The notes below the pieces were generated by a model, which saw only the letters and a program-made list of their open reading frames with translations, searched no databases and was not told the origin of the DNA. From Adineta vaga (taxonomy: Eukaryota; Animalia; Rotifera), in NCBI GenBank assembly GCA_021613535.1, contig CP075497.1, positions 7,750,001 to 7,814,000 of the forward strand: a DNA stretch of 64,000 bases, read 5' to 3'. Shown one piece after another: positions 1 to 64,000 of this stretch (the first letter of the stretch is position 1; every line of letters begins with the position of its first letter). Position numbers and translations under genes: made by a program.

Positions 1-3000
1 AATTTGTTGTTGAATAATAAAACGAAATGTATCTAATGTTCGTGGAATGATATTCATTGTATGAAACCATTGAATACTATCGTTCTTTTTTGTTAAATCA
101 TATAGAAAACTTAAGATTGCATAACAGACACGAAAGTTATCTCGTTCCTAAAACAAAATATAACAAAATCTTCACAAAAAACAAAAAAATCAAGTTGTAC
201 TTGAGAAACTTTATGAAATAGATCAATCACATTAGAAACTGTACGTTCTTGTTTAATATTAGCAGATAATATTGCCGATTCTTCTTTTGTGATAAAGATT
301 GATAATAAATGAAATGTATGTACAAGTGCCTATAAAGAATAATTTAAATCATAACAAAGAAATCGATTTTAAATAACGAACTTTAACAGCACATTTGTAT
401 TGAGGTGTTGTCGATGGATGTATATCAATAATATCATTACAATAATCCACAAAATCAAGTAAATGTGTTAAAACAGTTGAATATCGTGTTAAGTCATGTT
501 GTTGTTGATCAATATCTACACAAAAAAAAATGAATTGGATTAAATAAAGCATTCTCTTTGTATTTTACCAGGTGTATGTTCAAGAAATATTTGAATTAAA
601 AGAACTAATGCATCTAAATAACAATATTTCACGTAAATCGAAACGTATTCTGGTCCAAGAACACAATTAGCTAAATCAATATAAGTTGGTAGAATAGTTA
701 ATGGTGCTTGAACTTTATCACTACAAATACAAATCGATTGATTACTGATGAAATATTAACAGAATAGAAATTTACTTTTTCCATTTAATATTTGCATTCA
801 TAGTTAAATTTAAACATAGCACAGCTATTTTCATACATGTTGAATCATTTCGTGTTAGAACAAGTTGTACAATGGATGCTAATTCTTCAAACCAAGTTTC
901 ACCACCTGGAAGAATTTTTTCAATTCGATCATTCTATTCGAGAAGAACAATTTATAATATCAACTCGATTCAAAATACTTACATTTAAACAAAGTAATGC
1001 TTTCGTAAAATAAATAACTGAAGAAAAGAATGAAAATGATAAGGATTGTTCATTTAACATTTCATCCTCAATATTTGATTTAAAAAATGTTCGACAAGCC
1101 TAAAAAAATTCATTCATATTTTTCATTCAATTCTTCTCATAAGAAAACTCACTTTTATCCAATGAAGAAGACAATTATTAGTTATTAATTTATTCAATAT
1201 ATCATAAAAATCATTTCCAGTTTGATCACTAAATTCAAAATTTATTTTTCTCTTTTCTATTGAGATAAAAATAATCTTACGTCGTATAGTTCAATAAATG
1301 TTGTGTTAGTAAACGAAAGGATGTTGAAACTGCTCGTTTATCTCCTGTATCCATTAATCTAATTGGAACACTTGTATTCGTAATTGGTGTAGAAATATTC
1401 TTCCAAAAATCATTTCTATAAGCAAAACAAAAGTTAAATAAGCATTGATTTATATTTTCTTACATTTTAACAAAATAATCTACAAGTAATTGAGTATGTT
1501 GTTCCCAGAATTGTGTTATGAAAGTAACAGTTAATATAAATAAATCATTTGCACCGACTTCATTCGTATTCTAAATTAAACGAGAACAAATTAGGATGAA
1601 AAATACTTTTCCATTTATTACTTGTGCACTCCATCGTAATAATTCAACGATAGGTTGTAAAATTGTTGAATTACCAAATGTAGCTGTTAGAGTTGTATTC
1701 AAATCACAGAGATAACCAAGTAATGCTGGTTGAGAATGAACGCAAACAATTAAGAAATCCAAAATAGCCATAGTTAAATCTGGAGACTAGTATTGAAAGA
1801 AATTAATCAAAGATTGTCTTAGATTTGATTCTTTACTTTTCGATCTTTGATATTTTGAATGATAAATGTTCGAAATCGTTCAATATTAGTTTCTAATAGA
1901 ATCGAAAGTCCAGGCGTGATCTAAATCCAAAGGAATTGATATCATTTTTTTATTGAAATGAATTCTTTACTTTTGCTAAACTTGTTAAACATCGAAGACA
2001 TATTGGTGCTTTAATATCATTGATATGTTGAAGTAAAAAATCAATGCAAACTTTAATTAATAACTTTGATGCAAATGGATTATTCGTTGAATTAATATTT
2101 TGATTGAAATTTTCTACTTGATAATCGATTAATGAGGAAATAATTGACATGGCATTTTGTAAACATGATTGATATGATGATCGACTCACGGGGTCAGATA
2201 ATCTAAAGTAAGAACTTCTAGAAGAAATAAAGAAATTTTCTGAAATTACGTTGTATCATTCTCAGATGGCATTGCACATTGAAGTAATGCTTGACTAACA
2301 GATGGATGTTGTAACCAACCAAAGATGAAGATTGGTGTTCTAGAAAATGATATCATTTTTATTCGAAAAAGTTTCATGTAATAAATACAAACTTGTTTTC
2401 TTCATTGTCAATAGATGGTTTAGCTGATGAAGCTAAGCAACGAATAACAACTGTCCATATTATTTTCAAACATTGTTCTCGAATTGGTAACCATCGTTTG
2501 ATTTTAATGGATTTTGGTAATGTAGAAAAAAGTATATGAAAAAGAATTGCTCGAAAACGTTCACTTGTTTCACTAATCTATTTTAGAAAAGATAAAAAAA
2601 ATATTATTTGAAAAAGTTCAATAACATACATGAATAGTTTCTCGAGTCATTTCAAGTAAGGCAAGAAAAACTGGAATCCATTCATCAGCATATTGATTTT
2701 CACCACAGAGCATTTCTAATCGACCCCAAAATGCACTATCAAGTTCTGGTAATCTATTTGGAAAGAATAATAAACGATCATTGTTAATTAATCTTTGAGA
2801 TTTACCGTGCAGCAGGATCAAGTTCACTAGAGACAATAGCATTTTTATCAACAAACGATGGAAATAAATCCGAATCAAGAAAGAGAATTGTTAAATCTAA
2901 AGAAAAAAAAACATTTATACTTCAAACATAGAAATATCTTGATTTACTTTGAGCATGTTTCATTGTTTTGAATGCTCCAATTAAAACATGCGATGGAATG

Positions 3001-6000
3001 ACATTCATTTTGCATAAACTTAAAGAAAAGAAATAGATTGCTAAAAAAAAGACGATTACTATCAATTATCGTAATTTACCTTGGCAGAAGATAAACGATT
3101 CTCAATAGAATATCATTAAATCGATCGTAATAATCTGGTCGAATAAGAATTAATGTTGATATACAATCAATAATAGCCAATGTTTTAGTAAACATCGAGA
3201 GAACATTAGGATCTGAGTCATCGACTATTTTCAACGAATTATATCATAAAATGAATGGAATTCGCAAGAATTTTCTTACCTCGATCTTGCTTTCGAACAT
3301 AACCAAGTGCTTGATCGAGTACAAGTAGGAGAAGTACTTGTGGATCATATTTAGTTGGCCAAATAATAAATTGTTGATTGAAATTATTTCGAATAAATCC
3401 TCTTGTATCTTCTTGAATAGTAACTATTCCTATAGAAGAAAAAGAAAGAATAAGAAAGCGCTTTTCAACTCCGATTTTGTTTTTTCTTGACATTTATATT
3501 CAGACTAAGAAAAAGAAGATAGACATTTTTTTGTTTATCTCATTGCTAATGATTATATAAATGATACAAGTGCAATCGCACAATAATAATGGATTGTTTC
3601 GAAGGAAAAATTATTCTAAATCTCGTGTAAGTTATTAATAAAATCAGTAGAATTATAAATGTTTTCTCTTTAGTCAAAGAAGAAACGACAGAATCGTTTA
3701 TTTATTCGTCGTTCAAAAATCTATGATTCTTTGACAAATAATAGTGAATTTCCATCTTCTACATATGATAATAATTTTACAATTAATTATCGTCCACAAT
3801 CAGCGCAATTGAGGCATAAATATATAAGACAAAATCTAGTTCATGGTGCGGGTGATGAACAAATGACTCCGCCATTAAACGAACAAAAACATATTGATTT
3901 CACTGAACTTGAACAAATCTTTGATCATGCTATTCGAAATCGTATTCCACTCGAATTATACAAAACAAAATCATCTATCCAAACCAATCACTATCCTGAA
4001 TCTCTCCCAAAACTAACTGCAAATCTTCCCGAAACACGACTAGAATTAACTAATCAATCATTCATCTATCCATCTGTTGAAGAACAAAAATCAAACTCTA
4101 TTCAAAGGAGACAATATCGTAAAATACTTCTTGGAACTACTATTGTCATATTATCAGCTCTCATCGGTTTTTTTACTGTTTTCATTTTTGTTAAATAAAA
4201 AAAAGCGCCTAAATTTCTCTTTTTTATTTTTCATATCTACACTAAATTAATATTCAATTCGAGAGAGAACAAAATAAATAAATATCTAACTGATTCCTCC
4301 TTTCCAATATTCTGTTTGTCACTTCTAAATGAATAATTTATTTATTTTTACTTGTATTCAATTCCGACGAAATATTAATATCATCGAAAATTAACATTTA
4401 CCAATGTCTCGAACAAATTTATCGAATAATAATGTGAAAAACTTGTCATCACCGACAATCAATGAAATCTATGAAAAAGTTCGACCTTTACAAACAATCT
4501 CAAATAATGATCAAGCACATGGAGATGATACTTATATTGAAAAAACCATAGAATTATTCTCACCGACAAGTCAACATATATTACAATTAACAAAAAGAAC
4601 ATGTAATATTGAACTCTACATCAGAAATGAAATCATTTTTGTACTAATACTATTTCAGCTATATCTTCATCTTCAAATGAATTTTCTCTCGAAAAGGCTA
4701 TGCAAGTTACGGATACATCCAATGAAGCAATAAAAACAGATGATGAAAATGGAATGATGAAACTTTATCCAATGTCTATATTTAATCGAAAAGGTAGTTC
4801 AAGAATCTATCCTATTCTATGATAACTTCGACTCGTTGATATAATATTTTAGAACAGGATGTAATCTTAAGTGATATTTCCTTACAACAACAACAACAAC
4901 TACAGCAATTACCTGATAATGAATGTGAATATGAAATTGATCTGGGAAATGGTTGGATAACAAAATCTCTTTCATCTTATCAATCTAACGATAAAAAACA
5001 TAAACGAACAAGATCTGTTCTTTCTGCAGATTCAAGTCAACCGATAAGTACATTCAGAATTCCATTTACAAATACATTTTATAATCAACATTTACAATCG
5101 AAACAAATTCATCGAATAAATCATGTTAATCCACCAAATGTTCTGTTCAATTCACATGATTATATACAACGACAATATTCACGAATTTCTATTAGAACAA
5201 TATCAATTTTAAGTATTGGAACAATAATTCTTGCACTTCTATTTATTCTTATATTTCTTGTTTTCTAAAACTTTCTCGACTAATTTATTTTTCATAAATA
5301 AAAAGATAAAATCATTAACAGAATTTTCTCATTGTTGTCATGCAGATTAAAATCGTTTCAGAGGAAATATCTTCTTTTCTTTTTTTCGTTTCATGTTTTA
5401 AATGCCCGTGACTGGGCATTGTCGAACTTCTAGATTCAATCAAAAATCGATTCAATTCATTCGACGTTTATCTTCTTTCTCTTCACGAACATTTCATCAT
5501 CAAAAGAAACAACATGTTCCTTTGTTATTACCACAAGCTGATAATATTACTTTGAATTTAAATACATCAGCATTCACAGAATCATCACCAAAAACAATTC
5601 TTCGATCGGGTATGATGCTAACAACATTCGATACTTCAACAACAAAAATACCTCAAGCACCACCATTACCTATGAATTTCACAGAAAAACTTTCAACTGA
5701 AACATTGAAATCTACTGAATTTACTAAAGGAATCAAAAGTCGAACAAGTTCAATAACACCTTCAGGTACAGATCTTTCTCACTTAATGTTAATTCGACCG
5801 AGTCAAATCATGGAACCACCACCTATTATTCAAATGGCAAGATCCAAAACGTATTGCAATCCAATTACAAAATCGAATCTACGAAATCGACGTCGAACAC
5901 CATTGACACCTGACGTATTAGCCTTAACAAAACTTCGTCATCCCGAACATGTTAAATCAAGTATTGTTCAACGAATAGAAGAATTGAAACAAGCTTCATT

Positions 6001-7016
6001 AACTAATTCTCAATCTATGGATGAAAAATCGACACTAATTCCATCAGAAAAACAAACAGATCTTTTCATAACATGTGAATATAAAAATACTAATCAAGAA
6101 CGTCAATGGCTCGAAGATCAAACACAAAAGAATTCTTTAATACGATTTTTAAATACAAAAAACTATTTACAATTGAATAATCGTCTCTTTCAAATACGTT
6201 CTATTGAATTTATCGATAATACAAATGTTCGTTTTTATGCTCAAGAAAAAGTTTTCGAAGAAAATTTCTTAACCAAATATTTAAAACAAATAAGTATCAT
6301 TACTATTTTAATCCTTAGTATATTACGATTAATCGAAAATACTTTATCCAATTTAGCAATACCAGGAATACAAATTATTCTAAATTTAATCTATGTTTTC
6401 ATACTAATAACTATTGCCATTATGCTCATAACAAAATCAGAAATGAAATAAAGATACATACCAGGACCATATGGATAAATATGAGATATTGCAACACATT
6501 CGTCATTATTACCACCAAGTAATGCTATGTTACAATTTTGAAAGATATGAACAGCATCAACAAGAATATCACGATCGGATAGACGATCAGCCTAAAGAAA
6601 AATTTGATAGACAATTTAATTTATTAATTATAAGAAAATCATCTACTGATTTTTGAATGTCTTTTTTGTTTTGTAAATACTTACAACAGTATCAACTTGA
6701 TCTTCATTATCTTTCATTCGTAATGCATACAATTGAAGAGTTTGTTCGAAAAAGAGAGGAAAATAATCATCAACAGATTGTAATTGACTAAGTATTGGAA
6801 CATCATTGACCTTCGAATAGAAACCAAAATTTCAATCAAATATCTTCAATCATTTTCATCACATACTCTACGCTGCATTGTTAAATTTTTTGTTGAAAGA
6901 AATTGTATAAAATACTTTCTTTCAATGTATGTGGTGGTAGGTAGAACCAACTTTCTTAACAGCCCAACAAATTGATTCGTTCTTGCATTATCCAATAGAA
7001 AACTCTGTTTTCTCGC
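1..7016 (-). CDS. NUP188: Nucleoporin NUP188-like, multi-exon, runs off the window start; 5' end unresolved
   Basis: Hand-spliced exons 7016-6867, 6810-6685 and 6591-6462, then a 3032-nt intron (6461-3430), then many short-intron exons. Peptides QSVDDYFPLFFEQTLQLY, IYPYGP|GIVTIQEDTRGFI..IIWPTKY, CLTSLAKITP, AILDFLIVCVHSQPALLGYL and FWKNISTPI appear in the same order as recalled NUP188 motifs (FPHLLSPLLQL, YPLGG..IPQGTVG..VRWEYSY, ILEFLTVAVETQPGLIELF, FWENLTSPL). Phase 1 is consistent across the long intron. Confidence 0.72.
3561..4198 (+). CDS. Orphan tail-anchored protein A, nested antisense in the NUP188 intron
   Basis: ATG 3561; GT-AG intron 3627-3673 (phase 0) joins to the 3731-4198 ORF. 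Basic N-terminus; C-terminal hydrophobic helix ILLGTTIVILSALIGFFTVFIFVK*. Confidence 0.7.
4404..5268 (+). CDS. Orphan tail-anchored protein B, nested antisense in the NUP188 intron
   Basis: Three exons (introns ~4603-4658 and ~4794-4852) splice in frame. Ends YIQRQYSRISIRTISILSIGTIILALLFILIFLVF*. Confidence 0.7.
5402..6451 (+). CDS. Orphan protein C with S/T/P-rich N-terminus and C-terminal two-helix membrane hairpin, nested in the NUP188 intron
   Basis: Single 349-aa ORF with PQAPPLP and two C-terminal hydrophobic segments. The stop lies ~10 nt from the NUP188 donor site at 6461. Confidence 0.75.
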   Translation: MPVTGHCRTSRFNQKSIQFIRRLSSFSSRTFHHQKKQHVPLLLPQADNITLNLNTSAFTESSPKTILRSGMMLTTFDTSTTKIPQAPPLPMNFTEKLSTETLKSTEFTKGIKSRTSSITPSGTDLSHLMLIRPSQIMEPPPIIQMARSKTYCNPITKSNLRNRRRTPLTPDVLALTKLRHPEHVKSSIVQRIEELKQASLTNSQSMDEKSTLIPSEKQTDLFITCEYKNTNQERQWLEDQTQKNSLIRFLNTKNYLQLNNRLFQIRSIEFIDNTNVRFYAQEKVFEENFLTKYLKQISIITILILSILRLIENTLSNLAIPGIQIILNLIYVFILITIAIMLITKSEMK

Positions 7017-7093
7017 CTCTCAAATGTAAAGAAAAAAAAAGAAAGAAAGCATCATAGATTCTTTATCTCATTTGTGAATTCAATACATATTTG

Positions 7094-7393
7094 ATGGGCC
7101 AAAAAGTTCTTCTTATAATCGGTTTACTTGCTCTTGCACACGCCGGTTATTCAGCCGCTCAACATCGTGTTTACGTTCGTCTTACGGAACAACAATTTGA
7201 ACGTTTACCTGCTGATATTATCGTTCAAACTTTAATTGCTTTTATTGCTTGTTGTTTTGGTACAGTTCAACTTTTTGGTAAATTCAAACCTATTCTCATC
7301 ACAGCTGAATGGCAAAATAAAACTTGGGATACAATTGGTAATCGTCCATCGTTTATGACATTTAACCATCGTGGTAAAAAACTATTTCATTAA
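7094..7393 (+). CDS. MMGT1: Membrane magnesium transporter / ER membrane complex subunit 5
   Basis: LAHAGYSAAQHR, LPADIIVQTL and NRPSFMTFNHRG motifs; intronless. Confidence 0.93.
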   Translation: MGQKVLLIIGLLALAHAGYSAAQHRVYVRLTEQQFERLPADIIVQTLIAFIACCFGTVQLFGKFKPILITAEWQNKTWDTIGNRPSFMTFNHRGKKLFH

Positions 7394-7521
7394 TTGAAAA
7401 AAAAAACATTCTTTTCTATTCAGCTCTTTTCTTTTCTTTTCTCTTTGCTCATTTCATTCGTTTCTATTTCTTTATGTTTAATATTTTCCAAAACTAAGTA
7501 AAAAAAAAACATTTTTGTGCA

Positions 7522-8289
7522 ATGGAAGTTTGTGTCGATAGTTTTGAATCAGCTTTAGCAGCCGTAGACGGTGGTGCACAACGTCTTGAATTATGTAGTT
7601 CACTTGATCAAGGTGGTTTAACACCATCACTTGGTTTATTAAGATTAATTCGTCAACGTTTACCTTCGGAATTAGTTGTCTTCGTTATGATTCGTTGTCG
7701 TGCAGGTGATTTTGTTTATGATGAACATGAATTAAATGTTATGGAAGAAGAAATTCAATCATTTTTACAATCAAATCAACGTGTTGATGGATTTGTATTT
7801 GGTGCACTTCATCCTGATGGAACAATTGATGTTCAAAGTTTAAAAACTTTACTTGCACATATTCCGAATGATATTTCTTTAACATTTCATCGTGCTTTTG
7901 ATTATACAGCTAAATGGGAAACAGGTATTGATCAATTGATTCAACTTGGTTTTCATCGTATTTTAACAAGTGGACAAGAAACAAATGCATATTATGGAAG
8001 AAAATGTATACGTCAAATGATTACTTACGCTCAGAATCGAATTATTATTTTACCGGGATGTGGTATTAATATGACTAATCTTGAATCAATCTTACGTGAA
8101 ACAGGTGCCAAAGAATTTCATGCTTCTGCACGTATTCGTCGACCATCAAAAATGATTTATAAAAATTTTCAAAAGAAAATTTCTTTAAATGGTCAAAATA
8201 CGGATGAAGAAGATAATTCAATTCAAGTGACAGATAAAGAAAAAGTAAAATTAATGATGGATATCTATCGAAGAGTTTTTTACAAATAA
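7522..8289 (+). CDS. CUTC: Copper homeostasis protein CutC
   Basis: MEVCVDS, GAQRLELC..GGLTPS, MIR.R.GDFVY, TFHRAFD, RILTSG, PGCGI and EFHASA motifs. Confidence 0.95.
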   Translation: MEVCVDSFESALAAVDGGAQRLELCSSLDQGGLTPSLGLLRLIRQRLPSELVVFVMIRCRAGDFVYDEHELNVMEEEIQSFLQSNQRVDGFVFGALHPDGTIDVQSLKTLLAHIPNDISLTFHRAFDYTAKWETGIDQLIQLGFHRILTSGQETNAYYGRKCIRQMITYAQNRIIILPGCGINMTNLESILRETGAKEFHASARIRRPSKMIYKNFQKKISLNGQNTDEEDNSIQVTDKEKVKLMMDIYRRVFYK

Positions 8290-8416
8290 AACTTCCTCGT
8301 TTTTTTTTTCATTTGTTTTTAAATGCTCGGCGTCTCCTTTTCCTTCTTCCGTTGTTTCGTTATGTGAGAAAAAAAAATAAAGATGTTTGTACGATGTTTT
8401 GTTTCTTTTATTAAAG

Positions 8417-10320
8417 ATGAAATGTTTCGTTCGTCGTGTCTTATTAAATGATGTCTCATTTTGTTCGATACAATCATCTTATCTATTATCATTACGTAAA
8501 AATCGACTAGGCTCTATTAGATCTTATCATAGTGATTCAATTGAAGGCAATTTAAGTGATGAACCAGCTCAAGAAGAACAACGACTATCATCACATGAGA
8601 CAACGAAAATTCTACGGACACATGAAGCTAGTGTTCATTTGGAGGTAAAATGTCCAGTAAAATATTATGAAGTAAATTATCTCGGCGCAAATAATCCTCC
8701 TGGTATGTCTATAGAAGCTGTTTCTTGTTTGTTTTAGAAAAGAAAAACACGAATTTTATTAGCTTTTGAGAAATAATTGGCATGATAATATATCATAAGT
8801 AAAGAATAAGCTAAGGAATTGGACATAATGCATGTATTGACTAATTAATAGCTAAAAAATTGTGTGTTAACTAAATAATAGTATTGTATTTGGAATATTC
8901 ATATCAAACTTATTCGTAGCACATGATTTTTATCTTGCTAATAATTAGACTGCATGCCAATTTTACTAATTATTCATCCTTTTTTCATAGAGGATCGACA
9001 AGCTCAAGCTCGTATAAATTCTAGTGATTCCAATATGCATCTATTCGGAGTTTTTGATGGTCATGGTGGTCCATGGTGTTCTGACGCAATTTGTCATCGA
9101 CTATTCGAATATATTGCTGTATCATTAAATTCACCAAATGATTTAGAAACAATTATGAAAAAGGGACGAAAAATAACAAGTAGCAATCGAACTCCTAGTC
9201 AGAATCCACGCAATCTTTCATCATTACTTTTACATTCATATTACAATCCATATAAAGATGCACGTAGTTCAAAAACAAAAGAAATACATCAAATTAATTT
9301 ATTAAAACATATCGAAGAAGTTTATACATCATTTGATGCTGATAATACAGATCTTATCAGTGCTTTAGAAAGTGCATTCGTGAAATTAGATCGTGATATA
9401 TGTGCAGAAGCAATACCAACTCCTCCACAGCCAATTAATGAAGATCTTCTAGACATTAGCACTGCTGGTTCATGTGCTTGTGTAGCACTTGTAAAAGATA
9501 CAGATCTATATATTGCTAATTGTGGTGATGCACGAGCAGTTCTTGGTAAATTATTTCAATGAAATAAATGTCTACTATAGAAATATTTATGTTCATTCTA
9601 GGTACAACGGATGATCATGGCAATACGATTGCAGTTCCTCTTTCGATTGATCATAATATTCGTAATCAGAATGAAGTTGAACGAGTACTATCTGAACATG
9701 CACCAAATGAATCTCATTCAGTCATACGTAGTGATCGATTACTTGGTTTATTGATGCCATTTCGTGCATTTGGTGATATACGTTTAAAATGGCCATTGAC
9801 TGCACTTCGAGAATATTTACAACCTTATTATAAAAAAGGTGATGCAATACCACATTTCTATTTAACACCACCATATTTAACTGCTCGACCAGAAATTACT
9901 AAACATAAAATAACAAAAAAAGATAAATTCCTTGTTCTAGCAACGGATGGTCTTTGGGATTTATTAACATCTGAAAAGGTCGTTGAATTAATTTCAAATC
10001 ATCAAAAAGGTGTTCAAAGTTTCGATCGTTTTGTCTTAACTAAAACTGAAAATAAAAAAACATCCCTTAAATTAAGAGAAATCAGTGAATTATTATCGGC
10101 ACGACAACAAGCCATTAAAAATCAACCGATGGATCAAAATTCTGCGACTGATTTAATTCGTCATGCACTTGCTTATACAGCGAAAGGAAAATTTGATAGT
10201 AAACTGCTATCGGATGTATTAACATTTCCTAACCCACGCTCAATACGCGACGATATTACAGTAACAATTGTTTATTTTGATCAAGCAAATCTTGATCAAT
10301 ATGAAGACAAACAAAAATAA
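8417..10320 (+). CDS. PDP1: Mitochondrial pyruvate dehydrogenase phosphatase (PP2C family)
   Basis: ANNPP|EDR, FGVFDGHGG, GSCACVA, ANCGDARAVLG, RLLGLLMPFRAFGD, TPPYLTARPE, LATDGLWD and RDDITV motifs; introns ~8703-8990 and ~9547-9601; basic presequence-like N-terminus. Confidence 0.92.
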
Positions 10321-10572
10321 TTCTGCTCTAAATATTTTTTTTCTACAATATATTCTTATTTTTTATTTGGATATTAAAATAACGCATCTAATTTTTTTTG
10401 TCATGTAGAATATTAGTCTAATAAAATGCAATAGAATTTAAGCGCTTATATATTTGATTTTCTTACTAATTTTTTGTAAATTTAATATTTACATTGATCC
10501 AAAGAAAAAACGAAAACTAAGAATGCGACAGCGAGTTCCTTGTGTACGTTGATCTTTATTTGAATTGTAAGA

Positions 10573-12068
10573 ATGGCACAACGATACATAGCAACATTAG
10601 ATGTATCACAGGCCGATGCACGTTTTGATGTTCATGAAACGAATGTTTTGGAAAAAGATGAAATGCAAAGTGGTGATTTATTGAGTGGAATACATACGAT
10701 TAAAGTAATGGCTTATAAAGTAGAATCATCTTCGTCATCAGTATCAACATTAGGATATGGAAATAATTTATTGAATTCTACAGTAGAATTACATATTGGT
10801 GAACGAGAAAAGGTTGGACAGGGTACTTTCGGGTAATTGCAAAGTTTGAATCGAATGAAAGCATTAGAATTGATTTCATTGCTCGATTGTAATTTGAATA
10901 GGAAAGTATATAAAGCAAAATTAATAACAACTCAAGATATTGTTGCTATTAAAGAAGTTGAAATGGAAGACAAATTCAAATCTCGAGAATTAGAAATGCT
11001 CAAAACAATGATTCATCCAAATATTGTTCGATTAAAATATTTCTTTCATGCATCATCATCCTTAAAAGATATTTTATGTTTAATTATGGAATATATGCCT
11101 ATGAGTGCTCATCGTTTAATATCTGATTATCGACGAAATCATAAAATACTTCCATTATTCTATATAAAACTATTTGCTTATCAAATGTTACGAGGTCTTA
11201 GTTATCTTCATATACAAGACGTTGTAAGTAGGTATTGATATTGAGAGATTTGTAAATTAAATGATGATTTCATTTCTAGGCACATCGTGATGTTAAACCT
11301 GCAAATATGTTGGTTGATTATGATGCAGGCACATTGAAAATTTGTGATCTTGGTAGTGCAAAGAAATTGAATAGAAATGAAAAATCGGTTTCCTATGTAA
11401 AAATAAACAGATAAATAATAGATTGATTTTGATCCGTTTATTTTAGGTATGTACTCGTTATTATCGGTAAGTGAACAAGTAATCTTTGAATATCTTCAAT
11501 CATGAGAGAATAACACCGATGCAGAGCTCCAGAACTTCTTCTTGGTTACACAGAATATACAACATCAGTTGATATATGGTCTGCTGGTTGTTGTTTAGCT
11601 GAATTTCTGAATGGTTATGCAATTTTTCGTGGTACTGATTCCAGCGACCAAATGTACAGAATAATAAAAATTATGGGAATTCCCACACGTGATGAATTGC
11701 GCGAAATGAATCCACGTTATACTGGTTCTATTGATCTAACAGTTATTACGTTTGCACCACGTACAATACGTGGTTATCTTTCTGAACGTACACAAGAATC
11801 AGCATTGATTTTACTAGAACAATTATTAAAATATAAACCAAGCGAACGTTTAACATGTCAAACAGCACTTGCATCAGAATTTTTTACTGAATTAAAACAA
11901 CATTCGATCGTTCTACCAAACAAACGTCCTCTTCCACCGTTATTTAATTTTCATGAAAATGAATTATCAAAAACTTCATATTTATATTCCATGATTGTTC
12001 CAGATTTCTTACGAACTAGTCAGCCGAATATTCATGAAATTGATCATCCAAATTTAGGATTAAAATAA
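10573..12068 (+). CDS. Divergent GSK3/shaggy-like Ser/Thr kinase
   Basis: [47 protein letters not shown]|VCTRYY|RAPELL and [13 protein letters not shown]; four short introns and a ~20-nt exon (11447-11466). Confidence 0.88.
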
Positions 12069-12184
12069 AGCATAAAATCATCATTTTCACATGTTCTCTT
12101 CTCTTTCTCTTTCTTTTTCGTTTCTCTCCTACGCTTGTTATTTATCACATGAGATATTTTTATTGACATTACGATTATATTCGT

Positions 12185-12492
12185 ATGATGAAGGTGCGCC
12201 GCCGAAACCGAGTCGCCAAAAGTGAAACTGATCGTGAATATTTGGTTGATAATAATACTACGGAACATGAACCTTCAAAAGTTTGACTTTTTGTTTCTTT
12301 TTTCTGTTCTTTTCAGTTTTTTTTCTACAGGCACGCCGATTGTTATGGAGATTTGCAAAAGGAACGTGGAAAGCTTTAAAAATTGGTTTTCAAACAGCTG
12401 TCGGTAGTCAACCATTTGCTATTGCCCTCGAGCCAACAGCCGTAGCGACAACTATAATCGAATATCGAATGTATAGAAGAGCACATCGATAA
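12185..12492 (+). CDS. Small 85-aa orphan protein with amphipathic basic helix
   Basis: ATG 12185, intron 12281-12330 (GT..CAG, phase 0): MMKVRRRNR...EPSK|ARRLLWRFAKGTWKALKIGFQ...AHR*. Confidence 0.6.
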
Positions 12493-12583
12493 TAAAGAAT
12501 GTCAGATGAATTCGGTCTTTTTTTTTCTAATATAAAAACGGTTTATTATCATGTTTATATCTAACAAAAAAAACAATCTTCTT

Positions 12584-14278
12584 TTAAGAATAGGTACCGG
12601 GTGTTGAAATAGCTAATGTAGAAGCAGATTTGCATAAATAATCTTTATCTTGATCGTCATAGAATGATTCTTCATCTTTTGGTGTATAGATTTCAATTGT
12701 AGATAATGTAGTTGTATCATTCATAACACGACGATCCATCGATGTATCAAAACCAAATGAAGCAAAGGGTTTTGATGATCGTCCACTACTTTGATCTGAC
12801 GAAGGAGTTGTCGATGATGGAACAATATTTGAAAGTAAATTGTGCGAAGGTCGTTTACTAGAAATCGGCGTCATCATATCTTCATATACATGTTCTTTTT
12901 TCATTCGATTGTCATGGATAGGCGTGTTTGATGGAAATTGAAATGTTGGAATAACATGAGCTCTTTCTGCACGATACGTTGAACGATCAGTATGAGGAGA
13001 AAATGAATGTTTTATAATAGAATTAAGTCGTTGAGAATAAGGTGTTTTTTGTGTATTAGATATTGTATTACTATCAGTAGTTAATGTTTTCTTATGATGC
13101 TTAAAATAATGAAAATTATCATTCAGATTAATTTTTATCATAGTCTTATATCTTACAGATAATTCATCATGTTCATAGTGATGTTTGGCAATAGGATGTT
13201 TAGATGTGACGATACAACTTGTAATAGGTGTAGCTGGTAACGGGGATACCTGTGGAAGTTGATCAATCTGATATACAAGTGAAAATAAGAAATATATGAA
13301 ATAACTTCGTGAGATTATACTTTCGATGAACAACGTCTATTTTTGTCATCAATATCATCATAATATCCATTGGTTGTTGCTGTTACTGGTTGTCTTGATA
13401 TTCGTTCATAATCAATTAATGATGTTCGTGATGTCATATTTGAAGGCGTTAAATTCGTTACTGGTAGAGATGATCTTTCATTATGATATTGTCGGCTGAC
13501 TTGATTCGTATTTGTTAATGGAGATGATATTCGAGTTGGTGAACTAGAACAAAATTTTGATAGAAATTTATCGATTTGATAGTTTCTTACACAGTAAGAA
13601 TATTTTTTGTTGATTTTCGTTCAGTAACCCATGAATGTGTTCTCGCCCATGAATTGAACCAATCGGGATTGTATCGACTATCAAGTACACCTGGCATTCG
13701 TTGATCGAGATATGCAAAGATTTTTTGTCGTTTAGCAACAGATTCTTGAGTTGCTGCCCAATGTATAGGCGTTAGATTAGCATGATCTTTTATTTGTAAA
13801 CATTCACATATATGTTTATCTTCTTTACGTTGTTGATCTTCTGGATTGATTTCATCTTTTTTTATTGATAACAATAACTGTAAGATAGGAAGATTTGCTG
13901 ATCGACAAGCAATATGAACTGCTGTATGACCAGCTGAAAGACGTCTAGAAATATCTTTCTATTCACAGAAAATACTTGTGGATTATAATCAAATACTTAC
14001 AGCTTTGGATCGGCTTTATTGGCAAGGAGATATTCTATCGTTGATAGTTGATTATAATAAGTAGCTGTTGAAAGTGCTGATTCACCATAAAGATTCAATG
14101 CATTAATATCAATTCCTATGAATGATTTATATGAATTATTATTGTAATTGAAACAGTGGACCAGATCTTTGAATATACTTGCCTAATCTGATTACTCACT
14201 ATGTGTTTGTAAACATTTTTGAATTTTAGATGTTTGACCTAATCTTGCATACTGACACAATTCGTCGGCATTAGCCAT
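12584..14278 (-). CDS. Ankyrin-repeat protein with long S/T/P-rich C-terminal tail
   Basis: Spliced ANK repeats (LCQYARLG, GESALSTATYYNQ..LLANKAD, GHTAVHIAC, LTPIHWAA) followed by low-complexity exons. Confidence 0.8.
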
Positions 14279-14506
14279 GATCTGAAAACACAAACCTCTT
14301 TCCAAAAGGTTTTTTCCATTCTCATTTTCTATTCAATTCATTACTTTATGTTTTTAAATGATATATTTTTTATGTAAACAAATATCAATCATGTTTCTTG
14401 TTTTTTTTTATAAACATAAACATACAACTAGCGCTAGTCGCACACAGACATTTGAACTGTTTCAAATATAAATACAAGGAGAAAAAACAAAATATAAGTC
14501 AATTTC

Positions 14507-16458
14507 TTAGGCTGTTGTATACGGATGTGGTCGTCGAGACCTTGTCGTCGATGGTAATTGTTTGTATAATCGATTTCTTTGATATGTTGAACTAGTTGTG
14601 GAAGAATGGGATGAAAGTGATTGTATTGTAGTTGTTGTAGATGATGATGAAGTTTTCTTCTCACTACGTCGTTTATTTTGATTAACAATCAATGGCCAAA
14701 GTACATTACTTGCAATGGTATTGACTGTTCGATCATGATCTGCTCGAGATTTAATGGGTGTTGAATCTTTATTTGTTGAATGTAGTAATGTTAATAGAAC
14801 ATCACTAACACTATCATTTGTTGATGATAGATTTTCACTTATGGTTGATACTGGATTTTCACTATTTGTTGCTATGGATTGTTCAGTTAGTGAATTCCAA
14901 AATTGATCATCATCTTCATAGACAGCAGTGTCTATTGTTGAATTTGATGGCATCAGCATATCATCAAAATTGATAGCACTGGTACTTTGATCAGGTAAAG
15001 ATGTTTCCGTAGTTGTTTGAGAATTCGATATCAATTGTGATGAGGATGATGCAGATTGTGGTGGAGATAAAAGTGTTGAAGTCTGAGTTGTGGTATTTGG
15101 TTGTGTTGACTCGAGCAGTGACGTTGATCGACTAGTCAACCAAAGTGTGAGAAATTTTCCTTGACTATTAAGTGTCGATGACCGACTTGATACATCAATT
15201 CCATCAACTTTGACAAATTCTGTACCTAGAAAGTGAATAAAACCGTATAATAAAAATATTTATAAAAATTCTGCTTTGATATACATACTTTCTCGTAAAT
15301 ATACATTGATGATTGAACGTGACGTGGAATCCAACTCAATAATATAAACTAATTCATATGTAACACCTTGAGCATTTATTAAATGATCATCGGATGTAAT
15401 ATTTAAACGATTTACTATCAAGGCTAGACATGGACTAGATCTAGAATAAACAAAGAGAAGAAAAAATATAAAATTCTACATGTTTTTTCTCCCCACTTCT
15501 ACGCAACTCACCGTTTAAATGTGATCGTTTTCAATTGATTTTGATCTCCACATCGAAAGCAGACGCATGATGTTTGACTTGATCCTACCAACAATGTTGG
15601 TCGTATTTCACCGACATCATGAATAACATCAGTTATACTAAATAATTAAATTAGATATCTCATAATGATCAATAAATGTGTCTTACCTATTTGATATAGT
15701 ACAATCACATTCTTGACATTGACAATGCTCGTTTAGTTCAGTAGAAAATAATTCTTTTAGACATGGATCAAAACGAAAAAGACGGCGAACATTTTGAATG
15801 ATGTTCGTATGTAAAGAATTTTGTCTAGAATAATTAATCAAACGTTGTTTAGATTTCGTTTTACTTAGATCAATTATTCAATACTACCAATGAACTAGCG
15901 GTACAGAATCAACAGCTTTTTACCCGAAAGCCGGACTCCGTACACGCAATGACATGTGGGCGTCATCAGACAGAGCTCGAAGCCTGGTAATTTCAAGCTT
16001 ATGGCCACTATCCGACGTCAAGCCTCACACATCTGATCAGACTCTGCCTTACCTATAAGAATAAAAAGAAATTATTTATTGTGAAAGGAAGAGAAAGAAG
16101 AATTTTTTCTTGGCGTCACCCGAAAGACTGAATTTGGGTTGTTGAAGTGCAATGTGGGTAAAAAAAAGAAAAGAAAAGAAAATGGATTGTATTATACTCA
16201 CTTCAATATATTCTGTAAAATGTTGGAATACTCATCGAAAAGTTTCGATGAATTAGTTGATGGTACAGTTGAAAATAATGTTTGATCAAGATTGTGAAAT
16301 AACGTAGAAGATAATATCTTATTGCTTTGTGATGATGAAATTTCATTATAACGATGTAGAAGATCAGTTAAACAAGTAGAAAGTGTATAGAACGTCGCTG
16401 AAAGCTGACGAGCAGAAATCATAGATGACCAGATTGTTTCACTTGGCATCGTACTCAT
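14507..16458 (-). CDS. USPL1-like (peptidase C98 fold) protein, apparently catalytically dead
   Basis: Five in-frame exons give KELFSTELNEHCQCQEC..., CVCFRCGDQNQLKTITFKRSSPCLAL, GVTYELVYIIE, FVKVDG and KFLTLW, collinear with recalled USPL1 core motifs (IEKLF..FECSQC; CNNC..QIRKMVLEKVSPIFML; GCLYQITSVIQ; WLECDD; IHIVIW). S/T-rich tail ends in RRPHPY, a PY-NLS-like motif. Confidence 0.6.
15888..16052 (-). promoter_or_regulatory. Candidate poison cassette exon / recursive splice site within USPL1-like intron 1
   Basis: 165-nt GC-rich block bounded by a polypyrimidine-TAG acceptor and a G|GTAGTA donor, leaving a typical 61-nt downstream intron. Inclusion gives an immediate stop (AA|G TAA). Confidence 0.6.
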
Positions 16459-17208
16459 TTGTTTGGTAGTATTGTAATTTATGCTGAGTAAAATAAAATA
16501 CGTCTTGGTTTATGAAGAAAGGAGTCATGAGACTCTTCATCGTAAAGGCAAGGATAACACGGAAAATGGCTAATTGAATGTAACATTAATTAAAATGAAA
16601 AAAAGAATTAAATTTAATATAGAATTCTGTTGAAAATAAAGAGAAAAATATTTTATATTTATTTGGAAAGATTTTGTTGAAATTTTGTAGTGTCCATGGG
16701 CGACATCTACCAATTACACAGGAAAGGAAGGGAAGCAGACCTAATCGATCGTTTGTTAATAGATTAAAATAAATGAAAGTAAATACGTGAGATGTAAATT
16801 GAAAGGTGAGATGTCTCGATCGCTTGTCACACAAATAAAAAGTGCCTAAGAAGAAAGGCTTATCGTTCATCATTTTTGTTGTGTTCTTCTTCTTCTCCTC
16901 CTTTTTTGTGATAGATTACAACTCTAGTATTGGAACACGTTTTGAACAACAATTAGTAAATGATCGTAAGCTTATGTTTTATCGATGAATATGTAACGAT
17001 CTATGCATCATAAATACATTCGATCAGTTTTTATATGAATAAGAATAGGACAAGGCCGGACATTTTTAAAATATGTTCTCGAAGGTTGAACAAAAAATAC
17101 AGAACGTGAGTAAATGCGGAAGGAAGAGATATATCCGCTCTCGATTAGATATTTACTACAAAATGTCCTCTTTATATTCTATATACAGGCCTATATCATT
17201 CGATAAGA

Positions 17209-19563
17209 ATGATTGTCAATCAACGACGTTTATTAAGATTTCTTTTTATTATTTTTCTCTTGACATCAGCAACAATTCGTATTGAAGCTGTGGCTGGTCG
17301 ATGTTATCTATGTTCACAAAATACACTTGCTGAATGTGCTGGTAGTACCCAACCCAATTCTCCACTTTATCATACTATTCTTCAATATTATACCGAACCA
17401 TGCAATGGTCAATGTGTTCTTTTTCGAAATGAACATACAGCAACTATACGTGGATGTTCATGGACATACGGACATATGACTACGAAAACAACTGGATGGC
17501 ATGAATTAAGTCCTGGCATACGTGCCTATTTTTGCGATAGTTATCTTTGTAATAATGGTACTTATGAACAACCAGAAAAGACTATGTTTGGTGTAGGAAT
17601 GATCGCCCCTAATGAATTTCTCCCACTACCACTACCACAACCACCACTACCACCACAGCAACAAATCCTTAATCCACAACAGTTATCTATTCTAGTTGGA
17701 AATACACTTCCAATGATGCCAAATAGTAAGTTCGATGAGCTTTTTTTCTTCTCAAATATTTAGCTATTATATATTTAATCTCTGATGACAAAACATAAAT
17801 TTAGATCAACATTTACCATCTATTGACAATGTACATCAACAATTACGTCAGTGTTATTCATGTACAGCTCATCAACAAGGTTGTAATGAATTTCTTGATC
17901 CACATTATGTGTCCAAATATATTCGTCCATGTCCAGCAAGTTGTATTATCTTTCGAAATCCCAATGATCACGATAGTATGTGTATCAACTCGTGGATAAG
18001 AGATATTTTCTAAATTTATTATAGTAATCACACGAGATTGTTCGATATCATGGCCACAAATACATGCAAAAAGTGGTCTTCATAAATTGCTTGGTTCTGA
18101 TGCATTTTTTTGTCAAGAATCCTTGTAAAACAATTCATGCTTATTCAATTATTTATTTCTCTTTCTACTCTTTTAGATGCAATGGAATTAATTTTGATTT
18201 TATTATGGGTTCGTGCATAAATCTTTTCTTTTTTTTTGAAGCACACCGAAACATTTTTATAATTGGTTACTCTCTGATATTTAGGTATTTTTCATAATCA
18301 ATTACCAGCTGTTATAACCTTTCCACCATTACATACAACTACAGTACCGTTTCATACTGAACCTATTACAGATACTTCACCAATTGATACTACGATGATC
18401 AATGTTGATGATAATCAGGATAATGTTAATTGGGAAGATCCTGATTTAGATTTTGTTCTTGTTGAACCAACAATAACAACAACACCACTACCACCACCAT
18501 CACCAATAATTCCAGTTGTAAATACTCCTCCTACTTTTGCAAGTGAATTACCAGATGATATCGATATCATAGATGAATTATCAACACTTTCACTTCCACC
18601 TATTGAACATTTCGATTTCCTTGATGAAATTTCTCCCAGCAGTACGATTGCTGGTGGTGTTGCTGTTGCTCAACAAGATTCTCAATTTAATTGGTGGGAT
18701 GTCGATGAAGCTTCTCCGTCATCTCTACCAGAATCAGATCAAATTCCTTTAGTAACAACAACAACAAAACCAGCAATAGTTCCAGTTTTCCATACATTTA
18801 CAATAGTACCATCAACAAATAAACCAGCAGAAATCGCTGAAGATGACGAATGGTCTATATTCAATACGACTTTAACATCATCAGTTTCTCCTTCGAATCA
18901 TTTATCTGAATCAAATTCTGATATTGAATTTGATATGAATGATTATTTTACTTTTCCATCATTATCAACTACACCAGCAATGAATTCAATACTTAATCGT
19001 ACTCAGCCATTATCACCATTTTATTTTACTGATCATAATACAAAAGAACAACTAGCAGGATTAAATAAACCTATGCCTACATTAGCTGTGCCACCATTTT
19101 CTTGGATGTTACAGTTAGCCAATCAACCCTCAGGTGCTTTACAAAGTCGACAAAATTTTATTAATAAAACTCTTACGACACCATCAACACCAATTGTGAA
19201 TAAAAGGAAGGATAAGAAGAAAACGCTGACATTAAAAGGCAAATCTAGTAATCAAATCGATTATTTTTATGAACTTTGCAAGAAAAAGCAATGTCAAAAT
19301 GGTGGACGTTTAAATTCAGATTGTTTATGTATTTGTTTACCAGCATTTAGTGGAGATCATTGTGAAACTGGTATGATTATTAACTTATGAATTAAACAAG
19401 AAAAACTAAAATATATAATACTCCTTTTCTAGTACATTGTGACCAAGAACCAGCTCATATTTGTGATTTTGTACTTGATCATGAATGTAAAAGTGATTAT
19501 GTTCGTTATTTATGTCCGAAATTTTGTCAGATGAATATTTGTTCTACGAACAAACCCTCGTGA
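17209..19563 (+). CDS. Secreted protein: 2x Ly6/three-finger-like domains, acidic mucin-like spacer, EGF, ShKT-like domain
   Basis: Signal peptide; RCYLC..C..PC..C..RGC..C..LCN and QCYSC..RDC..C..LCN; CQNGGRLNSDCLCICLPAFSGDHCE; C-terminal C..C..C..LCPKFC..C; six exons. Confidence 0.75.
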
Positions 19564-20134
19564 GTGATTTTGTTTATTGAAATGTATACATGTATATATA
19601 TATATGTCCTCACTCATTGTAAATGAGTTTATGTCTGCATTCATATGTGTTCTATCATATCCTATCCTCGACCTATTCTCGCCTTTTTTTTTGTGCGTAT
19701 ATTATCATTATTATCAGTAACGTGATCATATGATGAAAATAGAAAGAATGATTATAAAACGTAAGAAATATGTTAGAAAGAAAAAAAACCTTCGTTGCAT
19801 AATTTTTCGCCCCATCCTACTTCATATTGAGCCTTCGGTTATGTTCCTGTTGTTAGAAGACAAGAAAAGAAAAAGAATAAGACAAAATTGAATATATTCG
19901 TAAAACTTCAATTCCGTTTACACCATTTTCTCGTATACACGGACTGTTCTCTACAATAATACTTCTTTTTCTCTCTTTCGTTCTTCGTGCTCTTTGAAAG
20001 AAAAAAAACTCAAAAGAGAGAAAGAAGGACAATATGGTATGTCTACTGTTGAGTTGTCGAGCAATCGAGTACCTTCAAACTTCTGTATACTTTCATTCTA
20101 GACATAAGCATCAATAAGAATAAACTTAAATATA

Positions 20135-21231
20135 ATGACCAACCAACAACTATCGCCACCACCCCGTGATTTTCTTTGTCCGATAACCCGAGAAATTATG
20201 CAAAATCCTGTGTTACTCATCGAAGACGTAAGTTAAATTGAAAGCAATTTCTATTTTATAGTTTTTGAAAACATTCTTAGGGTCGTTCATATGAATTATA
20301 TGCTTTACAACGTTGGTTACGCGATCATAATTCATCACCAATGACAAATAAACCTTTACGTGATCGTCGTTTTGTACATAATTTTAATTTAAAAAGTGCT
20401 ATCGAAGAATATTGTGCTCAACAAGAGACACTCTCGTTAGCCAATCGTTTTCTTTCATTTAATATACGTTCTGGTCGAATTCCATCCGAATGGAATACTA
20501 AACCTACATTAAAAATTCGTCTTAGTCTTCTTGGTGGTTCAAATGTCGGCAAAACAACATTGGCCCGTTGTCTTCAATATGGTGTTCAATCATCATTTGT
20601 ACATTTAAATACAGCAGCAACAGTAGGACCTGATCTTGTTTTTTTCTATTTGGATCAATTATATGAAAATAAATATGTTATTATTATTCAACTTGCTGAT
20701 ATACCTGGAATGGAACGTTATGAATCTTGTTGTGATAATCATTTTCGTAATTGTCATGGTGCATTATTACTTTCTGATTCGACAGATATCGATTCATTAG
20801 AACGTACAGAACTCTACTGGTATAAACAATTGCAAGCAAAAGGAAAAGATCATGTTGAAGCAATACTTGTTTGTAATAAAATTGATTTATTTGAAACCAA
20901 TTGTGATGCAAAATATCGACGAGTATTTTTTCAACGTGCTGAACATTTTGCTTCATCACATAATATGTCTATCTATCATATATCTGCTATACGTGGTGAT
21001 AATATACAATCGATGTTCAAACAATTAATATTACGTATTCTACAAAATGATTCATTGATACAACAAATCAAAGAAAATAGTATTGCTCTTGACCAAACAT
21101 CGAATCACAAAGATTCAGCACGACGTACATCATCCATTCAAATTTCAATTCAACCAGCAACATCTTTATCATCTATACATAATGATGATGATGAAAGGAG
21201 TTCATCGGGGACATGCTGTAAATTTGCTTGA
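20135..21231 (+). CDS. U-box E3 ligase domain fused to a Rab-like small GTPase (347 aa)
   Basis: Exon 1 PRDFLCPITREIMQNPVL; intron 20228-20280; GRSYE..LQRWL..SPMTN..L...NFNLKSAIEEY completes the U-box. Then G1 GGSNVGKT, G2 TVGPD, G3 DIPGMERY, G4 NKID, G5 SAI and C-terminal CCKFA. Confidence 0.88.
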
Positions 21232-21637
21232 TTGTTTGTTTTTAGAAATTTTTATGGGAACAAGTATCAATTTTGATTATGTATATAAAATAAAGAAGTT
21301 TTTACATAAAAATATGTGTTCAATATACATTTGGTTTAGTTAGTCACAGTCTGTATAGTATATTCATTGCTATCAAGGTGTCGGGTACGGTCTATGATGT
21401 TAATTGTTACTCATTACCTGTTGCCCGTCACGGTCTGCAACACACAAGAAAGTGAATCCAATAGTTTAATTTTATACTTTGACATGTGTTGTGACTATCA
21501 TTTAAAAAAATGTTTATAGATACGTGAAATTAACTTATGTGTCAATTTTTCAATGACATGCAGATTTATTTCAAAGTTGTAACTTTTTCTTTTATTATGT
21601 TTATAGTAAATGATATTAGTAATATTTAACGGAATCT

Positions 21638-21995
21638 TTATTCTCTTGAAGGTGATGTCGAAGCACAATATTGGCACATTGGGCATTTTTTACCATTCAT
21701 ATTCATATAGCTCATTTGGATGTTATCGCATGGCATTTGTATTTGCATACACATTGGAATTGGACAGATATTAAACTAGAAATGAAAACAAATCTTTCTA
21801 ATAAGAGAAAACTACTGCTATGAATACGTACAGATATAACACCGAGTTCTCCTGGAAGAACGGCTGGACTGATTAAAGCTAGAAATAACATATTTAACTA
21901 TATAGTTGTTCAACATTCTTCGATCCCTTACTTGGTTTAGCCCATGCACAGACAATCATATAAATTATGCATAAAAATGAAATGATTACTTTCAT
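21638..21995 (-). CDS. 82-aa secreted Cys-rich peptide (antistasin-like Cys spacing), absent from the ORF track
   Basis: Exons 21995-21932, 21878-21832 and 21775-21638 splice in frame: MKVIISFLCIIYMIVCAWAKPTLISPAVLPGELGVISFNICPIPMCMQIQMPCDNIQMSYMNMNGKKCPMCQYCASTSPSRE*. Confidence 0.75.
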
Positions 21996-22419
21996 ATCGT
22001 CTATTTCTTTTGTATTCAAGTTTGAAAACGAAAAATATGAAGTATATTTTTGAATTTCATTTGCATATATAGATAGTTTATGAGAACTACTTCAGCTGTA
22101 ATGATTGGCGATATTTCTATTTGTGGGTGTTTCTATATTATTCGCAAAGAAAAACAACATTTTAAGTCAATACAAAGACATCTGATATATACTCACTCAC
22201 TCAGAACGATCGTTCTATTTTTTTTCTTTACTGCATATTATCTAGTACTTCTAGAAGGGCGTGTCAACGGCACATTAAAATCCACTGAATATGACAATAT
22301 AAAAAAGTATAAAATCATGTCTGTCGACGTTGTCTTGATAAATTATAAATACATTGCACTTACCGCTACGATTTGTTTCGTCATCTGAATTGTATCACGC
22401 TTTTACTCATTTTTTAATA

Positions 22420-22872
22420 ATGTTGAAACGATACGAAGATCATGAACTAGGAGAATCTGCGAGTCGTCGAGTGAGTTATCATTGCACAGCAGATTATGCA
22501 AAATCTTCCAGAGCAAAATGTCGTCAATGTAATCGGAATATTGATGAAAATGAATTACGATTAGCTCTTATGCTTCAAGATGATGAAGGTTATAAAAATA
22601 CAGCTTGGATGCATTTTGATTGCTTTTGGAAACATGATGAAACAAGAAAACTTGATGGTACTCATGAAATACACAATTTTGCTAAGCTAAAACCTGAAGA
22701 TCAAAAGAGGTACAGTTGTAAATAAAAAACGATATGTTTGATAAATACATACTATTTTTTTCGTAGAATATCAAATTCATTTGAAAATTTAATTACGAAT
22801 AAAACGACGAAAAAAAGAATTCAGAAGAACAATACATCAAAGAAGAGAAAATGTGAATCGGAAGAAGAATGA
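22420..22872 (+). CDS. Stand-alone PARP-type zinc-finger protein (131 aa) with basic NLS-like tail
   Basis: YAKSSRAKCRQC..I..ELRLA...WMHFDCF..L.PEDQKR is a zf-PARP C-x2-C..H-x2-C; intron 22710-22766; tail KKRIQK..KKRK; stop 22870-22872. Confidence 0.85.
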
Positions 22873-23045
22873 TTTATTCTATTGCAATTAACGAACTTAT
22901 TTTATAGTCGGTTTTTCTTAATAAATATTATTATGTTATCAGTATTTTGAGTGTATCTATGATAAATATAGAAGAGATAAAAATATGTTTTTAACTGTTT
23001 CATCAAAGTCTTCATTGCTAGGCCTCGCAAATAAATACTTTTATT

Positions 23046-24635
23046 ATGCGAGTCTATATAATATTGTCGTTTATTGTCACATATTGGTATTGTATAGGTG
23101 CTCTTCAACTTGAATTCTATCCAGGTATACTACCTGACCATCAAACTGGTTCTCGGTTTAATAACACTGCTTGGGCAGTTATTACGCAAGATCCATCAGA
23201 AAGATATCTTACCTATGGACCTTATACGAAGGCATGGAATACGACTGCATCATCGCGTGTTGATTTTTATCTAGGTGTTGATAGTAATGTAGGTGATCCA
23301 TGGAATTTATTAACTGTGGATGTTAATGATGCAGATATGGATCATATACTAACGAGTAGAAATATTTCACGTCTCGATTTTGGTTATGGTAATATTCAAC
23401 CACAGATATTTTCCTTGTATTTTACTAGTACTATTGGACATCAACTTGAATTTCGTATATTCTATCATTGTTGTGGTAAAATTGTTCATTATAAAACAGT
23501 TGTAAATGAACTGGATGGTGGTCGATTAGCAGACATTTTCTCGGGACAAGCAGGATTAGAATTAGTTAGTTCATCCGTATTTCCTACACCTCATGGTGAT
23601 CCTAGTTCAACAGCTATGTGGAATGTAGGCACCTATATCAAACCAATCGATGGAAGATGGTATGTTTTCTACCGAGAAGGTTTCTATGCACCGACTCCAG
23701 ATTTTTGTAATGGTATTGTACCGCTAACACGTATTGCTGTTCGAAATTCAACTGATTATGGGAAAACATGGTCAGAACCTGCTGCTGTCGCACTTCCAGG
23801 CAATTCAACATTTGATAATTGTGCTGCACTGGATGGTGCACCTTTTTATGATAATGAAACAGATACATGGCATTATCTAGCTCAATGTATTGGTAATAAT
23901 CGACGATGGTCTCTCTGTCATTATTCAAGATCTGGACGTAATCCTATGTCAGGTCTTTTTGTACCGAATCCAAGAAATCCTGTTGTTCAAGGTGGTCAAT
24001 TATGGAGTCGAATTTGTTCTGGTACAGGAAAACATTGTACGTTAACAATGTATGATGAAGGTACACCTGAAATTATTCAAAAATTGAATGGTTGGTTTTA
24101 CATCACTTTTCATGGCTGGGATGGACCTAATAATAAAGCAGCTCGTGGTATTGCTCGTACACGAGATTTTGTTATTTATGATGTCGATGGTTATGACCTT
24201 CCCAATGATGCACTATTTTCTCCTTTAGATTGTAATGAATGGAATATAACATGGAATCCTAAAAGTCTATGTGTAGGTGGAGGAGAAGGAAGTATGGTTA
24301 AATCAGGTGACTATTTTTATCATTTAATTGAAGCTCCTGATGGAACATTAAATTGTGATACGACATTAGGTGAACAAAATTGGGTATTAGGTTTATTGAG
24401 ATCCCCAACATTAAGTGCTCGATCAGGTGAATGGGAACAAATACATTTAAATCCTGCATTTAAACCGGCAAAAAAATATGGTTGTGGATTACAATATCAT
24501 CGAGTTTTTCGTGACGGCAATGATTACTTCTTCTCGATGTTTGTTATTGATTTTGGAGTAAATAATCTAACTATGAAGATATGGAAAGTAGTACCTGGAA
24601 AGACATCTTTTCCTGTGATTGTTGGGTATCCATAA
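23046..24635 (+). CDS. Intronless secreted glycoside-hydrolase-like beta-propeller protein with N-terminal CBM-like domain; HGT candidate
   Basis: 529-aa ORF; signal peptide; YGPYT..LEFRIFY beta-sandwich; Asp-box STDYGKTW; DGAPFYD, NPRNPVV, EGTPEI and WFYITFHG..GIART.DF repeats typical of five-bladed GH32/43/130-type propellers. Confidence 0.65.
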   Translation: MRVYIILSFIVTYWYCIGALQLEFYPGILPDHQTGSRFNNTAWAVITQDPSERYLTYGPYTKAWNTTASSRVDFYLGVDSNVGDPWNLLTVDVNDADMDHILTSRNISRLDFGYGNIQPQIFSLYFTSTIGHQLEFRIFYHCCGKIVHYKTVVNELDGGRLADIFSGQAGLELVSSSVFPTPHGDPSSTAMWNVGTYIKPIDGRWYVFYREGFYAPTPDFCNGIVPLTRIAVRNSTDYGKTWSEPAAVALPGNSTFDNCAALDGAPFYDNETDTWHYLAQCIGNNRRWSLCHYSRSGRNPMSGLFVPNPRNPVVQGGQLWSRICSGTGKHCTLTMYDEGTPEIIQKLNGWFYITFHGWDGPNNKAARGIARTRDFVIYDVDGYDLPNDALFSPLDCNEWNITWNPKSLCVGGGEGSMVKSGDYFYHLIEAPDGTLNCDTTLGEQNWVLGLLRSPTLSARSGEWEQIHLNPAFKPAKKYGCGLQYHRVFRDGNDYFFSMFVIDFGVNNLTMKIWKVVPGKTSFPVIVGYP

Positions 24636-25976
24636 CTTTTATTCCCTATCCTCGATTTTTTTCTCCGCGGATTACATTAATTCTAAAATTTCACAGTACT
24701 TGTATGATGTTTTCTATTTGATCTAATTACAACAAAAAGGATTACATCAACGATGCAAAAAAATGCAGAATATGAGTAATTGATCCATCTCATGCCTACA
24801 TTTCTTTCGATATTTTATGAGAGATAAGTATAAGAATTTTTCCTATGATAAAATGATCGTTTAATGAAGGAAAATAATATCGATCTTTCTTATCATTTTA
24901 TCTTTCGTCTTGTTTCTTAATAAAAGATTCGATGTCATGGCGATGTATTTTGATAAACAAGTCAAATTTTCACTGTCATCTATCAAATGAAAGGAGGATA
25001 TGCGCTAGCGGAGGGTATTTACTTGATTCCGACGATGACGACGACTCTGAAACCGACTCCATGCTGGGCTCTACTTGGGAGGCAGTGAAACTTCAAAATT
25101 AATATAAATTCTCAGGAATTTATGAAATACAACGAATAGAAAAGAATTATGAGTTTATGAATATGTTTTTGTAGCTTTATGTTGAGAGACATTTGTTAAT
25201 ATTGTTCGAAAATTCAGTTCACTTTTATAAACTACTCGTACAAATAAATTAAAAAAATCGATTTTACATAGAGATTATAAATACTTAACAAGATTCAAAT
25301 AAATTCATAATATTAATTAAATGTAAGAAATAAGAGACCCAACATGTTCGAAAGCCAATTGAATGATAACTGCACAAACATATAATAAATTCACTTTCGA
25401 TTATAGATACATTTTTCCTTATATGCTAATACATTTAATCAGAACTATAATGAAAGACATAGTAGAATCCGCTATCAGTCAATGTTTTCATGTGAACTTG
25501 AAAAAGTCAACTAGACTAATAATAATATCAGTTTATATTAGTCTAAAGAGAAATACGATAATAGTAAAAATAATACAACTTTCAAGATTATCTAATGATC
25601 ACTAATCATATAGACAAGATATTTTGTATTACGCGAGCTTTTATTTTGTGGCATCACATCACACAAAAATTGTCTTTGAAAAAAAAACAGATAATCAAAA
25701 ACCAACTGAACCCAATGTGTTTATCGTCTATTTCTCTTTGATTGAAACCATCTAGCAATGAATACATAAAAATGCAAACAAAGAAAAAAGAGTAAATATA
25801 TCGAGGAAGAGAAGAAAAGAAAAGTATAAACTCAATAATATACATAAACAAATAAACCGAGCACCGGACATTGAATAGTGCGGTAAAAAAAGAGAGTATT
25901 ATGCGAAATAATCGATCAATAGATGATCACTGTTTTAAAAATGAAAATTAAACGAAATAAAAAATAAAATTATACT

Positions 25977-28900
25977 CTAATAGGTTTCATCGACTTCATT
26001 ACAATCGTGATCGAATTCTTCGCATTTTTCACAATAGAGTCTTGGTGGTGGAAGAATTCGTTCACGTGATTGATGATCTCCATGAGATTGTTCATCAATA
26101 ATTGAACTTTGTTTTGGACAATCATCTGTGTCATGTTGATCAAATACTTCACACATGTCACCTAAAAGCAAAAAAAGATTTTCGACAAACTAAATCAATA
26201 AAGAATATTTTGATTTACAATAAAGTCGAGGAGCAGATGATTTTGCATGACTTGTAGTTGTTTGAGAAAATTCATCATCTCCAATGTATGGATTTTTTTG
26301 AAATTCAATTTCTTTCTTCAAACTTTCATTTGTATTACGTAAATCTACGATTACATCATTAAGAAAATTGATTTGACCTTCTAATGTTGATCGATCATCT
26401 TTAACAGAATTCGCATCTAATTGTTTTTGTAATTTTTCAATTTGAAATCGTGCTTCTGTAAGTTCATATTCAAGTTGTTTAACATTGCTATTCGTTGTTG
26501 AAGCAGGTTGACTACCCGAATCTTTGAAGAAAAATTTTAAATTGAAAATATCGTTTAGTAGAAAAAAAAACAATGAACTTACTAGCTTGAATAGCTTGTT
26601 GAAGTTGAGTTTTTAAACGAAGTTTTTCTTGTTCGTGATCAAGCTTACTATTTTCTGTTTCGACACGAAATTGACCTAGGGAAGAAAAAAAAAGTCTGTT
26701 TAAAGAAGAGTTATTCAATTGGATATTAAATTTACTCTTAAGTAGAACAACCTCATTGTCATATTCTTCTACTTTTTCTTTCAAGATTTTCTCTTGATTC
26801 TGTTTATCTTCTGTTCGTTGTCGTTCGAATTCTGCATGTTGTTTTACTTGTTTTTCAATTAATTCAGCTTGAATTTGTTGCATATCATTGATTTGTTTTG
26901 TTAATTGATCAATTAACGCTTGTTTTTCATTAACAATATTATCATTTGTATTTTTCAATTGTTCATTTGATGTCAAATGTTTTTGATATTCATTTTGAAG
27001 TTCTTGATGTTTTGTTTGTAAATCTTGAAAATCTTTCTTCAATGTTTCGTTAATACTTTTGATTTCTTCATATTCTTTTGTTAAATGTTCCGACTAAATC
27101 AAGAGAAGTGATTGTTGAAAAACTTTTTTTGTTAGAAAAAACTTACACGTTGATTTAATTCATTGTGAATTTGATGTTTTTCATCGAATTCTTTTTGTAA
27201 CTGGTTCAATTTTACTTCATGTTCATGTTGGTTACGTTCGATCTGTTGATGTAATTCTGTGTTTTCTTTGTTTATTTGTTCGAGTTTAGAATGAATTTCT
27301 TTCAATTTTTGATCTTTTTCAGTGAATTCATTGACTTTTGCTTGTTCTATAAGAACAAAATATGAATTATCAAGAAAATCGGAAGACAAACTTTGATTTT
27401 CTAATTCATCGATTTGTTGTTTGAACTGTTGTTTCAATGTATCAATTTCATCGTTGAATTTCTTCTCATTCGATGTTTTTTCTTCTTGTAATTTAGTAAA
27501 TTCATTTCGTAGATCTTGTGTTTCACGAACAGCTTGATCGCGTTTTGTTTGATATTCTTTTATTTGTGCTTCATAATGAGTTTCACGTTCGTTCGAAGCC
27601 ATATTTTGAGTACGATCTATCCGAGATAAAAACTACAAAAGGAGAAACGATGGATAAGAAAATCAAACCTCGATCTTGTAATTCTGTTAGTTCAGTTTTA
27701 AGTAATGCATATTGTCTTTCATAATCTTGTTTTAATATATTTATAGTATCAGTATATTTCTTTTCATTGGAAAGTTTTTCTTCTTGGAATTTTGTCAATT
27801 CGGATTGCATAGTTTGAATCTGATCGGTAGATTGATTTAATTTACTTTGATATTCTTTTATCTGAGTATCAAATAGAGATTCACGTTCAGTCAATGTTGC
27901 ACTTGATTGCTGTTCTATAAAAAAAAAATCAAGTTTTCTATAATGTGTTAGATCGAAAGGTATGAATTTGAAATAACCTCGTTCAGTAAGTTGATTTTGA
28001 AGTTTTTCATGATCTTGTTTGAATGTATTGATTGACTCATTCATTTGTTTTTCTTTTCTAACGTTCTCTTCTTGAATTTGTTTTAATTCGGTTCGAACTT
28101 TTTCTGTTTCATCTGTAGCTTGAGAAAGTTTCGATTGATATTCTTTGATTTGTTGTTCATAATGTGATTCACGTTCATTAACAGCAAGATTTGCTGTACG
28201 ATCTAAGCAAATATAAGAGAAGAAATATTAAAAAGAATGAGAAGAGAATCTTATACCTCGATTTTCTAATTCTAATTTTAATGTTTGACATTGTTTTTCT
28301 AATTCAGGAACAATATTTTCTTGATGTCGTTTTATTTCATTCAATAAATCATTGATTTGTTTTTCATTTGATTCTTTCGTCTGTTGTGATGCTGTTAGTT
28401 GAGTTTGTAGCTGAAAGAAAAAGTATAATGAAAGTTCAATTTTCCATCGAAAACTTGTGTTTTAGATAGACAAATACTTCTTGAATTTCTTTGGTTGACT
28501 GATCAAGTTTTGATTGTTGTTGTTCAAACAGAGTTTCTTTTTCTGACAGAGCAGATGTTTTATTTTGTTCTATGAAATTGAGTGAATGAATTCAGAAAAC
28601 AAAAGGTTTCTTTTCGTCTTACCTTTCTTTTGAAGTTCAGTAATTTGTAATTTAAGTTGATCAATTTCTTGTTGTTTTTCATTTTTTAATTGTTCAAAAA
28701 GATTTTTCATTTCTTGATCTTTTTCATTAAGTTTTGTTTCATATTCAGATTTAATTGTATCGTTATTATTCGTTTGTTTAGTCTTTAATTCTTCATTATA
28801 TTTTTGTTCTAACTCATGAAAACGAGATTTATAATCATTTTCATTGGATTCATTTAATCGTTTTAATTCTTGTCGATGTTCATCTTGTATAGTTTGTTTT

Positions 28901-30485
28901 TCTAAAACTAATTTTTGATTAGTTGATTCAAGTTCTAAAACTTTTTCTTTAATTTGTTCATAGATTTCCATATCTTTAGGTGACAATAATCGATGACCTT
29001 CAGGAATCGTTGAATTAGTTGATTGTTCTTTATTGGTATCCGTTAATTTATATTCTTCTAGTTGAAATTCTAAATCTTCAATACGTTGTTGATTTTGATA
29101 TTGTTCTTTTTTCAATTGTTCATTTTCTAAGTCTTTTGTATCGTATTGTTGTTTGAAAGCTAACATACGACTTTCCATTTCGTCAACTTGTTGTGCTGCA
29201 CGTGAAAATTCTAGACGATCTTGCTCACGTTGTGATTGAAGTTTTTCAATAAAAATATCTTTTTCTTTGAGTGTTTGAACTAAGTTTCCTACTTGATTGG
29301 ATGAGGGAGTTACAGCAGCTAAAGTCGCAGCTGCCTGTGTTAATAATGTTTTGGTATTTGGTGTACTATAAAGATTTGTATTGGTCGGTAGTTTTGGTTG
29401 TTGAGGTTTAGCTGGTGTTCGAGTTGGTATTCGACTTATACTATTTGATGATGCAGAAAATTCCGATAGATTTGATTGAAGAGATTCCTGACTTGTAGAT
29501 CGATGTAAAGGACGATTATTATTTATACTTGAAGCAACTGAATCTTTTCGTGCATTAATCTGAGATTGAGTCATATCTCCTGTGACTTTTTCTACACGTG
29601 CCAACGGAGAAAAAAGTCCATAACGTTGTTGACATGTGAAATATCGTTTTCCACTAACACTACCGTCATTTTTACCCAATGGTTCTTCAAGTTGTATACC
29701 ACACCAAGTACCTTCAGCGACATGAATTTTCCCAAGATATTTAAGTATACCAAACTTAGTTCCACTAACAACTACTCGATCACCTACATGAAGTTCTGTT
29801 GACGAAGATGGTTCAGCTGATGTCGGTTGATTGTTTTTAGGGATATTAGTATCTGTTACTGTTGTATTTACTGGTGTAGTACTAGCATCAGGTTCTACGA
29901 TGAAAAACAAAATATGCATGATAGATTCGAAATAGGACGAAATACCTTTTTCTGGATCAACTGTTGATGGTGCTTCTCCATTGCCACTATCACTATTGTT
30001 AGCACCATTTTGAGCAAGACGTTGTACTTTTGCTGGTCGACAGAATAGACCACGATTTGATTCAGTTTCAAAGTACCGAGCACCTTCATATGAACCATCT
30101 TAAAAAAACAATCATATCAATGTGTGATATTATCTCTTCGTCTATTTACCATTTTTTCCTTGTGCTTCATCAAGAATAACTCCAATCCATTCTCCTAAAT
30201 ATTTACAGAATGAGTTTACTTATTTCTGTGATTAATTCTTCAATTCTATTATACCCTCAGCGAATTTGGTTGGACCAATAAATGCTACGGCGCCCGCTTG
30301 CCATTTGCAGTGACTCGATCACCAATAGTAAATGAATTAGCAGATGAATCTCCGGCAGTTGGACTGATTTGTTGAGATGAAGTTGGATTGGTTGATGTTT
30401 GTTGTGGAGGTCGAAGACCAGATTTGAGAGTAGCTGTATTTTTTGATGGTGTAATTGGTAAACGACTAGTTGGTAATTTACTCAT
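25977..30485 (-). CDS. CLIP1: CLIP-170/CLIP1 (two CAP-Gly domains, coiled coil, two zinc knuckles, C-terminal DETY); apparent 1-nt frameshift in exon 1
   Basis: GKNDGS in both CAP-Gly domains; RLYCDMCEVFDQHDTDDC and RLYCEKCEEFDHDC knuckles; EEY/F-type end; long heptad exons. Confidence 0.92.
27390..28210 (-). repeat. Three tandemly duplicated coiled-coil exons in CLIP1
   Basis: ERESHYEQQIKEYQSKL, ERESLFDTQIKEYQSKL and ERETHYEAQIKEYQTKR at ~290-nt spacing, each preceded by an exon ending CGAG|GT. Confidence 0.7.
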
Positions 30486-30703
30486 TCTAAAAAAAAGCTG
30501 CGTTTACTATCTACAACAGTGTTTTTTGTCAAAGTTATAAGAAGAAAGATGTATTTACACACACACGAACAAGAAAGAGATTTCGTTTATTATTTCGTGG
30601 TTCTCATCATGACGTTTTCAACGTCAAAATCCTGAGTATATGAAAAGAAAAAAAGTCATTTTTGTTTATAAAAAAAATATTCATTTTCAAGTTTGTACAA
30701 TTT

Positions 30704-31159
30704 TTATTTCGACCGATGAATAACACTACGTATTTCCTTATCGCTTAATGGTATACCAGCAAGAACTTTTTCGATAATATCTGAATGTTGTCTGTCACTT
30801 TTTGTTGGAGTCGTATTCGAACGACTATTGCTTGATGCACTAGATTGTTTAGTTTGAGGAAATACTTTATTGTAATAATCATTGGTAACTTTTGGTGGTG
30901 GTGGTAGTGGTGGTGCTGTTGTTGGAATTGGTGCATGGATTCGTGGTGGTCGTTCGATACGTGTTGAACTTAGTTTTGGATTGAGAATTGCACTCATATC
31001 AATATCATTTTCATCATCTTCATCTTGGTAATAAGAAGGTTTGTTTTTTGGTCGAGTTGAAATAGTACCGAACGTTTTTAATGTTGGTGTCCCTAAAATA
31101 GAGAAGAATTTATATATATACAGAAACAAAATACCATGTAGTGAGAGTCGCATCATTCT
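30704..31159 (-). CDS. Small proline-rich hypothetical protein, or alternative 3' exons of the VRK gene
   Basis: Clear last exon 31092-30704 (acidic patch, PPLPPPP, ends IHRSK*) with a GT-AG intron upstream; start codon uncertain. Confidence 0.45.
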   Translation of the reverse strand, partial: RMMRLSLHGILFLYIYKFFSILGTPTLKTFGTISTRPKNKPSYYQDEDDENDIDMSAILNPKLSSTRIERPPRIHAPIPTTAPPLPPPPKVTNDYYNKVFPQTKQSSASSNSRSNTTPTKSDRQHSDIIEKVLAGIPLSDKEIRSVIHRSK

Positions 31160-31285
31160 TATGATCAAATTTGCAGTCGTAGTTTTTGGGTTGACGAAAT
31201 ATGAAAGAATCTCATTATGTTTTTATCATCTTCAAGATTTCTCTATGTGTATGAATATTTATTGAAAACACTTAAAACAAAAGTA

Positions 31286-32614
31286 TCATTGGCATTTTTT
31301 CCTTTTGACAGATCTCAACTTCTTCTGTGAGCGAGCACGCTTACGTGCAGAAAGTATTTGAATCGATGGTGATGGTGAACGTGTTTCATTTCGACTTTTT
31401 CTTCGATCACGATCACCTGAAACACTTCTTGCGCGAGTTGTTGATGCAGCTGTTGCTGTTGTTGTCGTGGAACGACGTGTTGATTTTCTTTTTAATTGGG
31501 GTGGTTCTTTTTTTTCTTCTTCCTCTTCTTTATCTTCCATATCATCATTATCTAAATCCACTAATGGTTTTCTTGATGAAACAGCTCCAATTGAGGAACG
31601 TCTTTGTCGAGCTTTTCCCGTGATAATTTCTCTTAAACGTCGATAATCACCTTTATCTGTATAATTCATTTGTATCGTTTCACGGAAAAATTGTGTTAAT
31701 GTATCTAACATTTTTGAAGAAATCGACGTTTTACTTGTAAATATACTTCGTACAAAACCAGCTGGATCACTACGTGCCGTCATTTTTGCTTGTTGAACAC
31801 GTGCACCATCAGTTATTGTTATCCATGGTAAACGTGCACCAAGCCAATGTAACATATTATAGAAAAGAATTTCCAAATCACCACGAAACGATGGTACAGC
31901 ACCACGATGAACATCTAACGATGTAAATTCTAAAGTACCTTCATGTCTTCGTTGAATTTTTTCTTCATATTGTAATGAAACTTTTCGACTAAGTCCATAA
32001 TCAAGTAAATAAATATACTGATTATCATTCATAAGAATATTTTCAGCTTTGATATCAGCATGTATATAACCATGAGAGTGAATATATTCAAAAATATCTA
32101 ATAATTGTTTACCAATTGATTGTACACGTTTTTCATCGAGACAATGTCCAACATTTGTACTTGTTAATTGAAGTTCGGCAGCAAGTGTTTGTTTATAACG
32201 TGGAATAATTAAGAATCGATAACGACGTTTCGATGTTAAACTATCATGCATTCCATGAGCAATTAATTGTGGTATTCCAAGATGATCAAGTTGATTTGCT
32301 TTAATAAATGTATCTTGTAATGTTTTCTTTCCTAATTGTAAATAAAAATGCATTTCACAAAAAAGTGGACCGTTAGAATCAGGTTCAACTTTCACAACAT
32401 AGACAGGAGTTTTCGATGATGTACTACGACATTCATAGATACAACCAAAACCACCTTGTCCAATTGGTTGACCAATTGACCAGGTTTTTCGACATAGATC
32501 CGTAAGTATTGTACCATTAGAAAATGGTTCAGCTAATTCATATAAAGCAGCACTTGTTTTTTTTCGACCCCCAGCAGCTGATGCGCCATTCGCTGCTGTT
32601 CGTTTCGGTGGCAT
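31286..32614 (-). CDS. VRK1: Vaccinia-related kinase (VRK1/ballchen-like)
   Basis: IGQGGFGCIY, VVKVEPDSNGPLFCEMHFY, HADIKAENIL, DYGL, HEGTLEFTSLDVH.G and RGDLEIL.YN..WL..LPW; basic R/S tail. Confidence 0.9.
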   Translation of the reverse strand: MPPKRTAANGASAAGGRKKTSAALYELAEPFSNGTILTDLCRKTWSIGQPIGQGGFGCIYECRSTSSKTPVYVVKVEPDSNGPLFCEMHFYLQLGKKTLQDTFIKANQLDHLGIPQLIAHGMHDSLTSKRRYRFLIIPRYKQTLAAELQLTSTNVGHCLDEKRVQSIGKQLLDIFEYIHSHGYIHADIKAENILMNDNQYIYLLDYGLSRKVSLQYEEKIQRRHEGTLEFTSLDVHRGAVPSFRGDLEILFYNMLHWLGARLPWITITDGARVQQAKMTARSDPAGFVRSIFTSKTSISSKMLDTLTQFFRETIQMNYTDKGDYRRLREIITGKARQRRSSIGAVSSRKPLVDLDNDDMEDKEEEEEKKEPPQLKRKSTRRSTTTTATAASTTRARSVSGDRDRRKSRNETRSPSPSIQILSARKRARSQKKLRSVKRKKCQ

Positions 32615-33059
32615 AATCTTAAAATACAAATAAACAAACACAAAGAAAAGGAGTTTTTATCGATCATTCTTGATTTTCCAGTAAAGATATATGTATATTT
32701 TTTTAAAAGAAAAGGCAAACAAATTTCTTCTGGACTAACAAGCTTTTCTCTCTATGAATGTTTGTTTTCATGAATATACATTCTACGGAAAAAAAATCAA
32801 AGTACCAACACATACAAAGAAGAATAAACAGAGAGAATAACATATACTGTTTTATAAAAACAAACAAACATTTTATATACAATGTACGTATGTTTATATG
32901 GGAGGATAGTGTTAAAGTGATTTTTCCATTCGTCTAATGTGAATTAATTTTGTTTTTCTCGCTTCACTGTAATTGATCTATTTCTGGTTACTTTCCTATC
33001 ACATTGAATATACAAAAAGAAAGAAGAGAAAAGTTGAATATATTTAACACAAAGATAGA

Positions 33060-35797
33060 TTATGTTTTTGGGTTAGTTGTTGATTCAGTTGGTGGAATAA
33101 AGACACCAAAACCGAGTAATAGATTACGACGAGTAAAATGTATCAAGGAAGTTGATGTTCGTTTTGTACGATAGGTAACAAGTTCATATTTATTTGATGG
33201 AGTGACACGTTGAACAGTTTCTAATTTACCATCATCTTTATCTTTAATTAATTGACCGAAATTCCATATACGAATGGAGAAATCTACACTACCCGTACAT
33301 AAAATTGAACCATCACGAGAAAGATCCTAGATGAAAGAAAAATAAAACAACGCTTGTCTTTTTTCAACTCATAGATTTTATTCTTACCATAGAGAAAATC
33401 GCATCAGAATGTCCAAGTAAACAAGTTACTAAAGATCCATTACTACAATCCCAAATCATAATTTGTCTATCATAACCAGCTGATATTAAATATCGTCCAT
33501 CACGAGAAAATTTCATAATACAAACATTCAATTTATGTCCAGACATTTGCCTAATCGGTTTTATTTGTTGTCCATCTTTGCCTTCTAATAAATCCCATAT
33601 TTTTAAAACACGATCTGACGATGATGTTGCAATATAATTCGAATTCGGATGAAAACATAATGTTTCCATATCATTACATCCATCCGTATAAATTCGTAAG
33701 GTTTGAGCATGTTCTATGCACCATAAACGTGCTGTTTTATCAAGTGAACATGAAGCAAAATAATGACCAAATGGACCAAATTGAACATCAAACACAGGTT
33801 GAGTATGACCACGAAATGTTAGTAAACATGACCAGGTTAATAAACTCCATAGACGAATCGTACAATCTTCTGAACATGAAAGTAGAAACCATTTTTCACG
33901 TGACATAGATAAACCATAGATAGGTCCTGTATGTCCACATAACATTCGTTGATTATAAAGTATATCCGAATCTTGATTTGAATTCGTATTATCTTTACTA
34001 TCATCATTAGTCATCATTTGTTCATAGATATGTTCATTAGATTTATCTAATCTTTCAAGTTCTGTTGGAAGTTTCATTGTTACTAATTTTCGACGATTTA
34101 AGGAATAAACATATATAGTCGAATTTTTACCACCAACAGCAAGTAATGTTGAATCTTCGGATATTTCTTTTAATTTGAAATAGATAAATAACAGCAAAGT
34201 TCTCTGGATTTTAGTTAAACTTACCGAGACAATTGATCTCTAGATAACCATTCAATAAGGTATAATAACAACAAGACGGTAAATTCTCCGGTGTGATTTT
34301 TAACATTCGAGAATAATCTTCTATAAATAGAAAAACATGTTATTACTTGAACTGAAGTTAATCATGTATATATGAAGTAATTAAAGAAATGTCATAAGAA
34401 AAACAAAGAAAGAAATGAATCATCAAAAGAAATTACTGAAGCAAGATAAGTACAGATGATTAGATAAATATTAATAGACTTTTTTTTGTTTACTTCTGCA
34501 ATGAAATGAATAAACTTACCTTGAAATGTATTGATTAAATCTGTGCGTTCATGTTCTCTTAATTCTGGAATTGGTATACGCGTCAGTGGTGGTGCATTTG
34601 GATCAACTTTTAACGAAGCTTTACTCTGTCGTTGATTGAAAAAATCTTTCTTAAGTTTTTTTCGATTTTTTGATGTCGATGGTTGATCATCACCAATACC
34701 ATCTTCATTATCTGCACCTGACGATGATGCAAGAAGTGCTTTATGTTGTAATATTCGTGTGAGATCATGATCTCTCAATAATCCATAATACATTCGACTT
34801 GTATTATCTTCAGTTTTGATTTCACCAAGACGGCCACCACTTAGCAAACGTTGAGTTTCAGCATTGCGTGCACTACCATCATTAATTTCAAGCTAAAGAA
34901 AAAATTTAAAAAAAAAGAAGAGCAATCTATTAAATGAGAAGAAACAAAATGATTTACTTGAAAATATGCTTGAACAATCTTCGTTAATAAGGGATATTTT
35001 TGTTGTTTAATTAAGAATTGATCAAGTAACTCGAGTGAAGCATTACATAATTTAATCCAATAACGTCCATTATGACGAAACGATTTGACATATTCACTTT
35101 GTGCTATCTGTTCTTTAGTTATCAAAGATTTAATACGAAAAAGATCATCTATATGCGCAGCAAACACCGTCGCTTGTAGATTAGTATTTATCACATAAGT
35201 CATAAAAAATCGTTGTGCTTCTTCTGAATGATCTTTTTCAACTAAATCTAAATACATATGAACAAATAATGGATAGATTAGTTGAGAAAATTCATGTCGA
35301 GTAGTATCAGGTTGTTCTTGAACATATGCAATGTAGCCATCCAAAGCTGTAAAAGAGGGTTCACTAAACGAGGAAATTGTCTTGTTAAATAGTGATTGAT
35401 ATTCTTTTTTGAATATTTCCATCGATTGTGTCATATTATTCTCTTGTAATAGACGAAAAATCTTTTCATATTCTTCTGGAGGAATCGGTTGAGATTGAGA
35501 TGTTGTTCGAGGAGGAATAGGTACTCGTTGTTGAGCTGATTGATTCGAAGACAAAGAAGTAGTACCATTTAGATTTATGGATGTTGATATACCAGTATTC
35601 GATGTTGACGAAAGAATATTTGTTGATGATGCCATGGATTGTTGACTAGAATTCATATTATTAGTATTGGTATTATTATTTGGAACTATAAATGACATTT
35701 TCGACGCATTGGATGGAAGTAATAGAACATTATTTGATGATAAAGAATTAGTTGGATTTGATATTTGATTTTGAGGTGATGAAGAAGGAAAATGCAT
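33060..35797 (-). CDS. TAF5: TFIID subunit TAF5
   Basis: NTD2 motif EFSQLIYPLFVHMYLDLV; DPNAPPLTRIPIPEL; LPSCCY; WD40 repeats (GHTGPIY, EDCTIRLWSL, FHPNSNYIAT); C-terminal TKRT..HFTRRNLL. Confidence 0.93.
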
Positions 35798-36039
35798 GAT
35801 CTAAGATATCTTGTCTTATTCAAGTACTACCCATTCATTGAATAGAATTTGTTTGATATCTAAAATTCGAGAATATAGAATTAATCAAATATCTTTGTTG
35901 TTTTGTTTTCACAAGAGAAAAAAAATATCTGATCATCTTTTATTTCCGATTATATATGGAAAATTTCTTTTTTTTCTGTTTTTAAATAACAAATAACTTT
36001 TCTAACGAGAATAACAAATCATTTCGAATGTGTTTTTTT

Positions 36040-36732
36040 TCATACGGCACCACTTGTAGTATTTGGTCCTTCACCACCGGGTACAAGCATAGCAACATGA
36101 TTACCATTTAAAAGAATTTGATCGAGTTTAGTTATACGACTACCACCATCTGCCAATGTTTCAAATTCGGTGACCTAGAATAATAAAGATATAACTGATA
36201 GAATATCATTGATAGCGGAGGTTATGATATTTGAGAAGGATATAACAATCAATGAAGAAATAACTTTCGTAATAAGACTAGCTTGTTTTTGTTGGCCAAA
36301 GTAAAAAAAGGTTGGGCAATTTAACGATAGATTTATATCAAAGACCTTGGAGAAAGAAACTAGATTAATTGGTTTCTTTCCTTTACAAGTTCAAATTAAG
36401 TACGTGTAATGAGTTCAGAAAAATTCTTTAACATTGTTATATGACCTTCTAAAAAGTACTCATCGGATTGTTTTTTGAAATAAAGAGATACTTACATCTT
36501 CAAGTACCATATTAACATAATCATCAAATCCCAATAAAGTTCCAACAATTTCTTTATCTGATTTCATAATCACATGAATTCTTGAGCCAATACATTTATC
36601 CACTAATTCTAATGGTAATAATTGCACGACAGTCGTCGATGATGTGGCTGTCGGTGGTGCACTAACAGTTGCTTGTGTTGTTGATATATTATTACTATCA
36701 CCTGTTGAGGCTGTTACTTGTGATGTTGCCAT
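36040..36732 (-). CDS. LSM5: U6 snRNA-associated Sm-like protein LSm5
   Basis: [42 protein letters not shown]|[28 protein letters not shown]; one ~320-nt intron. Confidence 0.96.
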
Positions 36733-37287
36733 CTTTATCCAAAAGAATAAACAAAAATAATACTGAAATAAAGATTACAATTAGACGAGTAATAAAGGTA
36801 TTTTATTTAGTTTTTATTTGTTTTCAACATCCACAAAACCACTCTTAGATGCCACTCTAGTTTGTGCGGACTTTTGGTCTAATGACAATAAAATGAATAC
36901 AATGGGGACACACACATATATATTTAAATATATATATATATATATACGTCAAGTACCGACAAAATTAGAATCAACAGAGAAAAAAAGAGAACTGAGCTAA
37001 ATGAACGCTTACGTTTGTTTTTCATTTATATAATTATTTTCAGTAGTCGATTCAGGGCATCTGACTACAAAATATTTTTTTCTTTTCGTTTAGAACACAA
37101 TTGTACATTTAGTTTGTAAGACAAAACGGACGTACATATGAAAAATGGCAAATAAACAGTCTAAGAACTGTTCAAAACTAGAGAGAAGGAGAGAGAAAAA
37201 ACAAAACTTTGAGATGAGAAAGAGAGAAAAACAAACAAACAAACAAGAAGCAAAAATATCTACATTGAAAACGAAATCTCAAGAGAC

Positions 37288-39531
37288 TTAAGCTGTCCAA
37301 GGACCATCATTTTGTGTCGATTGTTGTTGGGATTCAATATTTATATTTGATAAATCACTTTCTAATGATTCTAATTGTTTTATAAGTTGCCTTTTAATAT
37401 TCAGACTATTTAAACGGCATGCAGGATCTTCGATCCATAATTCTTCACATAATTGAATCAATGGATGAAGAATCTGAAATAATAATAATAATAATAAAGT
37501 AAATTTACATTTTTATATCCAATCTAATCTTACCGGATGTGTTTCCCATCGTGGAGATGGAGGTGGACGAATTTTTCTCGTACATACAGCATCGCGCATC
37601 TGATCAGATGTTGGATTATTTGGTAAAACATCTTCATAGGGTACCTGATAACTATCTGCATCGTTTTCTACAAGAAATAAAATTGTTGAGAAAAGGAGGA
37701 TAAATTAAAATAAATATTTACCTGTCGAACTTAATCGACATCGTCGTAACATTTCCCAATAGACAAGACCCAAGGCATAAATATCCGCAGCTTTAAATGA
37801 CTCAAAACTACGTTCATTCAATGTTCCATCAAGAACTTCTGGTGCCATATAACCTTGAAGAAACAAACAATCAGATCAATTCAACTAGAAATCATTCACT
37901 TACGGATTGTTCCTACACGACTATTTGCTTGAATATCAATAACAACCTGTTCGTGTTTCGATGCACTAGCAAGTAACATCTCTTTTCGGGATTTTGGTTT
38001 ATATCGAACTTCTTTAACGGCAAGACCCAAATCAGCGATACAACATGATAAATCTTTTTTCACTAAGATATTTTTTGTTTTTAAATCTCGATGAGCAAGA
38101 GCAACTTTTCCTATACAATTTTAAAACAAAGAAATCGTAAATCATTTGATCAAGAGAAAAATAATCAATATATTTACCATTGGTTGAATCAATTGGTAAA
38201 TGTAAATGACAGAGACCACTGGCAATACTTAACATCATTTTTAATAATATCGGTATTGATATTGTATGATTCATTAGATAATCATAAACTGAACCATTTT
38301 CATGATATTCCGTAACAAGCCAAAGTTGAGTGTGAGTTGATGCATCCTAAAAAAAATAAAAAATAAATAAATATGATAAAGAATTCAATTCATATTTGGT
38401 TTTCTTTACCATATTATCTGCAGCAATATATCCAAGAATATCTTGATGTCTTAAACAAACTGTTTGATAGATTTCAATTTCTCGAAACCATGAACGTTCA
38501 TCATTTGTCGAAAAGATTTTAACAGCAACATGATCTTCACGCCATTTGCCTCGATAAACATCTCCATATCGACCTGCACCAATTCGATCTCCAAGAACTA
38601 TTTGTCTGGCAAGTGTTCGTTGCATTAACACTGGCAAAGCTAAAAACAAATAAAAAATTACTTAAAAGAAAACAATAACTTGATTTATTTACCATGTCCT
38701 GTAGTACTTGTTGAATAATCTTCTATTAAACTACTCATTGCTTGATCAGTCGGAAGCGATCCATCGATATTTCCCGATATTCGTCCTGGACATTTGAAAT
38801 ATTTTAATAAACGATATAATATATTTTGTTTATTATGTTCATCCGGATAACAAATTGTTTTCGGATAATTTGGTCGTCTGTGTCTCCATTTTTTATGATT
38901 TATACAAATAATCAGACTTGCACTGATGATAAAGAATGCAATAATTGTTGAGATAATAATAATGATTAGTAATGTTGAATAACGACCTGAAGGTTGACGT
39001 ATTGCTAAAATATCAATTAGATATGAAGTTTTTTGTTTGAAAATAGAAAAAAAACAATTACCCATTGGCGGTGTAGGTTTCAAAATTTGACGTATACCAG
39101 GTGAATAAGCATCGCGATCATTGCAAAAATCTTTTTGTGAACAACAAATAACAACACGATTTGTTTGATTCATGGCACACATAACTCGGATAAAGAAGTA
39201 TTCATTCATCATACATCTAAAAAAACAAATTTTAAAGAATATATTTGTATTTTAAAAAAAAATCTTACCCTGCAGTATGATGAATTGAATCATCGATTGG
39301 ATCTACTTCCCATTTTTCGTAACACATATGATGTGGTGCCGTAAGTCGACACGTACTAGTATTTCTATAACATTTTTCATCTGGGGTGCATAAACAAGTG
39401 ATATTTCTCTTCGGTGGATCGTCATTCACATTTAAAGCAACTGGATTTTTATCATGTTTATTTTGACTAATGACGATAGTTGTCGTCGTTAGCAAAGTAA
39501 AAATTGCTTGAATAAAAATATATTTCCACAT
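37288..39531 (-). CDS. TGF-beta/activin type I receptor, ALK4/5/7 (baboon)-type
   Basis: Signal peptide, CC..DFCN ectodomain, [36 protein letters not shown]45 loop [28 protein letters not shown] and RVGT.RYMAPE. Confidence 0.92.
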
Positions 39532-42500
39532 CTAAAGATGAGTATGGATAACTGAAATGAAGTTTTCAATCAGAAAAAATCATTCATCTTGGATTTTTTC
39601 GAACAAACGATAATGTGAAAGAACATTGAAGTAGATGAAGAAAAAGAAGTTTTCTTTTTTGACTGGTCAAAGTGTCCCTGTCTAAAATATAAACCAATCA
39701 ATTATTTTTTATTTTCCTCTCTATGTACATTTTTAAGAATCAATGTTTTCATTCGAAAAATTTGCTATTAAAATAATTTTCCGAAAAATATCTTTCAAAA
39801 CAATTTATTTCTTTTATTGGAATAAAAGATGTCGCTACATGTCATCAATTGATCCTATATTTATATTTAGAACAACATAATTAATTCTTTATATTCGAAA
39901 CAAATCAACCATTCAAATAAATTAATAGTCTTGATGAAATATTTATATAAATCAACTTCTTTAAATATATAATGAATATTGCACGATGTCGCTAGAAGCA
40001 TTTCTTTTTTTCCTATCTGATTATGCGTGCCTAAGAAAGAGAAATGTTGTTTTTTTTTGTAAGTATAACTGAAAGACTTTCCATAAAATGTATAATTAAT
40101 ATTGAAGATTACCGAGTAAAAATACTAAAGAACTACACAACAAGATCGATGTCGGAAAACTTGATATGAAATGAATACAAAACTTACATTTAATAAAAAA
40201 TATGACACACACAAATGAAAAGAAACTTATTCAAGTCATAATACTATTGACATCTATTTATATCTTCTTAGTAGAACAGCATGTGTTATTATTTCTATGA
40301 AAATCTTATGTCTATTTTCGAGCATTATATTGATAATATATGAGAAGATTTATAAAGAAAAGAATAATCATTCAAAAAATATGTTTTATTAAAAACTCAA
40401 CTTATAACATGTCGATTTTATAAACGGAGAAATATTTCAAAAGAAATGATCAAACTACTTTACTCTAAAGTAGAAGAAAACATACGGGATGGTAACCTAT
40501 AGCAATATGTTTTTGACAATGAATAATATATCTGCACTATGAATGTTGGTTGAAATATAAGGAAATACTTATAGTTACTTCATTCAAATGAATGCAATGA
40601 AGAGATAAAAAAAAACTAGAGGAACAAATATAATTTTTCGAGATTTTTCTTTTCTATTAAAGTTTTACGCAATTTATTTTTCGTCTCATTTGTCAAAAAT
40701 AAAATAAAATGTCTGACTATTTAAATGAATTCTTTCATCGCAGAGAACAATATAGTTAAAAATAAACGAAACTAATACTAACCGTATCTGTCATTTTGAA
40801 TAATCCGTATAATTATAACCTTCTTAGTTTTATATCGTGCTCAAGTGGATGAAAAACTCAGAATATAACATAAATAAGGCCATGAGTATGATGAAGTAAT
40901 TCGAAGGAGAGTTGAAAACCTCATACCTATACACTATGACGTTTACTAAGTAGAAAGAAAAAAAAAAGAAGCTTTCTCTTAATTAAACACTCAATTAAAT
41001 ACTCTTTCGTTAGAAATTATTCACCTCGAACTAATGACTACGTGTAGTTTAATCAACGTAATAAACTTGTTTTTCATCAATATCAATGTTTGCATTCAAA
41101 TCAAAATCACGAGTGTCGTTGATTATTAACTAAGGAAAAGAATGTGTCATTAAGATAATTTTTTGAAAGAAGTACATCATTGGATGGAATAAAATAGATG
41201 TAACTGTAACTTATATGAACGTGATGCGTCATCAGTGCAGAAGAATGGAATTCATTTTTCTCTTAAGAATAACAACTATACTATGAAAAAATGAACTTTG
41301 ATAGGTACATAGATAATCTTTGAAACTTATTTCTCAACTCATCATTTCTATTCATTTCATAATAATAGCGCGTAATTTTTTTTAAAGTTTTTTTCTTCTT
41401 CGATGAATCATCATTCGATTTTACGGTCTTAAAAATGTTGTTTGTAAATAATATTGAATCAACATTGATCCTTTCATCAAGTACAATTACAACAAATCCT
41501 CCTGAATCTCTTCAGAGTTACATTTTGGTAAATTAATGAAAAGGAAATAATAATATTCTTGTTTTCGATTATCAATTGATTGATTTTGGCACCATGAAGT
41601 CACCTTGCACGTTGATTTTTAAAGCAAATATTAAACTTTTTCTCTTTTTCTCTTTCATTATTAAATGAAAGTAATTCGTAGGAGTCGAAATCTTTATATA
41701 CATACATACATCTAAGCTTCTTGCAGTTAACTTACATATTTGCTGTTCGGTTTCTTTTCTTTTAACAAAATATGTTGTTTCTTTTTTGTTAAAGCAAAGT
41801 TGTACATTTTTTTCTTTCTTTCATCACTGCCTTTACAAGGTGAATGATGTATTGCAGTGTTGATTGTAAATGGGATCATGTCAGAAATTATTAGTTGTAG
41901 TTTGTCTTTATGATGAAAATGATTACTAGTCGTATGCAATCTGGCAACTAGAGAATTCTTTGCATGTCAAGAAGATGCGTTCTTTTCCCTTATGTATGTA
42001 TGTATGTATGTATAAGTCAAGGGACACATGATAAATCAATGTGATTTTATTATGAATGGTTTGTAGTTTTAATTGAAAGAGGAGATGTCTAATCGAAAGG
42101 TTAGACATTGAAATTAAACCTATAAAAACGTGTCACATCGAAGATCAAATGCATCAACGAAATGAACTTGCTGCTTTTACTTCGTCTTCTTCTTCTTCTT
42201 TCTCTCATATGATAGTTGTGACTAGAATAGTATGTAAACCATGCGAGGATAAAATCGAATAGAAAGAAAATGTATCACAAGAATGGATATAAATATAGAC
42301 GTTAAATTCATCTTTGTTGATTTTTTTCTTTCACATGCAACGACAGTCTGAATTTGAGAAAAATATGAGACGTGAATGTTCATCGTCATCACCACGTTTT
42401 TCACGTACTTTTGATAGACTCTTAAGTCGAGTAAGAATAGTGAATATTGAGTAAAGATACTAGTATGTTTGTTATTTTGTTTTAGTTTCCCGATACAACA

Positions 42501-42845
42501 GAAACATCAACGACGTCATCGGTAAGTCTCATTTTATTCTCGATGAAAATGTCTTCGTAGGCGATAAACAAATTAATCTTCAGTCTTTTTTTCTACTTCT
42601 TTTTTACTCTAAGTTCATTTAATAGCGAACAGAAAGAGAAAATTTTTTATATCACGAGAATACATTCATGTATTTTTATTTCTACTGACTTCAATAACCT
42701 TTACGGTTGACATTACCGTGAAAAACATACACATTTATTTTGTTATTTTTTCTTTGAGATAAAAAAGTAAAAACGTACTACAAACTTGTAATAGTGTTCT
42801 TTTTCTTTTTTTTATAAAATCATATTTGATTTGACATTATAGAAT

Positions 42846-43911
42846 ATGGCATCAAATAGAAGTGGCTATCAGTCTGCAACATGGGATGAACAGACTTCTT
42901 ATAAACCTGCACAATGGCGATCAACAGTCTCTGCACCATCTTGTGCTCTTTGTCAAAAAGCTGTCTTTCCAGCTGAAGAAGTCATCGGTGCTGGACAAAA
43001 ATATCACAAACTTTGTCTCAAATGCTGTATGTCTTCTATCACTACTCGCTCTCACTCACTCACTCACTCTCTCTCTCTCCATTCTTTTTTCATCTAGCTT
43101 CGTGTAATACATTATTGAATTCAGGAAATGTGAATGAACATGATAAGAAGATCTATTGTACTGGATGTTATCGTCGACAATTTGGTCCACATGGAGGTGA
43201 GTGACATTAATGATTTTATATGTGAATAGATCTACATGAATATGTTTTGTAGTTGGTCGAGGTCTTGGAACAACATTATCAACAAATTTAGAGACACCAC
43301 CAAGTAGCCCACGTTCAAGTCGGATAGGATCTGAATCCAATGAAGAATTAACAAATACTGATAATGGATATTCGTCCAATTCATCACAATCACGGATATC
43401 ACCAGACGATGATTCACGTCATAGTAATTCTCAAATGAACAGTGTTACATACATCGGTGGAGTCACAACAAGACAAACACTTCCTACTCCTCCCCGGCCA
43501 GTTTCGGGTAGTATTACAAATGGAACTGCATTTAAAATGATGTCGATATCAGGGAATATTTGTCCACGATGTTCCAAAGCTGTTTATTTAGCTGAAGAAG
43601 TTAAAGCTGCTGGAAAAGTAACTCCATACTTCTTCACGATCTTTATTTTCTATTCTTTTACATTTCTAGTCATTTCATAAACGATGTTATACGTGTGCTC
43701 ATTGTAAGAAGAGTATTAATGCTGCTCGATATTCAGAACATGAAGGAGAACTCTATGATAACAGTATGTTTGCTTTTTTGACAATGATATTATTGATTTC
43801 TTTGTCTACTTCTTTATTATGTGATTATTTGTAGATTGTTATCAACGATTATTTGGTCCGAAAGGTGTTGGATATGGTATAGGATCAGGAACATTATCAA
43901 CAGGAAATTAA
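42846..43911 (+). CDS. Cysteine/glycine-rich LIM protein (CSRP/MLP), copy 1
   Basis: Two LIM domains (CALCQKAVFPAEE..YHKLCLKC; CPRCSKAVY.AEE..FHKRC), each followed by FGP.G Gly-rich repeats; four introns. Confidence 0.9.
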
Positions 43912-46900
43912 TATCGATCATTTCACTTTGCCTGACCGGTGCCTTTTTGAAAGAACTTAAGCATTGCTATACCATTTTCTACGTTTGTTTCTTTTTTGTT
44001 CCATATCGTTATATTCGTTCTTCTTCTTCTTCTTCTTGTTTATATCTATTAGATTTAGTTTTTTCACTACTATTTAAGACATTTTATTTATGTCTGCTTA
44101 GTATATCTATTCTAGAAAAGAACAATATTCTCGAACAAAATTAAGCAAAAGTTTTAGCTGGATTGTATTTAAAATCATAAATTGCTTTGAGTGTGATACC
44201 AATCGTAGCGACAAGTAGACAAAAGATTAGAAAACCGAACCATTTACCACCTGTCGTTCTTGGGTCTTCTAAGCGTGCTACCAATCGACAGGGAGAACCA
44301 GTGCCACCTTCGATTTTCATTGGAAGAACATCAAATGCAAAGAATGTATTCGGTCGATTTTTCAAATGTTTTAAAACCAAATCCAGGTCAGCCACATTCT
44401 CCAAACCATAGATATTTTTCTTGAATAATATTCGATGAGCTGGAAAATGTTTTGACGAACCAGAATCAACTATAGATGATAGAAAGATCATGAAAAAACT
44501 CGATAGTTTGACAAAAAATGAATTAATTACTCGATAAAGTATCAATACCAACACCAACAAGTTTGTCTGAATATTTCATTACTAAATATGAAGCTAATTG
44601 AGGACTTAATCCTGGAAATACAAGTTCTTCTTTTGTATAACCACCTGCATATGTTTGTTGATCAGGCCAAGATCTTGATTTTCCGGTATAAAATAATAGT
44701 ACAAAATATCCGGTTGCTTGTTGCATAACTTCTTCATTAAGATCTTCGATTTGAATATGATAATTTTCAATTCGTCTACTTTTTTTTGATACATCAATGA
44801 TTAATGCTTGAATAGATACTAAACGATCAAATGGAATCTGTTCTACTGTCCACGATGTATTCGAGCCATGATACGGTGCATCAATATGAGTACCGAAATG
44901 TTCACTAGTTATAAAACTATTTTTCGCTTTAAAATAATACGTATTTGTATCATCTTGTGCCCAACTTGTTGAAGTTTCTGTAAAATTAAACGGAGTTAAA
45001 CCAGGAAAAACAGGATTCGTCGATTTTATAATATGAGTTAAATCAAAACTAATTAAACTAATAACTAATTTGACATGTACTAGTACCAGAAGAAGATCAA
45101 AGAAATTCATCTACGAAAAAAACGACTTTTTATAACTGCTGTTTTTTTTCTGAAAGTATTTTTAGTTCTTACTTAAACAATAAACGTGAAATAAAAGAAA
45201 ACGATTCTTTTCTTTTGTTATCGATGTAAAAAAATCATTTTATTCCGTCTGTCCATGAATAATAAAATATTTTCGGCAAGATAACCGTCGTATTTTTTTA
45301 TTTCGTTCTTCCAGAATAGTCCACATCAGTACAGACTGGTGTATTGCTTTTTTCGAATGTATCTTCACTCTTTACAATCGGCGGATCATCATTACGCGCC
45401 CTAGTGAGAAGCACATGTCCGTAAGCTGTCAATCTATTCTATAACAGAATGGAAACGTATTTTATCGATAATGCAATTGTTTTGAACTTTTTATATTCGA
45501 GTTAAATAATGATGTATTAGGTCGAACAAAATATGTAGAAGGTCACAGATGTAAACTTGAGTTTGTTCGAGTTAAATAATTACAAATTTAGAGCAAATCG
45601 GTAAGTTCTATCGGTTAGATCAATAGAAGACATCTGCACTTGACAATTAGTTCTCTCGTATATATTGATTGTTTGATTCTTAATCAATAGAATACATTGA
45701 ACAATATTTGTCTGAGTCATGTATTAAAGTATGTTAAAACGGTAAAAAAAGAATGAAGGCTATTTCATTGACACAAATGTCATCAATGATTGTAGACAGA
45801 GTAGCTTATCCTTCATTTCTTGATCAAGACGTCTATGACAAAAACGACACTGACTATTGTATTTATATTACCACGTCAATAGACTATGTTGTCAATGAAT
45901 ACTATTCTCTTCATTAAGAAAGATAAATCTTCGACAAACAGTAGAAGATACTGTTCATATTTGTGATACGAATTCAATGAATAAACAAAAGATCAAATAC
46001 TCTCCTTCTCTTCCTTCTCATTTCGGGACAAATCATTTACAATTAGATAATATTCACAATTTATTAGTTCAAGAAGCTATTTTTACAAATTTTCATGCAT
46101 TATATTCAGTCTTGGTAGAAACCAACCTTCAATTTTTCTACATAAGAACTATATCATACACATCAACGACACATATTTGAGTAACTAATATAGAAAGGAA
46201 CAAGTGATAAGCCATATCTCATACACATAGTGTAGTTGTAATTTTGAAGAAGTCAAGAAAAAATAAAATAAAAGTATGTTGTTTCTAGTCCATATAACCG
46301 AACACCGGTGAGATAAAGCTTAATTATGGATGTTACATTGCTGTTGATAATGTTCCTGATCCTATACCATATCCAACACCTTTCGGACCAAATAATCGTT
46401 GATAACAATCTACAAATAATCACATAATAAAGAAGTAGACAAAGAAATCAATAATATCATTGTCAAAAAAGCAAACATACTGTTATCATAGAGTTCTCCT
46501 TCGTGTTCTGAATATCGAGCAGCATTAATACTCTTCTTACAATGAGCACACGTATAACATCGTTTATGAAATGACTAGAAATGTAAAAGAAGAGAAAATA
46601 AGGATTGTGAAGAAGGTATGGATGTTACTTTTCCAGCAGCTTTAACTTCTTCAGCTGAATAAACAGCTTTGGAACATCGTGGACAGATATGTCCAGCTCC
46701 TGATTTTAATCGAAATGATGATCCGTTTGTTAGGTTGACTGATGACGGTCGTTGGATCGTTAATGGTGCTTGTTTCGTTGTTACACCACCAATATATGTG
46801 ACACTGTTCATTTGAGAATTACTATAACGTGAATCATCATCGGATGATGTACGAGATGGTGACGATCCTGTTGATGTTTTTCGTTGAAGACGGTGGCCAT

Positions 46901-47355
46901 CGACATCAGTTATTCCTGTATTTAAAGTAATTCCCATACGACTTAAACTTGGACTACTTGGTGGTGTCTCTAAATTTGTTGATAATGTTGTTCCAAGACC
47001 TCGACCAACTACAAAACATATTCATGTAGATCTATTCACATATAAAATCATTAATGTCACTCACCTCCATGTGGACCAAATTGTCGACGATAACATCCAG
47101 TACAATAGATCTTCTTATCATGTTCATTTACATTTCCTGAATTCAATAATGTATTACACGAAGCTAGATGGAAAAAGAATAGAGAGAGAGAGAGAGTGAG
47201 TGAGAGCAAGTAGTGATAGAAGACATACAGCATTTGAGACAAAGTTTGTGATATTTTTGTCCAGCACCGATGACTTCTTCAGCTGGAAAGACAGCTTTTT
47301 GACAAAGAGCACAAGATGGTGCAGAGACTGTTGATCGCCATTGTGCAGGTTTATA
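42900..47355. repeat. Inverted repeat with ~1-kb arms (42900-43903 and 46340-47355) and a ~2.4-kb spacer containing the cyclase gene
   Basis: The reverse complement of 46340-46580 matches 43665-43903 almost base for base, including an intron; 46955-47355 matches 42900-43310. Confidence 0.9.
44141..45110 (-). CDS. Cyclase-family (kynurenine formamidase-like) metallohydrolase with signal peptide and C-terminal TM
   Basis: DLTH, EHFGTHIDAPYH, FPGLS, GVGIDTLS|IDSG, FPAH..LENVA and PMKIEGGTGSPCRLVA; TM WFGFLIFCLLVATIGITL; one intron. Confidence 0.88.
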
Positions 47356-47409
47356 GCCACTTTTAAGATCCCAATTAAGTGTTCTCAAACCACTTTTATT
47401 TAAGCTCAT
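46333..47409 (-). CDS. Cysteine/glycine-rich LIM protein (CSRP/MLP), copy 2, inverted
   Basis: Same exon structure as copy 1, with different N-terminus, linker and last residues. Confidence 0.9.
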
Positions 47410-48702
47410 ATTCTATTAAATAAAAAGTAATAATGATTGTTCTGTTTAACAAAGGAAAGATTTATGTACAATGACTACTCACGTTATGTCAAGAAGAAAC
47501 AAAAGGAAATGTTTATTATTCTGGACTGAATAGAGAATGACCGTTGCGACTAATGCAAGGCAGCGAGAAAAAGTGTGAATGCGGATCTATCGTTGGAGAA
47601 CATGTTCTTTTTCTCTTTCTTTTTCTCTTCCGTTCTTGTTCAATGTCATCTATTTCTTTCTCTTCATTTCTAGACGGACATTTAGGGAAAAATGATGATG
47701 ATGATGATGATGATGAAGAAAAAGAAGAAGAAAATCGATGAATGCAATAGGAAATGCACAAGAGAAGCAAGAAAGAAAATTACGATCGACATATCATTAT
47801 TCAACCATGACAAATAGATTGATACTAACAAAAAGAGACTTTCAAGGAAAGAAAAGAGACTTTTTCATCGTAGATGAGCAAACATGATCGAATTATGATT
47901 ATAAACTTATGAAAAAAAAACCCGTCATGATCTAATAAATGATCAGATTATCTCACGTATTCGAAATGAATGAAAATAAATGAAATAATTTTCATATATT
48001 CACTTATAAAAGTGATATTTTCTCGTTGAATGTATTAACATGTAATACTATGTTCATACATTTGATCTTTGCCTCAACACATTCAGTATGTTGAAGTCGA
48101 CTCTATTATTATACAGACACATTAAAAGAAAAGAAGCTCTAAACAAACAGTCATCTCCATAGTAAGGTAGAGATTATAGATTCATCACTCTTTTCGCTTT
48201 TTCTCTCAAAAGAAACAAAAGACAAGAAAGGTTAAAAGCTATACGGTAACTACTAAAATTGACAACATCACAACGTATTGTTTTATGTATCTTCTCTTAA
48301 GTCAGTTATCATTCAATCAAAAGGAGAAACTATTCGTCTTATAAATAGTCTATCATACAAAAGAGAAACAATTGTTTCTTTCTTTTTATCGATGAACAAG
48401 AAGAATAGAAACAATATATTGTATTGTCTTTTATTTATCAATAAAACAAAAACAAAGAAAGTATCATTGAACTGTCGAAAAAAAATCAATTAAACAAAAT
48501 TATTGCTTAATTTCTGGAAAGTCTAAATATTCCTTCATAACATGTCGAATACTTTCAGTAATACATGATTTTCAATATCTGAATTTCTTCTCATCTAAGT
48601 CACATAGTACTGATATTCGAATAGAGATAATAAGATAAAAGATATAAAGTTACATGATATACACAGATAGACACATACTTCGTACACAAACATTTGCACA
48701 TA

Positions 48703-50546
48703 ATGTTTTTCTTTATGTCTATAATTGTTATGGTTGGAGTTACTTTTGCTGATGATCCACTACGACCACAATACCATATAATGCCATTACAAGATTGGCT
48801 CAATGATCCAAATGGACCTGTCTATTACAATGGTTATTATCATATGTTCTATCAATATTATCCAAATATCACTCCGGCTGATCAAAAGCAATGGGTAAAA
48901 CAAAGCATATCTAACAATGTCTCTTCAATGAGTTAGTTTATAATCTATTTTTATTTTCAAAGGGTCATTGTTATAGTAAAGATATGGTTCATTGGATTCA
49001 TTTACCAGTTGCACTTATTCCTGATCAACCTTATGATATTAATGGCATATGGACTGGAAGTACTACACTTGTTAATGGTATTCCTGTGATTATATATACC
49101 GGTATAACAGATATACATAAAGAAGTTCAATGTCAAGCACGACCAACTAATTTATCTGATCCAACATTAACAAATTGGACGAAATCGTTTTTGAATCCTC
49201 TCATCACAAATCCTGATGGACGTGATCCATCAACAGCATTTCAAGATGATCAAAATAATCATTATTTAATATACGGTTATGGTACCACTGATTTAGGTGG
49301 ACAAGCTGTATTATTTATTTCAAAAGATTTTCTAAATTGGACATATTTACATCCATTACATCATAATCATTATGATACATTTTGGGAATGTCCTGATATA
49401 TTTAATATATCTCATCATGTTGTATTAAAAGCATCTCTAATGGGTCATGATTTTTGGACAATTGGATATATTGATCCAGTTAAACTTATTTTCCTACCAT
49501 TTAATCATGATCTTGGCGAATTTACTCAATTGATTGATAATGGAAAATTCTATGCTTCAAAAACGTTTTATGATCCAATTCATAATGAACAGATTATTGT
49601 AGGTTGGGCAGCAGAAGATGATAATCAAAGTGAACAACGTGGTTGGCAAGGTTTATTAACACTTCCTCGAGCAATTTTTCTTTCTAATGATGGTTTAGAA
49701 TTACGTACACGTCCGATTGAAGCCTTGAAATCATTACGTGATCCGAATAGTCATCGACAATATCAAGATGTTACATTAGGAACAGAAATGTCTTTTGAAT
49801 TAATACCAAATCTGAATGGTAATCAAATTGAAGTACTTATCAATTGGCAATTTCCGATGAAACAAGTATGAAATTGATTAATTTTGTTTATATTTTCTTG
49901 TCTTTTTCAGAATTTAGATTTTGGATTAATAGTTCTTTCTACTTTGGATGGAACACAACGAACAAGTATTGGTATTTCGACATCAACAAATACAAGTGTG
50001 ATGATTAATTGGGATTTACCTGGATGGGATTACTTTAGTGTTCCAAATATAAATCGTTGGTTAGATTGTCAATTTGCTTGTAATCAAGATAATCGATGTC
50101 AAGCATGGACATATGATGCAGGTCGACAATTGAGTGATAATTGTTTTCTTAAATCAGGCATACCATTAAAAAATGGTAATTGGTTATGTGTATCAGGTGT
50201 GAAACAACAAATGAATAATCAACAACAACCTATTTGGATTTATATGGATCGAGTTTTATCACAAAGAAATCCGGAAGCTGCACACTCACCATATCATGAT
50301 GTAATTTGGATGGAACCATCCATTGTAAATAGTCTATTCACACTTGAATTAGAGATATTTATTGATCATTCTGTGATTGAAATCTTCGAACCACAAAATG
50401 GACGTGTCGCTATTACAGGACGTGTTTATCCCGAAGAACAAACGGCAAAAAATCTAGCTGTTTATGCACGTTTGATTCCAACTACTAATGATAGTATTGT
50501 CATTAAAACATTAGATTTTTGGAGTTTAGACACAATCTGGAATTGA
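48703..50546 (+). CDS. Secreted GH32 beta-fructofuranosidase/invertase with inserted PAN/apple domain; HGT candidate
   Basis: WLNDPNG, W|GH..SKD..HW, WTGS, RDP, WECPD, FYASKTF and [13 protein letters not shown]; PAN motif [27 protein letters not shown]; introns 48895-48962 and ~49866-49910. Confidence 0.92.
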
Positions 50547-51020
50547 AAATACTCAGATAATTGTATATAAGATTAACTTTTGAAAATTATTTATTAGTAA
50601 ATATCAAACAATATAAAATAAAATAAAATGAATGATAGCTTTATCTTTTCGTTGTTGATATTTTATAAGTTTTTCTGATACAATCATTTATTATTTCAAT
50701 CTGTACAACAAATTGATCATCGTTGATTTGTATATATTCGAAAAATTGTCCTTCATTCTATGGTATTATTCATTAGATTGATTATTCATGAATATTTACT
50801 TTCGAGGATATAATCCGATGATTGTTACTGATTAATTTATTGGTGTACAGAATTACTAAACTATATTTAGATATTCTTCTTATTTTTCATCGCACACCTC
50901 CGTTATTTCGATCCACATGCAAATAACAAATTATGTTATATGATCGAAAGTAAAGATACACATCAAACGAAAGAAAAAAGTATATATATATTATCTTTCT
51001 TTTCAAGGAAATCAACTCTA

Positions 51021-51374
51021 ATGGCATCCAATTCGGATTCACAAGAAGAATTTTTGGATGATTTTGAAAGAAGATATGGGAAAAATGGACAAATTAGTGG
51101 TGAACAGGCATGGAAATTAGCAAAGAAATATTATCGAAAAAAGAAGGCAGAAGAAGAAGATAGTGATGATTGTAAACGAAAAGACAAGAAGAAGGATTGT
51201 CAAAATGATAGTAATGACGATGATAATAGAAAAGATAAAAAGAATAGAAAAAAAGGGCATGATAAAGATTGCTGTCCATGTTCACCTGATCGTAATCGTC
51301 ATCATGGTCATAGAAAGCATAAACATCGAAAACATGGTAGACGTTCTTCACGATCCAGTTCATCTGATTCATAA
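51021..51374 (+). CDS. Small highly charged hydrophilic protein (K/D/R/H-rich)
   Basis: 117-aa ORF from ATG 51021 with a short helical N-terminus followed by KD-rich and HRKHKH tracts. Confidence 0.6.
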   Translation: MASNSDSQEEFLDDFERRYGKNGQISGEQAWKLAKKYYRKKKAEEEDSDDCKRKDKKKDCQNDSNDDDNRKDKKNRKKGHDKDCCPCSPDRNRHHGHRKHKHRKHGRRSSRSSSSDS

Positions 51375-51424
51375 AACAGCTTTTTCTTTTCAAACATGTG
51401 TATCTTTTTTATTCAAATAAATTT

Positions 51425-52239
51425 CTACATATCATCAATTGTCCAGATACTTTCTGCTAACTCTTCTAATGTTGCTACTTTAGAAAAATCTTCCGATCGA
51501 TGTTCAATCACATTCTTAAATACATTAAATTCAAACAATAACATAGCTATCATAGCACGTTCAACAAATGGTTTTTCATAAGTTCTATATGCTTTCAGAA
51601 CTGTACTTAAAAGATTTTTATCAAGATCAGAGAGAGTACAATGAAGAGCAACAAATTCATAAACAGGATCACCTACCAATGCATCGCCAAAGTCGATTAA
51701 ACCTGTTATATGCCAATGTTCATCGTTCGAATCAAACTGACCAAAGACATGATCACATGAAATATCAACATGTATGAGAGAAGTAGCTTTTAGATGTTCA
51801 TGAGTTTCTAAATAATCTGGAATTTGTTCAATTAAATGTTCAGGAAGTGTTCTCCAACGATAATGACGTTTTTTACACGTTTTTTCTTGTTTATTTACAA
51901 AGTCAAGAAATTCATTTTGCATTTTAGAAAGTATCGGTTGACTATCAATTGAGGAATAGATAACTTCGGTAATTCTAACCATTTGTATAAATCTTGTTCA
52001 ATTCGAAAACTTCAATCTCCATTACGAAATAAATGAATTTCATAGAATTTAATCACAAATCGACCATCAAGAATAAATACAGGATTAGTTCCAGGTAAAC
52101 CAACTCGAATTTGTTTATTGTCAATCAATAAATCAAAAATTTGATGTTTCTTACATAGGTAATCAATAGCAGGTCGCCAAAATTGTACATTAGTTAATTG
52201 CCGTTCATATGCTTTTACAGAATTGAATTGATATTGCAT
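51425..52239 (-). pseudogene. Bacterial-type aminoglycoside phosphotransferase (APH/hygromycin kinase-like) pseudogene
   Basis: FWRP.I..GLPGTNPVF..VIKFY, then in-frame TGA (52012-52014); SFRIEQDLYKWL..IPQLI continues in frame, then a frameshift near 51940 leads into W.TLPEHL..QIPDYL, LIHVDI..DHV and GLIDFGDA..GDP.YE. No intron explains either lesion. Confidence 0.75.
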
Positions 52240-52751
52240 TTGTTAGATTAACTAATATTATCCTATCAAAACCTGTCATCAACAAACCGAAACAAATACT
52301 TTGTTTTTATTTTCTGATTCACATAATATACAATGATTGGTAAAAATAAATGAATCATTCGAAAAATAATATCTTGTAATAATATTTAAAGAAGATAATG
52401 TTCAAGTTATGTATTAGTAGATAAAGTATTGAAAATCATTCTGATATGGAAGATCATACCAGTAAAAACAGACAATCAAACAGTAAGATTTACTTCATTT
52501 TCACATTTAACAATAAATAATCATAAATATGAGCATTACTCTCAAGTAGAATTTGACGTAATATCAAACTATCTGTTTTGAGCGACATCTGGTATGATCA
52601 AACTATGGTTGTACTATTCCTTTCTTATTTTCTGTCAATGAAATAACAATTGAAAGACAGTCATCATCAGTGAATTTGTTTCGTTCTTTTCACTTTTTCA
52701 GAATTAGTGAAAGAAAAGAACATATGATACGATTTAAATAACTATTATAAT

Positions 52752-55439
52752 ATGTATCGTCATTTTCTACTTAATTTAATTCAACAATTTTCATTATTAC
52801 AACAATATCTCATTATTGTATCAATATCTTTGATTTTTGTCTTGATTTTTCATCATTGGTGGTGTATTTTTTTCTTACCTTTAAGTACAATTTTGACGAG
52901 TTTTGCTATTAAACGTTTATCTCGACCTGATCAATCACCCTTCAAATTATCCGGTTATCTTTATAATCTTCTTCTTCGAAAACGTTCAATTACATCGAAT
53001 GAAAACACGGATGCGACATCTCATTCCTATGAAATTTCTATACAAAAAGAATGTGATACATATATTCGAACAATAATTGCACGTTATATATGTGTTTGGT
53101 ATTATCCATTAATATCAACTGATCAAGAATTTCCTGAAGATTTAATGATTATATTCAATATAATTCTTAATCGATTAAATGATCGTTTTAAATCATTGAA
53201 TTCTCATGATATGATTCGTCTTTTGATTAATTTAAAACAAAAACATCTCGAACAATATTTATATGCATTGGATTCCTATGAAAAACAATCGAAACATAAT
53301 CCAAGTAGTAAATCAGTTGTCGAAGAATTCTTTCATTTGATTGGTTTTCATCGATCAATGATTAACAATGATATTCATGCATATTTAAAAGCGTTAGTCG
53401 AATTAGTTTTAACAGATTTAGCACCGGAATCATTTCATATCTATTCTGGTAGTCATACAGGACGAGAATTTCTCACACAACTTGTAGTTAATTGTGTATT
53501 TTTACCTTTATTAAATCAATTTTCTAATCCACAATTGCTTTATTATTTAATTGTTTGTTTATTTGAAAATGAAGAACAAAATCGTAATGATAAAATTGCT
53601 GAACAATCATCCTTGACATCAACAGAATTAATGTCTGCTCATCAAGATGAAGATCAACCGGCAATATTAAGCGAAGTTTTTGATGAACAATCCAATTTGA
53701 ATGATGGACGTCGAATATCACGTTTAGAACGTATTATTTATTCTGTTACAATTATTTCATGTGATACTGCATATAATGCTAGAACAGGTGGTGCTTATAC
53801 GGTTTATATTATGCAAGTAAGATTGAATGAAAAAGAAAGAAAGAAAGAGAGAATGTTAAAATGATGATTTTGTTTTGTTTATAGTGTGAAACGAAATCAC
53901 CATTTGCATCGAATACAATTCATCGATATCTTATTCCGAGACGATTTCGAGAATTTATGCATTTACATAAAAGATTACAACAAAATCATCTTACTAGTCA
54001 TCATTGCTATGGTAAGAAATGTTCTGTTTTAAATTCGAGAATTAATAAAAGATGTAAGTGTTGTTTCCTTTAGATATTAATGAAGTTTTTCAAGGTCTTC
54101 CTCTTCCCATTGATAATATGAATCCAGAAGTAATTCGTCGACGAAAATATATACTCGAACTATACATTCAAGTAGATTGAATTATTTCTTATTGATTTTT
54201 AGAGAAAATTTCCTTTTAGAAACTTATTTCAAATGAAGTTCTCAATTGTTCACATGATGTTTTGGAATTTTTTGCTTATAATTCCGATCCAAATATACAA
54301 TTTGAACCACTACCACCTAGTAAATTACCAGTTCCACGTGTAGATAAAGTAAATAATTGATTTCAATCATATGAATTCAGTTCATTCTTATGCATAATAA
54401 TAGGTTCTTCTAAGAACTTTATCGGATGTGGGAAGTAAATTAAATAATTTATTACCAACAAAACGTGAATTAACTCCCATACGTGAAACATTTCAATTGA
54501 ATATTTCAACAACGTATGAAAATGTAAGTTAATTTAGATTTTCGTTATTTTTTCTTTCTATCATTTATGATTTAGACATCACCTATTACAGAACAATTCA
54601 AATACTTTATTCAACAATCATCTCTACGCTATTCATCCTATTCATTAATATTAAATCCTATTGATTCTGTATTTTTACAATCATTATTAACCCGACCATC
54701 AATCGTTACAGCACATCGCAAAGAAAAAACTCGTAAGAATTTGTTCATCGAAAGTAAATTCATTTTTTTTTGAATTTCCATTAGATTCAAGTATACCATT
54801 AACAGATGCAGTATTGAAATTAGTTCATACATCTTTACATTCTCGTGATGAAATTATTAGTTATGAATCGACTCATCAAATTCTTCGGACAATATTTGGT
54901 CATTTTATTGAAGAGTTCGTATTTTATTTACTTTGATTTTTGTCGTTTAATAATGGTTTTTTAGATTTATAAAAGATCATATCAGTAATTTATTGTCACA
55001 AGAGAAAATTCTTACATATCTTAGTGATATTCGTACGAAAATTCTTTGGCCTGATGAGAATAATCTAACTATTCCATTGAAAGATATGAAAAATCGAGCA
55101 TCGAAAGCGTGTATAAAGAAAATTCCAAGTAAGATATTTACCATCCGATGTTTATCTATATTGTATTGTTTCAATTCAAAGTTTGGCTTCAACGTATCGT
55201 TGGCGTAGAAAATATTCGTCGAATAATTAACAATTTTCTCGATTGTTTAGGTCATGAAGAATTGAATCGGTTCGTTTTTCTTCCAAATCAATGGAAAAAA
55301 AAAGATTTGACTAGTTTTATTCTTTAGACATTTGATTTGTAATTTGTTTGATTTACTTCTGGAACAATTGATACCAAGAATTTCTACAAAAGATTTCCTA
55401 ACAAAATATGTTCATATGCATGCAGGTGTTCGGTCATAA
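52752..55439 (+). CDS. Sorting nexin of the PXA-PX-PXC family without RGS domain (SNX19-like)
   Basis: N-terminal TMs; PXA (IIARYICVWY..ISTDQEF); PX (YTVY..RRFREF..LHK.L..RRK..LE.Y); PXC (LWP..N.HLI..LFDLLLE.LIP). Confidence 0.85.
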
Positions 55440-56008
55440 TTGAAACTAATGTCAGATTGAACTAGTCGTTAGTGGTGATTTTCGATTGCTTATTTTTTTT
55501 TTGTAATTTCATAGAGTAAAATGTGATTAATGTATGATTATATATCTTTTTCTCTGTGACAAATAAATTTATTTTCTACATAAGAAAAAAACCAAACAAA
55601 CAAATGACATCAGTGTAACGTCAATCAAGTGTACATATATCTTACGATGTTTTTTTCGTACACATTATATGATAAATCTATGACCGATAAGAATGTTTTT
55701 TTTTCGATCAGTGAGTAAAGCAAACCTTGGTTAGTAAAATACAAAGATAAATTTATGCGTATTTTTTCTTTGTTTGAATACACATTAATGATATGTCATT
55801 TCTATCGATCGATTAAATAAAAAGATTAGTTACAGATACCGATTAATATTCAAGTAGATAAATACGTAAATATTGCAGTTTATTGTAGAGGTTTTTTTTT
55901 GTTTCTTTGAGATATGAATGTAATGAGGTTTGATAAGTACTTATGTAATAAAATGAAGGATTTTGATTGTAGTTTTAGTATATAGAAGAAAAATTATTTC
56001 TCTCTGTT

Positions 56009-58174
56009 ATGGCACATCATCTTCTCAATAATAATCGTCGACCATCGATATTAGGTATGTCCGGTAATAATGAAATTGTTAACGATGATTATGATTATGA
56101 TTTAATGAAATTACTTGAACAAGAACGTCAGTTTACAATGCATCAGGTATGGATCTTTTAGTTGCATGTTCTATTTTACATATTATATGTATTTCTAGCA
56201 ACAATTATCTCGAGAAAACGTTGTACCTAAGCCACAACAAACTCAATATATTTCAGCGATAGATGAAATTTATCCAAATATTCAGCAATCACAAGGTACA
56301 CCACAAGTCAATAGACGTATCTTAACCGTACCAAATACAAATACACCTGGACGTTTATCACCGGTGAAACCACTTCGAATTATCATTATTCGTCATGCTG
56401 AACGAGCCGATGCTGTTTTAGGATCAGAATGGTCAAAGAAAAGTTTTGATCGTCGAGGACGCTATATAAGATTTAGTGAACATCTACCAGATACGTATGT
56501 TTTAGTTTGAAAATTTTCGCACATAAAACTATCATTGTTTTGTTAGACTACCAGCTCGTTCTTATTTACATCATTATGTGATTGATGTACCATTAACAAA
56601 TCGTGGTCGGCTACATGCTTATCGAACTGGTAAAGCATTATTATTAAATGGATATGCTGCCGATATTTGTTATACAAGTCCATCATTACGATGTGTACAA
56701 AGTGCGGATAGAATTCTATCGGGTATGGATAGAAAAAATGTAGCTATGCAATTGGTAAGTCATGTTACTTTAACTGATGAATACGTTACTGTTATAAATT
56801 TTGAAATAGGAACCAGGCTTATTTGAATGTTATCTAAACGATTTTAAACGAACATTATGTTTTATGACAAAAGATGAATTAACAGGAAATGGGTACAATA
56901 TTGATAAAAAATATCAAGCAGTTATGCCATTTATGCGACCTCATGATAGTCAAGCTGATTATTATGAACGATGTCAAGGAATTATGGATATTATCACGAA
57001 ACGACATGAAGCAACGGGCGGAACTATTTTGATAGTGGCTCGTAAGTTTTGAATTGTTTTATTTGATCATTTTGAAAATGATGGTTCGATGAATAACGTT
57101 GCTTTTCATAGAAATAAATGTTCTATTGTTGTTGTTTTTCTTAATTTAGATGCTCCAAGTCTTGAAGGTTTAACACGACATTTCTCCGGTGGAAAATATC
57201 TGCCAGGTTTGTTAGTTTGTATTTGAAAATTATAGTAGTAATCCTCTTGCACTGAGTATTCAGTCCATTATCGGTTCTCAAAAACCTTCATGACGAGAAT
57301 GCTTTAATCAATATAGACGATAGATTCTATACAACAGACTCTATACAATTACTTTATAATCTTTGAATTTTCTACTTCTTTTCTTGAATTTAATAGTTGA
57401 CGTTTACGGAAAATGACGATTTTACGATTAAAAAGGTCTCATTATTATTTTCCATTATGAAATGTTTAAATTTTGCACTTATATATAGAATTCATCCTCT
57501 GAATTAGTAGCTTAACTAAAACGACAAAAAGATTCTATTTTTATTTAATATTTTTTCTTGCTTTTATAGAAAAATTATTTGATATTGCTCGTCGAGTACC
57601 CTTTCTTGCCATGACCATATTGGAAAAAAATGGCATGAATAGTCCATGGCTCTTTCGCACCAAACCATTAGGAACAAGTCAAACAGATACGATAACAGAT
57701 CCTGAACTTGAAACGTCTTTAGCAACATCGATGGCAAACCCAATGGTTCACAAACATCATGTGGATCAGCAAGGACAAGAAGCCCTCCAACGTTCCCAAC
57801 ACCAACAACATCTATCACAAATTCCAGGAAATTCTTTATACGCACAACAGAATCATCATCAGCAGCAGCAGCATCAACAGCAACAGCAGAAGCAGCAGCA
57901 TCAACAGCAACAGCAGCATCAACAGCAACAGCAGCATCAACAGCAGCATCAACAGCAACAGCAGCATCAACAGCAGCATCAACAGCAACAGCAACAACAA
58001 CAGCAACAATATCACCTCCAGCAGCAGCAGCAGCGTCTGCAACAAAATGAGAATCTTCGACATCAACTATCTAACGGTGTTATACCAATTGATCCAAAAA
58101 AAGTTGTGAAAAGCTCAACTGCACCGAATTTACCCACGAATAATTCATTTTCTGAAATGTTTCGTGTTATTTAA
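56009..58174 (+). CDS. STS/UBASH3/EPPase-type histidine phosphatase lacking UBA/SH3, with poly-Q/H tail
   Basis: RHAERAD, DVPLT..G, YTSPSLRCVQSA, EPGLFE, ILIVA|HAPSL and RVPFL motifs across seven exons. Confidence 0.85.
57850..58034 (+). repeat. Coding minisatellite (CAG/CAA/CAT units) encoding poly-Q with periodic His
   Basis: Units of cagcagcatcaacagcaa / cagcagcatcaa translate to QQHQQQ repeats. Confidence 0.9.
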
Positions 58175-58265
58175 CTAATGAATAAAAGTATTCTATTTTT
58201 GTTTGCTGAGCGCTCGATTGGTTCGAAAAAAAATCAATTTTTCTCTATCTATATAATTTATTACT

Positions 58266-59753
58266 ATGTCTTGGAGGATTCGAATAAATACTGCTTCTTT
58301 ATCGTTCAAAGGTAAACAAAATCGAAAACAAACATCTTTCGCATCATTTCAAACGAATGAATCATTGTGGAATACTTCAAAAATTCATTATCATTTGAAT
58401 AATACTCTTCCAACAGTACGAAATATAAGATCAAATATGCATACAATGATTGCTCACCATCATTCGAATGTAAAACGATGTCTTTCAAAAGAAAGTTTAT
58501 CAACTAACAAAATCGATAAAAAACTAAAAAATTCGCAAGACTCTTCAACTTTTGTTCTTGTTTGTGGTCAAAATATTTGTGGTCAACTCGGTCTATCGAC
58601 TAATATTATCGAACGACGTAAGCCACAACATTTAAAAATCGTAAATGAATCAAAGATTGATGAACAAATTCAATATATATGTGCAGGCTCTATACATTCA
58701 TGTGCGCTGACTCGTACAGGTCGAGTCTATACATGGGGTTGTAATGATGATGCAGCTCTAGGTCGAATAACGAATGGTATTGATGATGAAAACATTCCTC
58801 AATTATGTTCCATACCTGAAGAAATAGAAAGTCTTCATGCTGGTGATTCATTTACTATCGCTATCAGTAAATCTGGTCGTGCTTATATTAGTGGTTGTTT
58901 TCGAAGTAGTGAAGGCCTTCTTGGTTTGTTTGAATATAGACAAATAGCACAGCAACCTATTGTTGTTCCAATCAATCAACCAATTACACAAGCTGCATGT
59001 GGTGCTGATTTTTGTCTATTATTAACGGATGATGGTAATATTTATTATATTCTAGTTGAAGAATTCATAGATAAATTTTCTTTGTCTTTCAAAATAGGTG
59101 ATCTTTATTCATTTGGAAATAATGAGATAGGTCAATTAGGTCGTGATACTCATATAAATCTTGAAGAGAACTATTCATCATGGTTGCGACCTTCGCCAAT
59201 TTCTTTTTTTAAAGGACAACGTATATTAAAAATTTGGGCAGGTGGCCATGGGTTTTTTGTATCGATCCAAAGTTCTACTACTCGAATATTTTCATGTGGT
59301 GCTAATAGTTTTGGCCAATTAGGTCATTCATCAAAACAAACCATCCATTCTCCACTTGAAATTCAAAATTTTCTTTCAACAGACAAAATTCTCAAAATAA
59401 CTTGCGGCCTTCATCATACACTTATACTTGATATCATGGGAAATGTTTTTGGTTTGGGAAGAAGTGATGATGGTCGTTTAGGTAATAATCATATTCAGGA
59501 TGTGATTAATCCTAAACAAATAGATCAACTAATAAACATTGTTGATATTGCTGCCGGTGGTAGTGTTTCGTTTGCTATCGACAATTCTGGACAGATTTAT
59601 TCATTCGGTATGGGTAATACATGTCAAACGGGTCATGGAGATGATGATATTCTGATTCCTACGATAGTGATTGGTAAACAATTAGAAAAACGAGTTATTC
59701 AACAAATATCCGTTGGTGCGCAACATACTCTTTTTTTAGTTAGTGAAAATTGA
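58266..59753 (+). CDS. RCC1: RCC1-repeat protein (RCC1-like)
   Basis: GQLGL, AG..H..LT..G.VYTWGCNDDAALGR, AGDSFT, G.FR...G, GQLGR, G.HHT, GRLG, GMG...Q.G and SVGAQHT; probable in-frame 63-nt intron near 59035-59097. Confidence 0.8.
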   Translation: MSWRIRINTASLSFKGKQNRKQTSFASFQTNESLWNTSKIHYHLNNTLPTVRNIRSNMHTMIAHHHSNVKRCLSKESLSTNKIDKKLKNSQDSSTFVLVCGQNICGQLGLSTNIIERRKPQHLKIVNESKIDEQIQYICAGSIHSCALTRTGRVYTWGCNDDAALGRITNGIDDENIPQLCSIPEEIESLHAGDSFTIAISKSGRAYISGCFRSSEGLLGLFEYRQIAQQPIVVPINQPITQAACGADFCLLLTDDGNIYYILVEEFIDKFSLSFKIGDLYSFGNNEIGQLGRDTHINLEENYSSWLRPSPISFFKGQRILKIWAGGHGFFVSIQSSTTRIFSCGANSFGQLGHSSKQTIHSPLEIQNFLSTDKILKITCGLHHTLILDIMGNVFGLGRSDDGRLGNNHIQDVINPKQIDQLINIVDIAAGGSVSFAIDNSGQIYSFGMGNTCQTGHGDDDILIPTIVIGKQLEKRVIQQISVGAQHTLFLVSEN

Positions 59754-60281
59754 CTTTTTTGTCATGGAAATTACCTCTTGATTGGTTATTTTAAAAGACA
59801 TATCAAATGATATCGATCCTCTGTTTCTTTCATGATTGGTCTAACAATCTTGTGTTTGTTTAAATTCAAATAAAACCGTCATATAGTTTTTCAAAAGCTA
59901 TGCTTGAGTAATTTCTCTCTTTTGTATTTTCTATTGAATGTAATAGAAGGTTGGCAGTTTGCTTGTCTTTTTTTCTTCTTCAAATAGCCGACTGGTTGTC
60001 ATAATTTTCTTAATAAAAGAAAACTAAGGAGACACGTCGTGCACATATTGTTCCAGATAATATTACAAGCAGCACTGCGTTTGTTTAGTGTCATATAGAT
60101 TTTTTCTCTCCCCCTTTTTTCTTTCTGTCTCATTCGCCGTCTGTGCTACTTCGAAGCGTGGCTACCGCCGAGAAAAAGAAGAAATTTTTTCTATTTGGTT
60201 TGCATTAAAGTTTATTACATACATATATATATATACATCACGAAATATTGCATCGATAGATTTAGTTTTGCAGATATAAGC

Positions 60282-63147
60282 ATGAAACTGATCCTTACGA
60301 CAATAAGAACATTGTTTGTAGTGATTTTATTCTTCTCGTTCAACAACGCCTTTTATCTACCTGGCTTAGCACCAAACATTTATTGTCGACAATCTGTTGC
60401 AGATTCGAAATGCAAAGTTAGTTCTATACAAATGAAGAAAAGAAGCAGATTCTTGTATTGAATAAATTTTTATTTAGACCCAAGTAGATGTATTTGTTAA
60501 TCGTTTGGATTCAGTGGAATCTGTTCTACCATATGAATATTCTTAGTTAGTTAAATCTGTTTGAAGAAAAACAAATGAGAATTCTTTTTCTTTTTCCTAA
60601 ACTAGTTTTGATTTTTGTACAGTTAGTGATAAACCATCACCTGTTGAAAATCTTGGACAAGTTCTTTTCGGTGAACGAATTCGTCCATCGCCATATAAAG
60701 TTTGTTCTTATTATTTTGATGACTTCTAAAACGTTAGGAAATTAAATATTTTTTTCTTCTTTAGTTTAATTTTCTTGAAAGTATTGAATGTAAACTTGCA
60801 TGTAAAAGGAGATATTCAGTTACAGATGACAAAGAACAAAAATTTCTCAAACGTTTAATGAAAGGTATGGCCTTGAATTATCAACAGCATTGGATTATTG
60901 ATAATATGCCTGTGACATTATGTTATACGAATGCTGAAGAGAAAGAATTTTGTTCACGAGGATTTCCTATTGGTTGTTATGTAACGAAAAGAGGAGAATC
61001 GAAAGAATCATGTAATATTAGGAATGGAAAAAATGATACGTTTTATATATTTAATCATTTGGATTTTGAAATTAGTTATCATAGTGGACAAGGTATGATG
61101 ATTATTAAACATTGATTTATCTATAGAGAAATGATTTCAAATAGGTGAATCATGGGGAACAGCATTTGGAGATGAAGGTGGTCGAATTATTGCAGCTAAA
61201 GTTCAAGTTAGCAGGTATGTTAAGAACATACTAATCGAAAATACATGAAATTTAGTTTTATTCATATGTTTATTTGTAGTTTAAATTCAGAGAATTGTGT
61301 ACGTCGTGTTGAACCTGTTATGTTTCAATCTACGGCAACAGATGTAGTCATTCCATATACTTATAGTGTGAAATTTAAAAGAAATAATGATGTACGATGG
61401 GCTAGTCGATGGGATTATATTCTTAAATCATTACCCCAAACGCGTATTCAATGGTTTTCAATCTTTAATTCACTTGTAATCGCGTTATTTTTGTCTGGTA
61501 TGGTCGCAATGATTCTTTTGCGTACATTGTATAAAGACATTGCACGTTATAATCAAATAGTTGATGCGATCAATGAAGTAAAGGAAAGAGTTTTTTTCGC
61601 TTCAAAATGTTTATTTCATTGCTTCTATTAGGATGATGTTCAAGAGGAATTTGGTTGGAAATTGTACGTTTCATTTTTATTACGAATGTATAATGATTTG
61701 TTTTTCTTCTAGAGTTCATGGTGATGTATTTCGATCGCCACGTTATGGATTACTTTTAGCAGTTCTTATTGGTAATGGTGTACAAATAACTATCATGTCT
61801 TTAGTAACATTAAGTATATTGATCTCTTTTGATTTTCAATCATTTTTATTAATGATAAATTCATTTAGTTTTTGCTTGTCTTGGATTTCTTTCTCCGGCA
61901 CGTCGTGGTGCTTTAATGACTTGTAAATATTCTATGATAATCTTATTTTCACAGCTGTTTATTGTTTTTTTTCAGGTGCGATTGTGTGCTATGTTCTGTT
62001 GGGGACACCAGCTGGATATACATCAGCACGTTTGTATAAATGTAAGAATGTCATAAACTCTAGTTGATTCTGAATCGAATGAATTTCAATATTTTTTCTT
62101 TAGTATTTGGTGGTGAGAATAGAAAGAAAAATGTGATGATGACAGCCGTCGCTTGTCCTGGGTAATGAACAACTACTGAATACAAATTCAGATATATATA
62201 TTCTGAGTTATTTTAGTGTTATTTTTGGTATATTTTTTATTTTGAATCTTGTTCTATGGGCAAATGGTAGTTCTGCAGCAATTCCTTTTACAACATTTCT
62301 CGCATTATTAGCTCTATGGTTTTGTGTATCAACTCCATTGGTATTTTTTGGAGCTTTTCTTGGTTTTCGAGCTACAGTAAGATGAAAGTTAACAAGTATT
62401 TTTAATCTTCATATGAATTATTTAGCCTTTGAGAAATCCCATTCGAACAAATCAAATACCTCGACAAGTACCTGAACAAACATTCTATACTAAATTGTTT
62501 CCAAGTAGATTTTCATTCGTATTTTAAAACTATCGAATGAATTAAAATTTTCGTAGGTGTTATCATGGGTGGTATACTTCCATTTGGTTGTATTTTTATT
62601 CAATTATTTTTTATTTTAAATAGTATCTGGTAAATTGTTTTTTCTTATATTTAATTAGATATACTTCTTTGATTGTAGGGCTCATCAATATTATTATTTC
62701 TTTGGATTTTTATTGGTTGTTTATATCATTCTGATTTTAACATGTTCTGAAACAACTATTCTTCTCTGTTATTTTCATTTATGTGCTGAAGTATGTGTTT
62801 GAATTCGATTTCGAACGAAAAGTAATCTTAAATTTTAGGATTATAATTGGTGGTGGCGTTCATTTTTTACATCGGGTTTTACGGCTGTTTATTTCTTTTT
62901 ATATTCAATTTATTATTTTGCATCAAAATTAGAAATATCTGAAGGTACATCAACATTTCTCTATTTTGGTTATACATTAATGTTAACATTTATCTTATTT
63001 TTATTTACCGGTAAGTTCAACAAATATGTATGCAAACGAAGAAGAAATAAAATCTCATTCGTTTTCTTTCTATTCAAAGGTACAATTGGTTTTCTTGCTT
63101 GTTTCTGGTTTCTTCGTACAATTTATTCTGTGATTCGAGTAGATTAA
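60282..63147 (+). CDS. TM9SF2: Transmembrane 9 superfamily member 2
   Basis: [80 protein letters not shown] and WWWRSF motifs across many short-intron exons. Confidence 0.95.
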
Positions 63148-63825
63148 AATAAATAATATACTGTTAGTATATTTATTATACAATCTCCTATTCATTCTTT
63201 TTTTCATTCTATTTGGATTTAATAGTGAAATATGTCGTATATTTCGTCAGTTCTTTTGCTTTCGTATCATATATATATATATATATATAACGTTGATATT
63301 TTTTGCGTTCGTTTTCCTTTGTCCGCTGCGTACATATCGAATATGTTCTACATGAGCGATAAACAGACTGATCATTCATTCTCAGTTAATGATAATAATA
63401 CATAAAAATATTTGTTTTTTAAATCTGTATTTTTTTGTTGTGATTTTATTTGAATTCTAATCTTTCTTCGTCTTAAATCTCTTTCGTTTGTTATGATAAA
63501 ATAAACAGAAGAATAAAATATGAAATAATGTAGGAATTGCATAGCATCTAAGCAGACAACCGAATAGGAGAGTATATACAATATTGATTTGAAAAAGAAA
63601 AGAAAAAACTAGTGAAGCATACAATTACTACTTATCAATGGTTTTTTATCTAAAATATAAATAGATTTCTACTTTTTTTTCGTTCTTCAATTAGACAAAA
63701 AACCTAAATATATATATTGACACTCCACCTCCTCATTTACATATATCGCTACATACATATCTGTGTATATAAACGACAGTAATATTCATGATTTCATTGT
63801 ATAACCTATTCCAATTTTAGATTTG

Positions 63826-64000
63826 ATGCTTCCAACTGTTGCAACGCTCACGAACATCTGTGAAGATGCTCTTTTGTCAGCAAAAATTGATCAAATCGAT
63901 CTCAAACCTTTTAATCGTCAATTCATTAATGAAGAATATTTAAATAGAACTTCAACGAATTGTGATGATAATATTGATACTTCATCATTATTCTCTCCAA
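63826..64000 (+). CDS. Start of an unidentified gene, truncated by the window end
   Basis: Acceptor ttttag at ~63820, then an open frame MLPTVATLTNICEDALLSAKIDQ... to the end of the window. Confidence 0.4.
   Translation, partial: MLPTVATLTNICEDALLSAKIDQIDLKPFNRQFINEEYLNRTSTNCDDNIDTSSLFSP

Follow-up and report, generated by a model that had tools for sequence, protein, structure and literature searches.

The first intron of a USPL1-like gene in the bdelloid rotifer Adineta vaga contains a stop-bearing cassette exon, and comparison with its relatives shows the body of this exon to be conserved as two adjacent RNA hairpins. The arrangement is probably a conserved unit of unproductive splicing, gated by RNA structure, through which the output of the USPL1-family gene is set. 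The gene lies in a stretch of 64,000 nucleotides (contig CP075497.1, positions 7,750,001 to 7,814,000 of the forward strand), which we refer to as the window and in which all positions below are given. An earlier note, made from the letters of the window, had proposed a poison exon in a USPL1-like gene at this place, and that proposal is supported by a splice junction in RNA, by conserved splice sites and layout, and by the Peptidase_C98 score of an ortholog.

The gene has five exons on the minus strand. Exon 1 (16458-16202; 257 nt) begins with the ATG at 16458 and supplies 85 codons plus 2 nt. It is followed by intron 1 (16201-15825; 377 nt, GT..AG), exon 2 (15824-15687; 138 nt), intron 2 (15686-15638; 49 nt), exon 3 (15637-15512; 126 nt), intron 3 (15511-15441; 71 nt), exon 4 (15440-15289; 152 nt), intron 4 (15288-15226; 63 nt) and exon 5 (15225-14507; 719 nt), which runs to the stop. 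Intron 1 exceeds the neighbouring introns about sixfold in length (377 nt against 49, 71 and 63 nt); the note had recognised a long intron of about 375 nt, with limits that were 1-2 nt off at each end.

The identification of the window gene as USPL1-like is supported by way of an ortholog in Rotaria. The open reading frame of exon 1 (86 aa) has 13 homologous proteins at 63-80% identity, including proteins of Rotaria socialis and R. magnacalcarata. When representatives are searched with exon 1, it aligns to residues 1-88 of the full-length ortholog P0014, an annotated protein of 463 aa from Rotaria sp. Silwood1 that is 71% identical over exon 1 and whose sequence agrees with the exon model of the window gene. 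Against the Pfam family PF15499 (Peptidase_C98, USPL1), P0014 scores 35.4 bits (cut-off 27, E-value 1.2e-8); the match spans model positions 105-249 of 272, with the N-terminal part of the model unaligned, and exon 2 is the start of the stretch that corresponds to it. The family assignment rests on this database ortholog; the window exons were searched singly, not as a spliced protein, and taken one by one they give no Pfam match. An exact-product look-up of the 86-aa reading frame returned no record. An exon-by-exon search of the genome found no second gene of the family and no Peptidase_C98 match either, and the genome yielded no ohnolog of the host gene. The PDB, searched by sequence and by profile, gave no USPL1 chain, and a single-sequence AlphaFold model (pLDDT 38) is too poor for locating catalytic residues. 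A Cys in STCLTD is nearly invariant and may correspond to the catalytic Cys. Rotaria also has the paralogs P0020 and P0021.

Intron 1 is divided by a cassette exon of 168 nt (16052-15885, minus strand; 49% GC). Upstream of it, sub-intron A (16201-16053; 149 nt, GT..AG) is removed when exon 1 joins the cassette exon, as given by the junction in an RNA-derived contig. Downstream, sub-intron B (15884-15825; 60 nt) has GUAUUG as its donor, which is the conserved GUAU donor, and in the predicted fold it also forms a small hairpin ahead of the acceptor of exon 2. The GC content is 0.50-0.51 at 15900-16049 and 0.28 in the rest of the intron, in agreement with the GC-rich block that had been noticed there. 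The acceptor AG is at 16054-16053 and the exon starts with GUAAGG. The note had judged the acceptor before 16052 to be a good one, and it is used, joining 16202|16052 in the RNA-derived contig; the donor that it had chosen at 15887 (G|GUAGUA) is not conserved and gives way to the conserved A|GUAU at 15884, so that the exon ends at 15885. Inclusion of the exon produces AAG UAA at the junction, a stop at codon 87, and there are stops in all three frames, just as had been read from the sequence. Retention of intron 1 produces AAG UGA, likewise a stop at codon 87. This stop after codon 86 precedes the Peptidase_C98 region and four later exon junctions. Three lineages have variant exon starts (L015, L027-29 and L034), and in their sequences, read by hand, each start still gives a stop within 22 codons. 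The length of the exon is free of a multiple-of-three constraint among the relatives, and the exon is therefore non-coding.

Evidence from RNA consists of contigs from four runs, under a record filter that drops some. The two informative runs, X1 and X5, are labelled RNA by guess, and the GT..AG deletions found in them argue for RNA. In run X5, a contig of 331 nt extends from exon 1 (16401) to 16200, resumes at 16050 and ends at 15922. As GT fits on either side of this gap, the junction is 16202|16052, across a GT..AG gap of 149 nt. In run X1, a contig of 1939 nt has lost intron 2 (15638-15686 are skipped) and is continuous over 15687-16500, and it keeps the whole of intron 1, which suggests inefficient or regulated removal of that intron. 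The productive junction of exon 1 to exon 2 is absent from the four runs, an absence that proves nothing in contigs that have passed a record filter. The junction from the donor of the cassette exon is absent from the four runs as well, the sole contig with the acceptor junction stopping at 15922, and use of the acceptor with sub-intron B retained remains compatible with the contigs.

Conservation among bdelloids, which the note had named as a check, was followed in 29 loci obtained by two independent routes, the contigs of exon-1 homologs and a metagenome scan. The block is present in the same intron in 28 of the 28 loci that reach far enough (locus L010 stops inside the block), and these amount to 19 distinct sequences, including Rotaria. 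It is kept in L027 and L034 although their exon 1 is just 62% and 52% identical to that of the window. The spacing varies within narrow limits, with a sub-intron A of 119-183 nt and a cassette exon of 168-187 nt (16 loci measured) and a sub-intron B of 59-68 nt (the 14 loci where it is measurable). The acceptor UAUAG| and the donor A|GUAU occur in all 19 distinct sequences. The regenerated donor reads GURAG in 16 of the 19; GUUAG is found in one sequence and GCAAAG in one lineage of three sequences. The mean pairwise identity is 0.86 for the cassette exon and 0.90 for its folded core, compared with 0.71 for exon 1, 0.88 for exon 2 (0.75 at third codon positions) and 0.61-0.62 for sub-introns A and B. 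By this measure, the cassette exon is as conserved as the best-kept coding exon and above neutral sequence.

What is conserved in the exon body is a fold. The stretch 16060-15880 has a predicted energy of -66.5 kcal/mol on the minus strand (z-score -4.3; 0 of 200 shuffles fold as well) and of -36.3 kcal/mol on the plus strand (z-score 0.0), an asymmetry that arises because of G.U pairs and that points to structure at the level of RNA. Fold and consensus agree on two hairpins on the minus strand: P1 (16033-15951), long and irregular, with about 37 paired positions and internal loops UUGA/AC and CAU/CGA, and P2 (15947-15898), with about 20 bp and a 7-nt loop CGGGUAA. The two adjoin, 0-3 nt apart. 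In the RNAalifold consensus of the 19 distinct sequences, the 57 positions paired in P1 and P2 hold a standard pair in 99.3% of their cells, and sliding the partners by 1-3 columns lowers this share to 33-53%. Just over half of these pairs (29/57) are variable, five of them (15 cells) are changed on both sides, and seven cells are unpaired. Folds of the whole intron in four lineages keep both P1 and P2. The P2 loop and the two internal loops of P1 are near-invariant, and the apical loop of P1 varies. From this pattern of pairing we take it as shown that selection maintains the two adjoining hairpins of the exon body.

Some details of the fold differ between the window and its relatives, or from what had been proposed. 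The relatives have an extra basal P1 helix, formed by AAGAUGAUGAU with GUCGUUAUCUU, and the window is missing both of its strands (a loss of 9 nt in the 5' arm and of 5 nt in the 3' arm). A pairing of GGCAGAG with CUCUGUC had been suggested by the note; the alignment, read by hand, does not sustain it, as most relatives have an A.A mismatch and L027 fares worse, and CUCUGUC pairs within hairpin P1, where it has covariation support. An alternative 5' toggle hairpin (AUCAUC/GAUGAU) that would compete with basal P1 pairs in 85% of cells, with no covariation and with a +3 slide that is equally good. Reading UGAUGA/UUGA as a k-turn was rejected by hand, given that the flanking stems misfit in both registers and that covariation favours a continuous helix.

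Pairing is not confined to the exon body. The alignments show helices at the exon-1 donor in most lineages and at the cassette acceptor in all 19 distinct sequences. At the donor, GUGAGUAAAA of 13 relatives forms a 17-bp hairpin with UUUUACUCAU, which follows about 30 nt downstream; we name this putative donor-masking helix H1. In these relatives, 88% of the H1 cells pair, a share that falls to 39-51% with slid partners. The ACUCA complement does not vary, within an intron that is about 61% identical around it. The window has its own version of H1 in the minimum-energy fold, in which CACUUCAA (16149-16142, minus strand) is complementary to the donor word UUGAAGUG (16206-16199). L027 and L034, whose donors are the consensus GUAAGU, are without H1. 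The same place bears on the word ATTGCAC, which the note had taken for a U1A-binding site: no relative has ATTGCAC, and the word overlaps CACUUCAA and is better explained by pairing with the donor. At the acceptor, fold and covariation give hairpin H2 (16064-16049, minus strand), in which the pyrimidine tract UUAUU pairs with the exon start GGUAA and the AG is in the loop. The tract is UUAUC in most relatives, and 99% of the H2 cells pair. The lineage in which GU has become GC has also changed the partner A to G, so that an A-U pair becomes G-C. This matching change means that the conserved GUAAG may serve H2 as much as recursion. The AG|GUAAG ratchet site that had been pointed out is present, and mostly kept among relatives, and its role may be a different one from that proposed.

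A donor-like word also lies nearby. The word UCGGGUGA (16123-16116, minus strand) recurs in the P2 loop as UCGGGUAA; it is kept in the closer relatives only, which have it, as UCGGGU(G)A, both in sub-intron A and in the P2 loop. It is the one survivor of the several words that the note had seen repeated in a patch upstream of the block; all of them are present in the window, and only UCGGGU(G)A recurs in relatives. An 8-nt microexon placed in the same patch is not confirmed: no junction supports it, and L013 and L023 lack it. Taken together, U1-type sites cluster in this intron (the masked true donor, the regenerated donor, the weak donor of the exon and the UCGGGU(G)A words), a clustering that is suggestive but is not evidence.

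The block resembles no RNA that we searched for. Rfam gives no match on the whole window at the gathering score, and nothing meaningful at E-values up to 10 for the region, for five related loci and for the block of one relative alone; there is no match to any known riboswitch class (Rfam aptamer models) or miRNA family, and a tRNA scan finds none. Features of C/D or H/ACA RNAs are missing from the block: there are no terminal boxes, UGAUGA is internal to P1, no CUGA occurs near the 3' end, no ACA stands three nt from an end, and there are no pseudouridylation pockets. A DNA search of the 100.8-Mb genome with intron 1 matches the intron itself alone, and a covariance model of the fold, with the 150 best of about 18,900 first-look candidates scored, likewise finds itself alone; on this single copy we reject a repeat or mobile element. 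The note had allowed for an intron-hosted snoRNA or scaRNA and for a transposon fragment, and neither was found. We also compared the blocks of the window, L008 and L027 with the U1, U2, U4 and U5 of the same genome and found no similarity or complementarity beyond shuffles (z-scores from -1.0 to 1.3), so that mimicry of these four snRNAs, or complementarity to them, is rejected as being at chance level. A literature search brought up nothing on this element, nor on poison exons in bdelloids.

Under the reading that we consider probable, the intron would act as a switch between productive splicing of exon 1 to exon 2 and unproductive forms in which the cassette exon is included or the intron is kept. 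The unproductive forms would be degraded by nonsense-mediated decay or kept in the nucleus, the switch would set the amount of USPL1-like protein made, and the conserved loops would probably be bound by a putative factor.

A different use of the same fold would be as a small, stable RNA that acts in trans (such as a new Cajal-body RNA or a sno/sca-like RNA), released from the excised intron or lariat, with the splicing of the host being secondary. Such an RNA would agree with a fold limited to the strand of the gene, with a block that surpasses exon 1 in conservation and equals the best-kept coding exon, with a stem sequence more conserved than structure alone needs, and with the conservation of the P2 loop and the internal loops; introns host many RNAs of similar size. 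We regard it as unlikely, since neither the window nor its relatives match Rfam, terminal C/D or H/ACA boxes and a second genomic copy are both missing, the block has its 5' end precisely at a used splice acceptor, and a conserved donor stands at a normal intron distance before exon 2. Those splice sites could also belong to a constitutive device, without regulation, that would remove the intron recursively in steps of 149 nt and then 228 nt via AA|GUAAGG, with the hairpins merely shortening the distance. Recursive-splice exons (RS-exons) are an established mechanism (PMC6224609, PMC8605326), 16/19 sequences carry AG|GURAG, and GUAAGG beats the exon's own GUAUUG in complementarity to the U1 5' end of this genome, as read by hand. 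Such a device would suit a genome whose introns measure about 55 nt and are recognised by intron definition, and P1 and P2 would loop out about 135 of the 228 nt. A spacer would need neither 86-90% identity nor conserved loops, however, GCAAAG in one lineage is accompanied by a compensating change in the pairing partner, and abundant retention of the whole intron suggests that its removal is inefficient or regulated; we give the constitutive device little chance.

Hairpins within an exon could also be miRNA precursors, with Drosha cleavage of P1, P2 or both competing with splicing. P1 has the about 37 paired positions, the variable terminal loop and the conserved arms of a precursor; yet its internal loops are large and conserved, P2 has just about 20 bp, the two hairpins stand 0-3 nt apart, and no miRNA family matches, which together leave this reading very improbable. 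A patch that is GC-rich by chance, or a mobile-element relic, would account for the odd composition and for nothing else. This reading is refuted by the conservation and pairing data, as the block is single-copy, keeps its position from one bdelloid lineage to the next and shows covariation, and we assign it a negligible probability.

Within the unproductive-splicing reading, the two-hairpin domain might itself be a candidate sensor RNA, aptamer-like or RNP-binding, that would read a nuclear state and gate the splice sites via the donor and acceptor helices. We advance this as a doubtful possibility, and the same doubt jointly covers the candidate inputs, which are the supply of snRNPs or Cajal bodies, or a small molecule. 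A link of the switch to snRNP supply is plausible by analogy, from the gene family and from what is known of mammalian USPL1. The mammalian background given in the note holds: USPL1 is a Cajal-body SUMO isopeptidase required for RNA polymerase II transcription of snRNAs (PMC3937775), and its splicing shifts. In mouse and human, skipping of USPL1 exon 2 (169 bp) gives a premature stop and a target of nonsense-mediated decay, and the form containing exon 2 goes up when SMN is reduced (PMC4824080, PMC2787017). The rotifer gene is alike in belonging to the same family and in having alternative splicing at the 5' end that leads to a premature stop. It is unlike in that the mammalian unproductive form skips a coding exon, while the rotifer forms include a structured non-coding exon or retain the intron, so that the rotifer device is differently built. 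We found no sequence relation between the mammalian and rotifer exons, and the response to SMN is known from mammals alone.

Conserved poison exons are a main means of self-regulation in the splicing machinery, and in animals they are known mostly as linear binding platforms. SNRPB reportedly has a conserved poison exon. Another splicing-machinery gene, TRA2B, also has one (PMC11791180). The poison exons of SNRPB, SR protein genes and TRA2B are like the rotifer exon in being stop-bearing non-coding cassettes that are far better conserved than the adjoining intron; they lie in splicing-linked genes and are thought to provide homeostatic feedback. They are conserved mainly as linear binding sites, unlike the rotifer exon with its two-hairpin fold of about 150 nt and covariation. 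To our knowledge, a USPL1-type host has no known RNA binding. A folded domain in an alternatively spliced region is found in plant P5SM, which mimics 5S rRNA inside the poison exon of TFIIIA, and in the eukaryotic TPP riboswitches that gate splice sites; in both, the folded RNA chooses between productive and unproductive splicing. In contrast to these, the rotifer block has no likeness to U1, U2, U4 or U5 and no Rfam riboswitch match. With RS-exons and ratchet points it shares a GUAAG right after the acceptor, such that joining to exon 1 rebuilds a 5' splice site (PMC6224609, PMC8605326). The known cases of RS-exons are in very long introns, whereas the rotifer intron has 377 nt and the motif is lost in one lineage.

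The body of this poison exon is a folded RNA of about 150 nt with covariation and of no known family, and at minimum it is a new candidate RNA family for the annotation of bdelloid genomes. If the fold senses, it would offer a small system in which structure-gated unproductive splicing can be put to the test, in an animal whose introns are very short, and the same gene family would reach feedback by another construction than in mammals. Were the sensor reading true, the element would be a new animal cis-regulatory RNA family, with a logic like that of P5SM and the fungal TPP riboswitches and unrelated to them.

The basal helix of P1 (hairpin at 15951-16033 in the window), one of the two hairpins that form the body of the cassette exon, was compared between Adineta vaga and the related bdelloid loci L006-L034 in alignment A3 of this block, at columns 35-43 and 135-139. 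Both strands of the helix are missing in Adineta vaga, 9 nt on the 5' side and 5 nt on the 3' side, and their loss as a pair is evidence that the basal helix exists. In the same alignment, L034 has a 5' deletion that is in part like the one in Adineta vaga.

The two sub-introns that flank the cassette exon carry elements of their own. In sub-intron B, between the cassette exon and exon 2, a small hairpin lies immediately 5' of the exon-2 acceptor (15835-15860 in the window, about 3610-3630 in the related locus L008). Its arms are AACAUAU and AUAUGUU in most relatives, and AAACG and CGUUU in the window; this hairpin may affect access to the branch site. In sub-intron A, on the 5' side of the cassette exon, the motif AACCYAAAUU is kept in most lineages, approximately 75-85 nt 5' of the cassette exon (about 16131-16140 in the window), and is followed by an A-run and a AAUAAAUAAUUUAUUUUUAUC tract. 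The motif could be a branch signal, a pyrimidine signal, or something else.

A more divergent second copy of the USPL1-like gene is present in Rotaria, with an exon 1 identity of 51-55%. Two proteins represent it, P0020 with 289 aa from Rotaria magnacalcarata and P0021 with 205 aa from R. sordida; their annotated models differ in the exons that they skip.

On the promoter side of the USPL1-like gene, in divergent orientation, a plus-strand ORF of 184 aa (17209-17763) has a hydrophobic N-terminus and many cysteines, and may encode a small secreted protein. The downstream neighbour of the USPL1-like gene, likewise on the minus strand, has ankyrin-repeat-like exons (12584-14310); beyond it, on the plus strand, are the exons of a protein-kinase-like gene (10837-12068) with the motifs HPNIVRL and DLGSAKK. 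Since both L006 and L013 have the same ankyrin-like neighbour, with weak Ank matches, after their USPL1-like gene, the order of these two genes is conserved.
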